From positions 20,962 through 84,961 of IMG/VR virus record IMGVR_UViG_3300012952_002053: a stretch of DNA of 64,000 bases; one strand, written 5' to 3'. The notes beneath the pieces were generated by a model. It made no database searches. It was given only the letters and a program-made list of their open reading frames with translations, and had not been told where the DNA came from. Made by a program: the position numbers and the translations under genes. Shown in pieces: positions 1 through 64,000 of the stretch. Numbering within the stretch: the stretch's first letter is position 1; each line of letters opens with the position of its first letter. The stretch comes from a virus (Duplodnaviria; Caudoviricetes).

Positions 1-1006
1 AAATGCTTATTTCTACTTGATTCCTAAACTCGTCACTTTGCAAATGTAAAAAATTAGCGGCCCGGCGTTGTGCTGTATTATGATATATGTCCATAATATT
101 ATCGTTAAGTCGCTCGATTTCTTGTACGCACATTGTAATACGTTTTACTAAGTCCTGTTCTTCATCATATGAATGGTCAATGAAGTCTCTAAAAACATCA
201 AAACCAAAATGTTCTAATTTTTTTATAGAGCCTGGTGCATTTATAGACAGAAATAATTGTTTTGCATATATAGGCTTCCATGTTTTCTCTGTAAAAAAGA
301 GTCGAGTAAACGAACTTTCTGTTATAACATGTAGTGCTGTTTGATTGTATGCAGGACTGCTCACGGTGTGGTCATTGAGGTATGGGTTTCTGTCAGCATT
401 GTCATCTATAGTAATAGGACAAATATGCTTGAGTGTATTAGAAAAATAATTGTATTCATCAGCATAATTTATAATATCTTGTTTCCAATAATCTGTTTTC
501 AAGTGATTCCTATTATGCTCCTGCTTATCCCAAAGGAAACTATGTAACACAGAATCTTGTAGATTATACTGATAAATTTTGTTAAGTGTAATCAGTCTGT
601 GTATTTTAGGTACAGAATTAAGACAGGAAAATTTTTGTGTTATAGGCTTTTCTTCAAAAGGATAAACTGCTCGACTGTACCGCAAGTGAAAATAAGATGT
701 ATAATGTTTCTCATTAGCATCATCGCTGAGTACTATTACTTTTTTACTGCTATGCTTATCAACAAAAGACTGCACTAACTCCAGGTGTCCTACTGAGTCT
801 ACAGGGTTGTGACTCATGTCTAACACTATAGTATCGAACTGTTCGAGTTCTGGCAGTTCTTGAGTATAAAGGTTGTCGTTTACTATAATGTAGTTATCGC
901 TGATACCTAACTTGTTGGATATCCATGGTATGAGATATTTTCTACTAACAGTTCCAGTTTTATATACTTCTGCTAAGTCTACAATATTTTTATCTGTTAT
1001 GTGCAT
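1..1006 (-). CDS. Putative glycosyltransferase (GT10-like motif), paralog 1; 3' end runs off the window; absent from the ORF track
   Basis: Manual translation from ATG at 1006 (MHITDKNIVDLAEVY...) stays open to base 1. It contains KFSCLNSVPKIHRL and FTEKTWKPIYAKQLFLSINAPGSIKKLEHFGFDVF...SYD, shared with the next two ORFs. Confidence 0.75.
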   Translation of the reverse strand, partial: MHITDKNIVDLAEVYKTGTVSRKYLIPWISNKLGISDNYIIVNDNLYTQELPELEQFDTIVLDMSHNPVDSVGHLELVQSFVDKHSSKKVIVLSDDANEKHYTSYFHLRYSRAVYPFEEKPITQKFSCLNSVPKIHRLITLNKIYQYNLQDSVLHSFLWDKQEHNRNHLKTDYWKQDIINYADEYNYFSNTLKHICPITIDDNADRNPYLNDHTVSSPAYNQTALHVITESSFTRLFFTEKTWKPIYAKQLFLSINAPGSIKKLEHFGFDVFRDFIDHSYDEEQDLVKRITMCVQEIERLNDNIMDIYHNTAQRRAANFLHLQSDEFRNQVEISI

Positions 1007-2142
1007 ATCTGTTGTAAGATACTTTCAAAATATTTTTTCTTATCCCATTCTTGCAAAGTAAGTATATTTTGTTTTGCTATTTCTCTTATCCTATGCCAAT
1101 CGTATGAATCAATCTTTTTAATTATTTCCACAATGTTGTTATTAGTTGTCTTGTAATCTTCGTCTATGTAGTTGCCAAAAATTTCTTTATAAGAATTATA
1201 TCCCATATCTTCTAAAGCATCCAATGTATGTATTGTACCATGTATTAAGAAAGGCATGCCATAACGTATAGGCTTAAATGTTTTTTCTGTAATTTGTGTT
1301 ATTGGATATATTCCATTTTGCTGTTCCGGAAAAGATTCTAATGCAATCCAAACTTTAGATTTTTCTATCCATTGTCTTTTTATAATTCTATCTTTTTCTT
1401 GATCCGGCTCGTCTTCATACTTAGGATTAATAATATGCTTTGCCCAACTGCCTACAATATTATGTTCTACTAAACTGTTGTTAATTAGTTTAAACCAAAA
1501 GTCTAGTCTGTGTGGTTTTTCTTTTCCTATTAAACATGTAAAGTCATGTTCTTTGTTATTATGTGTATTAGTATCTATGAATGCATTCATGTCTACATGT
1601 TCTATAAAAGGTGCTCTAATAATTGAACTAGCATCAGTAAAACTTAAAAAGGCTTCGCTGTGCCACATGTTAGGACATACCCAGTTTATATTTGGATAAC
1701 GTTCTTTTAACCTTGGGTCCATATTGTCGAGTACAAATGTAAAACTTTTTGCTGTGTCTACACAATCAAACAATGTGGGATCATCAAAAACTCTAGGCAT
1801 CATATCTAATTGGTCGTCAAATGGAATACCAATTATCCAAGGTTCATACATGTTTGTTACAATAATATTTTTATCTTTAATCCAACTTCTGTCTTTTAAT
1901 GCAAAAAATTGAAACGTAGACATCTCAAAGTATGCTGTATTACGCATTAGGTTTACGTCTTTGAACTCAACTACATCTGGTACTCCATCTGTTAGTTGTG
2001 CATATACACTAAAGATATCGTGTACCGACTCCATTGCTTTTGGATCATTTAAAAATCTTCTTTGGAAATTAGACGCATGATTATATCTAGTATCTTCGAA
2101 GTCTTCTCTTTTAAACTTTATAGATTTAATACTAATAGCCAT
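997..2142 (-). CDS. Putative glycosyltransferase (GT10-like motif), paralog 2
   Basis: 381-aa ORF with FTCLIGKEKPHRL and WIALES...ITEKTFKPIRYGMPFLIHG, resembling the GT10 LAFENS...YITEK...P-x-x-x-G motif. Confidence 0.65.
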   Translation of the reverse strand: MAISIKSIKFKREDFEDTRYNHASNFQRRFLNDPKAMESVHDIFSVYAQLTDGVPDVVEFKDVNLMRNTAYFEMSTFQFFALKDRSWIKDKNIIVTNMYEPWIIGIPFDDQLDMMPRVFDDPTLFDCVDTAKSFTFVLDNMDPRLKERYPNINWVCPNMWHSEAFLSFTDASSIIRAPFIEHVDMNAFIDTNTHNNKEHDFTCLIGKEKPHRLDFWFKLINNSLVEHNIVGSWAKHIINPKYEDEPDQEKDRIIKRQWIEKSKVWIALESFPEQQNGIYPITQITEKTFKPIRYGMPFLIHGTIHTLDALEDMGYNSYKEIFGNYIDEDYKTTNNNIVEIIKKIDSYDWHRIREIAKQNILTLQEWDKKKYFESILQQICT

Positions 2143-3487
2143 ACTTCACCTTTAATGCTGAACGACTAAATGGATCTTGTTTTGCAGTATTTAAAAATAA
2201 ATTTTTATTGATTTCTATTTTTTCTTGAACTTCTTTACTCCAAAATATGTCATGTATTTCTTCAATTGGCTTTTCTAAAAATTTTGATATCTCACGTTTA
2301 ATTAATTCTAAACGAACAGCATCGTCCTCAACTGTATCAAATGACTCGTCCCAAAACTCTGGAAACGTTGCATAGCCTAAACTTCTTAAATGATTGTAAG
2401 TCCTAGGTAATCCTACAACAAGCACAGGCAGTTCATAATAATATGCTTTGAATGTTTTTTCTGTAACAAAGCCTTCTATTATTTGTAATTGGTCATTATA
2501 TGTTCCCCAACCGTTAGGACTTTCAGAACCTACAGGATCATGACTGCCATAAAATAAAGTTTCGTTTGCTATCCAACTATATGTGTTTGATATAATTCTC
2601 CATGGAACAGAATCTTGATTACGCATAAAATTATGGTCAAACAGTCGTTTAAATTTTGGAGTTATTTCTTTTTCTAAGTATATTTCTTTTTCTCTGTACG
2701 AATAGTATATGTCATCTTTAAAATTTTCTATGCAATCAACAATTTCACTTCTATGTCTCTTCTCAAAATTATTTAAACAAATGGTTTTCTTTTTTCTTAT
2801 TTTGTTTTTAGTTTTTTCTACAATACGTTTAGGTAAATTCTTTTTGCCTGGACTGTCAAATATTCTAGCATGATATATTGTATAGTATTGTACATCTGCA
2901 TTTGGAAATGCTCTTCTGTATTTACGCACAATTTTATTATTGCACATTAAAAACTTTAATTTTTCTTCGGGCCAATTTCTAAAACAATGTTTAAACTTTT
3001 CAAGTCTATCAAAATCAAGATATGTGTCTGTGTACATGTCCCAACCATTTACAAAACAAAAATGTATGTTATCACAATCAAGTTCTACAATTTGTTCTAT
3101 TATGTTTTCATATGAAACATTTTTATCATTTAAAGGAAATGTAGATATGCCCGTGGTAAAATAAAATGTTTTGTCTGGATATGTTTCACATAATTTTTTA
3201 AGGTCTAAAAGTTTGTGGTCTTCCGACATTAATATTCTTGCTACAAAGACATTTGTAAAATTGCCTTCTGCTATGTATGGACTTATACTCACTAACTGAT
3301 TATTGTCTGCAAGTATTCTGCTATGGTCACTGGATAGTCCACCCATATCGTCACCTGTAGCCAATGTTGATACAACAAAGAATTCATCTATTTTGTCTAT
3401 TGTGTCTTTATACTTTAATGACTTAGTGCTTAGTATTTCGTTTATTCTCCAAACTAATGCGTCATTGTATGTTACATAGTCTAACAT
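2132..3487 (-). CDS. Putative glycosyltransferase (GT10-like motif), paralog 3
   Basis: TICLNNFEKRHRS and FVTEKTFKAYYYELPVLVVG...LGYATF...SFD. Start moved from 3535 to ATG 3487, just after the upstream stop. Confidence 0.65.
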   Translation of the reverse strand: MLDYVTYNDALVWRINEILSTKSLKYKDTIDKIDEFFVVSTLATGDDMGGLSSDHSRILADNNQLVSISPYIAEGNFTNVFVARILMSEDHKLLDLKKLCETYPDKTFYFTTGISTFPLNDKNVSYENIIEQIVELDCDNIHFCFVNGWDMYTDTYLDFDRLEKFKHCFRNWPEEKLKFLMCNNKIVRKYRRAFPNADVQYYTIYHARIFDSPGKKNLPKRIVEKTKNKIRKKKTICLNNFEKRHRSEIVDCIENFKDDIYYSYREKEIYLEKEITPKFKRLFDHNFMRNQDSVPWRIISNTYSWIANETLFYGSHDPVGSESPNGWGTYNDQLQIIEGFVTEKTFKAYYYELPVLVVGLPRTYNHLRSLGYATFPEFWDESFDTVEDDAVRLELIKREISKFLEKPIEEIHDIFWSKEVQEKIEINKNLFLNTAKQDPFSRSALKVKYGY

Positions 3488-3489
3488 GT

Positions 3490-4911
3490 TTACCTGCTGT
3501 TGTGTTTCGGGTCTGTGCGACTCCACCAGTCCCAAAGTTCTGGGTCCGCACTATATATTTCTTCTATTGTAATACTGTTACCTGGGTAACCGTCCTCTCT
3601 AATTCTTGCTATTTCTCTTTGCCATTGCCTACCATTGAAGAACTGATCCTCTGCTGTATCAGGAAACTGTTCTTGAAACGTAGGTGTATTTAATATTTGA
3701 TTAAGTTGATTAATTACTGTTTGCTGTTTGGGTGTTATAATAGGTGTAAGGTCTTCTATTAGTTTACGCACAATCCTATCTAATATGTGTCTGGGCCAAC
3801 TCATAAAACTAAACACAATGTCAGGATGGAATGCAAACATATTCTTTGTTTCTATTTTAACATCTAGTTCTAATGCATAGTTTACAAAATCACGTAAGCC
3901 AAATAGCCCTGGTCCTGTTAGTGTTAGATCCATTAGCATTTTATCGTTGCCGCCTGGTAATGCTACACCTTCTCTAAAGTTTTGGTCCCACTCTTCCCAA
4001 TCAAGTCCTGTTCTAATAAACTCTCCTATACGTCCTATACCGTCTATACTTGCACACATAGTCCAGTCTTTTGCTTGTGGTAACCAATCATATAAGTAAT
4101 GCTTTCCATAACGCACTCTGCTTAAATTACTATTGTATCTTAAATGAACTTTGTTTAAATTATTATCTTCAGCAAGTCTATTCATTGCTCGCCAATGTAT
4201 ATCGTACATTAAAGGTTCACCACCTACCCAATAAATTTCTTCTACAATACCTCTGCAAATGCTATCCCAAAACTCTTCTTCCACAACTTCCTTTTGAAAC
4301 TTTTCTATAATCTTTTTATTTTCCGGAACCATGAACGGTTGATTCTCAGGAGTCCAATGGTCATGTTTTCTTTTCTCAGCCTCCCAAGAAGAACTTAGTT
4401 GCTCTCCACACATTCTACATTTAAAGTTACATAAGTTGCTTACACGATAATCAAAACTGATAGGCTCCATTGTAGTATAGCCGTTTTCATCTGTACTATC
4501 AAAGCATTGGTCTATTTTGTCATTAAACAAGAATCCTGTAAACCATTGTCTGTAATTACTTTGACTTAACAAATTATCGTTACACACATCACATTGTGGA
4601 ATCTTTTCACCTGCCATAAGTTTCTTTCTTATATCCATCATGTATGGACTGTTCCAATGTTCTTTAAGTGTAACAACATGTTGCTTATAATCTTCTATAG
4701 TACCAGACTCTTTTACAGCACCATACTTTGCATCATTACTGGCATCTATATATTGTTTTTGGAATTTGTGTTCTTCTCTACTAGCACAACACATACGTCT
4801 TTCTGATTGTGGACTGATATAGGTATGGGTCCAAGGTGCTGTACAAAACACTTTGTTTTCTGAATCAGGATGAACGTTTCCGTGTTCCCATTTTGGTTTA
4901 ATTTTTTTCAT
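3490..4911 (-). CDS. Radical SAM protein with N-terminal twitch/SPASM-like domain
   Basis: CNFKCRMC (CxxxCxxC) and GGEP motifs; N-terminal FCTAPW...RMCC...CDVC. Confidence 0.9.
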   Translation of the reverse strand: MKKIKPKWEHGNVHPDSENKVFCTAPWTHTYISPQSERRMCCASREEHKFQKQYIDASNDAKYGAVKESGTIEDYKQHVVTLKEHWNSPYMMDIRKKLMAGEKIPQCDVCNDNLLSQSNYRQWFTGFLFNDKIDQCFDSTDENGYTTMEPISFDYRVSNLCNFKCRMCGEQLSSSWEAEKRKHDHWTPENQPFMVPENKKIIEKFQKEVVEEEFWDSICRGIVEEIYWVGGEPLMYDIHWRAMNRLAEDNNLNKVHLRYNSNLSRVRYGKHYLYDWLPQAKDWTMCASIDGIGRIGEFIRTGLDWEEWDQNFREGVALPGGNDKMLMDLTLTGPGLFGLRDFVNYALELDVKIETKNMFAFHPDIVFSFMSWPRHILDRIVRKLIEDLTPIITPKQQTVINQLNQILNTPTFQEQFPDTAEDQFFNGRQWQREIARIREDGYPGNSITIEEIYSADPELWDWWSRTDPKHNSR

Positions 4912-5467
4912 ATATTCCTGACCAACAATTATGTTTACTTTTTTCCCAGCCTGTTAAATCTATATCATTGTAAGATTCATTTAATATTTTTTGTGTATAT
5001 CCTACACTTTCTAAAAGCCTAGTAATTTCCTTTTCGTTCAATCTAAAATTAAATTGAAAAGGATTACTTATACCTCTATCACTAAATGCATTACCTGGTA
5101 AATTAAATTCTTCTTCATCTATGCTTAATATACAATGTATAGATTCTATGATTAACGTTTTAGGTTCGCTTATATTAATTATCTGTTCTAGTAAATGTAT
5201 TGGGCTATGTAAATGATACAATAAACCCATACACACTACAACATCATATTTCCCGTGGCTATTTTTATAAAAGTCGTTTGCTGTACCTACAAATGTATTT
5301 GCATTTAAAGGTGCTACATCTGTGTTAGGCTCTACACTTAACACTTTTTTAGGTTTGTGTTTTAATATTTCTTTAGTAAAGTGTCCAGCAAAACTTCCAA
5401 GTTCTAAAACTGTTTTGTCTTCACAATGTGCAAATAATGTATCCAGTACGTCACTATATTTCTTCAT
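4898..5467 (-). CDS. Class I SAM-dependent methyltransferase
   Basis: VLELGSFAG motif I, acidic residue in SVEP, DVVVCMGLLYHL. Confidence 0.85.
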   Translation of the reverse strand: MKKYSDVLDTLFAHCEDKTVLELGSFAGHFTKEILKHKPKKVLSVEPNTDVAPLNANTFVGTANDFYKNSHGKYDVVVCMGLLYHLHSPIHLLEQIINISEPKTLIIESIHCILSIDEEEFNLPGNAFSDRGISNPFQFNFRLNEKEITRLLESVGYTQKILNESYNDIDLTGWEKSKHNCWSGIYEKN

Positions 5468-7142
5468 CTACTGTTCCGCCTAATCCATCAACTTCTGTGT
5501 CCCAGCCTATACTACTGCCTGCCTTACGTTTTATATTTGGATTATAATCTGGGTCGTCTTTATATTTTTCATCATCATAGTCATCATCACTTTCACCTGT
5601 TTGGCGTCCACGCACTTTCATTTCTACAACTTTTACTTCACCATCTTCTGTTACAATACGTTTAGCATATAATGTATTAGTTACACCAACACTATCTGGT
5701 GCTTGTATATCATTTATTTCATCGTCTGATATATCTTTTACTTCAATACTATCATACCATTCTGTTAATCTTGGAAATGTTTCTCTGAAATTAAATCCAC
5801 GTCTTGCATCATATTGTTCATAAAATACTTTAAAGTCATGGTGTAATAAATCTTGTTCTGCTGTATTTCTATGAGGAGTCTTAACAACATCTAAATATTC
5901 TATTAGTCTACTAATTTGATCCTGCTCCCATGGTTGCAATAACTCTGCACCTGTTATCTCAGACTTTTCACCTTTGTCCCTTACTGCTTGTAGCCAATCA
6001 CTTATCTCATCATGATACATTTTTCTTAAATGGTCTGGTAATGTTAGTGGACTTTGGAAACTTGGAAAACGTAATATGTTTACACTAATGCCTGGAACAT
6101 GATGTCCATATTTACGTTTCATGTCTAAGCACCAATCCCAAAACTCTGTAATACTATCTAAGCACAATGCATTAATAGTCATCATCATATGTACGCCTTC
6201 GTATCTTGCCTCTGTGGCAAAACGTTCAAACTGGCTAGTCCATATTTCCCAATCTAATCCATCTCTAATATATTCTGCTTGTGGACCCTTTGCTTCACAA
6301 CTAGTATATACATGGAAGTGGTCTATGTGTTGTGTAGCATCTATAAACTTATTAAGTAAACCTTCTTTAGCCATTAAGTTACTGTTGATAGCAAGACGCA
6401 TGTTTTTTGCATTGGGTTCATCTGTTTCTTTAAACCAATCAAACAATTTGTATATGCTAGGAGTCATTAATGGCTCTCCACCTGTAACTCTTATCTCTTC
6501 TAGTTCTTTACTTAGTTCGGGCCACCATCTCCAAAAAGCATCCACATAAGGATTATCTTCTCCTTGGTCAAAAGGTTCGGCGTATGGTGCGTCATCAATA
6601 AAGTGTCCACGTGCATCACTCTTAATACCTTGATAGCCTCCGTTAGTACGAATATCTTTTACCCATGTGCTACTAAATGCTGGATTACAATAACTACATG
6701 CTAACTGACATGTTCTATCAAATGCAACTTCACATGTTTTTAAATTTACATCTTCGTTAGGATCTGCTGTTGCGGCCCATTCTAAATCTCTATCTTCATA
6801 TATAACTGTTTTATATACTCTGTCTGACACAGGTACATTACCATCTGCGTCTTTACCCATGTCCTCAATCTTCCAACAATACTCACACTCTTTAGGACGT
6901 GAACCTGTTTGCATCATGTCACGCATTTTCTTTTTGTGTCTACTATTGTGTATAGCACTAGGATTTGTTTTTATCTCTTCTAAATCTATTTGGTGTGCAG
7001 GAGGGTGATGGCAACTAGTTGTTCCACCATGTCCTAACCATATTGTAGCATTGTACCATTTAGCACCACAAAAACTTTCAGAGACGGAATCAATCATCCT
7101 CTCTTTAAATTCTCTATGTGACTCTCCTACTTTTCTAACCAT
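5454..7142 (-). CDS. Radical SAM protein with N-terminal twitch-like domain and acidic C-terminal tail
   Basis: CQLACSYC and TGGEP motifs; N-terminal FCGAKW...SCHH...CEYCW. Confidence 0.9.
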   Translation of the reverse strand: MVRKVGESHREFKERMIDSVSESFCGAKWYNATIWLGHGGTTSCHHPPAHQIDLEEIKTNPSAIHNSRHKKKMRDMMQTGSRPKECEYCWKIEDMGKDADGNVPVSDRVYKTVIYEDRDLEWAATADPNEDVNLKTCEVAFDRTCQLACSYCNPAFSSTWVKDIRTNGGYQGIKSDARGHFIDDAPYAEPFDQGEDNPYVDAFWRWWPELSKELEEIRVTGGEPLMTPSIYKLFDWFKETDEPNAKNMRLAINSNLMAKEGLLNKFIDATQHIDHFHVYTSCEAKGPQAEYIRDGLDWEIWTSQFERFATEARYEGVHMMMTINALCLDSITEFWDWCLDMKRKYGHHVPGISVNILRFPSFQSPLTLPDHLRKMYHDEISDWLQAVRDKGEKSEITGAELLQPWEQDQISRLIEYLDVVKTPHRNTAEQDLLHHDFKVFYEQYDARRGFNFRETFPRLTEWYDSIEVKDISDDEINDIQAPDSVGVTNTLYAKRIVTEDGEVKVVEMKVRGRQTGESDDDYDDEKYKDDPDYNPNIKRKAGSSIGWDTEVDGLGGTVDEEI

Positions 7143-7734
7143 CGAAATTTCCTACGTCAAAACTTAAAGTTCTCATTTGAGTGTTATCCTCTAATTCAAT
7201 TACCCATTCAATCATTTCTGCTACACTATCAGCAGTCATCATTATATCTTCTATGTTATTTACACCTTTTAGCCATGCAGTACTGTCTGTGTCTACCATT
7301 CCAGGTTTAATCATAGTTACTCTACACATACCAGGTTTAAACTGATTTGCTAACTGTAAACATGCCCAATCCAATCTTGCTTTGTCACTTACATAAGGTG
7401 TCCAGTCTTTATTGTAACCCATTTGTGCAAAGTTACTAATACTATCGCTACTAATAGCACCCATATTAATAATTAACTTAGGTGTGTTTACCCATTGTTC
7501 ATACATTGTATATAACAGTCTTACTTGATTGTCCGGCACATAAGCATTGTTTACCAATACATCGGCATCCCATTCCAAGCACTCATTAACAACTTTCTTT
7601 ACTGTGCTTACACGTTGCAAGTTGTATCCTGTACTTTGACTAAAGCCTTTTACTTCATAGTTGTCTTGGTCTAGTCTATCTACTAATGCTTTACCAATGC
7701 CTCTTGTATGTCCTGTTATTGCTATCTTTTTCAT
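7135..7734 (-). CDS. Short-chain dehydrogenase/reductase
   Basis: ITGHTRGIG (TGxxxGxG), LVNNA, YVSDK (YxxxK), IKPGMVDT. Confidence 0.9.
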   Translation of the reverse strand: MKKIAITGHTRGIGKALVDRLDQDNYEVKGFSQSTGYNLQRVSTVKKVVNECLEWDADVLVNNAYVPDNQVRLLYTMYEQWVNTPKLIINMGAISSDSISNFAQMGYNKDWTPYVSDKARLDWACLQLANQFKPGMCRVTMIKPGMVDTDSTAWLKGVNNIEDIMMTADSVAEMIEWVIELEDNTQMRTLSFDVGNFDG

Positions 7735-7735
7735 A

Positions 7736-7906
7736 TTAAATTTCTATCATATCAAAGTCATCTTTGCCTACGCCACATTCCGGGCAATACCAATCATCTG
7801 GTACATCTTCCCATTTAGTGCCTGGCTCAATACCATCTTCAGGAACTCCATGCTCCTCATAGTATATCCATCCACAAACAATACATTCATATGTTTTAAA
7901 TTCCAT
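7736..7906 (-). CDS. rubA: Rubredoxin (56 aa; missed by the ORF track)
   Basis: Manual translation: MEFKTYECIVCGWIYYEEHGVPEDGIEPGTKWEDVPDDWYCPECGVGKDDFDMIEI. Two CxxCG knuckles with canonical spacing; fills the gap between neighbours exactly. Confidence 0.95.
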   Translation of the reverse strand: MEFKTYECIVCGWIYYEEHGVPEDGIEPGTKWEDVPDDWYCPECGVGKDDFDMIEI

Positions 7907-8161
7907 TTACTCAATGACTTCCTCTAGTATGCCTAACAGTTCTGCTAATAATAAACTAATTGCTAATACTACTATACTCATTGACGCCCATGCCCAAATA
8001 CATCCGCCAATTCTGATAGCACTTTTAACCATGCTTATTTTATAATGCATGTTGCCTGGGTCTTTTCCTATACTCATATAATTCTCCGCTATTTGACTAC
8101 CAGGCAAATCTTCTCGCCTCTTAGGTAATCTGTCTAAATGTCTTTTTAAACTTTGTTCCAT
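7907..8161 (-). CDS. Small membrane protein
   Basis: 84 aa with a hydrophobic C-terminal half (HYKISMVKSAIRI...LLAELLGILEE). Confidence 0.7.
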   Translation of the reverse strand: MEQSLKRHLDRLPKRREDLPGSQIAENYMSIGKDPGNMHYKISMVKSAIRIGGCIWAWASMSIVVLAISLLLAELLGILEEVIE

Positions 8162-8334
8162 ATTCTTTCGTGTATATAATAAATTACCATCTTAGCAAAA
8201 AATTCTATGCCTCCAATGGCTAATGCTACACTTACATCTCCAATAATAAAATATGCTATTCCAATTGTCGTGAGTGTTGCTGTAATTCTCCATGTAAATG
8301 TTTTTAGTAAACTTCTAAGTTTGCTTTCCTTCAT
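8146..8334 (-). CDS. DUF2061-like small membrane protein
   Basis: RSLLKTFTWRITATLTT...YYIHERIWNKV pattern, typical of DUF2061, which is often next to APS kinase. Confidence 0.8.
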   Translation of the reverse strand: MKESKLRSLLKTFTWRITATLTTIGIAYFIIGDVSVALAIGGIEFFAKMVIYYIHERIWNKV

Positions 8335-9079
8335 TCCTTATTTTAGTTGCACTAATTTCTTCTATGCTTTTATCAAAGTGTTCTTGTTCTATTTTATACC
8401 CTACATCTCTTCCGTATGTTATATTCACGATGTTTGGTACCACTTTAATCTGCAACTTTCCTGCATAGTGTACTAATTCAAATTTTAGTTTTTGTGCTAT
8501 GTCTTGTGCTAGATATGGATTACTTTCATCAGTAGCCATGTTTCTAATCATTAAACATACTTGTCCATGTTTTGCCATTGCACGTTCTAACAATGCTTGA
8601 TGTCCTTCATGCCATGGCTGAAATCTACCAAGCATTTGTGTTGTGGGAGCCTGTTCATCCCACATAAACACATTACCTAAACTCCATGCTATGTTCATAG
8701 CATCTTTATCATTCTTAGTTTTTATTCTGTAATCGTAGTTATCATCTTTCTCAAAAACTTTATTAGTATCTTCAAATCTTCCTTTTTTAATTGTGTCTAC
8801 AAATATATTATAGTCTGCATTAAAATCTTTCCTAGCAGATTTAAATGGACAAACAAAATCTGCTAATGCAATTTTTCCTTGTGCTTCTACTTGTTCACAT
8901 TTACGTTGCATTCTAATTTTTTGTCTTAGCCTTCCGTCATCTGAAAAGTCCCAATCATTTGCTTCTTCTCTAACTTTGTCTGCATTTATCCATGCAACTT
9001 TGTCTCCCAAATACTCGCAAAGTTTTTCTGCTAAAAAACTTTTACCTGCACCAGGTAATCCATAAATTAAAACTTTCAT
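8315..9079 (-). CDS. Adenylylsulfate-kinase-like P-loop domain fused to a cytidylyltransferase-like (HxGH) domain
   Basis: GLPGAGKS, INADKVR...WDFS..GRLRQ and DFVCP, followed by GRFQPWHEGH. Confidence 0.8.
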   Translation of the reverse strand: MKVLIYGLPGAGKSFLAEKLCEYLGDKVAWINADKVREEANDWDFSDDGRLRQKIRMQRKCEQVEAQGKIALADFVCPFKSARKDFNADYNIFVDTIKKGRFEDTNKVFEKDDNYDYRIKTKNDKDAMNIAWSLGNVFMWDEQAPTTQMLGRFQPWHEGHQALLERAMAKHGQVCLMIRNMATDESNPYLAQDIAQKLKFELVHYAGKLQIKVVPNIVNITYGRDVGYKIEQEHFDKSIEEISATKIRNEGKQT

Positions 9080-9399
9080 TTCACAAATAAGCCTTTAATG
9101 CTTTTCCCTTTACCCATGTCACCGTTAAAAGTCATTTGTCCTTTTAACACTAATGACATTGGATTTGCACCTTTTGTAAACATGTCTATCATTACATCTT
9201 TGTTTACAAAGCCTACTGTAATGTCAGCATTATCTAAGTTGCCTTCTTCTAGTGTTACTGAAGAGTCATGTACTTGCACATTAAACTTTCCATTGTCCTC
9301 ATTTATTACATTTACATTTATGTCTATGTCTATTCCTTCAGATTTTACTTCGTTTAAATTAGTTGTTAGTGTGTTTCTTATACTGTCTATGTCTAGCAT
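9076..9399 (-). CDS. SCP2 sterol/lipid-binding domain protein
   Basis: EGNLDNADITV...ANPMSLVLKGQMTFNGDM is the SCP2 pattern. Start set at ATG 9399, behind an AAGGAGA RBS. Confidence 0.8.
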   Translation of the reverse strand: MLDIDSIRNTLTTNLNEVKSEGIDIDINVNVINEDNGKFNVQVHDSSVTLEEGNLDNADITVGFVNKDVMIDMFTKGANPMSLVLKGQMTFNGDMGKGKSIKGLFVK

Positions 9400-9656
9400 A
9401 CTGTCTCCTTTGGATAACCTAAGTACCATTCTTTTATTGTGTTTACTCTTACATCACGCCACGCATCAACATCTAAGCCGTAACAGACTATTGTGTCGTT
9501 ACTGCTATAGTTTTTGAATATCATTTGTTGTCCTGATATATCATTGTTCAACGTGCATGGCATAGTTCGAATTTCTTTTGTGTCTATCTTTTCAAATACA
9601 ATAGTTACTACTTCTTTTTTAAGTGCATTAATTAATTCTTTTGTATTCACGTTCAT
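9393..9656 (-). CDS. WYL-like/DUF2693 SH3-fold protein
   Basis: VVTIVFEKIDTKEIRTMPCTL...GLDVDAWRDVRVNTI. Start 9656 overlaps the upstream stop (ATGA). Confidence 0.65.
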   Translation of the reverse strand: MNVNTKELINALKKEVVTIVFEKIDTKEIRTMPCTLNNDISGQQMIFKNYSSNDTIVCYGLDVDAWRDVRVNTIKEWYLGYPKETVC

Positions 9657-11287
9657 TGTAATGCCTCTGCTTCTTCGCACATAAAATAGAATTGACTCAT
9701 TTCAGGAAATGTTGCTAAAAAATCTGTGCCTCTTCTAGCATCATGTTCATTAAAAAATTTACTGAAGTCTGCTCTATCTCTTAATAATTTGTCTCTAGGT
9801 AATTCTTTTTTCATATGTTCTAAATTTCTTTTTACCTTTTCTATTTCAAAATCTTTAAAACCTTCGTAGTCTACAAATTCTTCATTTGCTTTATTACGTT
9901 CCATAAACTGTATTGCTTCAACTAAATACTCCTGATAATCCTCAGGAAGTATTTGTATGCTTTGCCAAGCAGGATTACGCAATAACGGTATGTCAAACCA
10001 TATACGTTGTTCTGGTGTCTCCCAACCTAATGCATATTGTGTTTGCTTGTTCCATCTTTTTCTTAATGTTAATACACCTTCTAAAAATTCTTTTAAACTT
10101 GGTAAACTCATACAATTAAATGTGTTAATAAAATTAATACTAGTATGATGTGTTTCATCTAAAAATCTATTTACATTGCTCCACACTTTGTTAAAATCCA
10201 TACCATGTCTTATATATTCTGCTTGTTGTCCCCAGCCATCTAAACTTACGAACACACTAAAGTTATGATATGCTTTGTCTTGATATTTGTATTCATATGT
10301 ATAACTGTTGTCACCTTGTTCTTCACATTGTCCTATTTGTAAAAATGTTTGTTTAATTTCATCTCGTTCTATACTAGGCAAATCACTGTCATGATAACGT
10401 TTTGCATCTGCACCAATTATATAGTGGTCCCATGTTTGCCAATCTGTGCCGTCGTATGGATCTGGCACATATACTTCTGCACTATGCTCTACATTGTCTA
10501 ATTTTTTAATCAACGTCATAAATCTATCAAACAATGCTGGTACTATAGGACACATGTTTGTTGTTATACTTAATTCTAAATCTTTGTTTGGATTTTCTAA
10601 TACATACTCCATTACCTTAAATGTATTTTTATCCATTAGTGGTTCACCACCTGTCATACGAAAAACTCTTAATGTTTTAAACATTTCGGGCCACCATTTC
10701 CAAAATGCATTGACATATGGATTATCATCTTGCGATACTTTTAATGGCATAAGATTTTTATTTCTTAAACTGTCTATGTTATTATGTGGAGCAGTAGTTG
10801 GGTATTCTCCAAACTCGTCTATCTCTTCTTGCCATGCTGTACTTAGATGTGGACTGCAATAACTACATTTGAAATTACATGCTTGATTAAAATTTACTTC
10901 TACATAACGTGGATTTATATTACCACTAGCACCAGCATCCATTATATCTTCTTTACTTTCCTGTGCCCAATATTCTCCACTTCGATATATTCTGTCGCTT
11001 CTGTCACCTTGGTCTTCTATGTTCCAGCAATAACTACACCCATCTGGTCTTTCTCCTTTTAACATTAATCTACGTTGTTCTTTCTTTTCTTCTGTGTTGT
11101 GTAGTGCTGTAGGATTGTTTTCTAATTCTTCTAAAGGTACTTTATGAGTAGGTGGGTGGTAACAACTATGCGTCATGCCATTAGTCAAATGCATGGATAC
11201 CTGGCTCCATTTGGCATAACACATTGATGGACTTATCTTGTCCAGTTGTTCTTGCGCCTTGTCGGCGTCTTTATCGTATATACTCAT
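9653..11287 (-). CDS. Radical SAM protein with N-terminal twitch-like domain
   Basis: CNFKCSYC and TGGEP motifs; N-terminal MCYAKW...SCYH...CSYCW. Start 11287 forms a TAATG overlap. Confidence 0.9.
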   Translation of the reverse strand: MSIYDKDADKAQEQLDKISPSMCYAKWSQVSMHLTNGMTHSCYHPPTHKVPLEELENNPTALHNTEEKKEQRRLMLKGERPDGCSYCWNIEDQGDRSDRIYRSGEYWAQESKEDIMDAGASGNINPRYVEVNFNQACNFKCSYCSPHLSTAWQEEIDEFGEYPTTAPHNNIDSLRNKNLMPLKVSQDDNPYVNAFWKWWPEMFKTLRVFRMTGGEPLMDKNTFKVMEYVLENPNKDLELSITTNMCPIVPALFDRFMTLIKKLDNVEHSAEVYVPDPYDGTDWQTWDHYIIGADAKRYHDSDLPSIERDEIKQTFLQIGQCEEQGDNSYTYEYKYQDKAYHNFSVFVSLDGWGQQAEYIRHGMDFNKVWSNVNRFLDETHHTSINFINTFNCMSLPSLKEFLEGVLTLRKRWNKQTQYALGWETPEQRIWFDIPLLRNPAWQSIQILPEDYQEYLVEAIQFMERNKANEEFVDYEGFKDFEIEKVKRNLEHMKKELPRDKLLRDRADFSKFFNEHDARRGTDFLATFPEMSQFYFMCEEAEALQ

Positions 11288-11448
11288 TACCAATTATGTA
11301 CTATATTTGTCATAATAAAAAATGCACAAACAACGTTGACTAGTACAACAAATGTTCTTATAATTGTAACATAGTCATCATACTCTGCTGTTTTGTCGTC
11401 ACTGAATGAACCTATGGCATATTTCCATATAGTCCAAATTTTCTTCAT
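11287..11448 (-). CDS. Small membrane protein (53 aa; missed by the ORF track)
   Basis: MKKIWTIWKYAIGSFSDDKTAEYDDYVTIIRTFVVLVNVVCAFFIMTNIVHNW. Coupled at both ends (ATGA and TAATG overlaps); resembles a small family common in aquatic myoviruses. Confidence 0.85.
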   Translation of the reverse strand: MKKIWTIWKYAIGSFSDDKTAEYDDYVTIIRTFVVLVNVVCAFFIMTNIVHNW

Positions 11449-12443
11449 TGTATCAATCCTTTCTCTAACAAATCTTGTATTTGTTTTTCACGTATCATTA
11501 CACCCCAACGCCTAGGATTAACGTATGTCTTTTTAAAGAACTTACACATTTGTTCGTTAGGATCAAACAACATCATTTCATTTATTGTGTCGTTTAGTTC
11601 TACACCTAAGTCTTGTATTCCTATGTATAGCATTTCTTTATTCCAATTTACTTTTGTATATCTACAAACTTCGTCTCCTGGAAAACGTGGGAGTACGTCA
11701 TTATTAAAAAATTCTTTAAACCAATCATAGTCTGATATTAAATTAGTATCCCAATCACTTAACACGGTCATCTTACATCCTAACCTTGCTCCGAAGATAG
11801 CCCATAAGCCATTCTCGACATCACTGCCTATGTTACACCATGTTTGTAATCGATTGTAATTTTGCCACCATACTCTGTCTTTGAATTCATCAGGTTTAAT
11901 TCTATCACCTTGGTCTAAACTCATCTTAACACCCTCACGGAAGCCAGCTCTAAAGGCTTGGAATGGACTGGCTGTTTGATGTACTTCTGAGAACGTATCG
12001 TTCAGTTGTATGTAGTTAAGTTTCCAACAAAACTCCATACCTTCACCGTCAGTAGCGGCTTCGTGAGTGTTAATTGATTTAGTGTACTCTGTAGGCCAAC
12101 ACTTTAGTCCGCCATTGCCATAAACTAAACCATTTAAAATATTTTTACCATTCCAACTAAAGATACTTTCAGCAATATTATTGCCGTCGTGGTCTGTGTC
12201 TGGAATGTCTAAACTTTGTTCGAAAAAATCATCCATAACAATATTATCACCATCTACTGTGATAAATCTATCTGTTTCGGATTGGTTTGCACATTCTTTA
12301 TGTGCGGCGTCGAAACCTTTTACTCCGTGAACACGTTTTGCCCAAGGTACTTTGTTAAGTAGGTCGGACCAATGTTCTTCGCAGTTGGGTTCGTCGTATG
12401 AAATGTAAAAAATATCTAGTTCTGTAACGTCTAGTTTAGCCAT
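11445..12443 (-). CDS. Putative GT-A fold glycosyltransferase-like protein
   Basis: DIFYISYDEPN...RVHGVKGFDAAH...FITVDGDN, with a DxD-type motif after a beta strand. Confidence 0.55.
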   Translation of the reverse strand: MAKLDVTELDIFYISYDEPNCEEHWSDLLNKVPWAKRVHGVKGFDAAHKECANQSETDRFITVDGDNIVMDDFFEQSLDIPDTDHDGNNIAESIFSWNGKNILNGLVYGNGGLKCWPTEYTKSINTHEAATDGEGMEFCWKLNYIQLNDTFSEVHQTASPFQAFRAGFREGVKMSLDQGDRIKPDEFKDRVWWQNYNRLQTWCNIGSDVENGLWAIFGARLGCKMTVLSDWDTNLISDYDWFKEFFNNDVLPRFPGDEVCRYTKVNWNKEMLYIGIQDLGVELNDTINEMMLFDPNEQMCKFFKKTYVNPRRWGVMIREKQIQDLLEKGLIQ

Positions 12444-12474
12444 ATGTGCGTCCTGTTGTGTTTAACTACGCACA

Positions 12475-12482
12475 TATTTATC
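12475..12482 (-). promoter_or_regulatory. Late promoter (GATAAATA)
   Basis: T4 TATAAATA-like motif in the intergenic gap about 30 nt upstream of the gene at 12443. Confidence 0.6.
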
Positions 12483-13091
12483 TTAATTTCTTGAGTATTT
12501 GTCGAAATTCTTGTGAGTGTATATACTGAACTTTTCCGGTATATCGTTTTTTCTTTTCAAAAGCACTACATTATCATTAGCAAATTCTTCTAAAGGTACT
12601 GCAACACGTTCTAAAAGTATGTGAGGTTCTTTTTCAGGTGTAACATAAAAGTTCATCTGTTGCTTAATCTTAGTTCCTTCTTTTACTGATATTACCCAAT
12701 CATCTTTTGTAAAACTAAATTTTACATCGTAATCATCATCTGTACTTGTAATCTCAGACAAAAAATCTCTACTTGCTTTTATCTTTGTTGTTTCTAAAGT
12801 TTTTAATTTAATATGACACACATCATGTTCATCTTCTTCTATGATAAACTCCGCCATACTTTTGCCTTGTGTGTCTATAATTTTTACATCTGAAGTTTTA
12901 AATTTATACATTTTACATTTTTTATAACTTCTCATGTCTGGCTTTTGTAAACCTTTACTAATAATATTTCCGTCCTCATCATACACAATGTATGTGTGAC
13001 TTATCATTTCTGCTTGGGCTTCTTTTAATCCGCCTTTTTGTTCTTTTAATAGTGCCAGACGTTCGCCTGGTGTTAAATTATCCATCTGCAT
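12483..13091 (-). CDS. Hypothetical protein
   Basis: 202-aa ORF, operonic overlap with aox. Confidence 0.75.
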   Translation of the reverse strand: MQMDNLTPGERLALLKEQKGGLKEAQAEMISHTYIVYDEDGNIISKGLQKPDMRSYKKCKMYKFKTSDVKIIDTQGKSMAEFIIEEDEHDVCHIKLKTLETTKIKASRDFLSEITSTDDDYDVKFSFTKDDWVISVKEGTKIKQQMNFYVTPEKEPHILLERVAVPLEEFANDNVVLLKRKNDIPEKFSIYTHKNFDKYSRN

Positions 13092-13644
13092 ACCTATGAT
13101 TTACTTTACTGTGATGCATTTCGTCTGCTCTAACTTTTACAATTAAATCAGATAATTTTGCATCCTTTTTCATTTTATAATAATCAATTGCTAACTGAGG
13201 AGCAGGAACATTTTCAACTTGTCCGCTTTCTACTAATTCTAAATAGTCTGTATAACTCTTTACTGCTTCTTCCTCAAAGTATGCAATCATTCTATGTGCT
13301 AATTTATAACTGATAACATATAGTATAAAATAATATATCATAAATGTTATTTGTGCGATTAACACTAAGGCTCTTTCTAACACATTGGGTTGAGCAATCT
13401 CAATAAAGAACATTAAATGCATTCTTTCATTTTCTGCTTCTGCCAACATTTCTCTTATGTCTGCTCCGTAGCCTGTTCGCATTTTTCTTAAACTTTTAAA
13501 ATGCAACCACATACCTGCTACCATGCCAGGTACTCCTGCTACTGTTTCTAGTACAACTGCTCTGTGTCCATATCTTTTTGCAAAAAATGTGTCTGCAAAA
13601 AATCTAAAGAATTTAGCCATGCCTTTTGCTATTCTGTCTCTCAT
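13078..13644 (-). CDS. aox: Alternative oxidase (ubiquinol oxidase)
   Basis: LETVAGVPGM, EAENERMHL, FEEEAVKSY and RADEMHH di-iron motifs. ETVAGVPG is AOX-type rather than PTOX-type (ETVARVPY). Confidence 0.93.
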   Translation of the reverse strand: MRDRIAKGMAKFFRFFADTFFAKRYGHRAVVLETVAGVPGMVAGMWLHFKSLRKMRTGYGADIREMLAEAENERMHLMFFIEIAQPNVLERALVLIAQITFMIYYFILYVISYKLAHRMIAYFEEEAVKSYTDYLELVESGQVENVPAPQLAIDYYKMKKDAKLSDLIVKVRADEMHHSKVNHRYADG

Positions 13645-14513
13645 CTATTGACCTCTAATTCCATCTGTTGTATCTTGTCTTTCGACATCCATTCTTTTTG
13701 TACATAATGGAATGGTTGTGTAATTTGAAAATTACCTATTTTAAAATCATTATAGTTTTTATAATATGTTGGAATACTTTTTGTCCAATCATCTTCTATT
13801 TCACTAGTAGGAATATTTTGTACAAAACTTTTCATATGAATAAAAGTAGGCATATCTTCTATATGATCCATTGTGCATTCATCTTCTATACCTAAAAGTT
13901 GTATTGCTAAACTAAATGCCACATCAGCACTTAACCATTCTGGTTTGCCTTTTGGCATATATTTAAAATAAAACCTTTGCCAATTTTCAAAAATGATTTG
14001 AATCATTTTAAATAATTCTGTTGCAGTATCGCTTTTCTTAAAATAAAAAAATGCTGTATATACATTAGGCATTTTATTTCTTTTCATATGTAAACGATAA
14101 TGTAAATCTTCTACTTTCTCTCCTCTAAATGTTTTAACATTTGTACATGCCCAAACATCTTTAGTACTGAGATGTTCCCACCAATTACTTATGTCAAAAG
14201 GAAATATCATATCTGTATCTAGTATTACTGTTTCATCGTATGGAGTCATATAATAATATTTCCACTTGTTATTAATTTTCCAGTCGGCATCAGTGGCTTC
14301 ATCATTCCAAGGTATGTCAACTATTTTATCAAACATTTTTTTGTGTTTTGGTTGTATTAACGACTTTGTCTTTTTGTCTACACATACTGTTAGATTGCTT
14401 ACAGTACTCTGCGTTAGTTTTAAATTCATAGCAAGAGCATACGCCTGTTCAAGATAATCAACAGTATCGTTATTTTGTGCTATTACTATATAACCTTTAC
14501 TCATTATTGTCAA
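13641..14513 (-). CDS. GT-A (GT8-like) glycosyltransferase
   Basis: SPYD-type stretch YYMTPYDETVILDTDMIF (DxD); LSADVAFSLA; paralogous to 15578-16468. Confidence 0.7.
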   Translation of the reverse strand: MTIMSKGYIVIAQNNDTVDYLEQAYALAMNLKLTQSTVSNLTVCVDKKTKSLIQPKHKKMFDKIVDIPWNDEATDADWKINNKWKYYYMTPYDETVILDTDMIFPFDISNWWEHLSTKDVWACTNVKTFRGEKVEDLHYRLHMKRNKMPNVYTAFFYFKKSDTATELFKMIQIIFENWQRFYFKYMPKGKPEWLSADVAFSLAIQLLGIEDECTMDHIEDMPTFIHMKSFVQNIPTSEIEDDWTKSIPTYYKNYNDFKIGNFQITQPFHYVQKEWMSKDKIQQMELEVNR

Positions 14514-14694
14514 CTGTATTTTGTGTTTTGTTATTACTATATAACTTTAACCACTCCCTATAAGACATTGGGTTTCTTTGTCTGTCGGCATATTTTTTAT
14601 ACTTCTCTTTATGTTCTTTTGATTTGTTCATTGTAGCAACCCAACCATCGGAATTATTTTGCCAAGACTTACTGTTTGTCCATCCTTTAGTCAT
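14497..14694 (-). CDS. Hypothetical protein
   Basis: 65-aa ORF overlapping both neighbours in operon fashion. Confidence 0.6.
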   Translation of the reverse strand: MTKGWTNSKSWQNNSDGWVATMNKSKEHKEKYKKYADRQRNPMSYREWLKLYSNNKTQNTVDNNE

Positions 14695-15169
14695 ACTTTG
14701 CTATTACATACATATTATGAACTATTACTGTACCTGTAATGTAATTCATAACTACTATTTGTGGTTGATTACTATTTTGATATATAGGTATTGTTAATAA
14801 TTTATTTGTAATTAATGCACGATTAGTTGGATCATCACTTAAAAATATATTACCTTCCTTAACGTTATCTCGATTGTTTAATGCCCATATAGTCATGCCA
14901 ACATCTATAGCATGTAAAATATAAAATGTTCTACGTTCTTGTTGAGTAGGGTATTTGTCTATTTCAACAAATTGTAATCGTCTTTCTCTTTCTCTAAACA
15001 ATAAAGTTTTATATGCTTCTGCATCTTTGCTAATTTGTTCAAAGTCAAAAGGTGTATTTTGTACATGCTGTTTTATTTCATCTTTTGTTAGTGCATTTGC
15101 TTTACTTGGTAAAAACAATAATATTGCTAAACCAATTACTGCTCCCCACATTATTATTTTTTCTTTCAT
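14687..15169 (-). CDS. Hypothetical exported protein
   Basis: N-terminal signal-peptide-like segment (MKEKIIMWGAVIGLAILLFLPSKANA). Confidence 0.7.
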   Translation of the reverse strand: MKEKIIMWGAVIGLAILLFLPSKANALTKDEIKQHVQNTPFDFEQISKDAEAYKTLLFRERERRLQFVEIDKYPTQQERRTFYILHAIDVGMTIWALNNRDNVKEGNIFLSDDPTNRALITNKLLTIPIYQNSNQPQIVVMNYITGTVIVHNMYVIAKYD

Positions 15170-15170
15170 A

Positions 15171-15410
15171 TTATCTCCAAGGTAACATTGTCATACCAAG
15201 TTGATTCAAACCCAACTCTAATAATATGAATACTAATAGACATGGGCCTAATTGCCATGCCCACCATTGCCAACCTTCTAAACTATCTACCCATTGTCTG
15301 AGTTTACTGTTTCGTGCTTTATCATATGCACCACTCTTTTCACCTATTCTGTTTGCCCAATAGTTTGGGTCAACCCAATCTTTTAATTTTTTTAAAAACT
15401 TAACTATCAT
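15171..15410 (-). CDS. Small membrane protein
   Basis: 79 aa, Trp-rich, with a C-terminal hydrophobic helix. Confidence 0.7.
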   Translation of the reverse strand: MIVKFLKKLKDWVDPNYWANRIGEKSGAYDKARNSKLRQWVDSLEGWQWWAWQLGPCLLVFILLELGLNQLGMTMLPWR

Positions 15411-15591
15411 CTATATGTTTCCAATCTTCTCTAAACAAACAGAAGCGAGTATTGCCATCTCCAGTTTCATATACAAACTGCATTCCTAATAGTTGTACAA
15501 CTGTGCCTTGGAATGTTCCGTTTAATCTACATGTATGCTCTATTAGGTCTCCTAATTCAGGTTGACGTTTTTTCTTACTAGGCATTAACAT
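15400..15591 (-). CDS. Hypothetical small protein (SH3-like pattern)
   Basis: 63-aa ORF in the operon; ELGDLIEH...GTVVQLL. Confidence 0.6.
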   Translation of the reverse strand: MLMPSKKKRQPELGDLIEHTCRLNGTFQGTVVQLLGMQFVYETGDGNTRFCLFREDWKHIDDS

Positions 15592-16468
15592 ACTCCATTA
15601 ATTTGTTACTAACTCTATTTATCGCCCATTTGTTCATAACATGGATATCCAGCCCACGCCACCTGCATAACATAAAGTCGCCTAAACTTTTTGGTTTCTC
15701 AAGATAAAAAATGATTTCATTTTGCGCCGGAGCACTATGTATATCATCTGTATCAAAAGTTTTATACAAATGGGGGACTGGAAGTTGTGGTATACCTTTA
15801 TCAACAAATCCACTCATCATGTGTGCGGCTACACTGAAACTGTAGTCGTTTCTGTATAAGTTGCCGGGCCACTTGTAGACATCTTGATAAAATTCTCTAT
15901 TGTCTCTTACGTGAGCAACTGTCTTAAAAAATTGTTCTGCAAATGCAGACTTTTTAAAATATACGACAGTTGCCCAGTACATCGTAATTCCTGTGCCACT
16001 TAATCTTTTAAGTGTTGGGTCATCTCTTTCAGACATTATATCTTGGTACGACCAGTTCATCATAAATTCGTTTTCATGTCCCCAACAACTATTTAATGTG
16101 TTACTTAAAATTAAATAATCAGCGTCTATAAGCAACGTTTCATCGTATGGTGACAAATTGTATGCATCACATCTATCAACGTTGTAGAAGGGCAATGGCT
16201 TGCTTGTATGACTGGTATCTTTGTATAGTCTGGTATTAATGTTTTTAAAGTGCTTGTCTTTCTCTGTTATGATTATATTTGATATAGCATTGTTTACAAA
16301 CTCCTCTCCTAGTTCAGAAGTTGTATAATCATAACTTGCTTGGTTTGTTACAACTGTAACATCTTTTATATTACAATTTTGTTTTATAAGTAAAGCATTA
16401 ACCACAGCAAGTTTGAGATAGTCTATCTCATTATTGTTGTGGGCAAACATGATAAATCCTTTACTCAT
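15578..16468 (-). CDS. GT-A (GT8-like) glycosyltransferase
   Basis: YNLSPYDETLLIDADYLIL (DxD) and RNDYSFSVA; paralogous to 13641-14513. Confidence 0.7.
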   Translation of the reverse strand: MSKGFIMFAHNNNEIDYLKLAVVNALLIKQNCNIKDVTVVTNQASYDYTTSELGEEFVNNAISNIIITEKDKHFKNINTRLYKDTSHTSKPLPFYNVDRCDAYNLSPYDETLLIDADYLILSNTLNSCWGHENEFMMNWSYQDIMSERDDPTLKRLSGTGITMYWATVVYFKKSAFAEQFFKTVAHVRDNREFYQDVYKWPGNLYRNDYSFSVAAHMMSGFVDKGIPQLPVPHLYKTFDTDDIHSAPAQNEIIFYLEKPKSLGDFMLCRWRGLDIHVMNKWAINRVSNKLMEYVNA

Positions 16469-17156
16469 TTGATAATAATGTCCTTGTTTCTTTCCAATCT
16501 TTTACAGCAAATACTTGATGTGGTTGTAAAAGTTTTGCTAATGGATAATCGTTTCCTGCAGGATCTGTCCTGTCACCATAAAATTTAATTCTATTTGTAT
16601 TACTGAACTCATTTAAAATTTGTGCTTTGTTACAGCCTTTTTTAAATATATCTATACCTGTTTCTCCACCTACGTCTGCTAGTAAGTCAGGATACTTTTC
16701 ATTAAATGCTGTAGCAATTTTTTCTCTTTCTTTTGTTTTACAATCGTATTCATAATATTCTTTACGTTGTTCTTGATTTGCATTACGACCTACTACACTA
16801 AAATTACACATGCCTGTTCTATCTTCAAAGTGTAACCCTGTGCGTAACGGAAAAGGACTGTGTTCTAATTTGAAATTTAACCATTGCTTTGCATCTAAAG
16901 GCAGTTCCCAATCGTTGTAGTATAATTCTTTATCTCTTATCCATCGACTGTTACCACTACAGTTGTAAACTCGCATACATGCATTGTAAATTGTTTCACC
17001 TACTTGCTCTACAGTTTTATCTCTGTCACTGCCTGTGACTAAAAATACTCTGTGTGTATGACAAAATTTTAAAAACTCTTTTTCAAATGCAGAGTCTATT
17101 TTTCCTCTACTTGGAGTTAAAGTTCCGTCTACGTCAAATATATAATCATGTATCAT
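16461..17156 (-). CDS. HAD-IIB phosphomannomutase (eukaryotic PMM-type)
   Basis: FDVDGTLTPSR, LVTGSD, EDRTGMCNFSVVGRNA, GGETGIDI and FYGDRT...GNDY motifs. Confidence 0.88.
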   Translation of the reverse strand: MIHDYIFDVDGTLTPSRGKIDSAFEKEFLKFCHTHRVFLVTGSDRDKTVEQVGETIYNACMRVYNCSGNSRWIRDKELYYNDWELPLDAKQWLNFKLEHSPFPLRTGLHFEDRTGMCNFSVVGRNANQEQRKEYYEYDCKTKEREKIATAFNEKYPDLLADVGGETGIDIFKKGCNKAQILNEFSNTNRIKFYGDRTDPAGNDYPLAKLLQPHQVFAVKDWKETRTLLSNE

Positions 17157-17508
17157 CGATATCTAAATCAATCAACTTATGTACTTTTCTAGCCTTCTTT
17201 AATTTAGTGTACTCTGCATGATATTCGTTTACGGCTTCAAAGTATCGTGATAAGATTTCCTCTAAAAATTTTTCTAAATCATCTATCTTTATTGGATTGT
17301 TGTAAACATCTAACAAAACTGCATTAGAATATTCTTTTTCCATTAATAATTTTACAAATGAAATAAGTTCTTGTGAAATCTCGAATGTGCCACCATTTAT
17401 GCTGTAACTTAATAATGTTTGTACTTTTGCCTTTAAGGCATTGTGCTGTACATTCAAAGTCGTGCGATAATTAGCGAACTCGAGTGCTTTTGTTAGTTTA
17501 GACGACAT
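17146..17508 (-). CDS. Hypothetical protein
   Basis: 120-aa ORF; late-promoter-like AATAAATA lies 6 nt upstream of the ATG. Confidence 0.8.
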   Translation of the reverse strand: MSSKLTKALEFANYRTTLNVQHNALKAKVQTLLSYSINGGTFEISQELISFVKLLMEKEYSNAVLLDVYNNPIKIDDLEKFLEEILSRYFEAVNEYHAEYTKLKKARKVHKLIDLDIDDT

Positions 17509-17528
17509 GTTACATATTTATTAGTCAT

Positions 17529-17557
17529 AAAAAAAGCCAGTGTTACTAACTGGCTTT
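17529..17557 (-). terminator. Intrinsic terminator after the tail-fibre genes
   Basis: 9-bp stem AAAGCCAGT (17533-17541)/ACTGGCTTT (17549-17557) with a 7-nt loop, followed by a U-run on the minus strand. Confidence 0.8.
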
Positions 17558-17574
17558 CTTTAATTTGTTTATTC

Positions 17575-18621
17575 TTATAATCCGTCTGAAGAAGCATAAG
17601 TTGGTGCTGTAACTACAACACCGTTGTTTGCCCTTTTTGTTTGAACAACACTTGATATTGTGCCGTCTACACCGTCAACGTATCCGTCGCTGTCATCTGC
17701 GTTACCGTCAATACCGTCTGGTCCAATACCGTCACCTAATGCGTGGTCATCTCGCATAATAACTTTAAATGTTACTACTGTTGGATTTGTTGTGCTATTT
17801 ACTGCCGCCTCTATTTTATAATAGTTACTTGCATAAGAACCTGAACCATATTTAATATACAGTTGTTGGTAACTTGTTGTTAATTCGTAAAAACCTTTGT
17901 TAGCACTTGTACCTGTACTTGCTGAACTTGTGGTGTTGTTTAAGTTAAAAGTAATAGTACCCATTCCACTTAATAAGTTTGTCCAGTTAGTATTTTGTGA
18001 GCCTATAGTTCCTGCACTACTGCCTGAAGTACCACCACTTCTTGAACCTGTAAATAGTACTTCACCACCTGCATTGAAAAATGCTCTTGCATGTGCCTCA
18101 CTACTAAATGTCGTTGTAAATACATGTGTAATTTCTGGAGTTGCTGAACTACCCCAACCAGTTGTTCTTGAACTTGTACCTGCGGAGTCTGTTGTTAAAC
18201 TTGCACTTGGTACAGTTAGTCTAGCATCAAAAACGTCTTTTACATCGTCCATCAAGTTGCTCCAGTCAGTTGCTGTAATACTATCACCTGAACTGCTGTC
18301 TGAACTACTTGAACTGTTTAATGAATGTCCTAAGAAAGTAGCAAGAGATTGTACCTCGTCCTGTAAGTTTTTATAACCGTTATCAGTACTGCTGGCATTA
18401 ATGGTTTCACCTGTTGCCGCATCTAAACTACCAGTTGACTGATTATAACCATATGTAGTACTTGCTGAGTATGTACCTAATGTTATATCATTCGGTGTAC
18501 CAAGTTGTCTATAAACATTGGCAACCATATTGTCATAATCTGCTGATGCAATAGTATCACCTGCAACGACTTGAACCATATTAGTTCCGCCTGTTACTGT
18601 TAAAGTTGATCCACTTGCCAT
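17575..18621 (-). CDS. Virion structural / tail-fibre-associated protein
   Basis: S/T/G-rich, with AGDTIxA repeats and FFNAGGEVLF; AGGAG RBS; lies in the structural cluster. Confidence 0.7.
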   Translation of the reverse strand: MASGSTLTVTGGTNMVQVVAGDTIASADYDNMVANVYRQLGTPNDITLGTYSASTTYGYNQSTGSLDAATGETINASSTDNGYKNLQDEVQSLATFLGHSLNSSSSSDSSSGDSITATDWSNLMDDVKDVFDARLTVPSASLTTDSAGTSSRTTGWGSSATPEITHVFTTTFSSEAHARAFFNAGGEVLFTGSRSGGTSGSSAGTIGSQNTNWTNLLSGMGTITFNLNNTTSSASTGTSANKGFYELTTSYQQLYIKYGSGSYASNYYKIEAAVNSTTNPTVVTFKVIMRDDHALGDGIGPDGIDGNADDSDGYVDGVDGTISSVVQTKRANNGVVVTAPTYASSDGL

Positions 18622-18654
18622 AATATTATCTCCTACTTAATAAGTGTATTTACC

Positions 18655-20619
18655 TTATTTAACTCCAATGACTGCTTCTATAATACCTGCGTCACCATCT
18701 TCTTTATCTTGTAATGCTCTACCAATTACTGCTCTTGCATCATACTCATCTGAGCCTAATGCCCAAGCAACACCTGGAACATCTGAACTTACAAGTCTTT
18801 CACCTTTTGCAACTTTACCAATTACTTTTACAGGAACTCTTCCTGCTAGTGCTATTGGTAGACCTTCTGCTTCTGCGTTCATTAAGTATGCTGGACTTGT
18901 TGAAACAACACCAAACACATCTACATCTGCATGTGATTCTGTTTGTGTAATTTCCGCTGATCCACCAATTTTAACAACCGTTCCTGCTTCGTAGTCTTCA
19001 TCTGAGGAATACACCTCAGCCATATCCGCATATTGGGCCGCTGTTGCTGTTCCAACAAAGAAGTTACCAGTAATGTTACCTGATGCTGTAACTGTTGTTG
19101 CACCAGTAATAGCACCTGCTGTAGAACTTAATGTTCCATCAGTCAATGTACCACCTTGTACTGTACCTGATAATGTTGCAGAAGCACCTGCTACGTTACC
19201 GTTAAATGTAACAGCATTTGCTTGTCCTGTTAATACTGCATCAACACCACTAAATGTTGAACTGTGAACAGTACCAAATTTTGTTCCTGCATTACCAATG
19301 TTTATACTGTTGTCTGTTGCAAGTATGTGGCTACCAAATGTTTTGTTTGACATTGTAGCAACACCTGTAGTTGTTAAAACTGCATCACCACTTACATCAA
19401 CAACAATATTTCCTGTTGCTGGATTTCTTAAGTCTCCGTAGAATCCTAAGTTGTTTACCCAAACGTTTCCTTCATTAACTGTTACATTAGAAATAAATGC
19501 TTGGTCAATAGGTGCCGCATTAGAACCAAAACTTTCAACGTTTAGTCCACTAATACCACCACCGTTTGCTAATGTTACGTTTGTAACATATAAGTTATCA
19601 ATTGGAGCATCGCTCTCACCAATATCTAAAACAACACTGGTTGAACCACCTGTTTTTGCTTTCTTAATATATTGTGCTGAACTTGATGCTGGGTCACCAA
19701 CAAAAATTGTATCAATGTGCAATTCACTAAATCTAGATCCTGCATCACCTAACTTCTCTTGGTCTGTTGTTGTAGGAACATAACTACGTCCTACATGAAT
19801 AATATTGTTTGCATCTACGTTACCACTACCTGTTTGTATAGCATTTGCAATGTTGGCTTCTAATGCCACGTTTGCCAATGCAATAGCAGTACCTGAATAT
19901 TTTTGTCTTAAGTTCATACCAGGTTTAATTTTGTTACCAATACCTGAAGTATCTGTAAACTCTGTGTATAAACTTACATCTGCTAAACCTTCAATTTCCC
20001 AAGCCGCTGTTGAATCAATTTCAAACTCAGTATGGTCACTGAATATTGCCATTACACTTTCACCACTAGTGGCTCCAGCATAAGCATTAACACCGTTGTT
20101 CACATACATTAATGCTAGTACGGCACGTTTGATTCCATCGTTACCTGGAACATACATGGTTCTAATTCTAGTACCATATAAACTTGGACTACCTACGTCG
20201 GTAATACCACTGAAAGTATTTGTTACTTTACCTGCATAACTGGCATCTACAAACGCCGTTCCATTATGCACTTTTAATTTGTCATCTTTTGTATCATAGT
20301 AAGCAGTACCTGTGTTCACACCGCCGCTTGGTGCCGCCGCACTTACTGTAATACTCATTCTTTGCCAACCACTACCATCGTAAACTCTCATTACGTCTTC
20401 ATTCTTGTCGTACCAAATCTGACCTGTTAATAAAATGTCATCACTTGGTGCTGAGCTACTGGCAAAGTTTTCTAAATGTCTTACTGAGTTTTGAACAAAG
20501 TATTGTCCATAACCAGAAACATTTCTACCGACCAATGCAACACTGAAAGAAGAGTTTACCTGACTAGCGGCTACGTTAATGGTTCTTGAACCATCTGTAT
20601 TTTGTACTGAATAAGTCAT
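18655..20619 (-). CDS. Tail fibre protein with C-terminal peptidase-G2-like autoproteolytic chaperone domain
   Basis: N-terminal LVGRNVSGYGQYFVQNSVRHLENFA...GQIWYD phage fibre motif; C-terminal YADMAEVY...GVVST.PAYLMN...IALAGRVPVKV.G.V.KGERLV.S. Confidence 0.75.
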   Translation of the reverse strand: MTYSVQNTDGSRTINVAASQVNSSFSVALVGRNVSGYGQYFVQNSVRHLENFASSSAPSDDILLTGQIWYDKNEDVMRVYDGSGWQRMSITVSAAAPSGGVNTGTAYYDTKDDKLKVHNGTAFVDASYAGKVTNTFSGITDVGSPSLYGTRIRTMYVPGNDGIKRAVLALMYVNNGVNAYAGATSGESVMAIFSDHTEFEIDSTAAWEIEGLADVSLYTEFTDTSGIGNKIKPGMNLRQKYSGTAIALANVALEANIANAIQTGSGNVDANNIIHVGRSYVPTTTDQEKLGDAGSRFSELHIDTIFVGDPASSSAQYIKKAKTGGSTSVVLDIGESDAPIDNLYVTNVTLANGGGISGLNVESFGSNAAPIDQAFISNVTVNEGNVWVNNLGFYGDLRNPATGNIVVDVSGDAVLTTTGVATMSNKTFGSHILATDNSINIGNAGTKFGTVHSSTFSGVDAVLTGQANAVTFNGNVAGASATLSGTVQGGTLTDGTLSSTAGAITGATTVTASGNITGNFFVGTATAAQYADMAEVYSSDEDYEAGTVVKIGGSAEITQTESHADVDVFGVVSTSPAYLMNAEAEGLPIALAGRVPVKVIGKVAKGERLVSSDVPGVAWALGSDEYDARAVIGRALQDKEDGDAGIIEAVIGVK

Positions 20620-20632
20620 TTTTTATCCTCTA

Positions 20633-21256
20633 TTAATTTAACTGTACTCTCACAGTATATATAATTTCAATTGTTCTGTTTGCACTTTTTTGAACTGGGT
20701 GAAATATTACATGTGTTAGCAATTTACTATCAGTAGGGTCTGTTGCATAACTGAGCAAACCAAGTTCATCAAAAACGTATGTGCCTTCATTAGTTGTACT
20801 ACTATCAAAGTCGTCTTGTCCTGCAGGTTGGTTATAACCTAATGTACAAGTCATCTTTAAATCTGTAAAACTAGTTCCTGTGATTATTTCAATCTTATCT
20901 GTAGTTGTATTGTTGCTTATGACTTTTTCATAAGTTCTACTATACAGAGTTGCACTATTTTCAAAAGACTCGCTCACACGTGGTGCTTTGTAAATTACTT
21001 TACCTGCTGAGTCTACACTTGTTGCTCCGTTACCAAAAGCCATATAATGGATATACGCACCAGCCTGATTTGTTAAAGCATTTGCAATAATGTTCGCCAT
21101 GTTACCATAGTGAATTGCGTTTCGCTTATTAACAAACTCTTCTTTAGTTTCTGCATCTCTAATCAGGATGTGACCTGACATTTTGATACCAGCATTTTCG
21201 TCGACTGGTTTAGTCTTGTCCATTTCTTTCTCTGCTTTGTCATTGCTAACGTTCAT
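20633..21256 (-). CDS. Virion structural protein (baseplate/fibre attachment-like)
   Basis: SGHILIRD...NAIH, FDELGL and THVIFHPVQKSANR motifs. Start set at ATG 21256, 5 nt after GATAAATA. Confidence 0.7.
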   Translation of the reverse strand: MNVSNDKAEKEMDKTKPVDENAGIKMSGHILIRDAETKEEFVNKRNAIHYGNMANIIANALTNQAGAYIHYMAFGNGATSVDSAGKVIYKAPRVSESFENSATLYSRTYEKVISNNTTTDKIEIITGTSFTDLKMTCTLGYNQPAGQDDFDSSTTNEGTYVFDELGLLSYATDPTDSKLLTHVIFHPVQKSANRTIEIIYTVRVQLN

Positions 21257-21261
21257 ATTCT

Positions 21262-21293
21262 TATTTATCACTTTTTGTTAAAATATGTTTTAA
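21262..21293 (-). promoter_or_regulatory. Late promoter GATAAATA with upstream 16-bp palindrome
   Basis: GATAAATA at 21269-21262; TTAAAACATATTTTAA at 21293-21278; 8-nt gap. Confidence 0.7.
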
Positions 21294-21296
21294 TTC

Positions 21297-24200
21297 TTAA
21301 TCGAAATTGTGCAAGAAGTCGATTATACTTGTATTGGCTTGCAATACAGTACCTTTATCTGTTAAACTTCCTGCCTCTTTAAGGGTTTTATCACCCGAAT
21401 CCCAACCTGTGTTTTCGTCTACATCAAAGGATGGGAGTGTATAATTTTCTACACCACCAGATGTTGGTTTGAATGAACCCACGCCGTCCCAACTAGAGTC
21501 AAATCCAAATGTAACATTTCCTGCATCAACATCATATGGTAGGTCACCTACAATACCTGCTGTGGTCATTACATTGTTTTGGAATCCTGTTAGAGCACCT
21601 GAGCCATCCCAATCATCATCAAATGGTATAGTATCATCAAATATTTCTACTGGTTTAATCCAGTTAAAGTCCTCAGGATCTCTTAATAAGTTGCCATTGG
21701 CATCTCTTAATCTTATATTCTCAGATTCTTCTCCGTTGAATATACCTTCTCCTGATGTAATAACTGTATTAGGTGTAGTACCTTTTGTTCCTCTTGTGAT
21801 ACCTTTTAATTTATTGTTTACTGTATCACGTAATTCGTATTCTATTCTTTCACCGTTGATCCAAACAACTGCTGTGTCTTGTATAGATGCTCTTGGCAAT
21901 TTACTTGCATCTGCAACACTAATTTCGTTATCCCAAATATTTACATCTGCTGTTGTTGTAGTCAATGCATTGATAGTTCTTCTGTAGTATTCGCTTTGTC
22001 CAAATATATCTAAGAATACCAAGTAACGTACATCAGTACTATCTGAACTAATTTGTGTATTACCTTTAGTGTAAACATCCATAGTTAATGTTTCTAGTGG
22101 CTGTACTACTGCAAGTTCTTCTGGTCTGTCTGGACCATATCTATGTTTTAAGAATGTTGTTGCATCAAAACCGTAAACAGTTTCATCGTTCACTCTGTAA
22201 TTAACATTACCTGATGCTGTTTCACTGAATATGCCAACAAAGTTATCAACTTCTGTTTCTCTGTCAAACAATCCATCGTCCCAACCATATGTGTCAAAAC
22301 CTCTAGTGTCTGTGTAGAAGTTTGATGGATGTGTTCCAGGTACAACATCTGTAAACACATTAGCATCTAATGTTTCACCTTGGAATGTTGCATGTACTTT
22401 ACTCTTAATTAAGTCTAGTGCAGATTTTAAGTTACCGTCTGCAACCATATTAGTCATTATAGAAACATTAGTTGTAATTGTTGTATTTGAACCTGAACCT
22501 ACACCATATGCTGTATCAAACGCATTGGTAATAGCAGTTCTTACATCAGGATCAAACTTCCAAAGTCTTTCTGGTGCTGTCCATTTTAGTTCTACATTAG
22601 AAATGTTTATATTACTATTTGATTCTATTGCTACTAAGTTTTTGGCAATAGACACATTCATAGTTTCTAATGTTGGATCAAATCCGTCTATGTATTTGAA
22701 CTCAATTTTATCACCATTGTTTGGTACACCAATTCTATTATTAGTGTTTGCAGTATCTGTGAAACTTATAAATGAGTTGCCAACATCAACAGTATAGTTT
22801 GTAACATTGCCACTATCTGATGTTTTGGAAATTTTTTCACCATTTACAAAAACTTCTAATCTATTTTCGTCTTCTACAGTAAAGTTAAAGTTGAATATAG
22901 TTGAAGTTCCATCTGCTATAATTTGTTGTGTAGAGCCACCAGACGTATTTTCATACATGTCGCCTTTGACTCTATCAAAAATAATTCTTTGGTCAAACGT
23001 TCTTATTTTATCACTGTTGCTTATGAATCCTGCATAATCTTTATTTGAATTCAATATAGTATTATCTGCGGCTACTCCGGCATTTAATATTCTTACACTA
23101 TAATTGTCTTCGTCATAGTATGGAGGTCTATCAAAGTCTGATGTACTTCCTGACAATATTTCTACAGGTGCCTTTTTAATATCACTATAGTTTCTAATCT
23201 TACTACTGTAAGGTTTAACTTCGTTAAAGTAATCAATTGCTTTATCAAAGTTATCTACTTTAAATCCTTTAAATGGTATAAGGTCTGTTTCTTCTTTTAC
23301 AACTTTTAAGTATGTTGTCTTAAATGCCCAGTCAAGTTCACCTTGTTCTGCATAAGCATATTTTAACATTTCAAAGAAGAATTTATTCCAATGCACTTCG
23401 TATGTGTTAGTGAATACTTTTTCATATAATGCTATAAGAATATTTCTTATTTCCATTCCTCTCAGTAAAGTTTGAGAATCTTTATGTACACCTTCAATCC
23501 ATTTAACAGTTTCATTTTCCATTGCAATTAGATTAAATGTATTAGTTTTCTTGTCGTATTCATATAGTCTGTATCGTTCACTATCATTTTTCTGTACTTG
23601 AATAATACTTTTATCTAATACATTTTCTAATAATCCAAACTGTTTTGTATCTGTAACTTTTCTTAATGGCTTAAATGTGTTGTCATAATATACAGTACTG
23701 TTGTCTATTTTATTAACTCTTTGCTTTTCATACCAGTTAGTATCTTGTAACAATGTGTACCCTGTTGGCAAATTATCTTTCCAATCAATAAATGATGTTT
23801 CCATTTTAAGGTCTCTGAATATTTCATTCATCACAGAAAACATTTGCTTTCTTGCTTTTTTAATATCCTTAAACATTGTTTGTCTAGGTCTAAATTTAGA
23901 ACCAAATCTTTCTGATAAACTTAATCCAGTACCTGGTACTATTTGTTGTATAGCATTATATCCTGCTAAACTGTCTATTAGTTTAATACTTAAATTTCTA
24001 GGTATAGCACCATCAATATCATTTTCACCTGCTAAGTTCCAACTAGTATGTTTTTGTGATGCTTCAGTTTCTTTACGTTTAAAGTTTACACTTAAGATAC
24101 TATCTTCTGTTTTAATTAAATCGCCTAAAGTGTTGACAACAAGTGCGTCAGGTGATATAATACCTGTGTAAGCAACTCTTTCACCGTCAATATTTTGTAG

Positions 24201-27200
24201 CAATCTAGTAATGTCTCTTGTATTTCTTTCTTTACCGTAATTAATTCTTGCTCTATCTGAAATCTCATTTAATTCTGTTGCCCAGAAATAATAATGTGTT
24301 AATGGCTTACCTGTTTTATCAGGATGAGATTCTACAATAAAGTTTCCATCTGGATGTGGTGTACCCAACGTATATGATGAAGGAGGCGTTAAACTTTCTA
24401 CCCATTCATAGATATTAATTTGGCTTCCAGGGAACATGTTACCCCAATTGATAGTACGTTCATAATTGTTAAATCCATTAGCACCGTAGTTGCCACTACC
24501 TTGCTCGTACCATTCATATCTTACATTAGTGGTATCCCACCATCTTAATCCAACTTGCTTTCTTCCATATCTTGTTTTTCTTCCATCATAAACAATTGGA
24601 TCTCTTAAAGTTTTTAAGTCTATTTCTTTGTCTATAAATCCTGGCAATATGCCTTTGAACGGATCATATAAATCTATATCAAATTCTTTTTCTGCTGTTT
24701 CATTATCGTATGTGAATACATCTCTTATAAATCTAGTATTAACTAAATCTTCTTGTTGTCTTATAATTGTATTACTTTCTAAGTATGCCCATTTTCCAGT
24801 ACCTGCATAATTATCAATCCAAACATTGGAAATGTTTGCCATATCTAATCCGGTTTCTGTAGCATGTCTTACACTTTCTAATGCAAGAGCATCAACATGT
24901 ATTGCATTAACATTTTGTGCAGTCATTTGTATTGGTGAGTTGCCATCTAGTCTTCTCAGTTCGTATTTGTATAATCCATTCTGCATGATGTAATCACCAA
25001 TGTCGCCGTGAATACCAAATGGATGTCTACTAGAGAATCTGATTCCTTTACCTCTATCAGGTCCGCCTGTTCCGCCTGTGCCATCTCCTGATGCTGGGCT
25101 ACCATCTACTAAATTAACATGTGGTGGTATTTCAGGAATATATGCACCTGGGTCTATATTAAATGATTCCAAGTCTCCAGGTCTTCCGCCACTGAGCTCA
25201 ACTCCGTCTCCACTATCACTACCTATTCTTATTTTAGGCAAGCCGCCATTGTTATCTAGACCAGCTCTAAAGTAAGGATTACCATTAGGATCTAATGTTG
25301 AGTTATCGTTAATAAAGTCAATTATATGTTCTGGAAGTCCGCCTTTCCCTACAGGTCCTTCTGCTAGACCCATGTCTTGTAGTGCAGAACCTTTTTGTCT
25401 ACAGTCACCAATTAATCTTGCAGTCATAAACACACGACCACCTTTACCAGATCCAGTTGAACCTGTTGGTGTTGAACCTATACTTGCTGTTACTGGTTTT
25501 CCATCTGGACCAGGTCCAGTTTTTGCTGTGTGATATTCTAATGGAATACCTGAGTTTAAGTCTCCTGGGAAAGTTTCATACAATCCTCTGTTAAGTATTT
25601 TTAATGCTCTAATCTGACCTTCGTCTCCAACAGATGTAACTTTATAAACAGCAACTTCTTCTTTCTTAGAAGCAGAACCGCCAAGTCCCCATTCTATTTC
25701 AAATCTTGCACCTATGCCTGTTCCTGTAATATTAATAACAGGAGGATCATTTTTAACATATTTTTCTCCTGTTAATCCAGGTATTGCAGGAAGTCCTCTA
25801 CCGCCTGTTCCAAAAATAGGATCATAGTTACATGTTAAAGCACCTGTAATAGGATCTACATCTAACCCAAATAAATCAGGTTCAAATCCGTATCCTGGAG
25901 TACCTGGTCCGCCAACAGTTATTTTTACTGTTGTAGGATCAAATCTAAATTCTCCTACTTCATTGTTCCAATATCCATAACCACTTCCGCCTCTTACAAG
26001 TTTTAATCCTGCAATGGTTTGTGTTGGCATACTTTGTCTTGATACTGCTGTTCCACCTACTGCTCTTAATATGTCGCCAACTGCATAGCCTGAACCATTG
26101 TGTCCTACACTAATAGTTGTAGGAGCATCTCTATTTCTTCTATCTTCAGCAGTAATTGTGTTTGTTATAAAATCTGTTCCTGTAGCAGTGGTTGTTACAC
26201 GACCTACTTCAACATCAGCCGTGTTTGCGTCTGCATCAGTATCAGCATTTACATAAGTGGTTGTCTGTTGTGTATTTGTTCTTGAACCTGCTGTTACAGT
26301 TGTTTCGCTGTATGACCTATCTTCTTTGTTGTTTACTGTAAAGTCTAATACTTCTTTTAGTATGCCACCTTTACAACCATTTCTTAAAATAGGAACTCCT
26401 GCACTTGTGTCTCTAAATGCTACTCTTACACACTTAGTTCCATCATCATTTGTAACAACATTAACATTTACTTTGTCGCCCATTTGTTTTCTAATCTCAG
26501 CCGCCATGTCTGTAGCACTACCAACTCCTACTGTGGATATTTGTGTAGTGCCTACCCAAAAAGTATCACCTTCTCTAATTTTATATTGGCTATGGTCTAT
26601 TGATAAACTGCCTTCTGAATTGGCCCCTGAACCATCTACTCCTTGTGGATTTATCCACTCATTAGAAGCACAGAAACTAACTTTAGGTCTAATACAATAT
26701 TCTTCTAGAGGAATTTCTAATTCTACAGGACTTCCGCCACCTATCTTAGGTATGTAAACGCCTGTTTTAGTTTTCTCTAGCAATTTCAATTTCATTGTTC
26801 TTGCTCTAGGCTTCATAGGAGCACTTTCAGGATTAAATGCACTATTATCTGGTATAGGTGTATCTGCTCTATCAGTTATTCCACCTAATTGATTTTGGAA
26901 ACTAGGTCTGCCATCCAATGGCTTAGTTCCTTTGTAATCCATATTACTGAAATCGCTTGGTGTGGCTACTATACTTCCTCTTGCAAATCCTGGATCAGGT
27001 GCAAAAGTTTTCTTTCTAACCCTAGCACTTGGTACAGTACTGCCTGAAGGCTTAGTACCAAATCCAGGTCCATTACCATGCTGGGAGTATGAGCCATAAC
27101 TATTATAACCAGCCATGCCTAAGTTTATATGTAAACCAATTGGATTTGACGGCATCATTGGCACATTACCAAAGTTTGGTATTCCTAATGGAATAGGAGT

Positions 27201-30200
27201 AATTGGTCCTATATTATATGACGGTGCTGGTGTAGTTACTACAGGATTGACATTGAATGATGCCTGAGATTTTGCTGTAGTGTGACCACCTTGATGTCCG
27301 CCTTCTTTTTCAAAGTACCAAGGATTCTCTCCTTGATTAATACATACTGCTCCCCACCATCTAAATACAACACTACCACTGCTTGTATTTCTGTCTGTTA
27401 CAACTGTGAGATATCTACCGTTACCTGCATTGTATGTAACTGGTATAACACCAGCATATGGTCTACCTCCAGCACTATCAGGCGACCCCATATCTGTAAA
27501 AGTGTCACCACCTGCTTGATAGTTAGCATCATTGGCACTTAGTATAACTTTCTTAAATGCGTTCTTTTCTGCCGCTGTCATATTTCTTGCACTACCACCT
27601 GAGTGAGTGCCACCGAGCAAAGTTGTTTTACCATACTTGGTATGACTTTGATAAATCTTCATTCCATCATTTGCACTATACATATCAAAGTGGAATTTCA
27701 TTTCATGATTTTTACTTGTGTCTGCTGTACATAAGAAACTGGTTGTTTCTGGATCAGGTCCACTTCTATGATATAAGAAATAGTCCACACATTCATATGG
27801 CGGTACAGGAGATAAAGAATCATCTGTTATTGTTGCTGTAACCGAATTTGGTAATCCTGCACTAGCACCGTTACTGTCTGTACTTGCTAACGTAACAGTT
27901 AATGATTCGTTACCTTCTGTGGTAACATCTGCAATAGCACCTATTCGTTTTGTGTCTGACACATATACATTTCCGCCTTGGTCAGACATTGTAAATGTCA
28001 TTTGTAAACTGCTGTTTAAGTCACTGCCGGCAGTAAAGTCGCTTCTCGTAATACCTGAACCACTTACTGTTGCAACAATAGTTGCTCCATTAGTTAAGTG
28101 TTCGCCTGTAACTTGTAATTCTACCATACCACCATTTTCATTCAGTGTGTTACTGCTAATGGTAATATTGTTATATGTTGGTACTGGGTCTAAACTTGTG
28201 TCGTTAATATTTAATTGAGCTCGTCTTTGCCCTGTTGGGTTATTGTCACTATCATATTCTGCTAATGTAAAGATTAATGTTTCTGTACCTTCTGTTGTTG
28301 CATCTGCAGTGAAGTTAATAGTTTTAGTTGCTTTCTGATTTTGTATAGTCAGTTCGAAACTAGTTGTAGTTCCTAAATCACTATCTGCCAATGAAGCAGT
28401 ACCACTTACATTGACTTGTACTTTTGTTCCGTTTCTTACATGCTTATCTGTTTTAACTGTGTAAACTGTAGAAGCACCTTCATTAACTGATGATGCACTA
28501 AACTGAGCACTTGTATATCCACCATAAGGTTGAATACATTCTGCAACACCAGTTTCCTCAAAAATAACTTTACCATTTGAAGCGGCATGTTCACAGCCTG
28601 AATCGTTACCTTTGTTGTTTACATGTGTCATACATTGTTTAGTAACGTGTCTTTTTCCTTCTGGGTTTCTTCCATTTGCATCTAAAACACAGACATTTGA
28701 AATTTCTTTGAAATCATGCGTATGAGGAATTAACGTTTCACAAGCCGCATCTGCATGTTGAATTGTTAGATAAGGATCTTTGCCGCCAGCAGAACTTGTA
28801 AGACTTGTAGTAGAAGTACCAGTTCCACTTCCTCCACCTCCAAGTCCACTGTAATCTTGATTAGGTCCAAACCCTGGAGTATAGTTTTTATTAAATAAGG
28901 CAAGTTTTGCTCTTAATTGTGGATCTGCCTTTTTCCTTCCTTCTTCAGTTAATCCTGTAAGTCCATAATCTCCACCTGGGCCTTCGCCAGCACCTGTTAA
29001 TCCATCTGAAGCAATTCTAGTTCCTGTTGTACCCCATATAGTACCATCACTACCATGTATAGTACCATCTCCCATCATTGTGTATTCTACATCACCTTGT
29101 GTCCACTTAGAACCTGAAGGTACACTATCCCATTGACCTGTTTCGTAATTGTAAACCATTTCAGATGAGCCATAGGATTGGTCACCTGGTCCATACTCTG
29201 TACCTGTTCCAGTGTTTCTAGGTCCACCTACTGAATAACCACCACCTGATTGTGTGCCTTGTTGTTCAACATAAACTTGTGCTTGTGGCTTGACAATCTC
29301 TTGCTGATGTGGTAAAATATTAGTTGCTTGGAAATCCATCTGAGCCAGTAATGCCTGTGCCGCAATTTGTTGCGGAGATAAAGTAGGCTTTTGAGGCTCT
29401 TCAACAATCTTTTGAGGAGGACAAACAATAATTGGCGGATCTTCTATAATATTCTGTTGCGCCTGTCTAGCCGCCTCCATGTCCATTTGCTGTTGCATCA
29501 AACCATTTGATGTGTTTTGCATGTATTGTAATTCTTGCTGTATTTGAGCCTGTTGCATTTGACCAAAGTCGGGTCCTGCCGCCGCAACTGTATTAATTCC
29601 AAGTGTAGGATCATATATTTGTGTTCCTTTATACATTGGGAAAGTATCAAATCCTGGATAAGATGTTGAACCTGTATCCATAATTTTATAAGACATGTTC
29701 ATACCAACATCAATAAATGGTATATCAAATGCAAACGAACCTTTCTTAGATATCATTGCCGCTTTGTTATACATTTGGTCAGCAATATCATTTGCATATT
29801 GTTCAACACTATGGAATGGGAAAGCATTTGTTACAACATTTGCTCCGTTAATTTGAATATTACCTAAGTGATTTGCAATAAAGAATGGAGTCCAACCTAC
29901 ATTACCTGTTACTCCAGGTGCTTCGTCACCATATATCTCATAATCAAATCTAGATATGTATGTGTTACCACTTACTGTATGTGGATGAGAAAATGCTGGG
30001 AAGTCAACAACTATTGTGTTTGCTGTTGGAATGTCCACAACTTTCATACTGTCATTGTAATAATCTGGATACATCATATACACTTGAACATTACTGCCAA
30101 GCAGTTTGTCTGAGCCATCTATAGCAAAAGAGTGATCCTCTTTTGTTGTAATGACTGTGTTCGAAGTCATAAATGTTGCATCTTGGAATGTTGTTCTGTA

Positions 30201-33200
30201 TATCTGTATAACATCATCTTCTGATACTGTAACATTATTTGTTACTGTAAATGCTGAAGGACCTATAACATTTGCAATTTTAGTATTTGTAGGTATTCCT
30301 GTACCTTCTACTTGCATACCTGGTGCAATTATTTCTGCTGTATCTCTAATTGTGATAGTTGTGTTTGAACTTACATTTGCATTTACTATGTAATCAAATT
30401 TAGGTTCTTCTAAAACTGTTTGCAATACTGTGAATGTATTAGCACTAGCATCTACTTTTAATGTTCTTTGATATGTATCATAAACTGCACCTGCATTAAT
30501 CTTCACCATAGTACCAACCGGAACACTACTTAAATCTACGTCTGTTGTATATTTTGTTCCTTCATTGATTGTGTAAGATAAATTTGCTTCACTTAAATCA
30601 CTACCTGTATAAGTTGTTGGCTCAATGTCAAAAAAGACAACTTCACGTTCAAACTCTGGACCATTAAATTCAGGTATTTCATATTGAGCTCTTGTAAAGT
30701 CAACTCTGGTGTTTGTATCAAGTGTTACATTAGATGCTAATAATACGTTTGCAACTTTACCATCACCGTCATGTCTGAATTTTAATGCTTCATCGCTTCT
30801 AATTGATATGCCATTTGCTAAATTAATATTAAATGTACTAAAGTCATCATTAACGATTGTAGTACCTTCTGGTGTACCCGATGGTGGAGTTAGTATAGTA
30901 GTTTTTGATGTTATGTTTTCTGATAATGTAATATTAGATCCTGAAATACTTGCAACTGTAATGTTTGATGAAGGATCTATAACACCTGAAACTAATACTT
31001 TATCTCCTACACTAATACCGTCTGTGTTTGAAATAGTAATTACGTTTGCTGTTGCATTAGCATCTCTAATAATTCTTACAGGTTCGTTACCAACATTACT
31101 TAGGTCAAATCTTACTTCTTTAACTTCTACTGGATCTGTTAAAGTATCTGTCCACATGTACATACCAGGTGATACAGGATCAAGTAATGTAACTTGCCCT
31201 TCTAGTTCTGTATCTTTTACTGGTACAACTTTACTGTTGGACACACTACTTTCAACAACTTTTAAAATAGGTGCTGTAACATTTGCAAAATTACCTACTA
31301 CATCTGTAATTTGGTCAATAGTTGTAGTTTCTGTTCTCACATTTCTTATTAAGAATGAGTTGTTGTTTAATTCTGTTCCAGAAGTATCAAAAAACTTAAC
31401 ACTTAAACCATCAAATAATGATTCACCTAATGGGAAACTTCCACCCATTGTAGATATATCGTTAGGTACTGCTGTAATTTTAATTCTTGTATTTGCATGT
31501 GAAAGTGTTGCAGTATCTGTTATAACATTTAATGCTGTATTAGTTCCATAGTATGCTGAATCTAAAAAGAAAGTATTTGGACTTCTTTGTTCTTTAACTA
31601 CAAATTTGGTTCCTGCTGATCCACCTAAGTTGTCTACATTAAATACGAGATTTTCTCTTTCTCTAAATTCATGTCCTCTTGCAAATACCTGTACAGAATA
31701 ATCTATGTTTGCATTTGCAAATCTGTTTTTACCAAAGTTTACAAAACTTAATGTATCTTTGCTTATTAATGATGTCATTCCATTTAATACTGTTGCATTT
31801 GCATATAAAGATATTTTACCTTCTGGTTTTATAGTAGCAACTTGGAATACATTTCCGTTTAGGTTTGAACTGTTAGTGTCTGTGAATTTTAAGAAGTCAC
31901 CAATCTGTACACCTTCTATTTCTCCGTTTCCTATATCAAATGTTAATTGGTTGTTAAATTTAATTTGTGTGTTAGGATCTGCGTCTACATTTCTGAAAAT
32001 AGAAATATTAGATGTAGTAGTAACAACGTTTGCTCTTGCAAACTGTTTCATGTTTTGTACTGGTACAGATTCTGTGCTTACAATATTACCACTTAATTGT
32101 GGAACTATGCTTTCAATACTTTTAACGTCTGGTACTGTATGCGTAATGTTACCCATTTCAACATAAGAATCTAAAACTTTTTCTTCGCTAGTAAATCTTG
32201 TAACAGGATGATCCACTTCTAATTGGTCTGTTACATAAACTGGATTGCCTTCCATTGTTTTTAATGCTTTGTTATATGGATCTACAATGTATTTTCCTTT
32301 TAGTGCTAACACATAATCATACCATTTTGTGTGGTCATAACTTGCACTACTATTTGATAATTCATTACCATCTAAAATTATATTGGACAGACTGTTGTCT
32401 GTGTATAAAAATGTTGTTCCAGCACTATCATCGTATTCAATATAAGATACATTTGAACTTGTATTAGAAAGTCTATACACATCAAATTCTTCATGTTCAC
32501 CTTTTGCAAAATGAACTACATTACCTTCTTTGGGTAATTGTGTTGCACTATCTAATTTTGTTACGTCAAATAGATTTTCAAAATCAAATATATCAAATGC
32601 TTGATATTGTACGTTGTATCTTGAAACATAACCTGCATTTGGCAATGTGTTATATTTAGAATCTACAATACCTAAATAACTAACACTAGATGTCTTGGGC
32701 CATAAACCTTTCTCTGCCATGTCTGTTGGTCTAACAGGTAATCTTTCTGCATCATCTACGTCAATTAATAGTGTAGCATCGCCTTTAGCATCTGGATAAA
32801 TTTCAAATGTTCTCATTTGCTCCAACTTAGCCGCTAAAGCATCATTGGCAAATACTTTAATGTTCATTGAACTTCCAGGTAGGTCACCTTGATAAGTGTC
32901 TTCTAAGTCAATGGTTGCTCTTTCAATAATTTGTATTTTTGAATTTGGTTGTATGGGTGCACCTGGAATAGCACCAACATCTAAAAAGTTAATTGTAGAT
33001 GTATTTGCAGAAGCATTACTTGTTATAGTATATAATGCTTCTTCGCTTGTCTCTGGTAATTTTAATCCGTTGATTTCAACATCAATATGTGGGTAACTAC
33101 CGTTAATTATTGTTAAGTTATCTGTTGCAATAGAATCTGTTGCAGTTTCACCGTCTGAAACACTGATAGGACTAAATGTAAATGATTGTGATACATTACC

Positions 33201-36200
33201 TGATAGCAACGAATTAGTTACAATAGTTGTTCTACTGCCAGGATCAAATGCCCAATCAGTATTTGCTGTTGTGGCATTACCATCAACTGTGACTACAACA
33301 TCACTCGCTGATGTGCTGTTAGCAGTTTCAAAACTGTAACGTTGTCTAGGTTGATAACGTTTGCTTTCTATGTTTACTACATTTGCTAAAGTATTTCCAG
33401 CACCTTCTTCTGCTAGTGTAAAATCATCACCTTTAATAGTTAAGTAAAAACTTTCTGCATTTCCAGTTATTGTCCTTGTAAAGGATGCTACAATATTTGC
33501 ATTTACTCCTGCTGTAGTATTAATTACATTTGCAACATCTTCTGTTGTAGATACATTGCTTAAATCAATTATAGTATTCGTATTAGCACTGAAGTGGTCT
33601 GTAATTAAAATATTACTTGCATTTGCCAATGCACTAACATCTACATTAGATGTTGATACTGCATATGGTTTTAAGAATTGTGTTGTAATATTTGCAGTCA
33701 ATAATTGAGCGGCAATAACTGTTACTGACGGATTAATAGTATAACCATATCCTGGTTCAGTAACTGTAACATCTGAAATTCTACCATCAGTACCAATGTT
33801 CACAGTTGCCTGTGCTGTAGTACCTCCACCATATTCAAAACTTCCTGGAATCTCTGCAGGTGGTGGTTCAATTTCTAAGAATGGTCTTTGATAAAATTTT
33901 GTTGTTCTATCTAATACTTCAACTTCTTTTACTTTACTTACAATATCTTCTGGATATGCAATTTGTATTAATTGTTTTTCATCTGTAATTTCTGAATCAG
34001 TAATCTTCATGTCAATTGTTTGGAAATTCTCTACATCACCAAACTCACCTGACTTCAATGCCCATTCATCATAAACATTAACACTACCTGGTACTAAAAC
34101 TTTATCACTGTTTAACAATACTTCTAAACTGTTCTTAGTACCTTTACTTCTTATCATACCAACATAAAAATCATATTGGTCATCTTGTGTTAATTCAAAT
34201 TCTCTTAAATATTTTCTTTCATTGTAACCATACTGTCTTCTACTTGCTTCATAAACTTGTTTTTCAACAGGCACATGTCCAATCTCATTGTATTTGCCCA
34301 TGTCACCTGCAAGAGTATCAAAGTTTGGTTTCAATCCATCTGTGGTAATAACATAACCTTCGGCTGTTAGTGTTCCGTTCCAGTTCTTTGTTCTTTTACC
34401 TTTTATTTTTAATCTTCTTTGTCTTTGGTTTAAAACATCATTGTAAATTGTGTCGCCAAATATTGTTTTGTTTGAAACTACCATTGCATGTTCAATTTCA
34501 TTTGTGTACAATATTAAGCCATAAATTTGTTTTCCTTCTGGAGGTCTAATTTCTAAATTCTGTCCGTCTCTTATAATCTCACATTCTGTGGCTTTGATGT
34601 TTTTGCCTTCTTCATCTAATATGCTATACTGACTTTGGTCAACGTCTATAATTTTACTAACTCTACCCATAGGTGCAGTAAACTTAATACCACCTGCCGC
34701 TGGACTTAAATTAATTGTATTACCTGAACTCCAATTACCTATACTCCAGAACAGCATTTGTCTACCGCTGTATAGCCAATCGTTCACATCATTTATTTCT
34801 GAATTAAATTCTCCAAAATTATATCCCATTTTGGCTTGTTTTCTTCCTAAACTAATTAAAAAGTCAAATAGTTCATTTGCAGTATCATAAACTGTGCCGT
34901 ATTCTACTCTTATAGTTTTTCCTGTGCCATCTAGATATAAAGTTGCTTCTGCGGCATTTACTTGTGGCAATGTAGAAAGTCTTTGCCATGTAGTTGTGTC
35001 AGTTACGCCTGTGCCTTTAGCCGCAAATTTTAATGCTTGGAAAAAATTAAATCCAGATTTGACTATTGTTCCTTGTTGATAATTTGCTTGGTTATCAAAG
35101 TTAGTGAAGTCAGCAGGTTCACCACCGACACTTACTTCTGTAAGTCTACCATTTACTTTGTTACTTTCTTCAATTTCAAAAAATCTTTTTACACTATTGT
35201 AACCTTCTACTTTGTATTTTTTATCTTCTGTTAGAGTAATTAATACACCAGTAAAATCATTTGTTGTGCTGTAAGGTCCAACATGTACATCTACTTGAAT
35301 ATCTTCTTGTGGAAGAATCAAACTAGAACTGTTACCTGTTGAACTATAACTGTCACTAAACACAGTCATTGTATCTTTGTCTACATAGCCAGCAAATTTA
35401 TGTCCAAGTTTACTGTTTACACTTCTAAATGGTTTCACAAATTCTTTATTTGTGTTAAGTCCTTGGAATTTGAGGAATGAATCTACGAATTGTGTATATC
35501 CTACTGTATATACTGTTTCTTCGTTTGCATTTACTTCACCATGTATTGCAACATTTTTGCCTTTAATTCTTCTGCCTGTGTCTTTGTCAAGCAATTGGTT
35601 GGTGTTTGCTGAACTTCGAACAATTTTTCTAGGATCAGCAAACACACTGGCAAACTTACCTGGCTTGGCAAGTAAAAGTGATTGAACTACAGCAAAAGGA
35701 TATCCTTCTGATATCTTCCATGCATTTTCTACAGGAGCATTATCGCTGTATTTCCAATCTTTATTCGTTAAGGAACTGTTAGCATTAAATGTTGTTGTTA
35801 AGGTACTTGTTAAACTGTATGTTGCAGTACCAGTATCTAATGTAGTTGTACCTGTATTATTTGTTGTTACGTCTATAGGTGTATCTGCAAAACTTGTACC
35901 CACAGTATATGGATATGCTGGTGTAGTATCAGCATTTCTTGTTGCTACATAGTAGTAAGTACCCAACGGAAACTCTGGTGTTACACCATAACGACCATTG
36001 TATTGGTCAAGTCCATGTGAGTTAGATGCATACACATAATCTTCTATAAATTCGCCTGTTGGTAAACCACCTGGGCCTGTTGCTATGGTATCTCTGTTTA
36101 CAGTTTTTAAACTATATCCACTTTCTATTCTTACTATACTACTACTTGCATTTGCTCTATCTTCGTAACTGTATGGTCCATATATTGGAAAACCGTCAAA

Positions 36201-39200
36201 CGACCAACCAATAATAGGTGAATGTTCTGTTGTTGAATAGTCTGTTACTCCTGTAACTTTTGCAGTAGGTTGAACATAACCGTAAATATTATTACTGTCT
36301 GGATTACCGCCTGCATTATCTCTGCTTACATCATTTCTGTAAAGTGCGTTGTAGTGCCAACTAGTACTATCACTGTGAGTTACACCTGTGTTTGCATTTG
36401 TAATCAATGCTCCGTTGACTGCAATACCTATTGCAGAACTACCTGTTGTGGTTGCATTTGCATATGAACCAGTTGCAGGATTATATTGGTCTGCTTGTAA
36501 ACGTACTTTGTACTTTAATTCTTTATCTTCGATAAAGTTAGTATTATCTGTTGTTGGGAAAGTACCTGTAGTATGATTAATTATGTTATTGGTTGTAATA
36601 TTAATATTTGAACCAACTTCATTTACAGATAAACCGTCAGTGATAATAAATGTATTTGCACTTGCAGTTCCTGTACCACTTGTTGTTTCTACCCAACTAA
36701 TTGTTTTTGTAGTTGATGTTGTGCTAATAATATTTGCTGGTGCAACTAAATTACCACTTGCATCTACAGGTATTTCAAATTTTAATCCTATTCTTCTGTA
36801 AGGATTATTTTCTTTATATCTATCATTGGTTACATTTTCTCTTGTACCTTCTCTGATAATACCTTCTTCTAAATCTTTCCACATTACTTTGTTACTTGGG
36901 TAACTGTAATCGGTGCCGTATTGTGTTTCCCACCATGTTGGCTTTCTAATAAAGCCTAGCATTTCCCATGGATGAGTATGTGGTCTTTGTGTATCATAGC
37001 AGGATTCAAATATTCCTCTCCAATGACCTGGCTTATCTGTGCCATGGTTATAATTCCAAGTGAATAAATTATTTGCTTGATAAAATTCGTTTTTAACAAA
37101 ATCAACTTCATTTCTAGTAATGTAGAAGTTAAAATTATTTCTTAACAATCCGTAAAATTCGTCTCTAGTTCTACCTGTATTTCTAAATCTTCCTGGTCTT
37201 ACATCAGTTACATTTAAATCAGGTAAACTATCATTATTTCTAAATTGCTGTAATGTGCTATTGTAAACACGTTTTTCAAATTCTAATAAAATGTAATCAT
37301 GTACATCACCCACTGCAACACTCTTACTGCCATCATGTCCTTGTACCATTTTAATAGATTCTACAAATGAAGTATCATCTATAATCTCTGGATAGTATAG
37401 TGGATATAATCCTAATGCACTAGGTGTTGGAGGTGTTTGACAACTTTCTCTATTAACATCATATAATCTAACTTTAATTGTATTTCCTAATGTCAAAGTA
37501 TAACTAGGATCAAATGTTACTGTTACTACACCGTTTGTACTTGTAATGCTGTAGTCTACGTCAACGCATAACAGTTTTTCTATATTGTTTGCATCATGGT
37601 CATAAACAAAAATGGTGTTTTCAATTTTGTCTAAATCTAAATAATTTGTTAATACATATTCTTTTTTCAGTACATTGTTTATAACAATTTTTTCTTCTGT
37701 GTACTGGTCACCAAACGCCGCCATAAATGTATTATCGAATACATTTTTACCTTGATTATATGATATAACATTTTCTAAAACAAGTTCCAATATGTCGCCA
37801 TACGACATATTGCTGTAGTCGTTGTTGTCAACATATTTTACAATTTCTTTCTTTAATCTGTTTTTGTATTTTACATATTCTTCTGCACAAAAATCTATAC
37901 TGTCTTTTAAATTAAATTTATCATTACTAAACAAGAATGCAGACAACTGTAAATCATCATCAGATTGAATTAACGTGTCAGCATATTTTACATCTTTTGT
38001 GATATTATCAAAGTTATTTCCACCTAACGGATCACCTGTAATATCTTCTTGGTCTTTTACATAGTTGTTAAAATGCTCTAAGTATTCAGGCTGAGAAAGT
38101 GTTAATAAATCAGCATTGTTTAAATTACTGTGCCAACTTTTTGCAACATTATATCTACCATTTGTTTTTGTACTTTCAAAAAATCCTGATACTGTTTCTG
38201 TAAAAATATCAATTATGTCTAGTTTGCTAAATGTAAAAGAAGCAAATCTAACAGCAATTTGATTTGCATCATAACTAAAGTCAGTTTTGCGTACACCATT
38301 TACATAGACTCTTATACTTTTTTCTACTAGTCCTAATTCTGAACTATCACTATTTTTTGGAACTGCTGATATATGATAAAGTGTTTTTTCGTTTGTTACA
38401 TCTTCATCTTTAATTACATATCTGTCTTCTACTTTTTGTTTTAAATCTTCTTTAAATGGACGCCATGCAGTATCGTATGTGGTCGTGCCACTTTGGTTAT
38501 TCTTTTTGTAATACAAATAACCAGTAATTTGTTTTTTAGTTGTGCCACCAAAAGGAACATAAGAATAGTAATAATCATCTAGATTATTAGTAAAAGAAAT
38601 CTCACTAAAATTATTAAAGTTTTTATATTCTAATGCAAATCCTAAAACAGGATCATTTGTTGTGTTTACAGTTGCTTTTGTGTAGCCAAATATTTCATTA
38701 CCTACAAATGTACTGCTAGGGTAAACACTATCGCTATCTACTGCAACTTTGTTTTTGTCATACAAGTTAAATAAGATAGGTGTATTAATTTTAGATTTTT
38801 GTTGTCCTTTTGTCCAATCTGTACCTGTCCAATAATATTCTATACCTGTGTACCTGGCACCAAATTTTACAGTTACAACATCGCCTAATGTTGCTGTGTA
38901 GGCTACAAAGTTTGAATCACCGTCAACTGCTCCAACAGGATTATTGTCTGCAGGTTTTCTTGTAAGTGTTACATTATCACTACCGTCTGTGCCAATTAAG
39001 TAAACATGTTGTGCAACATTTGTTTCTTCTCCTGGGAACATGATAAAGTTACCTACTTGCAAAGTAACATCATCTATAGTTGCTCCGTTTGGTCTGCCTA
39101 ATACTTCTGCTTTACTAGAACCTTCTGCACTAATTTCAACAGCAAATTTTCCTGTAGTACCAAAATTATATAATTCTATATCTCTGTCAAATTCTATAAT

Positions 39201-40280
39201 AGGTCTAACAGCACGTTTATCTTTTGCTGGTAGTTGGTCTCCTGCATCTAAGAAATTTTGTTTGTGATGCCAAAAGTTAATTCTACTCCAAACGTTATTG
39301 TCTTTAGAACCACGTTGCATAACAATATAGTCTGTGTTTTCTTGAGTGTTGTCACTGTCATATGGACCTATGTCAAAAGCACCTACGCCGCCAGCAACAT
39401 ATTTTAATGCTGTTCCTACTGTAGCAACATATCCATCCCATAACGGTTTTCCAGTTGTAGCATCTACTTGGTCTGGTGTATAATCTGGTGTGGGCCATGT
39501 GCCGTCTGAAGAAACATAATTTTCTACACCAACTAATCCGCCACTTAAAAACTTTGTATCACTGATTAATGTATCATTGTTAGGATCTATAATTGTTTGG
39601 TCATAAGGAATATAATCTTCAGTACTGAAAACTGTTGCAAAGTTTTGTTCTTTATCATACAGAATGATACCTTCGCCTACACCTTCTACAACAAATCTTT
39701 TTTCATCTTTATATCTTGATGGTATTACATAGTCGCCACTAAATGTAACAACCATACCATTTTTTAATGTTGTGCCTGACGGTGTCGTATAAGTCTTTTT
39801 ACCTTCAATATCTTTTTCAATATTAATAGGATTTGTACTTGTTCCTGAAATTATTGTAGCCGTAGGTCCTGCAGGACTCCAAAAGTATTCTTGATAGTTA
39901 ATAAACTTATCAATATTAATCGGAGGTAAAAATGTATATGCTCTCGTATCAAAAATATTATTTTGATTTAATGTATCTACACCATAACTTTTTAATACAT
40001 TGATGTAATCTTCATAAAACATCAAATTGGTGTTCACACCTGTATCTTGGTCTATGCTGTTTACTACAGGTTCTAAACTGAATTTATCTCTGTCAGCAGT
40101 AGGTTGCAAAATATATGTGTCTGTTGCAGTAAATAGGTTTTCATCTTTTTTACCTATGTATGCAGAAACAGTTTCAATATTTGCTTTGCTAAACAGTTGC
40201 TCAACTGTGGTATCAAAAAAGTTTTTGATTACAGGAGTCTGATGCGTAACTGGTAACTTTGTATATTTTTTGTCAGCCAT
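21297..40280 (-). CDS. Giant baseplate wedge-like structural protein (6327 aa)
   Basis: Uninterrupted 19-kb ORF directly downstream of the gp6-like gene. C-terminal FFEMLKYAYAEQ..LDWAFKTTYL...YFNEVKPYSSKIR; internal YHYH-like and Calx-beta-like segments. Confidence 0.8.
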   Translation of the reverse strand: MADKKYTKLPVTHQTPVIKNFFDTTVEQLFSKANIETVSAYIGKKDENLFTATDTYILQPTADRDKFSLEPVVNSIDQDTGVNTNLMFYEDYINVLKSYGVDTLNQNNIFDTRAYTFLPPINIDKFINYQEYFWSPAGPTATIISGTSTNPINIEKDIEGKKTYTTPSGTTLKNGMVVTFSGDYVIPSRYKDEKRFVVEGVGEGIILYDKEQNFATVFSTEDYIPYDQTIIDPNNDTLISDTKFLSGGLVGVENYVSSDGTWPTPDYTPDQVDATTGKPLWDGYVATVGTALKYVAGGVGAFDIGPYDSDNTQENTDYIVMQRGSKDNNVWSRINFWHHKQNFLDAGDQLPAKDKRAVRPIIEFDRDIELYNFGTTGKFAVEISAEGSSKAEVLGRPNGATIDDVTLQVGNFIMFPGEETNVAQHVYLIGTDGSDNVTLTRKPADNNPVGAVDGDSNFVAYTATLGDVVTVKFGARYTGIEYYWTGTDWTKGQQKSKINTPILFNLYDKNKVAVDSDSVYPSSTFVGNEIFGYTKATVNTTNDPVLGFALEYKNFNNFSEISFTNNLDDYYYSYVPFGGTTKKQITGYLYYKKNNQSGTTTYDTAWRPFKEDLKQKVEDRYVIKDEDVTNEKTLYHISAVPKNSDSSELGLVEKSIRVYVNGVRKTDFSYDANQIAVRFASFTFSKLDIIDIFTETVSGFFESTKTNGRYNVAKSWHSNLNNADLLTLSQPEYLEHFNNYVKDQEDITGDPLGGNNFDNITKDVKYADTLIQSDDDLQLSAFLFSNDKFNLKDSIDFCAEEYVKYKNRLKKEIVKYVDNNDYSNMSYGDILELVLENVISYNQGKNVFDNTFMAAFGDQYTEEKIVINNVLKKEYVLTNYLDLDKIENTIFVYDHDANNIEKLLCVDVDYSITSTNGVVTVTFDPSYTLTLGNTIKVRLYDVNRESCQTPPTPSALGLYPLYYPEIIDDTSFVESIKMVQGHDGSKSVAVGDVHDYILLEFEKRVYNSTLQQFRNNDSLPDLNVTDVRPGRFRNTGRTRDEFYGLLRNNFNFYITRNEVDFVKNEFYQANNLFTWNYNHGTDKPGHWRGIFESCYDTQRPHTHPWEMLGFIRKPTWWETQYGTDYSYPSNKVMWKDLEEGIIREGTRENVTNDRYKENNPYRRIGLKFEIPVDASGNLVAPANIISTTSTTKTISWVETTSGTGTASANTFIITDGLSVNEVGSNINITTNNIINHTTGTFPTTDNTNFIEDKELKYKVRLQADQYNPATGSYANATTTGSSAIGIAVNGALITNANTGVTHSDSTSWHYNALYRNDVSRDNAGGNPDSNNIYGYVQPTAKVTGVTDYSTTEHSPIIGWSFDGFPIYGPYSYEDRANASSSIVRIESGYSLKTVNRDTIATGPGGLPTGEFIEDYVYASNSHGLDQYNGRYGVTPEFPLGTYYYVATRNADTTPAYPYTVGTSFADTPIDVTTNNTGTTTLDTGTATYSLTSTLTTTFNANSSLTNKDWKYSDNAPVENAWKISEGYPFAVVQSLLLAKPGKFASVFADPRKIVRSSANTNQLLDKDTGRRIKGKNVAIHGEVNANEETVYTVGYTQFVDSFLKFQGLNTNKEFVKPFRSVNSKLGHKFAGYVDKDTMTVFSDSYSSTGNSSSLILPQEDIQVDVHVGPYSTTNDFTGVLITLTEDKKYKVEGYNSVKRFFEIEESNKVNGRLTEVSVGGEPADFTNFDNQANYQQGTIVKSGFNFFQALKFAAKGTGVTDTTTWQRLSTLPQVNAAEATLYLDGTGKTIRVEYGTVYDTANELFDFLISLGRKQAKMGYNFGEFNSEINDVNDWLYSGRQMLFWSIGNWSSGNTINLSPAAGGIKFTAPMGRVSKIIDVDQSQYSILDEEGKNIKATECEIIRDGQNLEIRPPEGKQIYGLILYTNEIEHAMVVSNKTIFGDTIYNDVLNQRQRRLKIKGKRTKNWNGTLTAEGYVITTDGLKPNFDTLAGDMGKYNEIGHVPVEKQVYEASRRQYGYNERKYLREFELTQDDQYDFYVGMIRSKGTKNSLEVLLNSDKVLVPGSVNVYDEWALKSGEFGDVENFQTIDMKITDSEITDEKQLIQIAYPEDIVSKVKEVEVLDRTTKFYQRPFLEIEPPPAEIPGSFEYGGGTTAQATVNIGTDGRISDVTVTEPGYGYTINPSVTVIAAQLLTANITTQFLKPYAVSTSNVDVSALANASNILITDHFSANTNTIIDLSNVSTTEDVANVINTTAGVNANIVASFTRTITGNAESFYLTIKGDDFTLAEEGAGNTLANVVNIESKRYQPRQRYSFETANSTSASDVVVTVDGNATTANTDWAFDPGSRTTIVTNSLLSGNVSQSFTFSPISVSDGETATDSIATDNLTIINGSYPHIDVEINGLKLPETSEEALYTITSNASANTSTINFLDVGAIPGAPIQPNSKIQIIERATIDLEDTYQGDLPGSSMNIKVFANDALAAKLEQMRTFEIYPDAKGDATLLIDVDDAERLPVRPTDMAEKGLWPKTSSVSYLGIVDSKYNTLPNAGYVSRYNVQYQAFDIFDFENLFDVTKLDSATQLPKEGNVVHFAKGEHEEFDVYRLSNTSSNVSYIEYDDSAGTTFLYTDNSLSNIILDGNELSNSSASYDHTKWYDYVLALKGKYIVDPYNKALKTMEGNPVYVTDQLEVDHPVTRFTSEEKVLDSYVEMGNITHTVPDVKSIESIVPQLSGNIVSTESVPVQNMKQFARANVVTTTSNISIFRNVDADPNTQIKFNNQLTFDIGNGEIEGVQIGDFLKFTDTNSSNLNGNVFQVATIKPEGKISLYANATVLNGMTSLISKDTLSFVNFGKNRFANANIDYSVQVFARGHEFRERENLVFNVDNLGGSAGTKFVVKEQRSPNTFFLDSAYYGTNTALNVITDTATLSHANTRIKITAVPNDISTMGGSFPLGESLFDGLSVKFFDTSGTELNNNSFLIRNVRTETTTIDQITDVVGNFANVTAPILKVVESSVSNSKVVPVKDTELEGQVTLLDPVSPGMYMWTDTLTDPVEVKEVRFDLSNVGNEPVRIIRDANATANVITISNTDGISVGDKVLVSGVIDPSSNITVASISGSNITLSENITSKTTILTPPSGTPEGTTIVNDDFSTFNINLANGISIRSDEALKFRHDGDGKVANVLLASNVTLDTNTRVDFTRAQYEIPEFNGPEFEREVVFFDIEPTTYTGSDLSEANLSYTINEGTKYTTDVDLSSVPVGTMVKINAGAVYDTYQRTLKVDASANTFTVLQTVLEEPKFDYIVNANVSSNTTITIRDTAEIIAPGMQVEGTGIPTNTKIANVIGPSAFTVTNNVTVSEDDVIQIYRTTFQDATFMTSNTVITTKEDHSFAIDGSDKLLGSNVQVYMMYPDYYNDSMKVVDIPTANTIVVDFPAFSHPHTVSGNTYISRFDYEIYGDEAPGVTGNVGWTPFFIANHLGNIQINGANVVTNAFPFHSVEQYANDIADQMYNKAAMISKKGSFAFDIPFIDVGMNMSYKIMDTGSTSYPGFDTFPMYKGTQIYDPTLGINTVAAAGPDFGQMQQAQIQQELQYMQNTSNGLMQQQMDMEAARQAQQNIIEDPPIIVCPPQKIVEEPQKPTLSPQQIAAQALLAQMDFQATNILPHQQEIVKPQAQVYVEQQGTQSGGGYSVGGPRNTGTGTEYGPGDQSYGSSEMVYNYETGQWDSVPSGSKWTQGDVEYTMMGDGTIHGSDGTIWGTTGTRIASDGLTGAGEGPGGDYGLTGLTEEGRKKADPQLRAKLALFNKNYTPGFGPNQDYSGLGGGGSGTGTSTTSLTSSAGGKDPYLTIQHADAACETLIPHTHDFKEISNVCVLDANGRNPEGKRHVTKQCMTHVNNKGNDSGCEHAASNGKVIFEETGVAECIQPYGGYTSAQFSASSVNEGASTVYTVKTDKHVRNGTKVQVNVSGTASLADSDLGTTTSFELTIQNQKATKTINFTADATTEGTETLIFTLAEYDSDNNPTGQRRAQLNINDTSLDPVPTYNNITISSNTLNENGGMVELQVTGEHLTNGATIVATVSGSGITRSDFTAGSDLNSSLQMTFTMSDQGGNVYVSDTKRIGAIADVTTEGNESLTVTLASTDSNGASAGLPNSVTATITDDSLSPVPPYECVDYFLYHRSGPDPETTSFLCTADTSKNHEMKFHFDMYSANDGMKIYQSHTKYGKTTLLGGTHSGGSARNMTAAEKNAFKKVILSANDANYQAGGDTFTDMGSPDSAGGRPYAGVIPVTYNAGNGRYLTVVTDRNTSSGSVVFRWWGAVCINQGENPWYFEKEGGHQGGHTTAKSQASFNVNPVVTTPAPSYNIGPITPIPLGIPNFGNVPMMPSNPIGLHINLGMAGYNSYGSYSQHGNGPGFGTKPSGSTVPSARVRKKTFAPDPGFARGSIVATPSDFSNMDYKGTKPLDGRPSFQNQLGGITDRADTPIPDNSAFNPESAPMKPRARTMKLKLLEKTKTGVYIPKIGGGSPVELEIPLEEYCIRPKVSFCASNEWINPQGVDGSGANSEGSLSIDHSQYKIREGDTFWVGTTQISTVGVGSATDMAAEIRKQMGDKVNVNVVTNDDGTKCVRVAFRDTSAGVPILRNGCKGGILKEVLDFTVNNKEDRSYSETTVTAGSRTNTQQTTTYVNADTDADANTADVEVGRVTTTATGTDFITNTITAEDRRNRDAPTTISVGHNGSGYAVGDILRAVGGTAVSRQSMPTQTIAGLKLVRGGSGYGYWNNEVGEFRFDPTTVKITVGGPGTPGYGFEPDLFGLDVDPITGALTCNYDPIFGTGGRGLPAIPGLTGEKYVKNDPPVINITGTGIGARFEIEWGLGGSASKKEEVAVYKVTSVGDEGQIRALKILNRGLYETFPGDLNSGIPLEYHTAKTGPGPDGKPVTASIGSTPTGSTGSGKGGRVFMTARLIGDCRQKGSALQDMGLAEGPVGKGGLPEHIIDFINDNSTLDPNGNPYFRAGLDNNGGLPKIRIGSDSGDGVELSGGRPGDLESFNIDPGAYIPEIPPHVNLVDGSPASGDGTGGTGGPDRGKGIRFSSRHPFGIHGDIGDYIMQNGLYKYELRRLDGNSPIQMTAQNVNAIHVDALALESVRHATETGLDMANISNVWIDNYAGTGKWAYLESNTIIRQQEDLVNTRFIRDVFTYDNETAEKEFDIDLYDPFKGILPGFIDKEIDLKTLRDPIVYDGRKTRYGRKQVGLRWWDTTNVRYEWYEQGSGNYGANGFNNYERTINWGNMFPGSQINIYEWVESLTPPSSYTLGTPHPDGNFIVESHPDKTGKPLTHYYFWATELNEISDRARINYGKERNTRDITRLLQNIDGERVAYTGIISPDALVVNTLGDLIKTEDSILSVNFKRKETEASQKHTSWNLAGENDIDGAIPRNLSIKLIDSLAGYNAIQQIVPGTGLSLSERFGSKFRPRQTMFKDIKKARKQMFSVMNEIFRDLKMETSFIDWKDNLPTGYTLLQDTNWYEKQRVNKIDNSTVYYDNTFKPLRKVTDTKQFGLLENVLDKSIIQVQKNDSERYRLYEYDKKTNTFNLIAMENETVKWIEGVHKDSQTLLRGMEIRNILIALYEKVFTNTYEVHWNKFFFEMLKYAYAEQGELDWAFKTTYLKVVKEETDLIPFKGFKVDNFDKAIDYFNEVKPYSSKIRNYSDIKKAPVEILSGSTSDFDRPPYYDEDNYSVRILNAGVAADNTILNSNKDYAGFISNSDKIRTFDQRIIFDRVKGDMYENTSGGSTQQIIADGTSTIFNFNFTVEDENRLEVFVNGEKISKTSDSGNVTNYTVDVGNSFISFTDTANTNNRIGVPNNGDKIEFKYIDGFDPTLETMNVSIAKNLVAIESNSNINISNVELKWTAPERLWKFDPDVRTAITNAFDTAYGVGSGSNTTITTNVSIMTNMVADGNLKSALDLIKSKVHATFQGETLDANVFTDVVPGTHPSNFYTDTRGFDTYGWDDGLFDRETEVDNFVGIFSETASGNVNYRVNDETVYGFDATTFLKHRYGPDRPEELAVVQPLETLTMDVYTKGNTQISSDSTDVRYLVFLDIFGQSEYYRRTINALTTTTADVNIWDNEISVADASKLPRASIQDTAVVWINGERIEYELRDTVNNKLKGITRGTKGTTPNTVITSGEGIFNGEESENIRLRDANGNLLRDPEDFNWIKPVEIFDDTIPFDDDWDGSGALTGFQNNVMTTAGIVGDLPYDVDAGNVTFGFDSSWDGVGSFKPTSGGVENYTLPSFDVDENTGWDSGDKTLKEAGSLTDKGTVLQANTSIIDFLHNFD

Positions 40281-40285
40281 TAGTC

Positions 40286-43200
40286 TTAATATCCACTACC
40301 GCCGCCTCCGCCACCGGATCCGCTACCGCCTGATCCGGAAGAGCCGCTTGTTGCACTTGTACCTGAAATAGTATTATTGGTTACATCTGAAGTTGAGGTT
40401 GTTGAACTTGGAGTTGTACCTGTTTCTTCTGTGTAGTTTCCATGGAAGAAAGTAATACCATTTGGCATATAAAACGTTTTCCCAAAGAAGTCATGTTCGT
40501 GACTGGTTCCATTACCTGCAAAGTCCGCCGCTTCTTTTGTTGGATATAATGGATAGTATCCATTAATTGCAAAAGGTCCAACTTCTGCTGTTGGGTTTTT
40601 ATACGATGTAAATGTAGGTGTTGCTGAGTTAGGTTTAATATTCTCTTTTGTAATTTTATCTACAATGTCAATATCAGTAACTGATGCTGTACTTAAGAAT
40701 AATTCATCACTATCACATTTAACTTGGAATAAATCTCCGAATACTCCGTTTGCTTTTTTAGGAACAATAACTATACTTCCTATTGTGTTTCCTATTTCCT
40801 GATGTATATAACTACTGAGTTCTGTGAAGTAAAAAGTATCACCGAACTCCCAATTTTCAATGTTAAAATATTTATTAATTGCTTTAACAATATTTGTTTT
40901 GATTTCGTTATCGCTTATGCTTGTACCTGGCAGTCTTACAACTTTAAATCTTGCTTGTAATTCTGCAGGTGCATCATCACCGAATAACAATTTAAATCTA
41001 CCACTTTTAAATAACAGTTGGTCACTTGCTGATTTAAAAGTTTCTAAATTTTGAAATTCTGTTTCAAGTTCTAGTGTACTTGGTTCTTCTGGGAACGGTG
41101 TACCTGGAACATTAAGATATGCTTTTACTTGGTCATAGTATGAACTTGTAAGTACGAACATTTCATGTACATTACTAATACTAGGATCAATACGTTGGTC
41201 ATTGTTTGCAATGTGAGTCCACTTAAACAATACATTATCTACTTTATCTTCTTTTGTATTCTGTGTAAAACTCTTACCAATTTTTGCTCTGTGTGTTGAA
41301 CTCTCATAGTGGTTCACTACGTTTAAATTTGTACTACTATAGGACATTAGATATACTTTGCCTGTATCTGCCGCATAAACTTTTTTATTGTGCAACTTAC
41401 CAGCAACGTTGTCGAAGCCGCCATTAGCACCTATAACACTTTCAGTTTTAACTAAAAAGTATTCGTAATCAGCAACATTATAATATGTACCAGTTAATGC
41501 ACTTGCATCACCTGTTGAGTTTCCTGCAATTCTATCATATGTGCCACTAAAGTTTACACCGTCTTCTCTTCTTAAATCCAATATACCTGCTTTAACAGGT
41601 TTTGTATATGTGTATCCATCGAAACTATTAAAGTCTTCAAATAATACAATATCTTGAGGACCAACAAAATCATTAAATTGTGTTGGATTGTCTGGGCTGT
41701 CATCATTTGTTGAATTAAATGGAGTTACTTGTACTTTTCTTGCATCAGTATGTCCGTCTGCGTATGTAAAGTTTTTCACTGCCGCCCATGTAATAGACTT
41801 GTCTAATTTATCTTTTGCTCTAATATAATTGATGTTTAAAACATCTTTACTTGATAGTCCACTACTATCAATTGCATAGTGTCTGTTAGTATCAAAGTTT
41901 GTTACAACTAATGTACCTGTTCCTGCAGATACATTTGCATTAGCAACATAAATGTGTCCGCCTTGCATGTTTGATACATTACCAACGTCATTATAAACAG
42001 TATTATTATGCTTGTAACTAATATGTCCATTTGCATTCATTATGCTATGACCAAATGTACTAGAAGTAAAGTCAACATTTAAACTGTCAGGTAAACTGTG
42101 AATTTGACCTGTGTTGTTTGAAATTGTAACGTTGATATTACTTGTTAAATCTGAGGTGTCAAAGTTTGTTCCTAATGCAATATTATAATTGTTTACAAAA
42201 CTATTACCTGTAGAATCTCCATTTTTAAATAGTCCAAAGTTAGTTGTAACATCTATTTCAACTTGGTCAAAACGTATGTTTCTAGTTTTCAAAGGAATAT
42301 CTGTGAATGTAACACCATCACCTGTAGAGTACCACTTGTCTCCAATAAAGTCTGGAGTTGTTGAAGTATCTCTCCATTCGAATGTTTCTACACTACTTCC
42401 TTTTGTATTAAGTGTTGGTAATTCTAAAGTATCATATTTTGCTCTACCTGTAAAACTATCTACTATTCTGTTTTCATTAATGTTGTAAAATCTTACATCT
42501 TCAAAACTTTCGAAAATGTATCTTGTACCACGCAATTCGACATTATATCTGTAAGACAATGTATCAATTGATTCATATACAAATTTAATGATCCAACTTC
42601 TGTCCCTTTGATTACCTGATGTATCTTTTGCGTTACCTGTATCAAATGTACTTTTTAAATCTATATTATTGTTGTTGATTACATAAAACAAATCTGCTGT
42701 TGCGTCATAACCTAAACCAAAAGTTTTCTTACTGTCAATTGCGGCTTTAATTCTTGCTTGTTCAACTTCATAAAATCTAGTTCTTAATGTTGTAATAATT
42801 TCTTTACCTAGCCAACCGTCTTTTACATTCTCACTTAATCTAAAAGGCCCATTTGCAGTTGTACTTGAACTTACACGTCTGCCGTTGTCTCTGATAGAAA
42901 CAATTTTTACCCATTGTTGTATGGTTATGTCGTTAGGGTCTACAAATTTTATTAAGTGACCTGGTTGTATTAATGCTAGGTTACTATTTGCTATATTAAC
43001 ATCACTAACAGTTCCTACGTTAGTAAATGTTTCTGTTAAAAATCCTGTGTCGTTAAGGTCAGTTTTAGGCAATGTATTCCATTTAATGCCATACTGATCC
43101 AATAAAAATTTATTTGGTTGTGCTTGTTTCCATTTATCTCTAAAATCACTATAAACAAAATCTTGTAATTCTAGATTTTTAAGATAAAGTGGAAGTACTT

Positions 43201-44731
43201 TTTCAATCTGCTCAGTAGCAGTATTATTGTTGTCAATTATAAAAGAACCTGATCCTGCAACACTTTCTTTATAAAGTGCTCCGTCTTCTGCAATAGAAGT
43301 TGTTGTTTGGAATGTTGATGTAGGATCTGTGATATCAATATACCTACTGTGACCAGCATGTGTTCTATTAGTAACTTTTAATTTTTCGATGTTTGTGCTT
43401 TTTGCTAAAGGCAGTACTTGATAATCTTGTGCCGATACCATTCTGTCTTGTGCATAAAAACTTTGTGGTGCTCTTTCTTTAATACCTGCCAATGTTTCTT
43501 CAGGCAATGCATTGTTAATTGCTACTTGCAATCTAGATGTAATTGTTAAGACATAACTTTCACCTCTTTGATTTATGTAAGGTACAGTTGTTACTACATC
43601 ACCGACGTCGTCTGGCTGTATGCTGTATCTTTCATTTGCACTTACTCTATAAAATGCTCTGTAGTTTCCAACTGGAACATTTGCAAAGTTTCCATCTGCA
43701 AATTGAAGTTCAATACCGTCTGTTCCTACATTCTGTATTGCATACAACAAAGGACTACTTTTTGCTAATGTGTTAAACTGCAAAGTTTGTCCAACTGTGT
43801 TTGGAATTTTTTTCCATTTTGTAAGCACTACATTGTTATCATTTATTTGTTGGAAATAAACGTCCGTTTCATTTATTCCCTCTGCACCAATTACTTGTCT
43901 TCTATTTTCTACAGGCTCTTCAAAATTATAAGTTACTGAGTTTAATGTTCCTTGTTTGAACATTAAGAAGAATCCGTTATTTGTGCTTGATAGTCCTAAT
44001 CCATCATTCCTGTGTATTATTCCAAAGTTATTTGTTGGGTCAGGATGTTTTTCGTAAAAATGACTGTTGTCTTCAAAATCTGCATTTACAATTTCGAAGT
44101 CTCTGCTAACACCGTTTATATTCTTTTTATACTTGTAAACAAATGGCTGATTTATTCCTGTATTAATTTCATATAAATCGGTAATAATTTTATTAATAGA
44201 ACCTGTCTTTACAGGTTTACTGAATCTGTTGACGTTACCAAATGCACTATTCATTATTGTAATGAATTGTTCGTATGCGTCTGGATTGTTAGCATCGTTC
44301 CATGTAACAGTTCTATTTCCAATTTCTGTACTGGCACTATCTGTTAATGGCTCTGTTGTTGAAATACTTACTACTTTTAGCAAGCCACTAGCCGCAATAT
44401 TTCTTTTTGGATTGTATCCTAATTGTCTTGCTAGTTTGAATACTGAGTCTCTTCTTTCTGCAGTTTCTAAAAAGTTCTCTCTAGTATTAACATCCATTCT
44501 GAATGCAATACTTTGAGCCAAATATGCTAACAATTCTATAATAGCAATGAACTCTGAACTTTCAATGTAGTCGTTGAAGTTTTCTGGGAAGTTAGTCCTA
44601 ATGTAGTCAATCATTGCAGTACGAATTGTTTCAAAATCGTATGCCTGAAAGTTTACTTGGCTATATGCCTGATAGGCTACGTCCCAATCTTCTGCCGCGA
44701 ATAAATTGTTCTGTCTGTTGCTCAACGCCAT
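40286..44731 (-). CDS. gp6: Baseplate wedge subunit, T4 gp6-like
   Basis: YDFETIRTAMIDYIRTNFPENFNDYIESSEFIAIIELLAY...ENFLETAERRDSVFKLARQLGYNPKR; IKERAP..FYAQDRMVSAQDY. Confidence 0.85.
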   Translation of the reverse strand: MALSNRQNNLFAAEDWDVAYQAYSQVNFQAYDFETIRTAMIDYIRTNFPENFNDYIESSEFIAIIELLAYLAQSIAFRMDVNTRENFLETAERRDSVFKLARQLGYNPKRNIAASGLLKVVSISTTEPLTDSASTEIGNRTVTWNDANNPDAYEQFITIMNSAFGNVNRFSKPVKTGSINKIITDLYEINTGINQPFVYKYKKNINGVSRDFEIVNADFEDNSHFYEKHPDPTNNFGIIHRNDGLGLSSTNNGFFLMFKQGTLNSVTYNFEEPVENRRQVIGAEGINETDVYFQQINDNNVVLTKWKKIPNTVGQTLQFNTLAKSSPLLYAIQNVGTDGIELQFADGNFANVPVGNYRAFYRVSANERYSIQPDDVGDVVTTVPYINQRGESYVLTITSRLQVAINNALPEETLAGIKERAPQSFYAQDRMVSAQDYQVLPLAKSTNIEKLKVTNRTHAGHSRYIDITDPTSTFQTTTSIAEDGALYKESVAGSGSFIIDNNNTATEQIEKVLPLYLKNLELQDFVYSDFRDKWKQAQPNKFLLDQYGIKWNTLPKTDLNDTGFLTETFTNVGTVSDVNIANSNLALIQPGHLIKFVDPNDITIQQWVKIVSIRDNGRRVSSSTTANGPFRLSENVKDGWLGKEIITTLRTRFYEVEQARIKAAIDSKKTFGLGYDATADLFYVINNNNIDLKSTFDTGNAKDTSGNQRDRSWIIKFVYESIDTLSYRYNVELRGTRYIFESFEDVRFYNINENRIVDSFTGRAKYDTLELPTLNTKGSSVETFEWRDTSTTPDFIGDKWYSTGDGVTFTDIPLKTRNIRFDQVEIDVTTNFGLFKNGDSTGNSFVNNYNIALGTNFDTSDLTSNINVTISNNTGQIHSLPDSLNVDFTSSTFGHSIMNANGHISYKHNNTVYNDVGNVSNMQGGHIYVANANVSAGTGTLVVTNFDTNRHYAIDSSGLSSKDVLNINYIRAKDKLDKSITWAAVKNFTYADGHTDARKVQVTPFNSTNDDSPDNPTQFNDFVGPQDIVLFEDFNSFDGYTYTKPVKAGILDLRREDGVNFSGTYDRIAGNSTGDASALTGTYYNVADYEYFLVKTESVIGANGGFDNVAGKLHNKKVYAADTGKVYLMSYSSTNLNVVNHYESSTHRAKIGKSFTQNTKEDKVDNVLFKWTHIANNDQRIDPSISNVHEMFVLTSSYYDQVKAYLNVPGTPFPEEPSTLELETEFQNLETFKSASDQLLFKSGRFKLLFGDDAPAELQARFKVVRLPGTSISDNEIKTNIVKAINKYFNIENWEFGDTFYFTELSSYIHQEIGNTIGSIVIVPKKANGVFGDLFQVKCDSDELFLSTASVTDIDIVDKITKENIKPNSATPTFTSYKNPTAEVGPFAINGYYPLYPTKEAADFAGNGTSHEHDFFGKTFYMPNGITFFHGNYTEETGTTPSSTTSTSDVTNNTISGTSATSGSSGSGGSGSGGGGGGSGY

Positions 44732-44733
44732 GT

Positions 44734-45105
44734 TTAAATCTCTTTGCTATCTTGTGTATATTCTATAAACAAGGTATCTTCATCTAAAAACGGCTTTAAT
44801 AATAATTGTACTTGTACCCTAATTGTGTGGTCTATTACTTGCGTAAATACACTCTCAATTTCAACTCTAGGATCTTTTAAACAAATACGTTGAACTTCTT
44901 CTCTAATTTCTTGTTCAACATAATCATCTAAAGGATTCATTATTAAGTCGTAAATTTTAGTACCATAGTTAGGACGCATTACACGTTCACCTCTTCTGGT
45001 AGACAACTCGTTGAGTAGGTCATTTTTCACAGCCTCACCATTTGTTAGTGTGTATGGTGGTCTGATCCTGTCCTTTGTACTAAAGCCTTTGTAAATGTTT
45101 GCCAT
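44734..45105 (-). CDS. gp25: Baseplate wedge subunit gp25-like
   Basis: VKNDLLNELSTRRGERVMRPNYGTKIYDLIMNP, the GPW/gp25 family signature. Confidence 0.9.
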   Translation of the reverse strand: MANIYKGFSTKDRIRPPYTLTNGEAVKNDLLNELSTRRGERVMRPNYGTKIYDLIMNPLDDYVEQEIREEVQRICLKDPRVEIESVFTQVIDHTIRVQVQLLLKPFLDEDTLFIEYTQDSKEI

Positions 45106-45110
45106 ATCAA

Positions 45111-45142
45111 TATTTATCTATGTCAGTTAAAACACGTTTTAA
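45111..45142 (-). promoter_or_regulatory. Late promoter GATAAATA with upstream 16-bp palindrome
   Basis: GATAAATA at 45118-45111; TTAAAACGTGTTTTAA at 45142-45127 (perfect 7-bp arms); 8-nt gap. Confidence 0.75.
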
Positions 45143-45150
45143 TATAGCCA

Positions 45151-45188
45151 AAAAAAAGGTTGACTTTGGGTTACTTTTACTACATAAT
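45151..45188 (+). promoter_or_regulatory. Sigma70-type early promoter
   Basis: A-tract, then TTGACT (45160-45165), 17-nt spacer, CATAAT (45183-45188). AAAAAGGTTGACTT is shared with the promoter at 59079. Confidence 0.75.
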
Positions 45189-45238
45189 ACTGAGAGCATA
45201 AGAAATTATGCGTGTTTTTGTTATACATAGGAAAACAA

Positions 45239-45523
45239 ATGAAAAACATTTTAGAAAAGTTTAACAATATTGTTGAGCAGGCCCATAAAGCCAATAAACT
45301 TATTGCGGCAAACGGATATAAGTGGACTACCGGATATGGTCCTAGATTCCGTAAAATGATGCACTTCCGTAATAAAAGAGTGCATTCCATCGGTATTTTT
45401 GACTACCACACCAAGAAATATGTACTATTTGAAATGGTCAATATGGTGGGTCAGCCTAAAAACTCCATTCCCTCAGAACTTTTAGACATGGAGAAATTAA
45501 TACTAGATGCAGAACTTACCTAA
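45239..45523 (+). CDS. Hypothetical early protein
   Basis: ATG 45239 after an AGGA RBS, downstream of the early promoter. Confidence 0.75.
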   Translation: MKNILEKFNNIVEQAHKANKLIAANGYKWTTGYGPRFRKMMHFRNKRVHSIGIFDYHTKKYVLFEMVNMVGQPKNSIPSELLDMEKLILDAELT

Positions 45524-46139
45524 TGTAGCATTCATTCATGGCTCGGGACAGAGCGGACACAGTTTTAATTACTTAGAAATCTTTCTGCCTGAGCACAACT
45601 TAATAGAATTAGAATATCAAACTCAAGAAGATCCAGAGACAATTCTCAAACGATTTGAAATGCAAACTCATGCAAAGTTTGGCGTTGAGCCTTTCTTTAT
45701 AATTTCTCATAGTTATGGAGGACTACTAGCATCTCTGTTTGCAAGTAACAATGACAAAATACAAAACATTGTAACATTAAGTTCTCCTTGGAACGGCAGT
45801 AGAACTGCAGGTTGGCTTAGTATGGTATTTAGACAAAGTAAATTGTTTATGAATATGAAGCCTAACAGTAATTTTATAAAAGAAATTCAACAAATGGAAT
45901 TAGATATTCCAATACTTAATGTTGTAACTACTGGAGCAGAAGGTGGGTCTGGAAATGATTTGGCAGGCATGGGAGCCGCTAATGATGGACTGCTAACTTT
46001 ATTAACTCAAAGGTCAGTACCTGAAGGATTTTCAAATTGTAAAACAATTGAAGTTCCTTTGAGCCATAACGAAGTACTCTTATGTTATGACACGGTAAAT
46101 ATAATTAAACATCACACCTTTGGAGTTGTAAGTGAGTAA
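45507..46139 (+). CDS. Alpha/beta hydrolase (lipase/esterase-like)
   Basis: FIHGSGQS oxyanion motif, SHSYGG nucleophile elbow, NDG acid, SHNEV His, LSSPWNGS. Confidence 0.85.
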   Translation: MQNLPNVAFIHGSGQSGHSFNYLEIFLPEHNLIELEYQTQEDPETILKRFEMQTHAKFGVEPFFIISHSYGGLLASLFASNNDKIQNIVTLSSPWNGSRTAGWLSMVFRQSKLFMNMKPNSNFIKEIQQMELDIPILNVVTTGAEGGSGNDLAGMGAANDGLLTLLTQRSVPEGFSNCKTIEVPLSHNEVLLCYDTVNIIKHHTFGVVSE

Positions 46140-46353
46140 CGTTAATACATCTTTAAATAATACCCTGGAAGAAGAACTTAGAGTAATGCTAGTACAAGCA
46201 AATAATAATTTGAGAGCATTACAGCAAGAAAACGATTTTCTAAGAGATGCAGTAAAAGAAGAACAAGACGGCAAATACAGAGCCTATGTTAGACTTTCTG
46301 ATTTAGAAAAAGAATTAAGATTGTTAAAACAAGAAATTAATTGTAAGGTCTGA
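46132..46353 (+). CDS. Small coiled-coil protein
   Basis: 73-aa heptad-rich ORF coupled to the hydrolase. Confidence 0.65.
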   Translation: MSNVNTSLNNTLEEELRVMLVQANNNLRALQQENDFLRDAVKEEQDGKYRAYVRLSDLEKELRLLKQEINCKV

Positions 46354-49075
46354 GTCTTTTTACTTGTCTATGTAGGTCTAAAAGTTCGTAGGCTTTTAAA
46401 TCATAATCACCATTTTTAGCCAAAATCATTGCAATTTTGGGCCACATGCTATCTGATGATTGAAACAAGAGACTCATTAAATTTCCTTTGCTGACATAGT
46501 TAGATGAATTACCTTTTTCATAAAGAAACATTCTAGCAACATTTCTTTTTGTACTGTTGTTGCTTTTGTTAAGTAAACTAACTACAGGGTGTTGTTGAAA
46601 TATACTAGGTCCAGTGTGATGATGTAACAATGTTGTAGCCGCTATTTGTCCTAATGACATTGGTTTTTTAATTGTATTTCTTACACCCAATCCATGCTGT
46701 AATAAATCATTTGCTAATAAATTTTTACTAGCCTGTTTGCTTATGCCTGTTGAGTTTCTGTTTACAAACATCATGCTCTTTGTTCTATCATCTCTAACAA
46801 CATAAGCCTGGTCATTACTACCAAACTTTTTTGGCATAATAGAACTGGCTTTTTCTATTCCGTATTTAGATAAATCTGTGTTAGGTCCTGCATTAGCAAC
46901 TATGTCTGAAATTTCTTTTGTGGACAAAGATTTAGAACCTTTTGGATATATCATGGTTGTTGCTGATGTAGGATCAAAGTTTTTACCATCTCCCCATGCA
47001 ATGCAACCTGCTTCTCTTTCTGCATCTCCCAGTATGTGTTTATATCCCATTACAGTAGCACCACCCATGTCTGGTGGTATAGCATCAAAGTCACCTGCAA
47101 AAGATAAAGGTACTTCACCTGCACTAAAATGCGTTGAAGTTGAAATTCCATCTGTGAGTGCTGGAGCAACTTGACCGTCAAACGTTGTTGCTAGTCCTCC
47201 TCCCATTGCCATTTGAGATTTCATATTTGGCATTGCCTTGTAATCTGGAACCATGCTACTAGCAGTTGGTGGATTTTTAGGAGCACCTGTGGCAGGATCA
47301 AAATATTGATTTCTTACATGTTGGTCCAACATGCCACCTTCTACTCCATCAAAACCTGTTCCTAAGTCATAAGAGCCATCATCATTTACAACACTATCAG
47401 GTCCTTCATATCCTGTGCCAGATGTTGCTGGAGGATATCTCCTGCCTAAGTCTCTATCTACTTCACGTTGGTCTTCTGTATAACCTGTGGGTACAGTTTT
47501 GTCTTCTGTTAAATGATTAAACCAAGGTTCTCTGGTGGTTATCATAGTTGTTGTACTTGCAACATCTATTTTTTCTCCACGTTCATCTTTGAAGCCTGCT
47601 GTGTCAGTAACATTTGTTGGTAATTCACCAGGGTCAGATTTTCTCACACCGCCCGTTGGTATTGGATTTTTGTTTCCTGGACTTTCATGGTCATAAGAAA
47701 AAACAGGAATACTTGTAGGTTCATCTTTGAATACTGTTACTGTTAATGGTTCTATTGGACCAGGTACAACACCTGAACTTGAAGACCCGCCATCATTTAA
47801 ATGAACTGTACTTCCTTTGACAAAACTTTGTCCGCCAGATACAATATGGGCACTACCTCCTGAACTTACAAATGAATCAGCACCTGACTCAATTGTTGTA
47901 CTTCCTGTTGTTTTTGTTTTAATAGAACCTTCGCCGTATAATGCTACCATACCTTTTGTAGATACTTCTATGTCTCCATCTTTGGATTGCATTTTAATAC
48001 TTTTGTTTGTTAATGAATTAATGGTGTCACCTGCTTGTAAGAAAATATCGCCGCCTGTTTCTGCACCCAATTTTAATGTGTCTACAGTACTGCCTGCAGA
48101 TTCTAATAGCCCTGCATTTATGTTTACTCTCTTTCCACCGTCTATATTAACTGTATCGTCTGCTCTAATGTTTACGTTTGATGTTGCTCTCATGTTTAAA
48201 TCTTCATCACTAAACACATTAATACTTCCGTCTTTTGCCAATTCAACCCATGCGGTACCAGGACTATTAATAACATACACAATTTCATTTGTATCATCTA
48301 ATAATAGTTGGGAACCTCCTGCTGTTCTTAATCTAATATGTCTTTGGTCTAAATGGTCATCCATTACAAAACTATGACCACCTAATCTATTTGTTCCATC
48401 CATTGCACCTGTGTCAACATTTTTGTCCATTGGGCCAGGTGTTAATATACCATAAACTTGTGAAGGACTTTCTCTTCTTGCACCAGCAGTAGTTATACCT
48501 CTTATTGGGTCTTTAACTAACCCTTGTTTAATAATGGGCCAAGCAATATAAGGATTAAGAGGTCTAGCAACATTTTTGCCTTGACTCTTATCATCTGATC
48601 CTCTATTTTTTTCTGCTACAGGCAAAGGTTGTTTTGTTCCAAATGTAGTTCCTGCAGGATTACCTGGGACCATGTTTTGCATTTGGTCCGGAAACATACA
48701 TCCTATAATAATTGGATTTTTCTTTTTACCGTCACCAAAAATTACTAACACAAAATTACCAGGGTCAGGTGGTACCATCCACATGCCATATGTTTTCATT
48801 GTGTCTTGATATTTTTCTTTTTGTGGTCCTACCTTTGCACTAGGTGTTGTTCCTGCGAAAGGAGAACTCCAATAACAGTTAAAGTATCCTCTTGGATCGT
48901 TTCTGTCTTTTGATAACATTGGAATATAAACAGGAATACGTCCACTATGACTTTCATCTTTAGGTGTAACAATTACTTCACCTATGTAGATACCCATATC
49001 CAAGTCGGCATCTGCTCGTAACTTGTCTACAGGATTTTTTCTACTGGTTCTATATTCGTCTGCTTTATAACCCAT
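46337..49075 (-). CDS. gp5: Baseplate central spike, gp5/VgrG-like, with divergent C-terminal lysozyme-like region
   Basis: N-terminal OB-fold (GRIPVYIP...WSSPFAG...YGMWMVPPDPGNFVLVIF), GHSFVMDD...IRLRTAGGSQLLLDD, beta-helix repeats. Confidence 0.8.
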   Translation of the reverse strand: MGYKADEYRTSRKNPVDKLRADADLDMGIYIGEVIVTPKDESHSGRIPVYIPMLSKDRNDPRGYFNCYWSSPFAGTTPSAKVGPQKEKYQDTMKTYGMWMVPPDPGNFVLVIFGDGKKKNPIIIGCMFPDQMQNMVPGNPAGTTFGTKQPLPVAEKNRGSDDKSQGKNVARPLNPYIAWPIIKQGLVKDPIRGITTAGARRESPSQVYGILTPGPMDKNVDTGAMDGTNRLGGHSFVMDDHLDQRHIRLRTAGGSQLLLDDTNEIVYVINSPGTAWVELAKDGSINVFSDEDLNMRATSNVNIRADDTVNIDGGKRVNINAGLLESAGSTVDTLKLGAETGGDIFLQAGDTINSLTNKSIKMQSKDGDIEVSTKGMVALYGEGSIKTKTTGSTTIESGADSFVSSGGSAHIVSGGQSFVKGSTVHLNDGGSSSSGVVPGPIEPLTVTVFKDEPTSIPVFSYDHESPGNKNPIPTGGVRKSDPGELPTNVTDTAGFKDERGEKIDVASTTTMITTREPWFNHLTEDKTVPTGYTEDQREVDRDLGRRYPPATSGTGYEGPDSVVNDDGSYDLGTGFDGVEGGMLDQHVRNQYFDPATGAPKNPPTASSMVPDYKAMPNMKSQMAMGGGLATTFDGQVAPALTDGISTSTHFSAGEVPLSFAGDFDAIPPDMGGATVMGYKHILGDAEREAGCIAWGDGKNFDPTSATTMIYPKGSKSLSTKEISDIVANAGPNTDLSKYGIEKASSIMPKKFGSNDQAYVVRDDRTKSMMFVNRNSTGISKQASKNLLANDLLQHGLGVRNTIKKPMSLGQIAATTLLHHHTGPSIFQQHPVVSLLNKSNNSTKRNVARMFLYEKGNSSNYVSKGNLMSLLFQSSDSMWPKIAMILAKNGDYDLKAYELLDLHRQVKRLRPYN

Positions 49076-49076
49076 C

Positions 49077-51503
49077 TTAATTGTCCGTTATGTCTATCTT
49101 AGATAAACTTAATGCTGTAACTTTTGGTGCTTTTGTTAATTCTACTTCAAAAAGTCCACCACTAAAGTTTGCTGTCACACCCATAATTGTATATACACCA
49201 CTTATGAAAAATGCAGTACCTTGTCTACTCATATAACCTGTGTTGTTGTCTTCATCATCAACATCAGGGTCTCTTACTCTGGGAGTTTGCATTGTGAACA
49301 AAAAGTAATTATCGCCTCCGCCATAATTTATATACTTGTCTTGAGTTGGCTCGTTATGTACTTCAGCCGCTTCATTATTCTTTGGGTTCTGATGCTCCCT
49401 ACCCTCTTGGTATGACATAGGCTTACCTAAATACCAAGGGTCACCTCTTACTTTTAAGTTTAAGTCTACTAATATACTTGCATCGTTTACATTGTTATAC
49501 ATATATCCAAACAACGTTGCACTTGCGGTGCCGTCGTTAGTCTGTCCACCCGTTGCAACAACGTGTGTACCGTAATTGTATTTTGACCTGGGAGATGTGT
49601 CTATATCTTTTACTTTTGCTCTAGCCGAACTTTTTAATAATGCTAGTGCCTGTCCGCCTGCAAGTTCACCTATTACTGTAGTTGAACCACCATAGTCCTC
49701 TAATAAATCTGCACTATACAAATAACCACTTGGCTCAGGTTTGTATGGTTGTGCTTTTGGATTTGCTGGCGGTGTATCAACTGGAAAATCTTGTTGTCCT
49801 TGTGCTGTTTGTCTATATCCCAACGGATCTTTACCATTGTTGTTTACATACAATATTGTTTCTGCTAAATTTTGTCTTTTTGCTTCTGAGCTCATTAAGT
49901 CTTTGAATTCATCATCAGACAAAGATAGTTCATCTTTTACTCTTTGTTTGAAATCTTTATTATCTTTTAAAGCACTCATTACACCTGCAGGATCAGATTG
50001 TTTTGCTGACACTTCTGCGTCTCTGTTTTTTCCATCATAGTCAGGTTGACCGTCGGTGTTCATTGTTGGACTGTTAGCATTGGTTGACATGTCTCCCATG
50101 TAACCACCACCTGGTGCGGCTAGTAATAACTGACCTGCATTGTAAGATATGTCTGCACTTAGTATTTGGTCATTAAGTCCTGTATAAAGATAATGATATG
50201 CTTTTTTAATATTCATTTCTTTAATACGTTTTGTTGTTTGTTTTTCACTGAGATTATTTTCTGCTTGTGATATCTCGTGATTAGGATGTGCTGTGTCATA
50301 AATTACAGGTTTGTAAATTATTTTCTTTGCATATTTTCCTCTGCGTCTATCAAATTTAGCGGCTCCGTGTTTGTCCAATTCATATGATATTGATGCTTCA
50401 ATTTTATACCACTTAGTAAAAGTCTGCTCTAAATTTAATCCGTTTTCATCTATCTCAGGATCGTTGAATACTTTCTTTCTTGATGCTTTATTTAAAAAGT
50501 CATCACACATTACTAATACAGTTGTAAAAAATTGATTTAAACTTGTACCTTCTTTCATGTTAATGTTTTGATTATAAAACCAATCACTGCCTGCTTCTAC
50601 ACCACCATCAAAACTTTCTGGTGAATCTTCTAGTCGCTTTCTATATTCTTCTAATGTCTTTACACCTTGCTCTTGAGCATTCAATAATCTATTAACTTCT
50701 TCTGCCGCTTTTGCTCCTGCATGGCTAACTTCTAAATCTGGTAATTGTGTTTTTAATTGAGATAAGTCAAATATAATTTCATCATGGTGTTCTTCACCTT
50801 CTAAATTCTCTTCTCTATAACTGTTTAATTGGTCTTCTAAATCTTCGACCATTTCGTCAACTGCGTTGCCTTGCACTTTTAAATCTTTTGGTAATTTAAA
50901 ATATTCATCTGTAAATGCATGGCTTGTTCCAACTGGACATTCAAAATCATAAGTGCTACCAGTACTGTCTATGCTTACACCCACTTTTGCTAACTGTAGT
51001 CTATAAATGAATGGTCCAGCAATATCATTTAATTTGTCATCAGTACTTTGAACAGGCTTACCATCTATGCTTTCATCATCTTCTTGGTCAATACTTGAAT
51101 TGTATCCTTTAAATTCTATTGCTAAAAACATTGGCACATCTGCAAACATGTATTCATGTCCTAGAGCCAATTTAGCGGCTTGGATTTGGTCTAATAAATC
51201 TGCGGCACTTGGTTGAAATAATGTAAAAGATGCTCTAGTGGCAAACGTGTTACCTGATCCCGGTCCTTTCACAATGTCTAAAGATAAGTTGTCTATTTGT
51301 ACACCAGTAACACCTGTTTGTGCTAACACTACAGTTCTGCCTGGATCAGCGGCATATTGTCCTCTAAGCCATTCCTCTTCGCCTATCATGTACAGTTTAA
51401 GGTTGTAACTGGTATTCTCATAATGATCCAGTATGTTACCCATCACAGCATCTAGATATACATCTTCGACTGCTTCTTTATGTTCGCCTTTTTTAACTGC
51501 CAT
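49077..51503 (-). CDS. Baseplate hub protein (gp27/late-control-D-like)
   Basis: Position between gp5 and the LysM gene; C-terminal LNLKVRGDPWYL and ISGVYTIMGVTANFSGGLFEVEL. Confidence 0.65.
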   Translation of the reverse strand: MAVKKGEHKEAVEDVYLDAVMGNILDHYENTSYNLKLYMIGEEEWLRGQYAADPGRTVVLAQTGVTGVQIDNLSLDIVKGPGSGNTFATRASFTLFQPSAADLLDQIQAAKLALGHEYMFADVPMFLAIEFKGYNSSIDQEDDESIDGKPVQSTDDKLNDIAGPFIYRLQLAKVGVSIDSTGSTYDFECPVGTSHAFTDEYFKLPKDLKVQGNAVDEMVEDLEDQLNSYREENLEGEEHHDEIIFDLSQLKTQLPDLEVSHAGAKAAEEVNRLLNAQEQGVKTLEEYRKRLEDSPESFDGGVEAGSDWFYNQNINMKEGTSLNQFFTTVLVMCDDFLNKASRKKVFNDPEIDENGLNLEQTFTKWYKIEASISYELDKHGAAKFDRRRGKYAKKIIYKPVIYDTAHPNHEISQAENNLSEKQTTKRIKEMNIKKAYHYLYTGLNDQILSADISYNAGQLLLAAPGGGYMGDMSTNANSPTMNTDGQPDYDGKNRDAEVSAKQSDPAGVMSALKDNKDFKQRVKDELSLSDDEFKDLMSSEAKRQNLAETILYVNNNGKDPLGYRQTAQGQQDFPVDTPPANPKAQPYKPEPSGYLYSADLLEDYGGSTTVIGELAGGQALALLKSSARAKVKDIDTSPRSKYNYGTHVVATGGQTNDGTASATLFGYMYNNVNDASILVDLNLKVRGDPWYLGKPMSYQEGREHQNPKNNEAAEVHNEPTQDKYINYGGGDNYFLFTMQTPRVRDPDVDDEDNNTGYMSRQGTAFFISGVYTIMGVTANFSGGLFEVELTKAPKVTALSLSKIDITDN

Positions 51504-51799
51504 TATCTAACTCTATCTATTGCTGTAGTACTAGGCAAAAATATTTCCTTTCCAGATGTAAAATCTTCTAAAGGGTCTATAAGTTTGTCTGGATTTCTTA
51601 AAGCAAACACCCACCATAATTGAACTGTTCCGAATAAATCATTTGCTAAAAGGTCTGGTCGTTTGTCATATCTACTTTCAATAGTATAGAGTTCATCAGA
51701 TGCTGACTGAGGAATCCTTGGCAATGTGTTAAGGTCTAAATAGAATTTAGTCACTTGAGTATTTTTTAAAAAACTGTTATTGCTGTGGAATGTTGCCAT
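51503..51799 (-). CDS. LysM-like baseplate protein (gp53/P2 gpX-like)
   Basis: YTIESRYDKRPDLLANDLFGTVQLWWVFALRN...IFLP. Confidence 0.8.
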   Translation of the reverse strand: MATFHSNNSFLKNTQVTKFYLDLNTLPRIPQSASDELYTIESRYDKRPDLLANDLFGTVQLWWVFALRNPDKLIDPLEDFTSGKEIFLPSTTAIDRVR

Positions 51800-52548
51800 T
51801 AGATAAATCCTTTGTTAAAGTCTTCGCCTCTGGTAAATGCATTCAAGTCAAAACGTTTCCTTAATTTTTTCAATGTGTATTGCGGTGCCATTTCTATCAT
51901 TATGTCTGTTTCCGTAGGCATATAAGTTACTGTCTCTTTTGCTGTAGGGTGATTATATCTAACTGGTACATAATCTACACCATCAGGTAATTGAAAGTTA
52001 AAACTTCTAATAATCACAGGAACTTTATTAAATCCAAAGTGTCCTAAATATTCGAAAATTAACACTGGAGGGGGAGTTCCGTAGAATCCTTGCTCTACTG
52101 CTGAGTCTCCAAAATAACCTTTTGTGATACTTCTTAAAAAATGGAATATTGCCAATAAGTATTGTGCTTCTTCTAGTGTGTTTGCTGTAAATTGTCCTTG
52201 AACTGGAAGGACAGGAGGTTTACTATTAAGGTATGTGTAAAACGGATAGTTGGAACCATGCTGACTATGTTCATCATAATCTACTTGTCCTTGTAAGAAT
52301 ATGTTAGGCGTGTAAGGAAATACAATTCCGCCTCTTTCTTTTAAAGGACTTAATATACTTGGTTTTTCTTCACCTTTAGCATTTTTTGTTCCGTAAGCAA
52401 AATCTTCACCACCTTTCTTGGGGCGAATTCTTGCTCTCCAGTCAAATTTACCAAAATCTTGTCGATTTTTTGGTAAATCTGTAATAGAACTTGCGCCAGT
52501 AGACCCTCTGCCTGCCGGTTCGCCATCTATAATAAAATCATCTGCCAT
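51799..52548 (-). CDS. Tail tube initiator / baseplate-tube junction-like protein
   Basis: GIVFPYTPNI, QFTANT..EA.YLLAIFHFLRSITK and PPPVLIFEYLG...VPVIIRSFNF. Start 52548 has an AGGAG RBS. Confidence 0.65.
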   Translation of the reverse strand: MADDFIIDGEPAGRGSTGASSITDLPKNRQDFGKFDWRARIRPKKGGEDFAYGTKNAKGEEKPSILSPLKERGGIVFPYTPNIFLQGQVDYDEHSQHGSNYPFYTYLNSKPPVLPVQGQFTANTLEEAQYLLAIFHFLRSITKGYFGDSAVEQGFYGTPPPVLIFEYLGHFGFNKVPVIIRSFNFQLPDGVDYVPVRYNHPTAKETVTYMPTETDIMIEMAPQYTLKKLRKRFDLNAFTRGEDFNKGFI

Positions 52549-52565
52549 AATACTTCTCCTGCAAT

Positions 52566-52597
52566 TATTTATCATAATAAATAAAAACGTATTTTAA
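52566..52597 (-). promoter_or_regulatory. Late promoter GATAAATA with upstream 16-bp palindrome
   Basis: GATAAATA at 52573-52566; TTAAAATACGTTTTTA at 52597-52582; 8-nt gap. Confidence 0.7.
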
Positions 52598-52620
52598 TTA
52601 TTAAAACATTTCAAAAACAA

Positions 52621-52648
52621 TTGACTTAAAGTTGTTTTTGTGTATAAT
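52621..52648 (+). promoter_or_regulatory. Sigma70-type promoter for the gp55-gp47-gp46 operon
   Basis: TTGACT (52621-52626), 16-nt spacer, TATAAT (52643-52648); GAGGAG RBS at 52673-52678. Confidence 0.75.
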
Positions 52649-52684
52649 ACAATATAAACGAATCATAGTTTTGAGGAGAAATAA

Positions 52685-53551
52685 ATGACACAAGGCAGAA
52701 AGGTCAACTATCTTAACAACAAAGATATTTTAAAGCAGATTCACATTAGCAAACTGAGTTACTGTTATGTTGCAGATGATGACTACAGCGATCCAGACAT
52801 AATTGTTGAGTCTGTAAAAAAGATTAACAAAACAAATATTAAACAAGCACAAATCAATCGAGCAAGTAAGATGTCTCGTTTGGCATATGATGAAGCCATT
52901 GCTAAAGGCGATTGGACTAAGAAACCTAAACAGAAAGAATTTGCAGTAGACCCAAACTCTATTGCTGTTGATTCTTTGGTGTTTCGTGTATCAACATATG
53001 AACACATTCCAGATGAACCAGGTAGAAAGAAAACAACAAAAACTGTTGCTGACTCAAAAGCAAAAGTAAATTTCCCACCTTTTAAGCATTACATTTTAGA
53101 CAGTAATGGAATTAACCCTAGGGAAGTTGTAAGAAGTCACTGGATTGGTGGTTTACATAACGGTCATTTTAGTACTACACATGGTAGCATTACAAATGAA
53201 TTAGGTAAAATGTTTATGAAGTTGGTAGAACGTTACAGCCAAAGAGGTAACTGGAGAGGTTATACTTATGTTGATGAGATGCGTGGACAAGCATTAGTGC
53301 AATTAGCACAAATAGGACTACAGTTTAATGAAGCAAAAAGTGATAATCCTTTTGCATATTATACTGCAACTGTGAATAACAGTTTTACTAGAGTATTAAA
53401 CTTAGAGAAACGTAACCAAACAATTAGAGATGATATTTTGATTGAACAAGGTCACTTACCAAGTTATGGTAGACAAATACAGCATGAGAATGAACTTAAA
53501 GAAATGAGGGAGATGGCTCAGGCTGAATTAGATAATAATCCTAGCAAGTAG
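52685..53551 (+). CDS. gp55: Late-transcription sigma factor, T4 gp55-like
   Basis: NWRGYTYVDEM...QFNEAKSDNPFAYYTATVNNSFTRVLNLEK matches the gp55 core; sits immediately before gp47/gp46 as in T4. Confidence 0.8.
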   Translation: MTQGRKVNYLNNKDILKQIHISKLSYCYVADDDYSDPDIIVESVKKINKTNIKQAQINRASKMSRLAYDEAIAKGDWTKKPKQKEFAVDPNSIAVDSLVFRVSTYEHIPDEPGRKKTTKTVADSKAKVNFPPFKHYILDSNGINPREVVRSHWIGGLHNGHFSTTHGSITNELGKMFMKLVERYSQRGNWRGYTYVDEMRGQALVQLAQIGLQFNEAKSDNPFAYYTATVNNSFTRVLNLEKRNQTIRDDILIEQGHLPSYGRQIQHENELKEMREMAQAELDNNPSK

Positions 53552-53557
53552 AAACAT

Positions 53558-54577
53558 ATGGCAAACCTTTTTGAAAGGGCCGCATGTTTTACAGATATAC
53601 ATTACGGCTTAAAACAAAACAGTAGACAACATCTAAAAGATTGTCACAATTATGTCGATTGGTTTATTGCAGAAGCCAAGGCACGTGATTGTGAAACTTG
53701 TATCTTTTTAGGTGACTGGCATCACCACAGAGCAAGTATTAATATTGCAACTATGAATGCAACTATTAAGGACTTAAAAAAATTAAACGAATCATTTGAT
53801 ACTGTTTATATGATTTTAGGTAATCACGATTTATACTACAGAGAAAAACGTGACTTAAACAGCATTGAGTTTGCTAGGGACTTACCTAACATTGTTATGA
53901 TAGATGAACACTTCTTAGAAGGCAATGTTTCTATCATACCTTGGCTAGTTGGTGATGAACACAAACAACTAAACAAGATAGATTGCAAATACATGTTTGG
54001 ACATTTTGAGTTACCATACTTTAAAATGAATGCAATGGTAGAAATGCCAGACCATGGTGGAATAAAAGCAGAACATCTTGCAGGACCAGAGTATGTGTTT
54101 AGTGGACATTTTCACAAACGTCAATACAAAGGCAACATACATTATATAGGAAATGCTTTCCCACACAATTACGCAGACGTTGGAGACAACGAACGTGGTG
54201 CTATGTTTTTAACATGGGGAGAAGAACCACAGTATGTAAATTGGCCCGAATGTCCTAAGTATGTTGTAATGGGACTAAGACAATTATTAGAATCACCTGA
54301 AACATATTTAGATGAAAACACTCATGCAAGAATCAAACTTGATGTTAGTATCAGTTATGAAGAAGCAAACTTTTTGAGAGAAACATTTGCAGAAAAATTT
54401 AATGTAAGAGAATTACATTTACTTCCTGTAAAAGAAGACGAAGAAGTTTTTGAAGGCGATGATATAAAATTTGAAAGTGTGGACCAAATTGTAATTACAC
54501 AATTGGAAACAATTGAAAGTAATCTAGTTGAAACGGAACGATTAATTGAAATATATAGGAACATAGAAATTGCTTAA
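53558..54577 (+). CDS. gp47: Recombination endonuclease gp47 (Mre11/SbcD-like)
   Basis: Metallophosphoesterase motifs FTDIHYG, LGDWHH, GNHD, GHFE and SGHFH. Confidence 0.93.
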   Translation: MANLFERAACFTDIHYGLKQNSRQHLKDCHNYVDWFIAEAKARDCETCIFLGDWHHHRASINIATMNATIKDLKKLNESFDTVYMILGNHDLYYREKRDLNSIEFARDLPNIVMIDEHFLEGNVSIIPWLVGDEHKQLNKIDCKYMFGHFELPYFKMNAMVEMPDHGGIKAEHLAGPEYVFSGHFHKRQYKGNIHYIGNAFPHNYADVGDNERGAMFLTWGEEPQYVNWPECPKYVVMGLRQLLESPETYLDENTHARIKLDVSISYEEANFLRETFAEKFNVRELHLLPVKEDEEVFEGDDIKFESVDQIVITQLETIESNLVETERLIEIYRNIEIA

Positions 54578-56342
54578 GATTAAAAATGTAACAGCAAAAA
54601 ACTTTATGAGTGTGGGTAACAACCTACAAGCAGTTTCTTTTGATACTGAACAACTCACACTGGTACTAGGTCATAATTTAGATTTAGGTGGAGATGGCAG
54701 TAGAAATGGTACAGGTAAGACTACTATTATTAATGCACTAAGTTATGCATTATATGGTGAAGCATTAACAAACATTCGTAAAGACAATCTCATAAACAAA
54801 ACAAATGGTAAAGGAATGATTACCACTGTGGACTTTGAAATTAGTGGCAAAGAATACAGAATAGAACGTGGCAGAAGACCTAATGTCTTAAAGTTTTTTA
54901 TTGATGGTGTAGATTCACAAGACAATGAACAACAAGGAGACATGAGAGAAACACAAAAAGACATTGAAAAAATTATTGGTTTTCCTCACACAATGTTTAA
55001 GCATTTGATTGCACTTAACACATACACAGAACCTTTCCTTGCAATGAAGCAAAATGACCAACGTGCAATGATTGAGCAATTATTAGGTATAACAGAAATA
55101 AGTCAAAAGGCAGAAGTTCTAAAAGAGTTACTAAAACAAACACGTGATAGTATTAAAGAAGAAGAGATAAGAATTACAGCAGTAAACAATGCAAACAAAC
55201 GTGTAGAGCAAAACATTACAGAAATTGAAAGTAGAAGCAAAGCATGGAATAAAAACAAAGAAGATAAAGTTGCCGCTTTACAAAGTAGTTTAGATACTTT
55301 AGAACAAACGGATATAAAAGCAGAATTAGACTCGCATAGAAAAATAGTTGATATAAATGAAAAAACAACTAAGTTAGAAACTTTAAAAAATGATTTGCAA
55401 ACTAAAACTACTTCTATGAATAGAAGTGATGCAAAATTACAAGAACTAGAATCTAATTTAGAAAGTGCTAAAGCAGGTGTATGCCCGGCATGTGAACAAC
55501 CTACTGCCCATTTACATACACATGAAAAATATACAAAAGATTTAGAAGAGGATATCAAAGAAGAACAAAGATATAATGTAGGACTTGTAGACAACATTAG
55601 AGATTTGAATGCTGATATTAAAAAGTTAGGACATATTCCTGAAATGCCTACAACATTTTATAAAAATATGGAAGATGCTTTATCGCACAAACACAATGTT
55701 GAAACTATATCTGAACAAATTGAAGAAAAAATTAAAGAAGCAAATCCATATACAGAACAAGCAGAATCACTTAGAGATACAGGTATAGAAGAAATTAGTT
55801 ATGAGTTAATAAACGAATATACAAGTTTAAAAGAACACCAAGAGTTTTTGTATAAATTATTAACAAGCAAAGATAGTTTTATTAGAAAGAAAATTATTGA
55901 CCAAAATTTACAATACTTAAATTACAGATTAAGTCATTACTTAGACAAATTAGGATTACCGCATGATGTTAAATTTAACAGCGACTTAACAGTTGACATC
56001 ACAGAGTATGGTAGAGATTTAGACTTTGATAATTTAAGTAGGGGAGAACGTAATAGATTAATACTAGGTATGAGTTGGGCATTCAGAGACATATATGAAA
56101 GTCTTAATCAACCAATGAATTTGATGTGTATAGATGAACTGGTAGACAGTGGCATGGATACCACTGGTGTTGAAAATGCATTGGCAGTTCTTAAAAAGAT
56201 GGGAAGAGAGTCAAAGAAAAATGTGTTCTTAATATCACACAAAGAAGAATTACAGGGAAGAGTAAACAACGTTTTATATGTAGTAAAAGAAGGAGGTTTC
56301 ACAAGTTATAGTAATGACATAGAAATCCTCGAGGAAACATGA
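54570..56342 (+). CDS. gp46: Recombination ATPase gp46 (Rad50/SbcC-like)
   Basis: Walker A NGTGKTT, coiled coil with CPAC zinc hook, LSRGE signature, Walker B CIDE, ISH. Confidence 0.95.
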   Translation: MLKIKNVTAKNFMSVGNNLQAVSFDTEQLTLVLGHNLDLGGDGSRNGTGKTTIINALSYALYGEALTNIRKDNLINKTNGKGMITTVDFEISGKEYRIERGRRPNVLKFFIDGVDSQDNEQQGDMRETQKDIEKIIGFPHTMFKHLIALNTYTEPFLAMKQNDQRAMIEQLLGITEISQKAEVLKELLKQTRDSIKEEEIRITAVNNANKRVEQNITEIESRSKAWNKNKEDKVAALQSSLDTLEQTDIKAELDSHRKIVDINEKTTKLETLKNDLQTKTTSMNRSDAKLQELESNLESAKAGVCPACEQPTAHLHTHEKYTKDLEEDIKEEQRYNVGLVDNIRDLNADIKKLGHIPEMPTTFYKNMEDALSHKHNVETISEQIEEKIKEANPYTEQAESLRDTGIEEISYELINEYTSLKEHQEFLYKLLTSKDSFIRKKIIDQNLQYLNYRLSHYLDKLGLPHDVKFNSDLTVDITEYGRDLDFDNLSRGERNRLILGMSWAFRDIYESLNQPMNLMCIDELVDSGMDTTGVENALAVLKKMGRESKKNVFLISHKEELQGRVNNVLYVVKEGGFTSYSNDIEILEET

Positions 56343-57130
56343 AACTAGACATACATCTAGGCATCGAAGGTGACTTCACTATCAGTTATAATTTATATGA
56401 CAATGATGTGAGTCGCCTTTTTTTAATGCGTATGTCTGGACAAGAAAACAAAGTTGTTAGCAGAACACAATTTTACAACTTTGGTGAAACACAAACACAA
56501 ATAGAAGAAAAATTATTAGACATCAGTGAACAATTAAAAACATTAGGTTTGATAAACAGCACAAGTCAAGCAGACTTAAACATTTTGCATGAAAACTTTC
56601 CTAGGTTACATGATGAACACACAGGAAAAACACGTGAACTGTTAAGAATGTTTAACTATTATATACACCACTTAGAAGATATTAGTAGAGGATATAATGG
56701 CAAACGATTCTTATTTACATGTGAAGACAACGGAGTAGACTTGCCAGAAGAAGCATATGAAATGTTTACTCCAACTAAAGAATATGGAAAGTTGTATATG
56801 AACTATCCACATGTGGGTAAACATTTTATGGAACTGTTTGGCGACCAAGATGTAAATATACCACAAGAACAAATACAACTTACACATAAAATGTGTAATA
56901 CTGTTTATTGCTGGTTTGGAGAAAACAAATTTACAAACAAATTAGAATTAGATGATTTAATGATAAACATGTTTATGTTTTACAGACAAATTGAACATAA
57001 ACTTCCATACAAATGGAAAGACCCAAAACTTGCAATAGGCTATTTGCCACTAGGCGAACTAGACAAAGATATTGATGTAGATGACATTGCAAACAATAAG
57101 TATGTACACAGTTGGAGTGTATATGCGTAG
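56339..57130 (+). CDS. Hypothetical protein
   Basis: 263-aa ORF coupled to gp46 by an ATGA overlap. Confidence 0.8.
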   Translation: MKLDIHLGIEGDFTISYNLYDNDVSRLFLMRMSGQENKVVSRTQFYNFGETQTQIEEKLLDISEQLKTLGLINSTSQADLNILHENFPRLHDEHTGKTRELLRMFNYYIHHLEDISRGYNGKRFLFTCEDNGVDLPEEAYEMFTPTKEYGKLYMNYPHVGKHFMELFGDQDVNIPQEQIQLTHKMCNTVYCWFGENKFTNKLELDDLMINMFMFYRQIEHKLPYKWKDPKLAIGYLPLGELDKDIDVDDIANNKYVHSWSVYA

Positions 57131-57551
57131 TCCATGGATTTATGAAAAAGCAGTTGTAGATACTTTACCAGAGGATTGTGAAGCCTTTGTGTATCTTATC
57201 ACTAACAAAAAGAACGGTAAAAAATATGTTGGTAAAAAACTTGCTAAGTTCAAAACTACCAAACCACCCTTAAAAGGCAAAAAGAACAAAAGGCGTGGTT
57301 ACAAAGAAAGTGATTGGAAAGAATATTGGGGAAGTTCTGACCACTTAAAAGAAGATGTAGAAAAGTATGGAGAAGAAAACTTCATAAGAGAGATACTGCA
57401 TTATTGCCCCAGCAGAGGCATTTCCAGTTACTTGGAAGCCAAAGAGCAGTTTGACAGGGAAGTGCTGTTAAACGACGAATACTACAACGGAATCATTAAT
57501 GTTCGCATAGGCGGATCAGAAATTCTTAAGGAACATCTCAAAAAGAAATAA
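57123..57551 (+). CDS. GIY-YIG family nuclease-like protein
   Basis: AFVYLITNKKNGKKYVGKK (GIY-YIG-like), YWGSS...L...V.KYG.ENF.REIL, E..EQF...VL....YYN. Start set at ATG 57123. Confidence 0.8.
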   Translation: MRSPWIYEKAVVDTLPEDCEAFVYLITNKKNGKKYVGKKLAKFKTTKPPLKGKKNKRRGYKESDWKEYWGSSDHLKEDVEKYGEENFIREILHYCPSRGISSYLEAKEQFDREVLLNDEYYNGIINVRIGGSEILKEHLKKK

Positions 57552-57554
57552 CTA

Positions 57555-58010
57555 CTTTCTGTAACAGGCAAAAAATCGACACCCAGTCAGACTAACACAG
57601 GCAAACACATAGGCTCCACACCACCCCGCCGAGGCAGATAATATCGGTATCCTTGAGTGGTCCAATAGGGCGACGGATCTGGATTGTGGACGGCAAGATA
57701 CAAAAACGACACAGTATTAAAATGATACAGGCAATGAGAAAAAGCAACCTGTAAGCCAATAGGACTGAACTCTACAAGGTCTTAATGGTTTCCGTGAGAT
57801 TAGTGACGGTAGTGTATGGGGACAGAAGGCTCACCGGTTCCTAGTAGCACCCGAGTTAGAGATGACGATTCTCATCATGATGACTTATTTTTTCACCCGG
57901 CAACGGGTGAATTATGACTCAACTATCATGATAACGGTAAAACTTTCCAACAAAGAACGATATGAATGAAATGAATGAGTTAAGCAGTTGGGAAAGACAC
58001 GAAGTGTCTA
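57555..58010 (+). ncRNA. Candidate large structured non-coding RNA
   Basis: ORF-free region, GC-richer than its flanks, with many nested helices and a perfect 8-bp GCAA-capped hairpin (57892-57911). Strand inferred from the GNRA loop and the upstream operon. Confidence 0.65.
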
Positions 58011-58529
58011 TAAAGTAGAAAGCATTTCAACTGTGTCTTTATAAGATAATCTCAAATTAACAGTATATAAGTAAAAATCTCTATTTAAGTTATGCTTGTT
58101 TGCTCCGTGTGATTTAGTTACATCCAATATCATCAACTCTCCAGGGTTTAACGACTTGTTATGCGAAGCATCTTCATGGATAATTTCTAAGGGTTCATCT
58201 TCTAGGTTAAACATTATATTGGTTTTTCGCGTCAATGGATTTTTCCAACCCATTAAGTGGTCATTGTGTAAATCTACTTTTTTGTCCGCTTTGACAGTTT
58301 CTATGGCAACACTATGTTCTTCTACGTTTAACGGCAAAGGTGTTACTTTTACAATTTGGTTTTGCAACGCAAGAGGCATATCGCGGAGCAAAAAAATGTG
58401 TTGCGCCATATAGTCACCGGTGTCGCCGCTTTGATGAAAAGGATTTTCTGTGCGGAAATTACTAATAGGCTCTATGAGTTCACGCATGGCGCCAACATCA
58501 TAATCCCAATTTAAAATAGTGCTATACAT
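58008..58529 (-). CDS. 2OG-Fe(II) oxygenase/cupin-like protein
   Basis: VDLHND (HxD)...TNIMFNL...LDVTKSHG (distal His). Confidence 0.6.
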   Translation of the reverse strand: MYSTILNWDYDVGAMRELIEPISNFRTENPFHQSGDTGDYMAQHIFLLRDMPLALQNQIVKVTPLPLNVEEHSVAIETVKADKKVDLHNDHLMGWKNPLTRKTNIMFNLEDEPLEIIHEDASHNKSLNPGELMILDVTKSHGANKHNLNRDFYLYTVNLRLSYKDTVEMLSTL

Positions 58530-59041
58530 TCTTCAAAAGTCCTTCTACCATTAACAGTCAAAAATTCAGCAATATGTTCGCTTTTGGAATTGTCGCAACC
58601 ATGCATCTTTTGAGTGTTTAACACAAAATAATCACCAGGATTAATTGTTACTTCTTCCAACTCATCATTGTTGCTATGCATAATGGTAGCAGGATATTCG
58701 CCTATATTGATAACTATATTGCTTTTTCTACCACCAATATCAATATGTGGGTCTAACGTTTCTCCAGGCATAATCCACTCCAAACCCATAAAATGATGTT
58801 CTTCTAATAACCATTGTTTTTTGAAATTTTCTGGTATGTGTTTCCAAATTTGACTACAAGCATACAGTTTTTGTCTAACTTTGCGTATGTTTACCATGCC
58901 TGCTACTCTGTCTTCTTCCCTTAAAAACGTTATAAATTCATCGTCAGATTGCTTTAATTTAGCGGATTTTAGCCAATTATCGTCATCATTGTAATCAGGT
59001 GCTCGTTGGTCTTTTACGATGAATTTGGTGTATCTTGACAT
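58511..59041 (-). CDS. 2OG-Fe(II) oxygenase/cupin-like protein (paralog)
   Basis: LDPHID (HxD)...SNIVINI...LNTQKMHG. Start set at ATG 59041, 5 nt after GTTAAATA. Confidence 0.65.
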   Translation of the reverse strand: MSRYTKFIVKDQRAPDYNDDDNWLKSAKLKQSDDEFITFLREEDRVAGMVNIRKVRQKLYACSQIWKHIPENFKKQWLLEEHHFMGLEWIMPGETLDPHIDIGGRKSNIVINIGEYPATIMHSNNDELEEVTINPGDYFVLNTQKMHGCDNSKSEHIAEFLTVNGRRTFEECIALF

Positions 59042-59078
59042 GCATATATTTAACCAAAAAATACCAAAAAAAGTGGTA

Positions 59079-59113
59079 AAAAAGGTTGACTTACCCATAA
59101 AAATCAGTATAAT
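59079..59113 (+). promoter_or_regulatory. Sigma70-type early promoter
   Basis: A-tract, then TTGACT (59086-59091), 16-nt spacer, TATAAT (59108-59113); AGGAG RBS before 59146. Confidence 0.8.
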
Positions 59114-59145
59114 AGTATGTATTGTTTAAGATATAGGAGTAAACG

Positions 59146-59403
59146 ATGACACTAAACGAAGTAAAACTAGCCATTAGAAATGGCAATTTCTCGAATGAAG
59201 AACTTATTACACTAGGTTCTTACATTCAAAACGTTAAAACTGAGCAGGCTAAAGCCAGTATTTCAGTTGGTGACGAGGTTTTTGTAGTTCAAAAGACTAA
59301 GAAAACTAAAGGTATTGTTGAGAAAATCAACATCAAGAAGGCTATTGTAACACTTCCGCAAGGACGTTACAATGTTCCATTAAGCATGTTGGAGGCTTGT
59401 TAA
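59146..59403 (+). CDS. Hypothetical early protein (SH3/KOW-like pattern)
   Basis: ISVGDEVFV...KGIVEKIN; first gene behind the early promoter. Confidence 0.75.
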   Translation: MTLNEVKLAIRNGNFSNEELITLGSYIQNVKTEQAKASISVGDEVFVVQKTKKTKGIVEKINIKKAIVTLPQGRYNVPLSMLEAC

Positions 59404-59789
59404 TGAAGTTTCACAAACAAGTTAAGATTCCAGGCATGACTATGGAACAAATCGTGGAGGCTCTTAAAAAGTCTGATTTAAAAATGAGACCAATGAGAGC
59501 AGAATTTAGTTTTGAAAGAAAGTTCAAGACTACAAACACTTACACTGACTACAACATTGTTGTTGAAGATGAGCAAGTTGAAGTTCAGGCTAATGGTGAC
59601 TACAATGTGTTCAGTTTTACACCTTATGTTGCTAGAGACCTTTTAGGTGTTAAAGACAAATACTTGACCATGCGATACACTAAAAGTGATATCGGCTACT
59701 CAGATGAATGGGAAGAGTATGGTGCTAATGGCATGAAAAAAGGCAGAAAGTACATTGATGGTAAAACTGGTGAGGAGAAAACTGTTTAA
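59403..59789 (+). CDS. Hypothetical early protein
   Basis: TAATG coupling at 59401-59405. Confidence 0.75.
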   Translation: MKFHKQVKIPGMTMEQIVEALKKSDLKMRPMRAEFSFERKFKTTNTYTDYNIVVEDEQVEVQANGDYNVFSFTPYVARDLLGVKDKYLTMRYTKSDIGYSDEWEEYGANGMKKGRKYIDGKTGEEKTV

Positions 59790-60022
59790 TGGCAACTATA
59801 TCCCCAAAAACCAAAAAGTATGTTCGCATAGACACTTATGGCGATTTGATTATGCCATTGGAAGTGTTTGAACGTATTTGTGACAAAATAATGATAACCA
59901 AGTCCGAGTATGAAGATGGTGAGTATGTGCTCAGTGAAATCAAAAAAATGGACAAGGTTCACTTGCACGATGTTGACGAAGTAAAGAACTTGTTGGTACA
60001 CGACAAGTTACAAAACTCATGA
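59789..60022 (+). CDS. Hypothetical early protein
   Basis: TAATG coupling upstream and ATGA coupling downstream. Confidence 0.7.
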   Translation: MATISPKTKKYVRIDTYGDLIMPLEVFERICDKIMITKSEYEDGEYVLSEIKKMDKVHLHDVDEVKNLLVHDKLQNS

Positions 60023-60342
60023 TTGATATATTACAAGAAGTAACCGATTGGGGCAAATACAAGGTAAACAATGGCATTTACCATGTGAACTCCTCGGGTA
60101 AACTTGTTGCATATCAACCCAACAAGAATGCACCAATTCAAGAGTTAAAAGTACCAAGCACTCAGTTTTCAAAATCAAGACGCAAATTTGTAAAAATAGG
60201 CGAAAGACCGGAAGAGTTTGACAGCGATGTAATCACGGTACAAGGTAGTAAGGGTAATGTATATACTATTCAAGATGGTAAATGCAGTTGCCCAGGATTC
60301 ACGTATCGAGGAGATTGCAAACATGTCAAAGAACATTGCTAG
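60019..60342 (+). CDS. SWIM zinc-finger protein
   Basis: VQGSKGNVYTI...CSCPGFTYRGDCKH (CxC...CxH). Confidence 0.8.
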   Translation: MIDILQEVTDWGKYKVNNGIYHVNSSGKLVAYQPNKNAPIQELKVPSTQFSKSRRKFVKIGERPEEFDSDVITVQGSKGNVYTIQDGKCSCPGFTYRGDCKHVKEHC

Positions 60343-62647
60343 TATTTTAATTGTTTTATTATTAGGAGCCTGTGCAAGTGGCGGAGGTTCTGCTGGACTT
60401 AATGTACAGCCTGAAAACCGCGCCGTTTCTACTTCCACCGCGCCTCGCGATTTACGCCACCAATTTACGCCGGTTACGCACACTTACTCTCCCAACCTAA
60501 GCGGACACAGTGAAACAGTAACACATAAGTTGGATATGACAGCACACACTACAAGTGGTTTGCCTGCTCCAACTGACAAATATAAAATTGCTGATTATGG
60601 ATTTTTTAGATCCACTATAACAGGATATCATGATGGTTATGAATATGGTGCTGAAAGTAGTATCCAGAATAGTTTTATACAGAGAGGTCATGTTGAAAGA
60701 GCAGATTTAAATGGAGATGGATGGCAAGATTTTTATCTTGTGATGTGGGCAGGAGACCATAACGAATTAGAATGGGCTCCAAACACTTATGTATATGCAT
60801 GGTTAAATGATGGCGACGGTAACTTTATATTAAGTAACGATTTATTTCCAAACGGTAATCCATGTTTTGCAGGTACAGAATGTAGCAGTTCAAATCCTAC
60901 AACACTTAATAAAAAAGTATTAGTTGCAGACTTTAATGGTGACGGATTAGACGACATTTATAATGGTGCAAATATTGTTTTAAGTGACAATGGCAAATTT
61001 TATAATCACACAGACAAACTCCCTAGTGATTTTGCTAATGCATGTGGGCCTGAATTTTGTTTTACTCATGATGCATACGCAAGTGATGTAGAAGGCGACA
61101 ATGACTTAGACATATTTTTGCCTATATCTCAACCTGATGTAAACAATGTTGAAGTACCATGGACTATGTTACTGAATGATGGTGCTGGAAACTTTTCTGT
61201 AAATCAAAACTTTCCTGATGTAACAGATAATTTGTTTGCCACAACTGCCGTAATTGGTGACTTTGACAATGATGGTTCGGGCGACGTAGCAGTAGGTTGG
61301 TTTCAGCCAGGTCAAAGTGCTACGTTCTCACAAACATATGAAAATAGTTCAGGTGCAGTATTTTGGAATGATGGTCAAAATGACTGGAGTGTGAGACCTT
61401 GGAGTGAGTTACCTAACAACTATTATGGTTCTAATGGTAATGCAAACGACATGGAAGTAATTGACTTTAACAATGACGGTTTATTAGACATAGTATTAGC
61501 ATCTACAAAACATGATCCTTATTATGACGGTCGTATGATACAATTTTTTGTAAACAATGGCGATGGTACATTTGGTGATGTAACCAGCACATATAATACC
61601 AATACAAAATATGCAAATGGTTTAAACAATGGATATTGGAATGGTGATGGACAATTACACATTATTGATTTTGATGCAGATGGCGATTTAGATATTGTTG
61701 ATAGTGTGCGTGGGTCATATGTATTATTAAATGAAGGCGGGTCATTTACATTATATGATGACTTTCCAAGATTTAGCGACAATAACAAATACTATCCTAT
61801 AGAAATTGACAACAAATATTTTTATGATTTTATAGGATCAACAAATACTAATAGCAATACACAAAGCATTGCTACATTTTTCCAAGTATTAGATCCTCCT
61901 TTGTTAGAAATGATGAATGATATTACTACAAAGCCGTTAGGATATGCAGACAGCATTTTCAAAAGCACAATGCTATTAAATGATTTACGAAATCAAACTA
62001 AAGGAAATAATGTATTTGGCAAAAATGTTGAAAGTACAAATATGATTGGTTATAGTTTTAGTGGCGAAACTGGATTAGGATTACATGTTGCAGATTTTTC
62101 AGGAGAAAACAAAGGCTCAGTTGTTGGTTTAAACTGGCGTAAAGACAATACACATGTAGGTGTAAGTTTTGTGACAAATGACTTTGTTGGTGAAAATAAA
62201 ACTAAATGGTATGGTACAGGACAAGCAGATTTACAAACTGAATCTATAAACTTGTTTATGGAATACACACATAGTTTTACAAATACTTTGTTTGCAAAAG
62301 TTGGTGCAACTGTAAGTCAAATAGACGTAAAAGCATTTGAAGAAAAACATAGTTCGCATAATGTTCATATAAATGCATTTGATATGACTGTTGGTAGTTT
62401 GTTTGCAGATGTAAGTAAGGTTCTACATTCTAAATTTGGAACAACATACTTAACACTAGGTGCTGAGTATTATGAAACTAGAGAAGTTGATATTGTGTTT
62501 TCAGATATATTAAACTTTACACATAAAGCAGATATGTATGTTGGCAAATTTGGATTTTATCACAAATTTAATATGTTCTATTTTAGTGCAGAATTAGATA
62601 CTGAGAATAGAGAGATTTATCAATTAGGATTCCGTTGGAATTTGTGA
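60323..62647 (+). CDS. Lipoprotein with FG-GAP/VCBS repeats and C-terminal beta-barrel-like domain
   Basis: GAGGAG RBS, then MSKNIASILIVLLLGAC lipobox; repeats DLNGDGWQD, DFNGDGLDD, DFDNDGSGD, DFNNDGLLD, DFDADGDLD; C-terminal alternating-aromatic strands ending YQLGFRWNL. Confidence 0.75.
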   Translation: MSKNIASILIVLLLGACASGGGSAGLNVQPENRAVSTSTAPRDLRHQFTPVTHTYSPNLSGHSETVTHKLDMTAHTTSGLPAPTDKYKIADYGFFRSTITGYHDGYEYGAESSIQNSFIQRGHVERADLNGDGWQDFYLVMWAGDHNELEWAPNTYVYAWLNDGDGNFILSNDLFPNGNPCFAGTECSSSNPTTLNKKVLVADFNGDGLDDIYNGANIVLSDNGKFYNHTDKLPSDFANACGPEFCFTHDAYASDVEGDNDLDIFLPISQPDVNNVEVPWTMLLNDGAGNFSVNQNFPDVTDNLFATTAVIGDFDNDGSGDVAVGWFQPGQSATFSQTYENSSGAVFWNDGQNDWSVRPWSELPNNYYGSNGNANDMEVIDFNNDGLLDIVLASTKHDPYYDGRMIQFFVNNGDGTFGDVTSTYNTNTKYANGLNNGYWNGDGQLHIIDFDADGDLDIVDSVRGSYVLLNEGGSFTLYDDFPRFSDNNKYYPIEIDNKYFYDFIGSTNTNSNTQSIATFFQVLDPPLLEMMNDITTKPLGYADSIFKSTMLLNDLRNQTKGNNVFGKNVESTNMIGYSFSGETGLGLHVADFSGENKGSVVGLNWRKDNTHVGVSFVTNDFVGENKTKWYGTGQADLQTESINLFMEYTHSFTNTLFAKVGATVSQIDVKAFEEKHSSHNVHINAFDMTVGSLFADVSKVLHSKFGTTYLTLGAEYYETREVDIVFSDILNFTHKADMYVGKFGFYHKFNMFYFSAELDTENREIYQLGFRWNL

Positions 62648-62917
62648 ACTCTCAGGCGGAGGATCTAAAGATTCCCAGTCATCGTAACTAGCACCTTTAT
62701 CTCCGCTTTTAATTTTGTTGTAACGATTTAAAGTTTTTATTAAAGTTTCTCTTTCGATAGGACTTAATGCCCAGGCCTCTGTATAAGACACAGCACCTTC
62801 GCTAAAAATTGCCAGCTCTGCAACTTGTCGAATGATTAACTTTTGTTCTTTATCGAGTTTACCCAGGAAGGCTGAAACTTCTTCAGGCTCTGCTGTGCCT
62901 AGGAACCCGTGAAAAAA
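62624..62917 (-). CDS. -1 frame extension (95 codons, gp51/GT-like) reached by a putative programmed frameshift
   Basis: Open frame HGFLGTAEPEEVSAFLGKLDKEQKLIIRQVAELAIFSEGAVSYTEAWALSPIERETLIKTLNRYNK... with no ATG; slippery T TTT TTC at 62917-62911. Confidence 0.7.
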   Translation of the reverse strand, partial: FFHGFLGTAEPEEVSAFLGKLDKEQKLIIRQVAELAIFSEGAVSYTEAWALSPIERETLIKTLNRYNKIKSGDKGASYDDWESLDPPPESSQIPTES

Positions 62918-63789
62918 TTTACAGGATCGAAGTTTATCGGAGCACTATAAGATGTCGGACAGTTTTCTTTATCTTTACAATTTTCTGCTTGACACTCAAT
63001 TTGTACTTCTTGCTTCACTCCTTTAGAGTTAATATCGTTTACAAGTTTTTCTATTTCTTTACCAGTGGTGTTGTCTGTGTTTTCTAAAAATTCTCTTAAT
63101 TGATTTCTTTCTGTAACTTGTTCTTCTACACCATCTGAATTCATATATGAAACACTTTTAATACTGTCTAACATCATTTCAAAGTTTAAGTCTGCAAGTT
63201 GTACAAAACTATTGTTGAATGCTTTTAGTCTATCCATGTCATCTTCAAGTTCTGAAATTGCCTGCATACTTCTTGTACTTTGGAAACTGGCTATACCTGC
63301 CTTAATTGTGTTGCCATATGTGAAAGGTAAAACTGTAATCTTTAATCCGTTTGATAAATTTTCTGTGTAAGCATCTTCGATACTTTCCATTGTTGCCAAT
63401 GAACTATCAATACTCACTGTAACAGTACTCGATTCTTTACACACAGGACATTCAGCATTTACTTCAACATCGTCTCCTGCACTTGCACCTCTGATTGCAA
63501 TTAAGATTGCATCCACATCAGCACTTAATAATTCTTTAGGCTTTTTAATTTCAGGTACACATGACCTAATTAAACTTGCTACCGCTTCACCATTAAGTAA
63601 TGCGTCTGGATTTTTTAGACTCATTTCATCTTTAGTGGTCATAGGGTAAATTGCAAATTCGCCACTGTCAGGTCTGTCAATCACATCATCACCATAGTAA
63701 TTTGCATTACTTGGTAGTTTAAGATACATTTTAGGTGCTCTAAAATAGGCACTTAAAGGATTACTCTGATTTGTTATTTCTTTGCTCAT
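62899..63789 (-). CDS. Baseplate hub assembly / tail chaperone-like protein (T4 gp26-like)
   Basis: NPLSAYFRAPKMYLKLPS, IYPMTTKDE..LKNPDALLNGEA, DVDAILIAIRGAS.G, CPVC and C-terminal PINFDPVNFF. Confidence 0.7.
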   Translation of the reverse strand: MSKEITNQSNPLSAYFRAPKMYLKLPSNANYYGDDVIDRPDSGEFAIYPMTTKDEMSLKNPDALLNGEAVASLIRSCVPEIKKPKELLSADVDAILIAIRGASAGDDVEVNAECPVCKESSTVTVSIDSSLATMESIEDAYTENLSNGLKITVLPFTYGNTIKAGIASFQSTRSMQAISELEDDMDRLKAFNNSFVQLADLNFEMMLDSIKSVSYMNSDGVEEQVTERNQLREFLENTDNTTGKEIEKLVNDINSKGVKQEVQIECQAENCKDKENCPTSYSAPINFDPVNFFTGS

Positions 63790-63828
63790 TTCCGCTCCAT
63801 ATAATTCTTACTGAATTAACTATGTACT

Positions 63829-63908
63829 TATTTATCTTCATTAACAATAGTTTTAATGAAAACCAGTAATTTTTGATTAAACATAGTTTTAATGCTTTCA
63901 GATAAATA
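63829..63908. promoter_or_regulatory. Divergent pair of late promoters with two palindromic boxes
   Basis: Minus-strand GATAAATA at 63836-63829; plus-strand GATAAATA at 63901-63908; boxes TTAACAATAGTTTTAA (63841-63856) and TTAAACATAGTTTTAA (63877-63892). Confidence 0.7.
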
Positions 63909-63913
63909 TTGGT

Positions 63914-64000
63914 ATGGCAGTTTCAATTAACATAGACGGACAAGCATACACCTTCCCAGATTGGCTATCAGAGTCAACAGGTGAGCAGATGCTTGACACC
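63914..64000 (+). CDS. Start of a gene running off the window (possibly tape-measure-like; unverified)
   Basis: MAVSINIDGQAYTFPDWLSESTGEQMLDT..., open to the window end, preceded by GATAAATA. Confidence 0.6.
   Translation, partial: MAVSINIDGQAYTFPDWLSESTGEQMLDT

Follow-up and report, generated by a model that had tools for sequence, protein, structure and literature searches.

Comparative evidence for a doubly knotted RNA with twin sequence boxes, from an uncatalogued family, beside a GIY-YIG nuclease gene of marine T4-like phages

Large and intricate RNAs of no known job are rare, and GOLLD, ROOL, OLE and HEARO have repeatedly opened new biology. GOLLD (RF01998) and ROOL (RF03087), like the RNA described here, are several hundred bases long, have many helices as well as pseudoknots, are carried by phages or integrated elements, and are of no known function; a GNRA loop and a receptor-like internal loop are also common to them and to the present RNA. 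They nevertheless show no sequence or model similarity to it, and it is the smaller RNA. Neither the twin-box rule nor the nuclease or integrase neighbour reported below is known as a feature of GOLLD or ROOL. The HEARO/omega RNAs (of IscB and TnpB) and the IS110 bridge RNAs offer a different likeness, since they too are structured RNAs adjoining the gene of a mobile-element enzyme that cuts or joins DNA. For the enzyme encoded beside the present RNA, the comparison is with the Seg proteins and I-TevI, with which it has the catalytic fold in common and whose genes likewise lie between conserved genes and in varied contexts. Finally, Methylobacterium-1 (RF01712) is an orphan motif of 103 nt described in Methylobacterium and in marine metagenomes (Weinberg et al. 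2010, PMC2864571).

The window analysed here, a stretch of 64,000 nt, belongs to an IMG/VR virus record of 85 kb from an uncultured marine T4-like myovirus. The genes for gp47 and gp46 (SbcD/SbcC-like) are located at 53558-56342 and are followed by an unknown ORF of 263 aa and by the gene for a GIY-YIG protein of 142 aa. With 456 nt, the region 57552-58007 is the window's longest run lacking any open frame of 90 codons or more, and its GC content is 0.44 versus 0.34 window-wide. The gene at 58008-58529 is convergent to the RNA gene, and its stop codon is overlapped by the terminal helix of the RNA (P8; Table 1). An earlier note on this DNA, made from its letters alone, had drawn attention to a long gene-free region richer in GC than its surroundings, and this description holds; all the sequences that it quoted were also found at the positions it gave. 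One other stretch of more than 200 nt without a long open frame is present in the window (15191-15577; 387 nt, GC 0.36). Inspection of coding potential found no ORF in the RNA region, and the compensatory changes described below are incompatible with a conserved reading frame; a protein-coding reading was therefore rejected. Among cultured phages, no DNA match was obtained.

When the sequence of the region was folded on its own, the minimum free energy was -112.6 kcal/mol, with z-scores of -0.89 for the + strand and +0.28 for the - strand, each strand being compared separately with dinucleotide shuffles. Since folding of the lone sequence was no better than chance on either strand, helices recognised by eye are not evidence by themselves. 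Conserved DNA was found directly behind the GIY-YIG gene in many of the 80 viral contigs with homologues that were examined, out of at least 589. A scan with the most conserved motif of the RNA itself, independent of the protein, retrieved more than 100 further loci, and iterated nhmmer searches yielded a 436-column profile that matched about 150 loci. In all, the stretch proved conserved in more than 150 related phage contigs, with compensatory changes in its helices. Twenty-four distinct members of the clade could be aligned cleanly; in their core (57726-57861), 42 pairs were modelled, belonging to P3, P4, P5 and the pseudoknots PK1 and PK2, with 97.4% of the cells paired and double changes in 27 of the pairs. 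None of 500 shuffles reached these values, and sliding the partners by 1-3 columns left 33-50% paired. Some G-U pairs (57818:57842 and 57821:57839 among them) were invariant in the core alignment, indicating that the RNA is read from the + strand. These pairs agree with the earlier argument that G-U wobbles favour RNA, and the proposal of a large structured non-coding RNA is borne out by its conservation and by the compensatory changes seen across related phage contigs. Judged from these sequence comparisons, which demonstrate its structure, 57552-58009 (+) is a real RNA gene of about 400-460 bases, doubly knotted and belonging to an uncatalogued family. The RNA gene proper would span 57606-58009 (+), preceded by a variable leader starting at 57552, and would fold into eight helices and two pseudoknots (Table 1).

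Table 1. Positions in the window of the GIY-YIG gene, the RNA gene and the parts of the predicted RNA
Feature	Position	Strand	Observations
GIY-YIG nuclease gene, 142 aa	57123-57551	+	stand-alone, I-TevI/Seg-type catalytic domain only; linked neighbour of the RNA gene
Variable leader	57552-57605	+	ATAACTA, GGCA(A/C)A repeats, GAC..GUC hairpin 57578-57588 (alignment of 60 leaders)
5' domain	57606-57718	+	P1 enclosing P1a, P1b and P1c, then P2; compensatory changes
P3 hairpin	57726-57753	+	4 of 6 pairs compensatory
P4 long hairpin	57754-57790	+	10 of 12 pairs compensatory
Pseudoknot PK2	57770-57774 (CUCUA, P4 loop) : 57857-57861 (UAGAG)	+	4 of 5 pairs compensatory, 95.8% paired
Pseudoknot PK1	57794-57798 (GUGAG) : 57830-57834 (CUCAC, P5 loop)	+	within the clade, 100% paired with compensatory changes in 3 of 5 pairs
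P5 composite hairpin	57807-57853	+	96-100% paired, 6 pairs compensatory
Module A with twin box 1	57859-57884	+	box CAUGAUGAC at 57876-57884; identity-type covariation with box 2
P6 hairpin, GCAA tetraloop	57892-57911	+	model columns 299:312 100% paired
Module B with twin box 2	57912-57935	+	box CAUGAUAAC at 57927-57935
P7 stem	57944-51/57987-94	+	7 of 8 pairs compensatory; encloses a GA-rich repeated segment
P8 terminal hairpin, GAA loop	57995-58009	+	3 of 6 pairs compensatory

The 5' domain is peculiar to the clade of the window; the RNA of other clades begins near P2/P3. Within it, P1 (57615-20/57685-90) encloses P1a (57629-32/57644-47), P1b (57649-52/57681-84) and P1c (57660-63/57668-71), and P2 is formed by 57697-701/57714-18. 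The loop of P3, of 16-18 nt, is nearly invariant (GC..UGAGAAA.AGCAAC) and constitutes the family signature; its motif was the one that retrieved the more than 100 loci. The composite hairpin P5 consists of three paired segments (57807-09/57851-53, 57812-15/57847-50 and 57817-23/57837-43), with a tetraloop-receptor-like internal loop before the third. PK1 was the sole helix found by RNAalifold in 50 diverse sequences, with GC, UA, AU, GU and CG all present at single positions. The third stem pair of P6 covaries with position 57804, the variable N of a GNGA word at 57803-06: in the model, column 201 was the same as column 312 in 93% of the sequences, and complementary to column 299 in 93%. The N of this word was always that found in the 3' strand of P6 (57907-57910), being U, A or C depending on the lineage. 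Both GNGA and the P6 3' strand are complementary to the P6 5' strand, which could allow an alternative pairing or a switch. P8 is likely to be the 3' end of the RNA; no T-run follows the hairpin, and a consensus scan did not call a terminator there.

Some details of the variable parts were also recorded. In the leader of the window and in homologous leaders, a GGCA(C/U)A(C)A unit is repeated in tandem two to four times and a mini-hairpin, AGACACCAAGUC, is conserved; in most clade members, the stop codon of the nuclease gene is overlapped by a (G/T)ATAA(C/G/T)TA word. When ATAACTA was considered as a general promoter, the word was not found enriched elsewhere in the window. The GA-rich interior of P7 (57952-57986) bears short direct or inverted repeats specific to each lineage, here AUGAAUGA twice, together with a conserved closing pair (57966:57972) around a UGAAA loop.

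The earlier note had proposed ten pairings by eye, of which seven hold, one is ambiguous and two are displaced by pseudoknots. Compensatory changes in relatives were found for the pairing TCCACA/TGTGGA (now P1), TACAGG/CCTGTA (57726-31/57748-53), the AGCCA..TAGGAC hairpin (57754-57790), GTGTA-TGGGGA/TTCCTA..GCAC (57812-57850), the GCAA hairpin and the terminal hairpin. By contrast, CCGT/ACGG showed 0 compensatory changes and 6 broken cells; its bases are used instead by PK1 and by an extension of P5 (CGG/CCG) for which three independent double changes were detected. The GAGTTA/TGACTC pairing, two bases of which are taken by PK2, was 85% paired with no real covariation. The ambiguous pairing is GATGA/TCATC, whose register shifts between lineages.

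The twin boxes are unpaired and flank P6. Their word differs between phages, but the two copies within an RNA match. At their variable flanks, the boxes were identical in 83 of 86 distinct sequences, which include 20 box types, when about 10 would be expected after exchanging boxes among sequences; each sequence was scored on its best-matching word pair, so that the observed figure is somewhat inflated. The words seen include …AUGAU…, GAGAU, GUGAU and UUGAU and, in other clades, AGAUGAU, AGAUAAU, GAAUAAU, ACAUGAA, AAAUGAA, GGAUAAU and more, with a constant A-U-R-A core. The distance from box to box ranged from 46 to 72 nt across the family. The rule demonstrated by these data is one of identity, not of complementarity, which is unusual and provides a concrete handle for experiments. 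It suggests a single partner that reads the same word twice. Several candidate partners were considered. Pairing of box 1 with box 2 was rejected (62% paired, no covariation), as was a DNA-level dimer site with fixed helical spacing, ruled out by the 46-72 nt range. Pairing with a tRNA anticodon loop was discarded by reasoning only, the flanks of the boxes not fitting loop positions 32 and 37. Within the RNA, even allowing for wobble pairs, no covarying site complementary to the boxes was found, the sole match being the invariant AUUAUG of module B. In the window, neither the box sequence nor its complement was enriched, and no partner was found.

One way of reading these identical boxes is as paired 'handshake' guides, each pairing with a different member of a pair of DNA (or RNA) sites whose short core is the same. 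We consider this very unlikely. If it were true, the RNA would join two molecules for the enzyme encoded beside it, namely a GIY-YIG or PD-(D/E)XK nuclease in lytic phages and a tyrosine or serine recombinase in integrated elements; the identity of the boxes would mirror the need for identical cores in two recombining sites, and the outcome would be a bridge-RNA-like, RNA-programmed DNA transaction common to unrelated enzymes. A search for a variable guide-like segment with a complement, which the earlier note had anticipated, found none in the RNA and none enriched in the window, and a guide role for the RNA is not supported.

The boxes also bear on the alternative raised in the earlier note, a replication-origin element. 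In such an element, the folded transcript would hybridise with its own DNA and prime replication. Persistent RNA-DNA hybrids prime replication in the case of ColE1 RNA II and of the T4 oriF/oriG R-loops. Identical boxes would allow pairing with the template at two registers, the leader has iteron-like GGCACA repeats, and the locus adjoins the recombination-replication genes gp46/gp47. However, none of the analyses made here supports such an element: changes of skew in the window track gene strand only, the spacing of the boxes varies over the range given above, and the bacterial copies of the RNA, described below, adjoin integrases and not replication genes. An origin function therefore appears most doubtful.

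The protein encoded upstream of the RNA matched the Pfam family SegE_GIY-YIG (PF19835) with an E-value of 6.6e-34. Its AlphaFold2 model (pLDDT 91) had as its top PDB match the catalytic domain of I-TevI (1LN0, probability 0.96), and the fold also matched 1MK0. Residues Y24, Y35, R89, E105 and N122 were invariant in 24 homologues. The motifs, the catalytic Arg, Glu and Asn residues and the alpha-beta fold thus place the protein in the I-TevI/Seg branch of the GIY-YIG superfamily. No sequence relation to T4 endonuclease II or to other solved GIY-YIG proteins was detected. The protein, 142 aa in total, is a catalytic domain with a basic beta-hairpin insert; unlike the Seg proteins and I-TevI, it has no C-terminal DNA-binding domain, and its gene is fixed in the clade of the window, not sporadic. 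This nuclease family corresponds to PHROG 447, matched by 415 phage records and widely labelled 'NAD synthetase' in cyanophage records; the label looks like a propagated misannotation of the GIY-YIG domain.

To assess how closely the nuclease gene and the RNA are linked, loci were sampled by anchoring on gp46, that is, on neither partner. In the 47 loci with enough downstream DNA, the two were adjacent and co-oriented without exception (47/47), and in about a third of them the pair was inverted as a unit. No degraded GIY-YIG copies were seen, and no nuclease-free allele was present among these 47 close relatives. Fixation of this kind is more suggestive of two genes maintained as a module than of a sporadic selfish nuclease. 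The RNA could be a scaffold, a specificity factor, an inhibitor or an antitoxin-like regulator for the adjacent GIY-YIG protein, and might offset the DNA-binding domain that the protein lacks. The fixed, co-oriented and co-inverting pair speaks in favour of such a module, as do the reduction of the protein to a catalytic domain with its basic insert and the presence, at the same place in other loci, of further enzymes that cut or join DNA (PD-(D/E)XK, HNH, integrases). The wider distribution of the two genes, however, argues against it. The cultured Methylophilales phage Melnitz encodes a 73% identical protein adjoining nrdB, and the RNA is nowhere in its genome; in many contigs, proteins of 68-77% identity that have the same basic insert are encoded in other surroundings, from which the RNA is absent. 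Conversely, the RNA was found without any GIY-YIG gene in about 10 phage loci and in several bacterial loci. The two genes are divergent in one clade, and another gene can intervene: in locus L107 (4297-5328), a gene of the GMP reductase/IMPDH family and an unknown 142-aa ORF lie between the GIY-YIG gene and the RNA. No GIY-YIG residue followed the box sequence beyond an association at the level of lineages. Moreover, an endonuclease of the PD-(D/E)XK type (PF24608) occupies the place of the GIY-YIG protein beside the RNA in loci L101 and L161, and a specific ribonucleoprotein would not be expected to accept nucleases of unrelated folds. A nuclease-RNA module is therefore possible but not probable. 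In L101 the PD-(D/E)XK gene (3298-3867) is co-oriented with the RNA; in L161 (2272-2862) it is divergent.

These observations demonstrate that the RNA is independent of the nuclease, and they do not support the proposal of the earlier note that it belongs to an RNA-guided or RNA-associated GIY-YIG nuclease: each was found without the other, PD-(D/E)XK can replace GIY-YIG, and one clade has the genes divergent. The obligate co-occurrence of RNA and effector that would be expected of an omega-type RNA was not observed, though the pair is fixed in the clade of the window. The likeness to HEARO/omega and bridge RNAs is further limited by the want of a guide complement, by neighbouring enzymes of unrelated folds, and by the absence of an Rfam match. 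Given the fixed and co-inverting pair, some functional tie between RNA and nuclease is possible in this clade.

The same distribution bears on whether the region might act in cis, as a 3' untranslated region that controls the stability or expression of the nuclease mRNA. The RNA begins at the stop codon of the nuclease gene and is co-oriented with it, and a scan for sigma-70-type consensus sequences, itself uninformative, found no promoter or terminator between them. Nonetheless, in some loci with the RNA the gene is missing or divergent, in others the RNA follows unrelated genes, and 400 bases with two pseudoknots far exceed what such a role would need. This makes an untranslated region extremely improbable.

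The nuclease gene also differs from the phage backbone in its divergence. Its product remains at 70-77% identity to that of the window over a range in which gp46 goes from 86% down to 53%. GIY-YIG and gp46 identities were uncorrelated in the close clade (rho 0.00), compared with a rho of 0.63 for gp46 and gp47. These figures suggest that the nuclease gene moves independently of the phage backbone, by horizontal exchange. The gene is sporadic over distant clades and contexts, and it is fixed in the close clade. The RNA gene could be a mere homing target of freestanding endonucleases, in which case the neighbourhood would reflect the genetics of selfish elements and be uninformative on the job of the RNA. 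Consistent with this, nucleases of different folds adjoin the same RNA, the GIY-YIG protein has the fold of I-TevI, and its gene, present in many unrelated contexts, diverges independently of the phage backbone. Against it stands the count of 0 nuclease-free alleles among the 47 close relatives, with no decayed copies seen, and we regard a mere homing target as unlikely.

The reading that we favour, with confidence about evenly balanced, is that of an autonomous, trans-acting structured RNA, transcribed from the + strand, with a linked and swappable nuclease neighbour. It would act in trans as a folded scaffold presenting two unpaired, identical boxes of 7-9 nt on either side of a GNRA hairpin. 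As docking sites the boxes would be equivalent, each receiving one of two copies of a single sequence-reading partner, which may be a nucleic acid or else a dimeric protein or nuclease. The GIY-YIG gene would be freestanding and linked, and its product would not be an obligate protein partner of the RNA; the linkage would probably reflect a tendency of nuclease genes of this sort to insert next to conserved targets. The setting would most likely be a conflict between phage and host or between phages, with the RNA perhaps acting as a decoy. The steady position of the RNA beside enzymes that cut or join DNA raises, and does not establish, the idea of an RNA-assisted DNA transaction.

In searches of Rfam at gathering and loose thresholds, no match was obtained for the window, for a sub-window or for 14 family members (the latter at E 1). 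ARAGORN found no tRNA or tmRNA in the window, and Rfam gave no tmRNA match. The covariance models of GOLLD, ROOL, OLE and raiA did not match either. A group I or group II intron was rejected: there was no Rfam match, and there are no exons to join, given the overlap of the nuclease gene with the ORF before it and the convergent orientation of the gene that follows. The earlier note, which could not match the RNA by eye to a tmRNA, an RNase P or an intron core, is thus borne out, and its likening to ornate phage RNAs such as ROOL or GOLLD is fair as a description of kind. Polynucleobacter-1 (RF01718) had no match in the record at E 10, nor in the bacterial relatives at E 1.

The relation to Methylobacterium-1 is of another sort. 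RF01712 did not match the window or the whole record even at E 10, nor any of 14 other phage members at E 1. Its architecture was nonetheless recognised in the window at 57697-57797, with a hairpin, an A-rich linker, a second hairpin (P3), a long hairpin (P4) and CCGU. RF01712 spans about a quarter of the RNA of the window and lacks P5, the pseudoknots, the twin boxes and the 3' domain. The two are linked by a Polynucleobacter locus (L290), which scored 49.9 bits with RF01712, above the Rfam gathering threshold of 40 bits for membership, and which carries the 18-nt P3 loop of the family. With a covariance model of the phage core, L290 scored 40.7 bits; L287, a distant but true member from a phage with a SegE GIY-YIG gene, scored 34.3 bits, and the bare 18-mer 14.8 bits. 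The majority form of the 18-nt loop, from which the window differs at two bases, occurred 20 times in prokaryote assemblies containing one genome per species. Nine of these occurrences were the bare word (14.8 bits with the phage-core model); the other 11 scored 24-41 bits, and in them the word lies inside a P3 stem, after which come a P4-like hairpin and UUCCG. In a Sphingomonadaceae locus (L283), PK1 (GCUGG:CUAGC), PK2 (CCCUGU:ACAGGG), the tetraloop hairpin and the twin boxes are all retained; the box, CUUCAAGAU, is present twice, 59 nt apart, and is absent elsewhere in 8 kb. Full-length relatives such as this one are located close to integrase or recombinase genes. When the 18-mer was masked, the similarity of the bacterial loci in nhmmer searches was no longer significant, and L287 was the one locus to keep its significance; support for the bacterial link consequently comes from structure-aware scoring and from the common architecture. 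Taken together, RF01712 and the bacterial loci are probably distant kin of the RNA of the window, not members of its family.

Six of the bacterial loci have a gene for a tyrosine integrase, serine recombinase or HNH nuclease at a distance of 0.1-2 kb, mostly upstream and co-oriented. These loci (L290, L294, L279, L296, L281 and L288) come from Polynucleobacter, Oxalobacteraceae, Burkholderiaceae, Alsobacter and Erythrobacteraceae. The Oxalobacteraceae include one isolate with three copies of the RNA core, and in L288 and L285 a tRNA gene is located a few kb away, as expected for an integration site. The comparisons demonstrate a wide spread in mobile elements: the family is abundant in T4-like phages of the ocean, with hundreds of contigs and fixation in one clade, and extends, through probable distant kin, to integrated elements of Alpha- and Betaproteobacteria. 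In doing so it appears to absorb an orphan motif that was catalogued in 2010 as a fragment only (RF01712).

A third variant of the RNA, of about 520 nt, was present in loci L004, L008, L010, L014, L020 and L025 (for example, at L004:3424-3960). The gp46 of the phages that carry it is as near to that of the window as the gp46 of clade 1. In its twin-box module, 3' domain and terminal hairpin the variant agrees with the other RNAs; its 5' two-thirds are different and lack the P3 loop signature. Judging by this variant, the RNA family looks modular.
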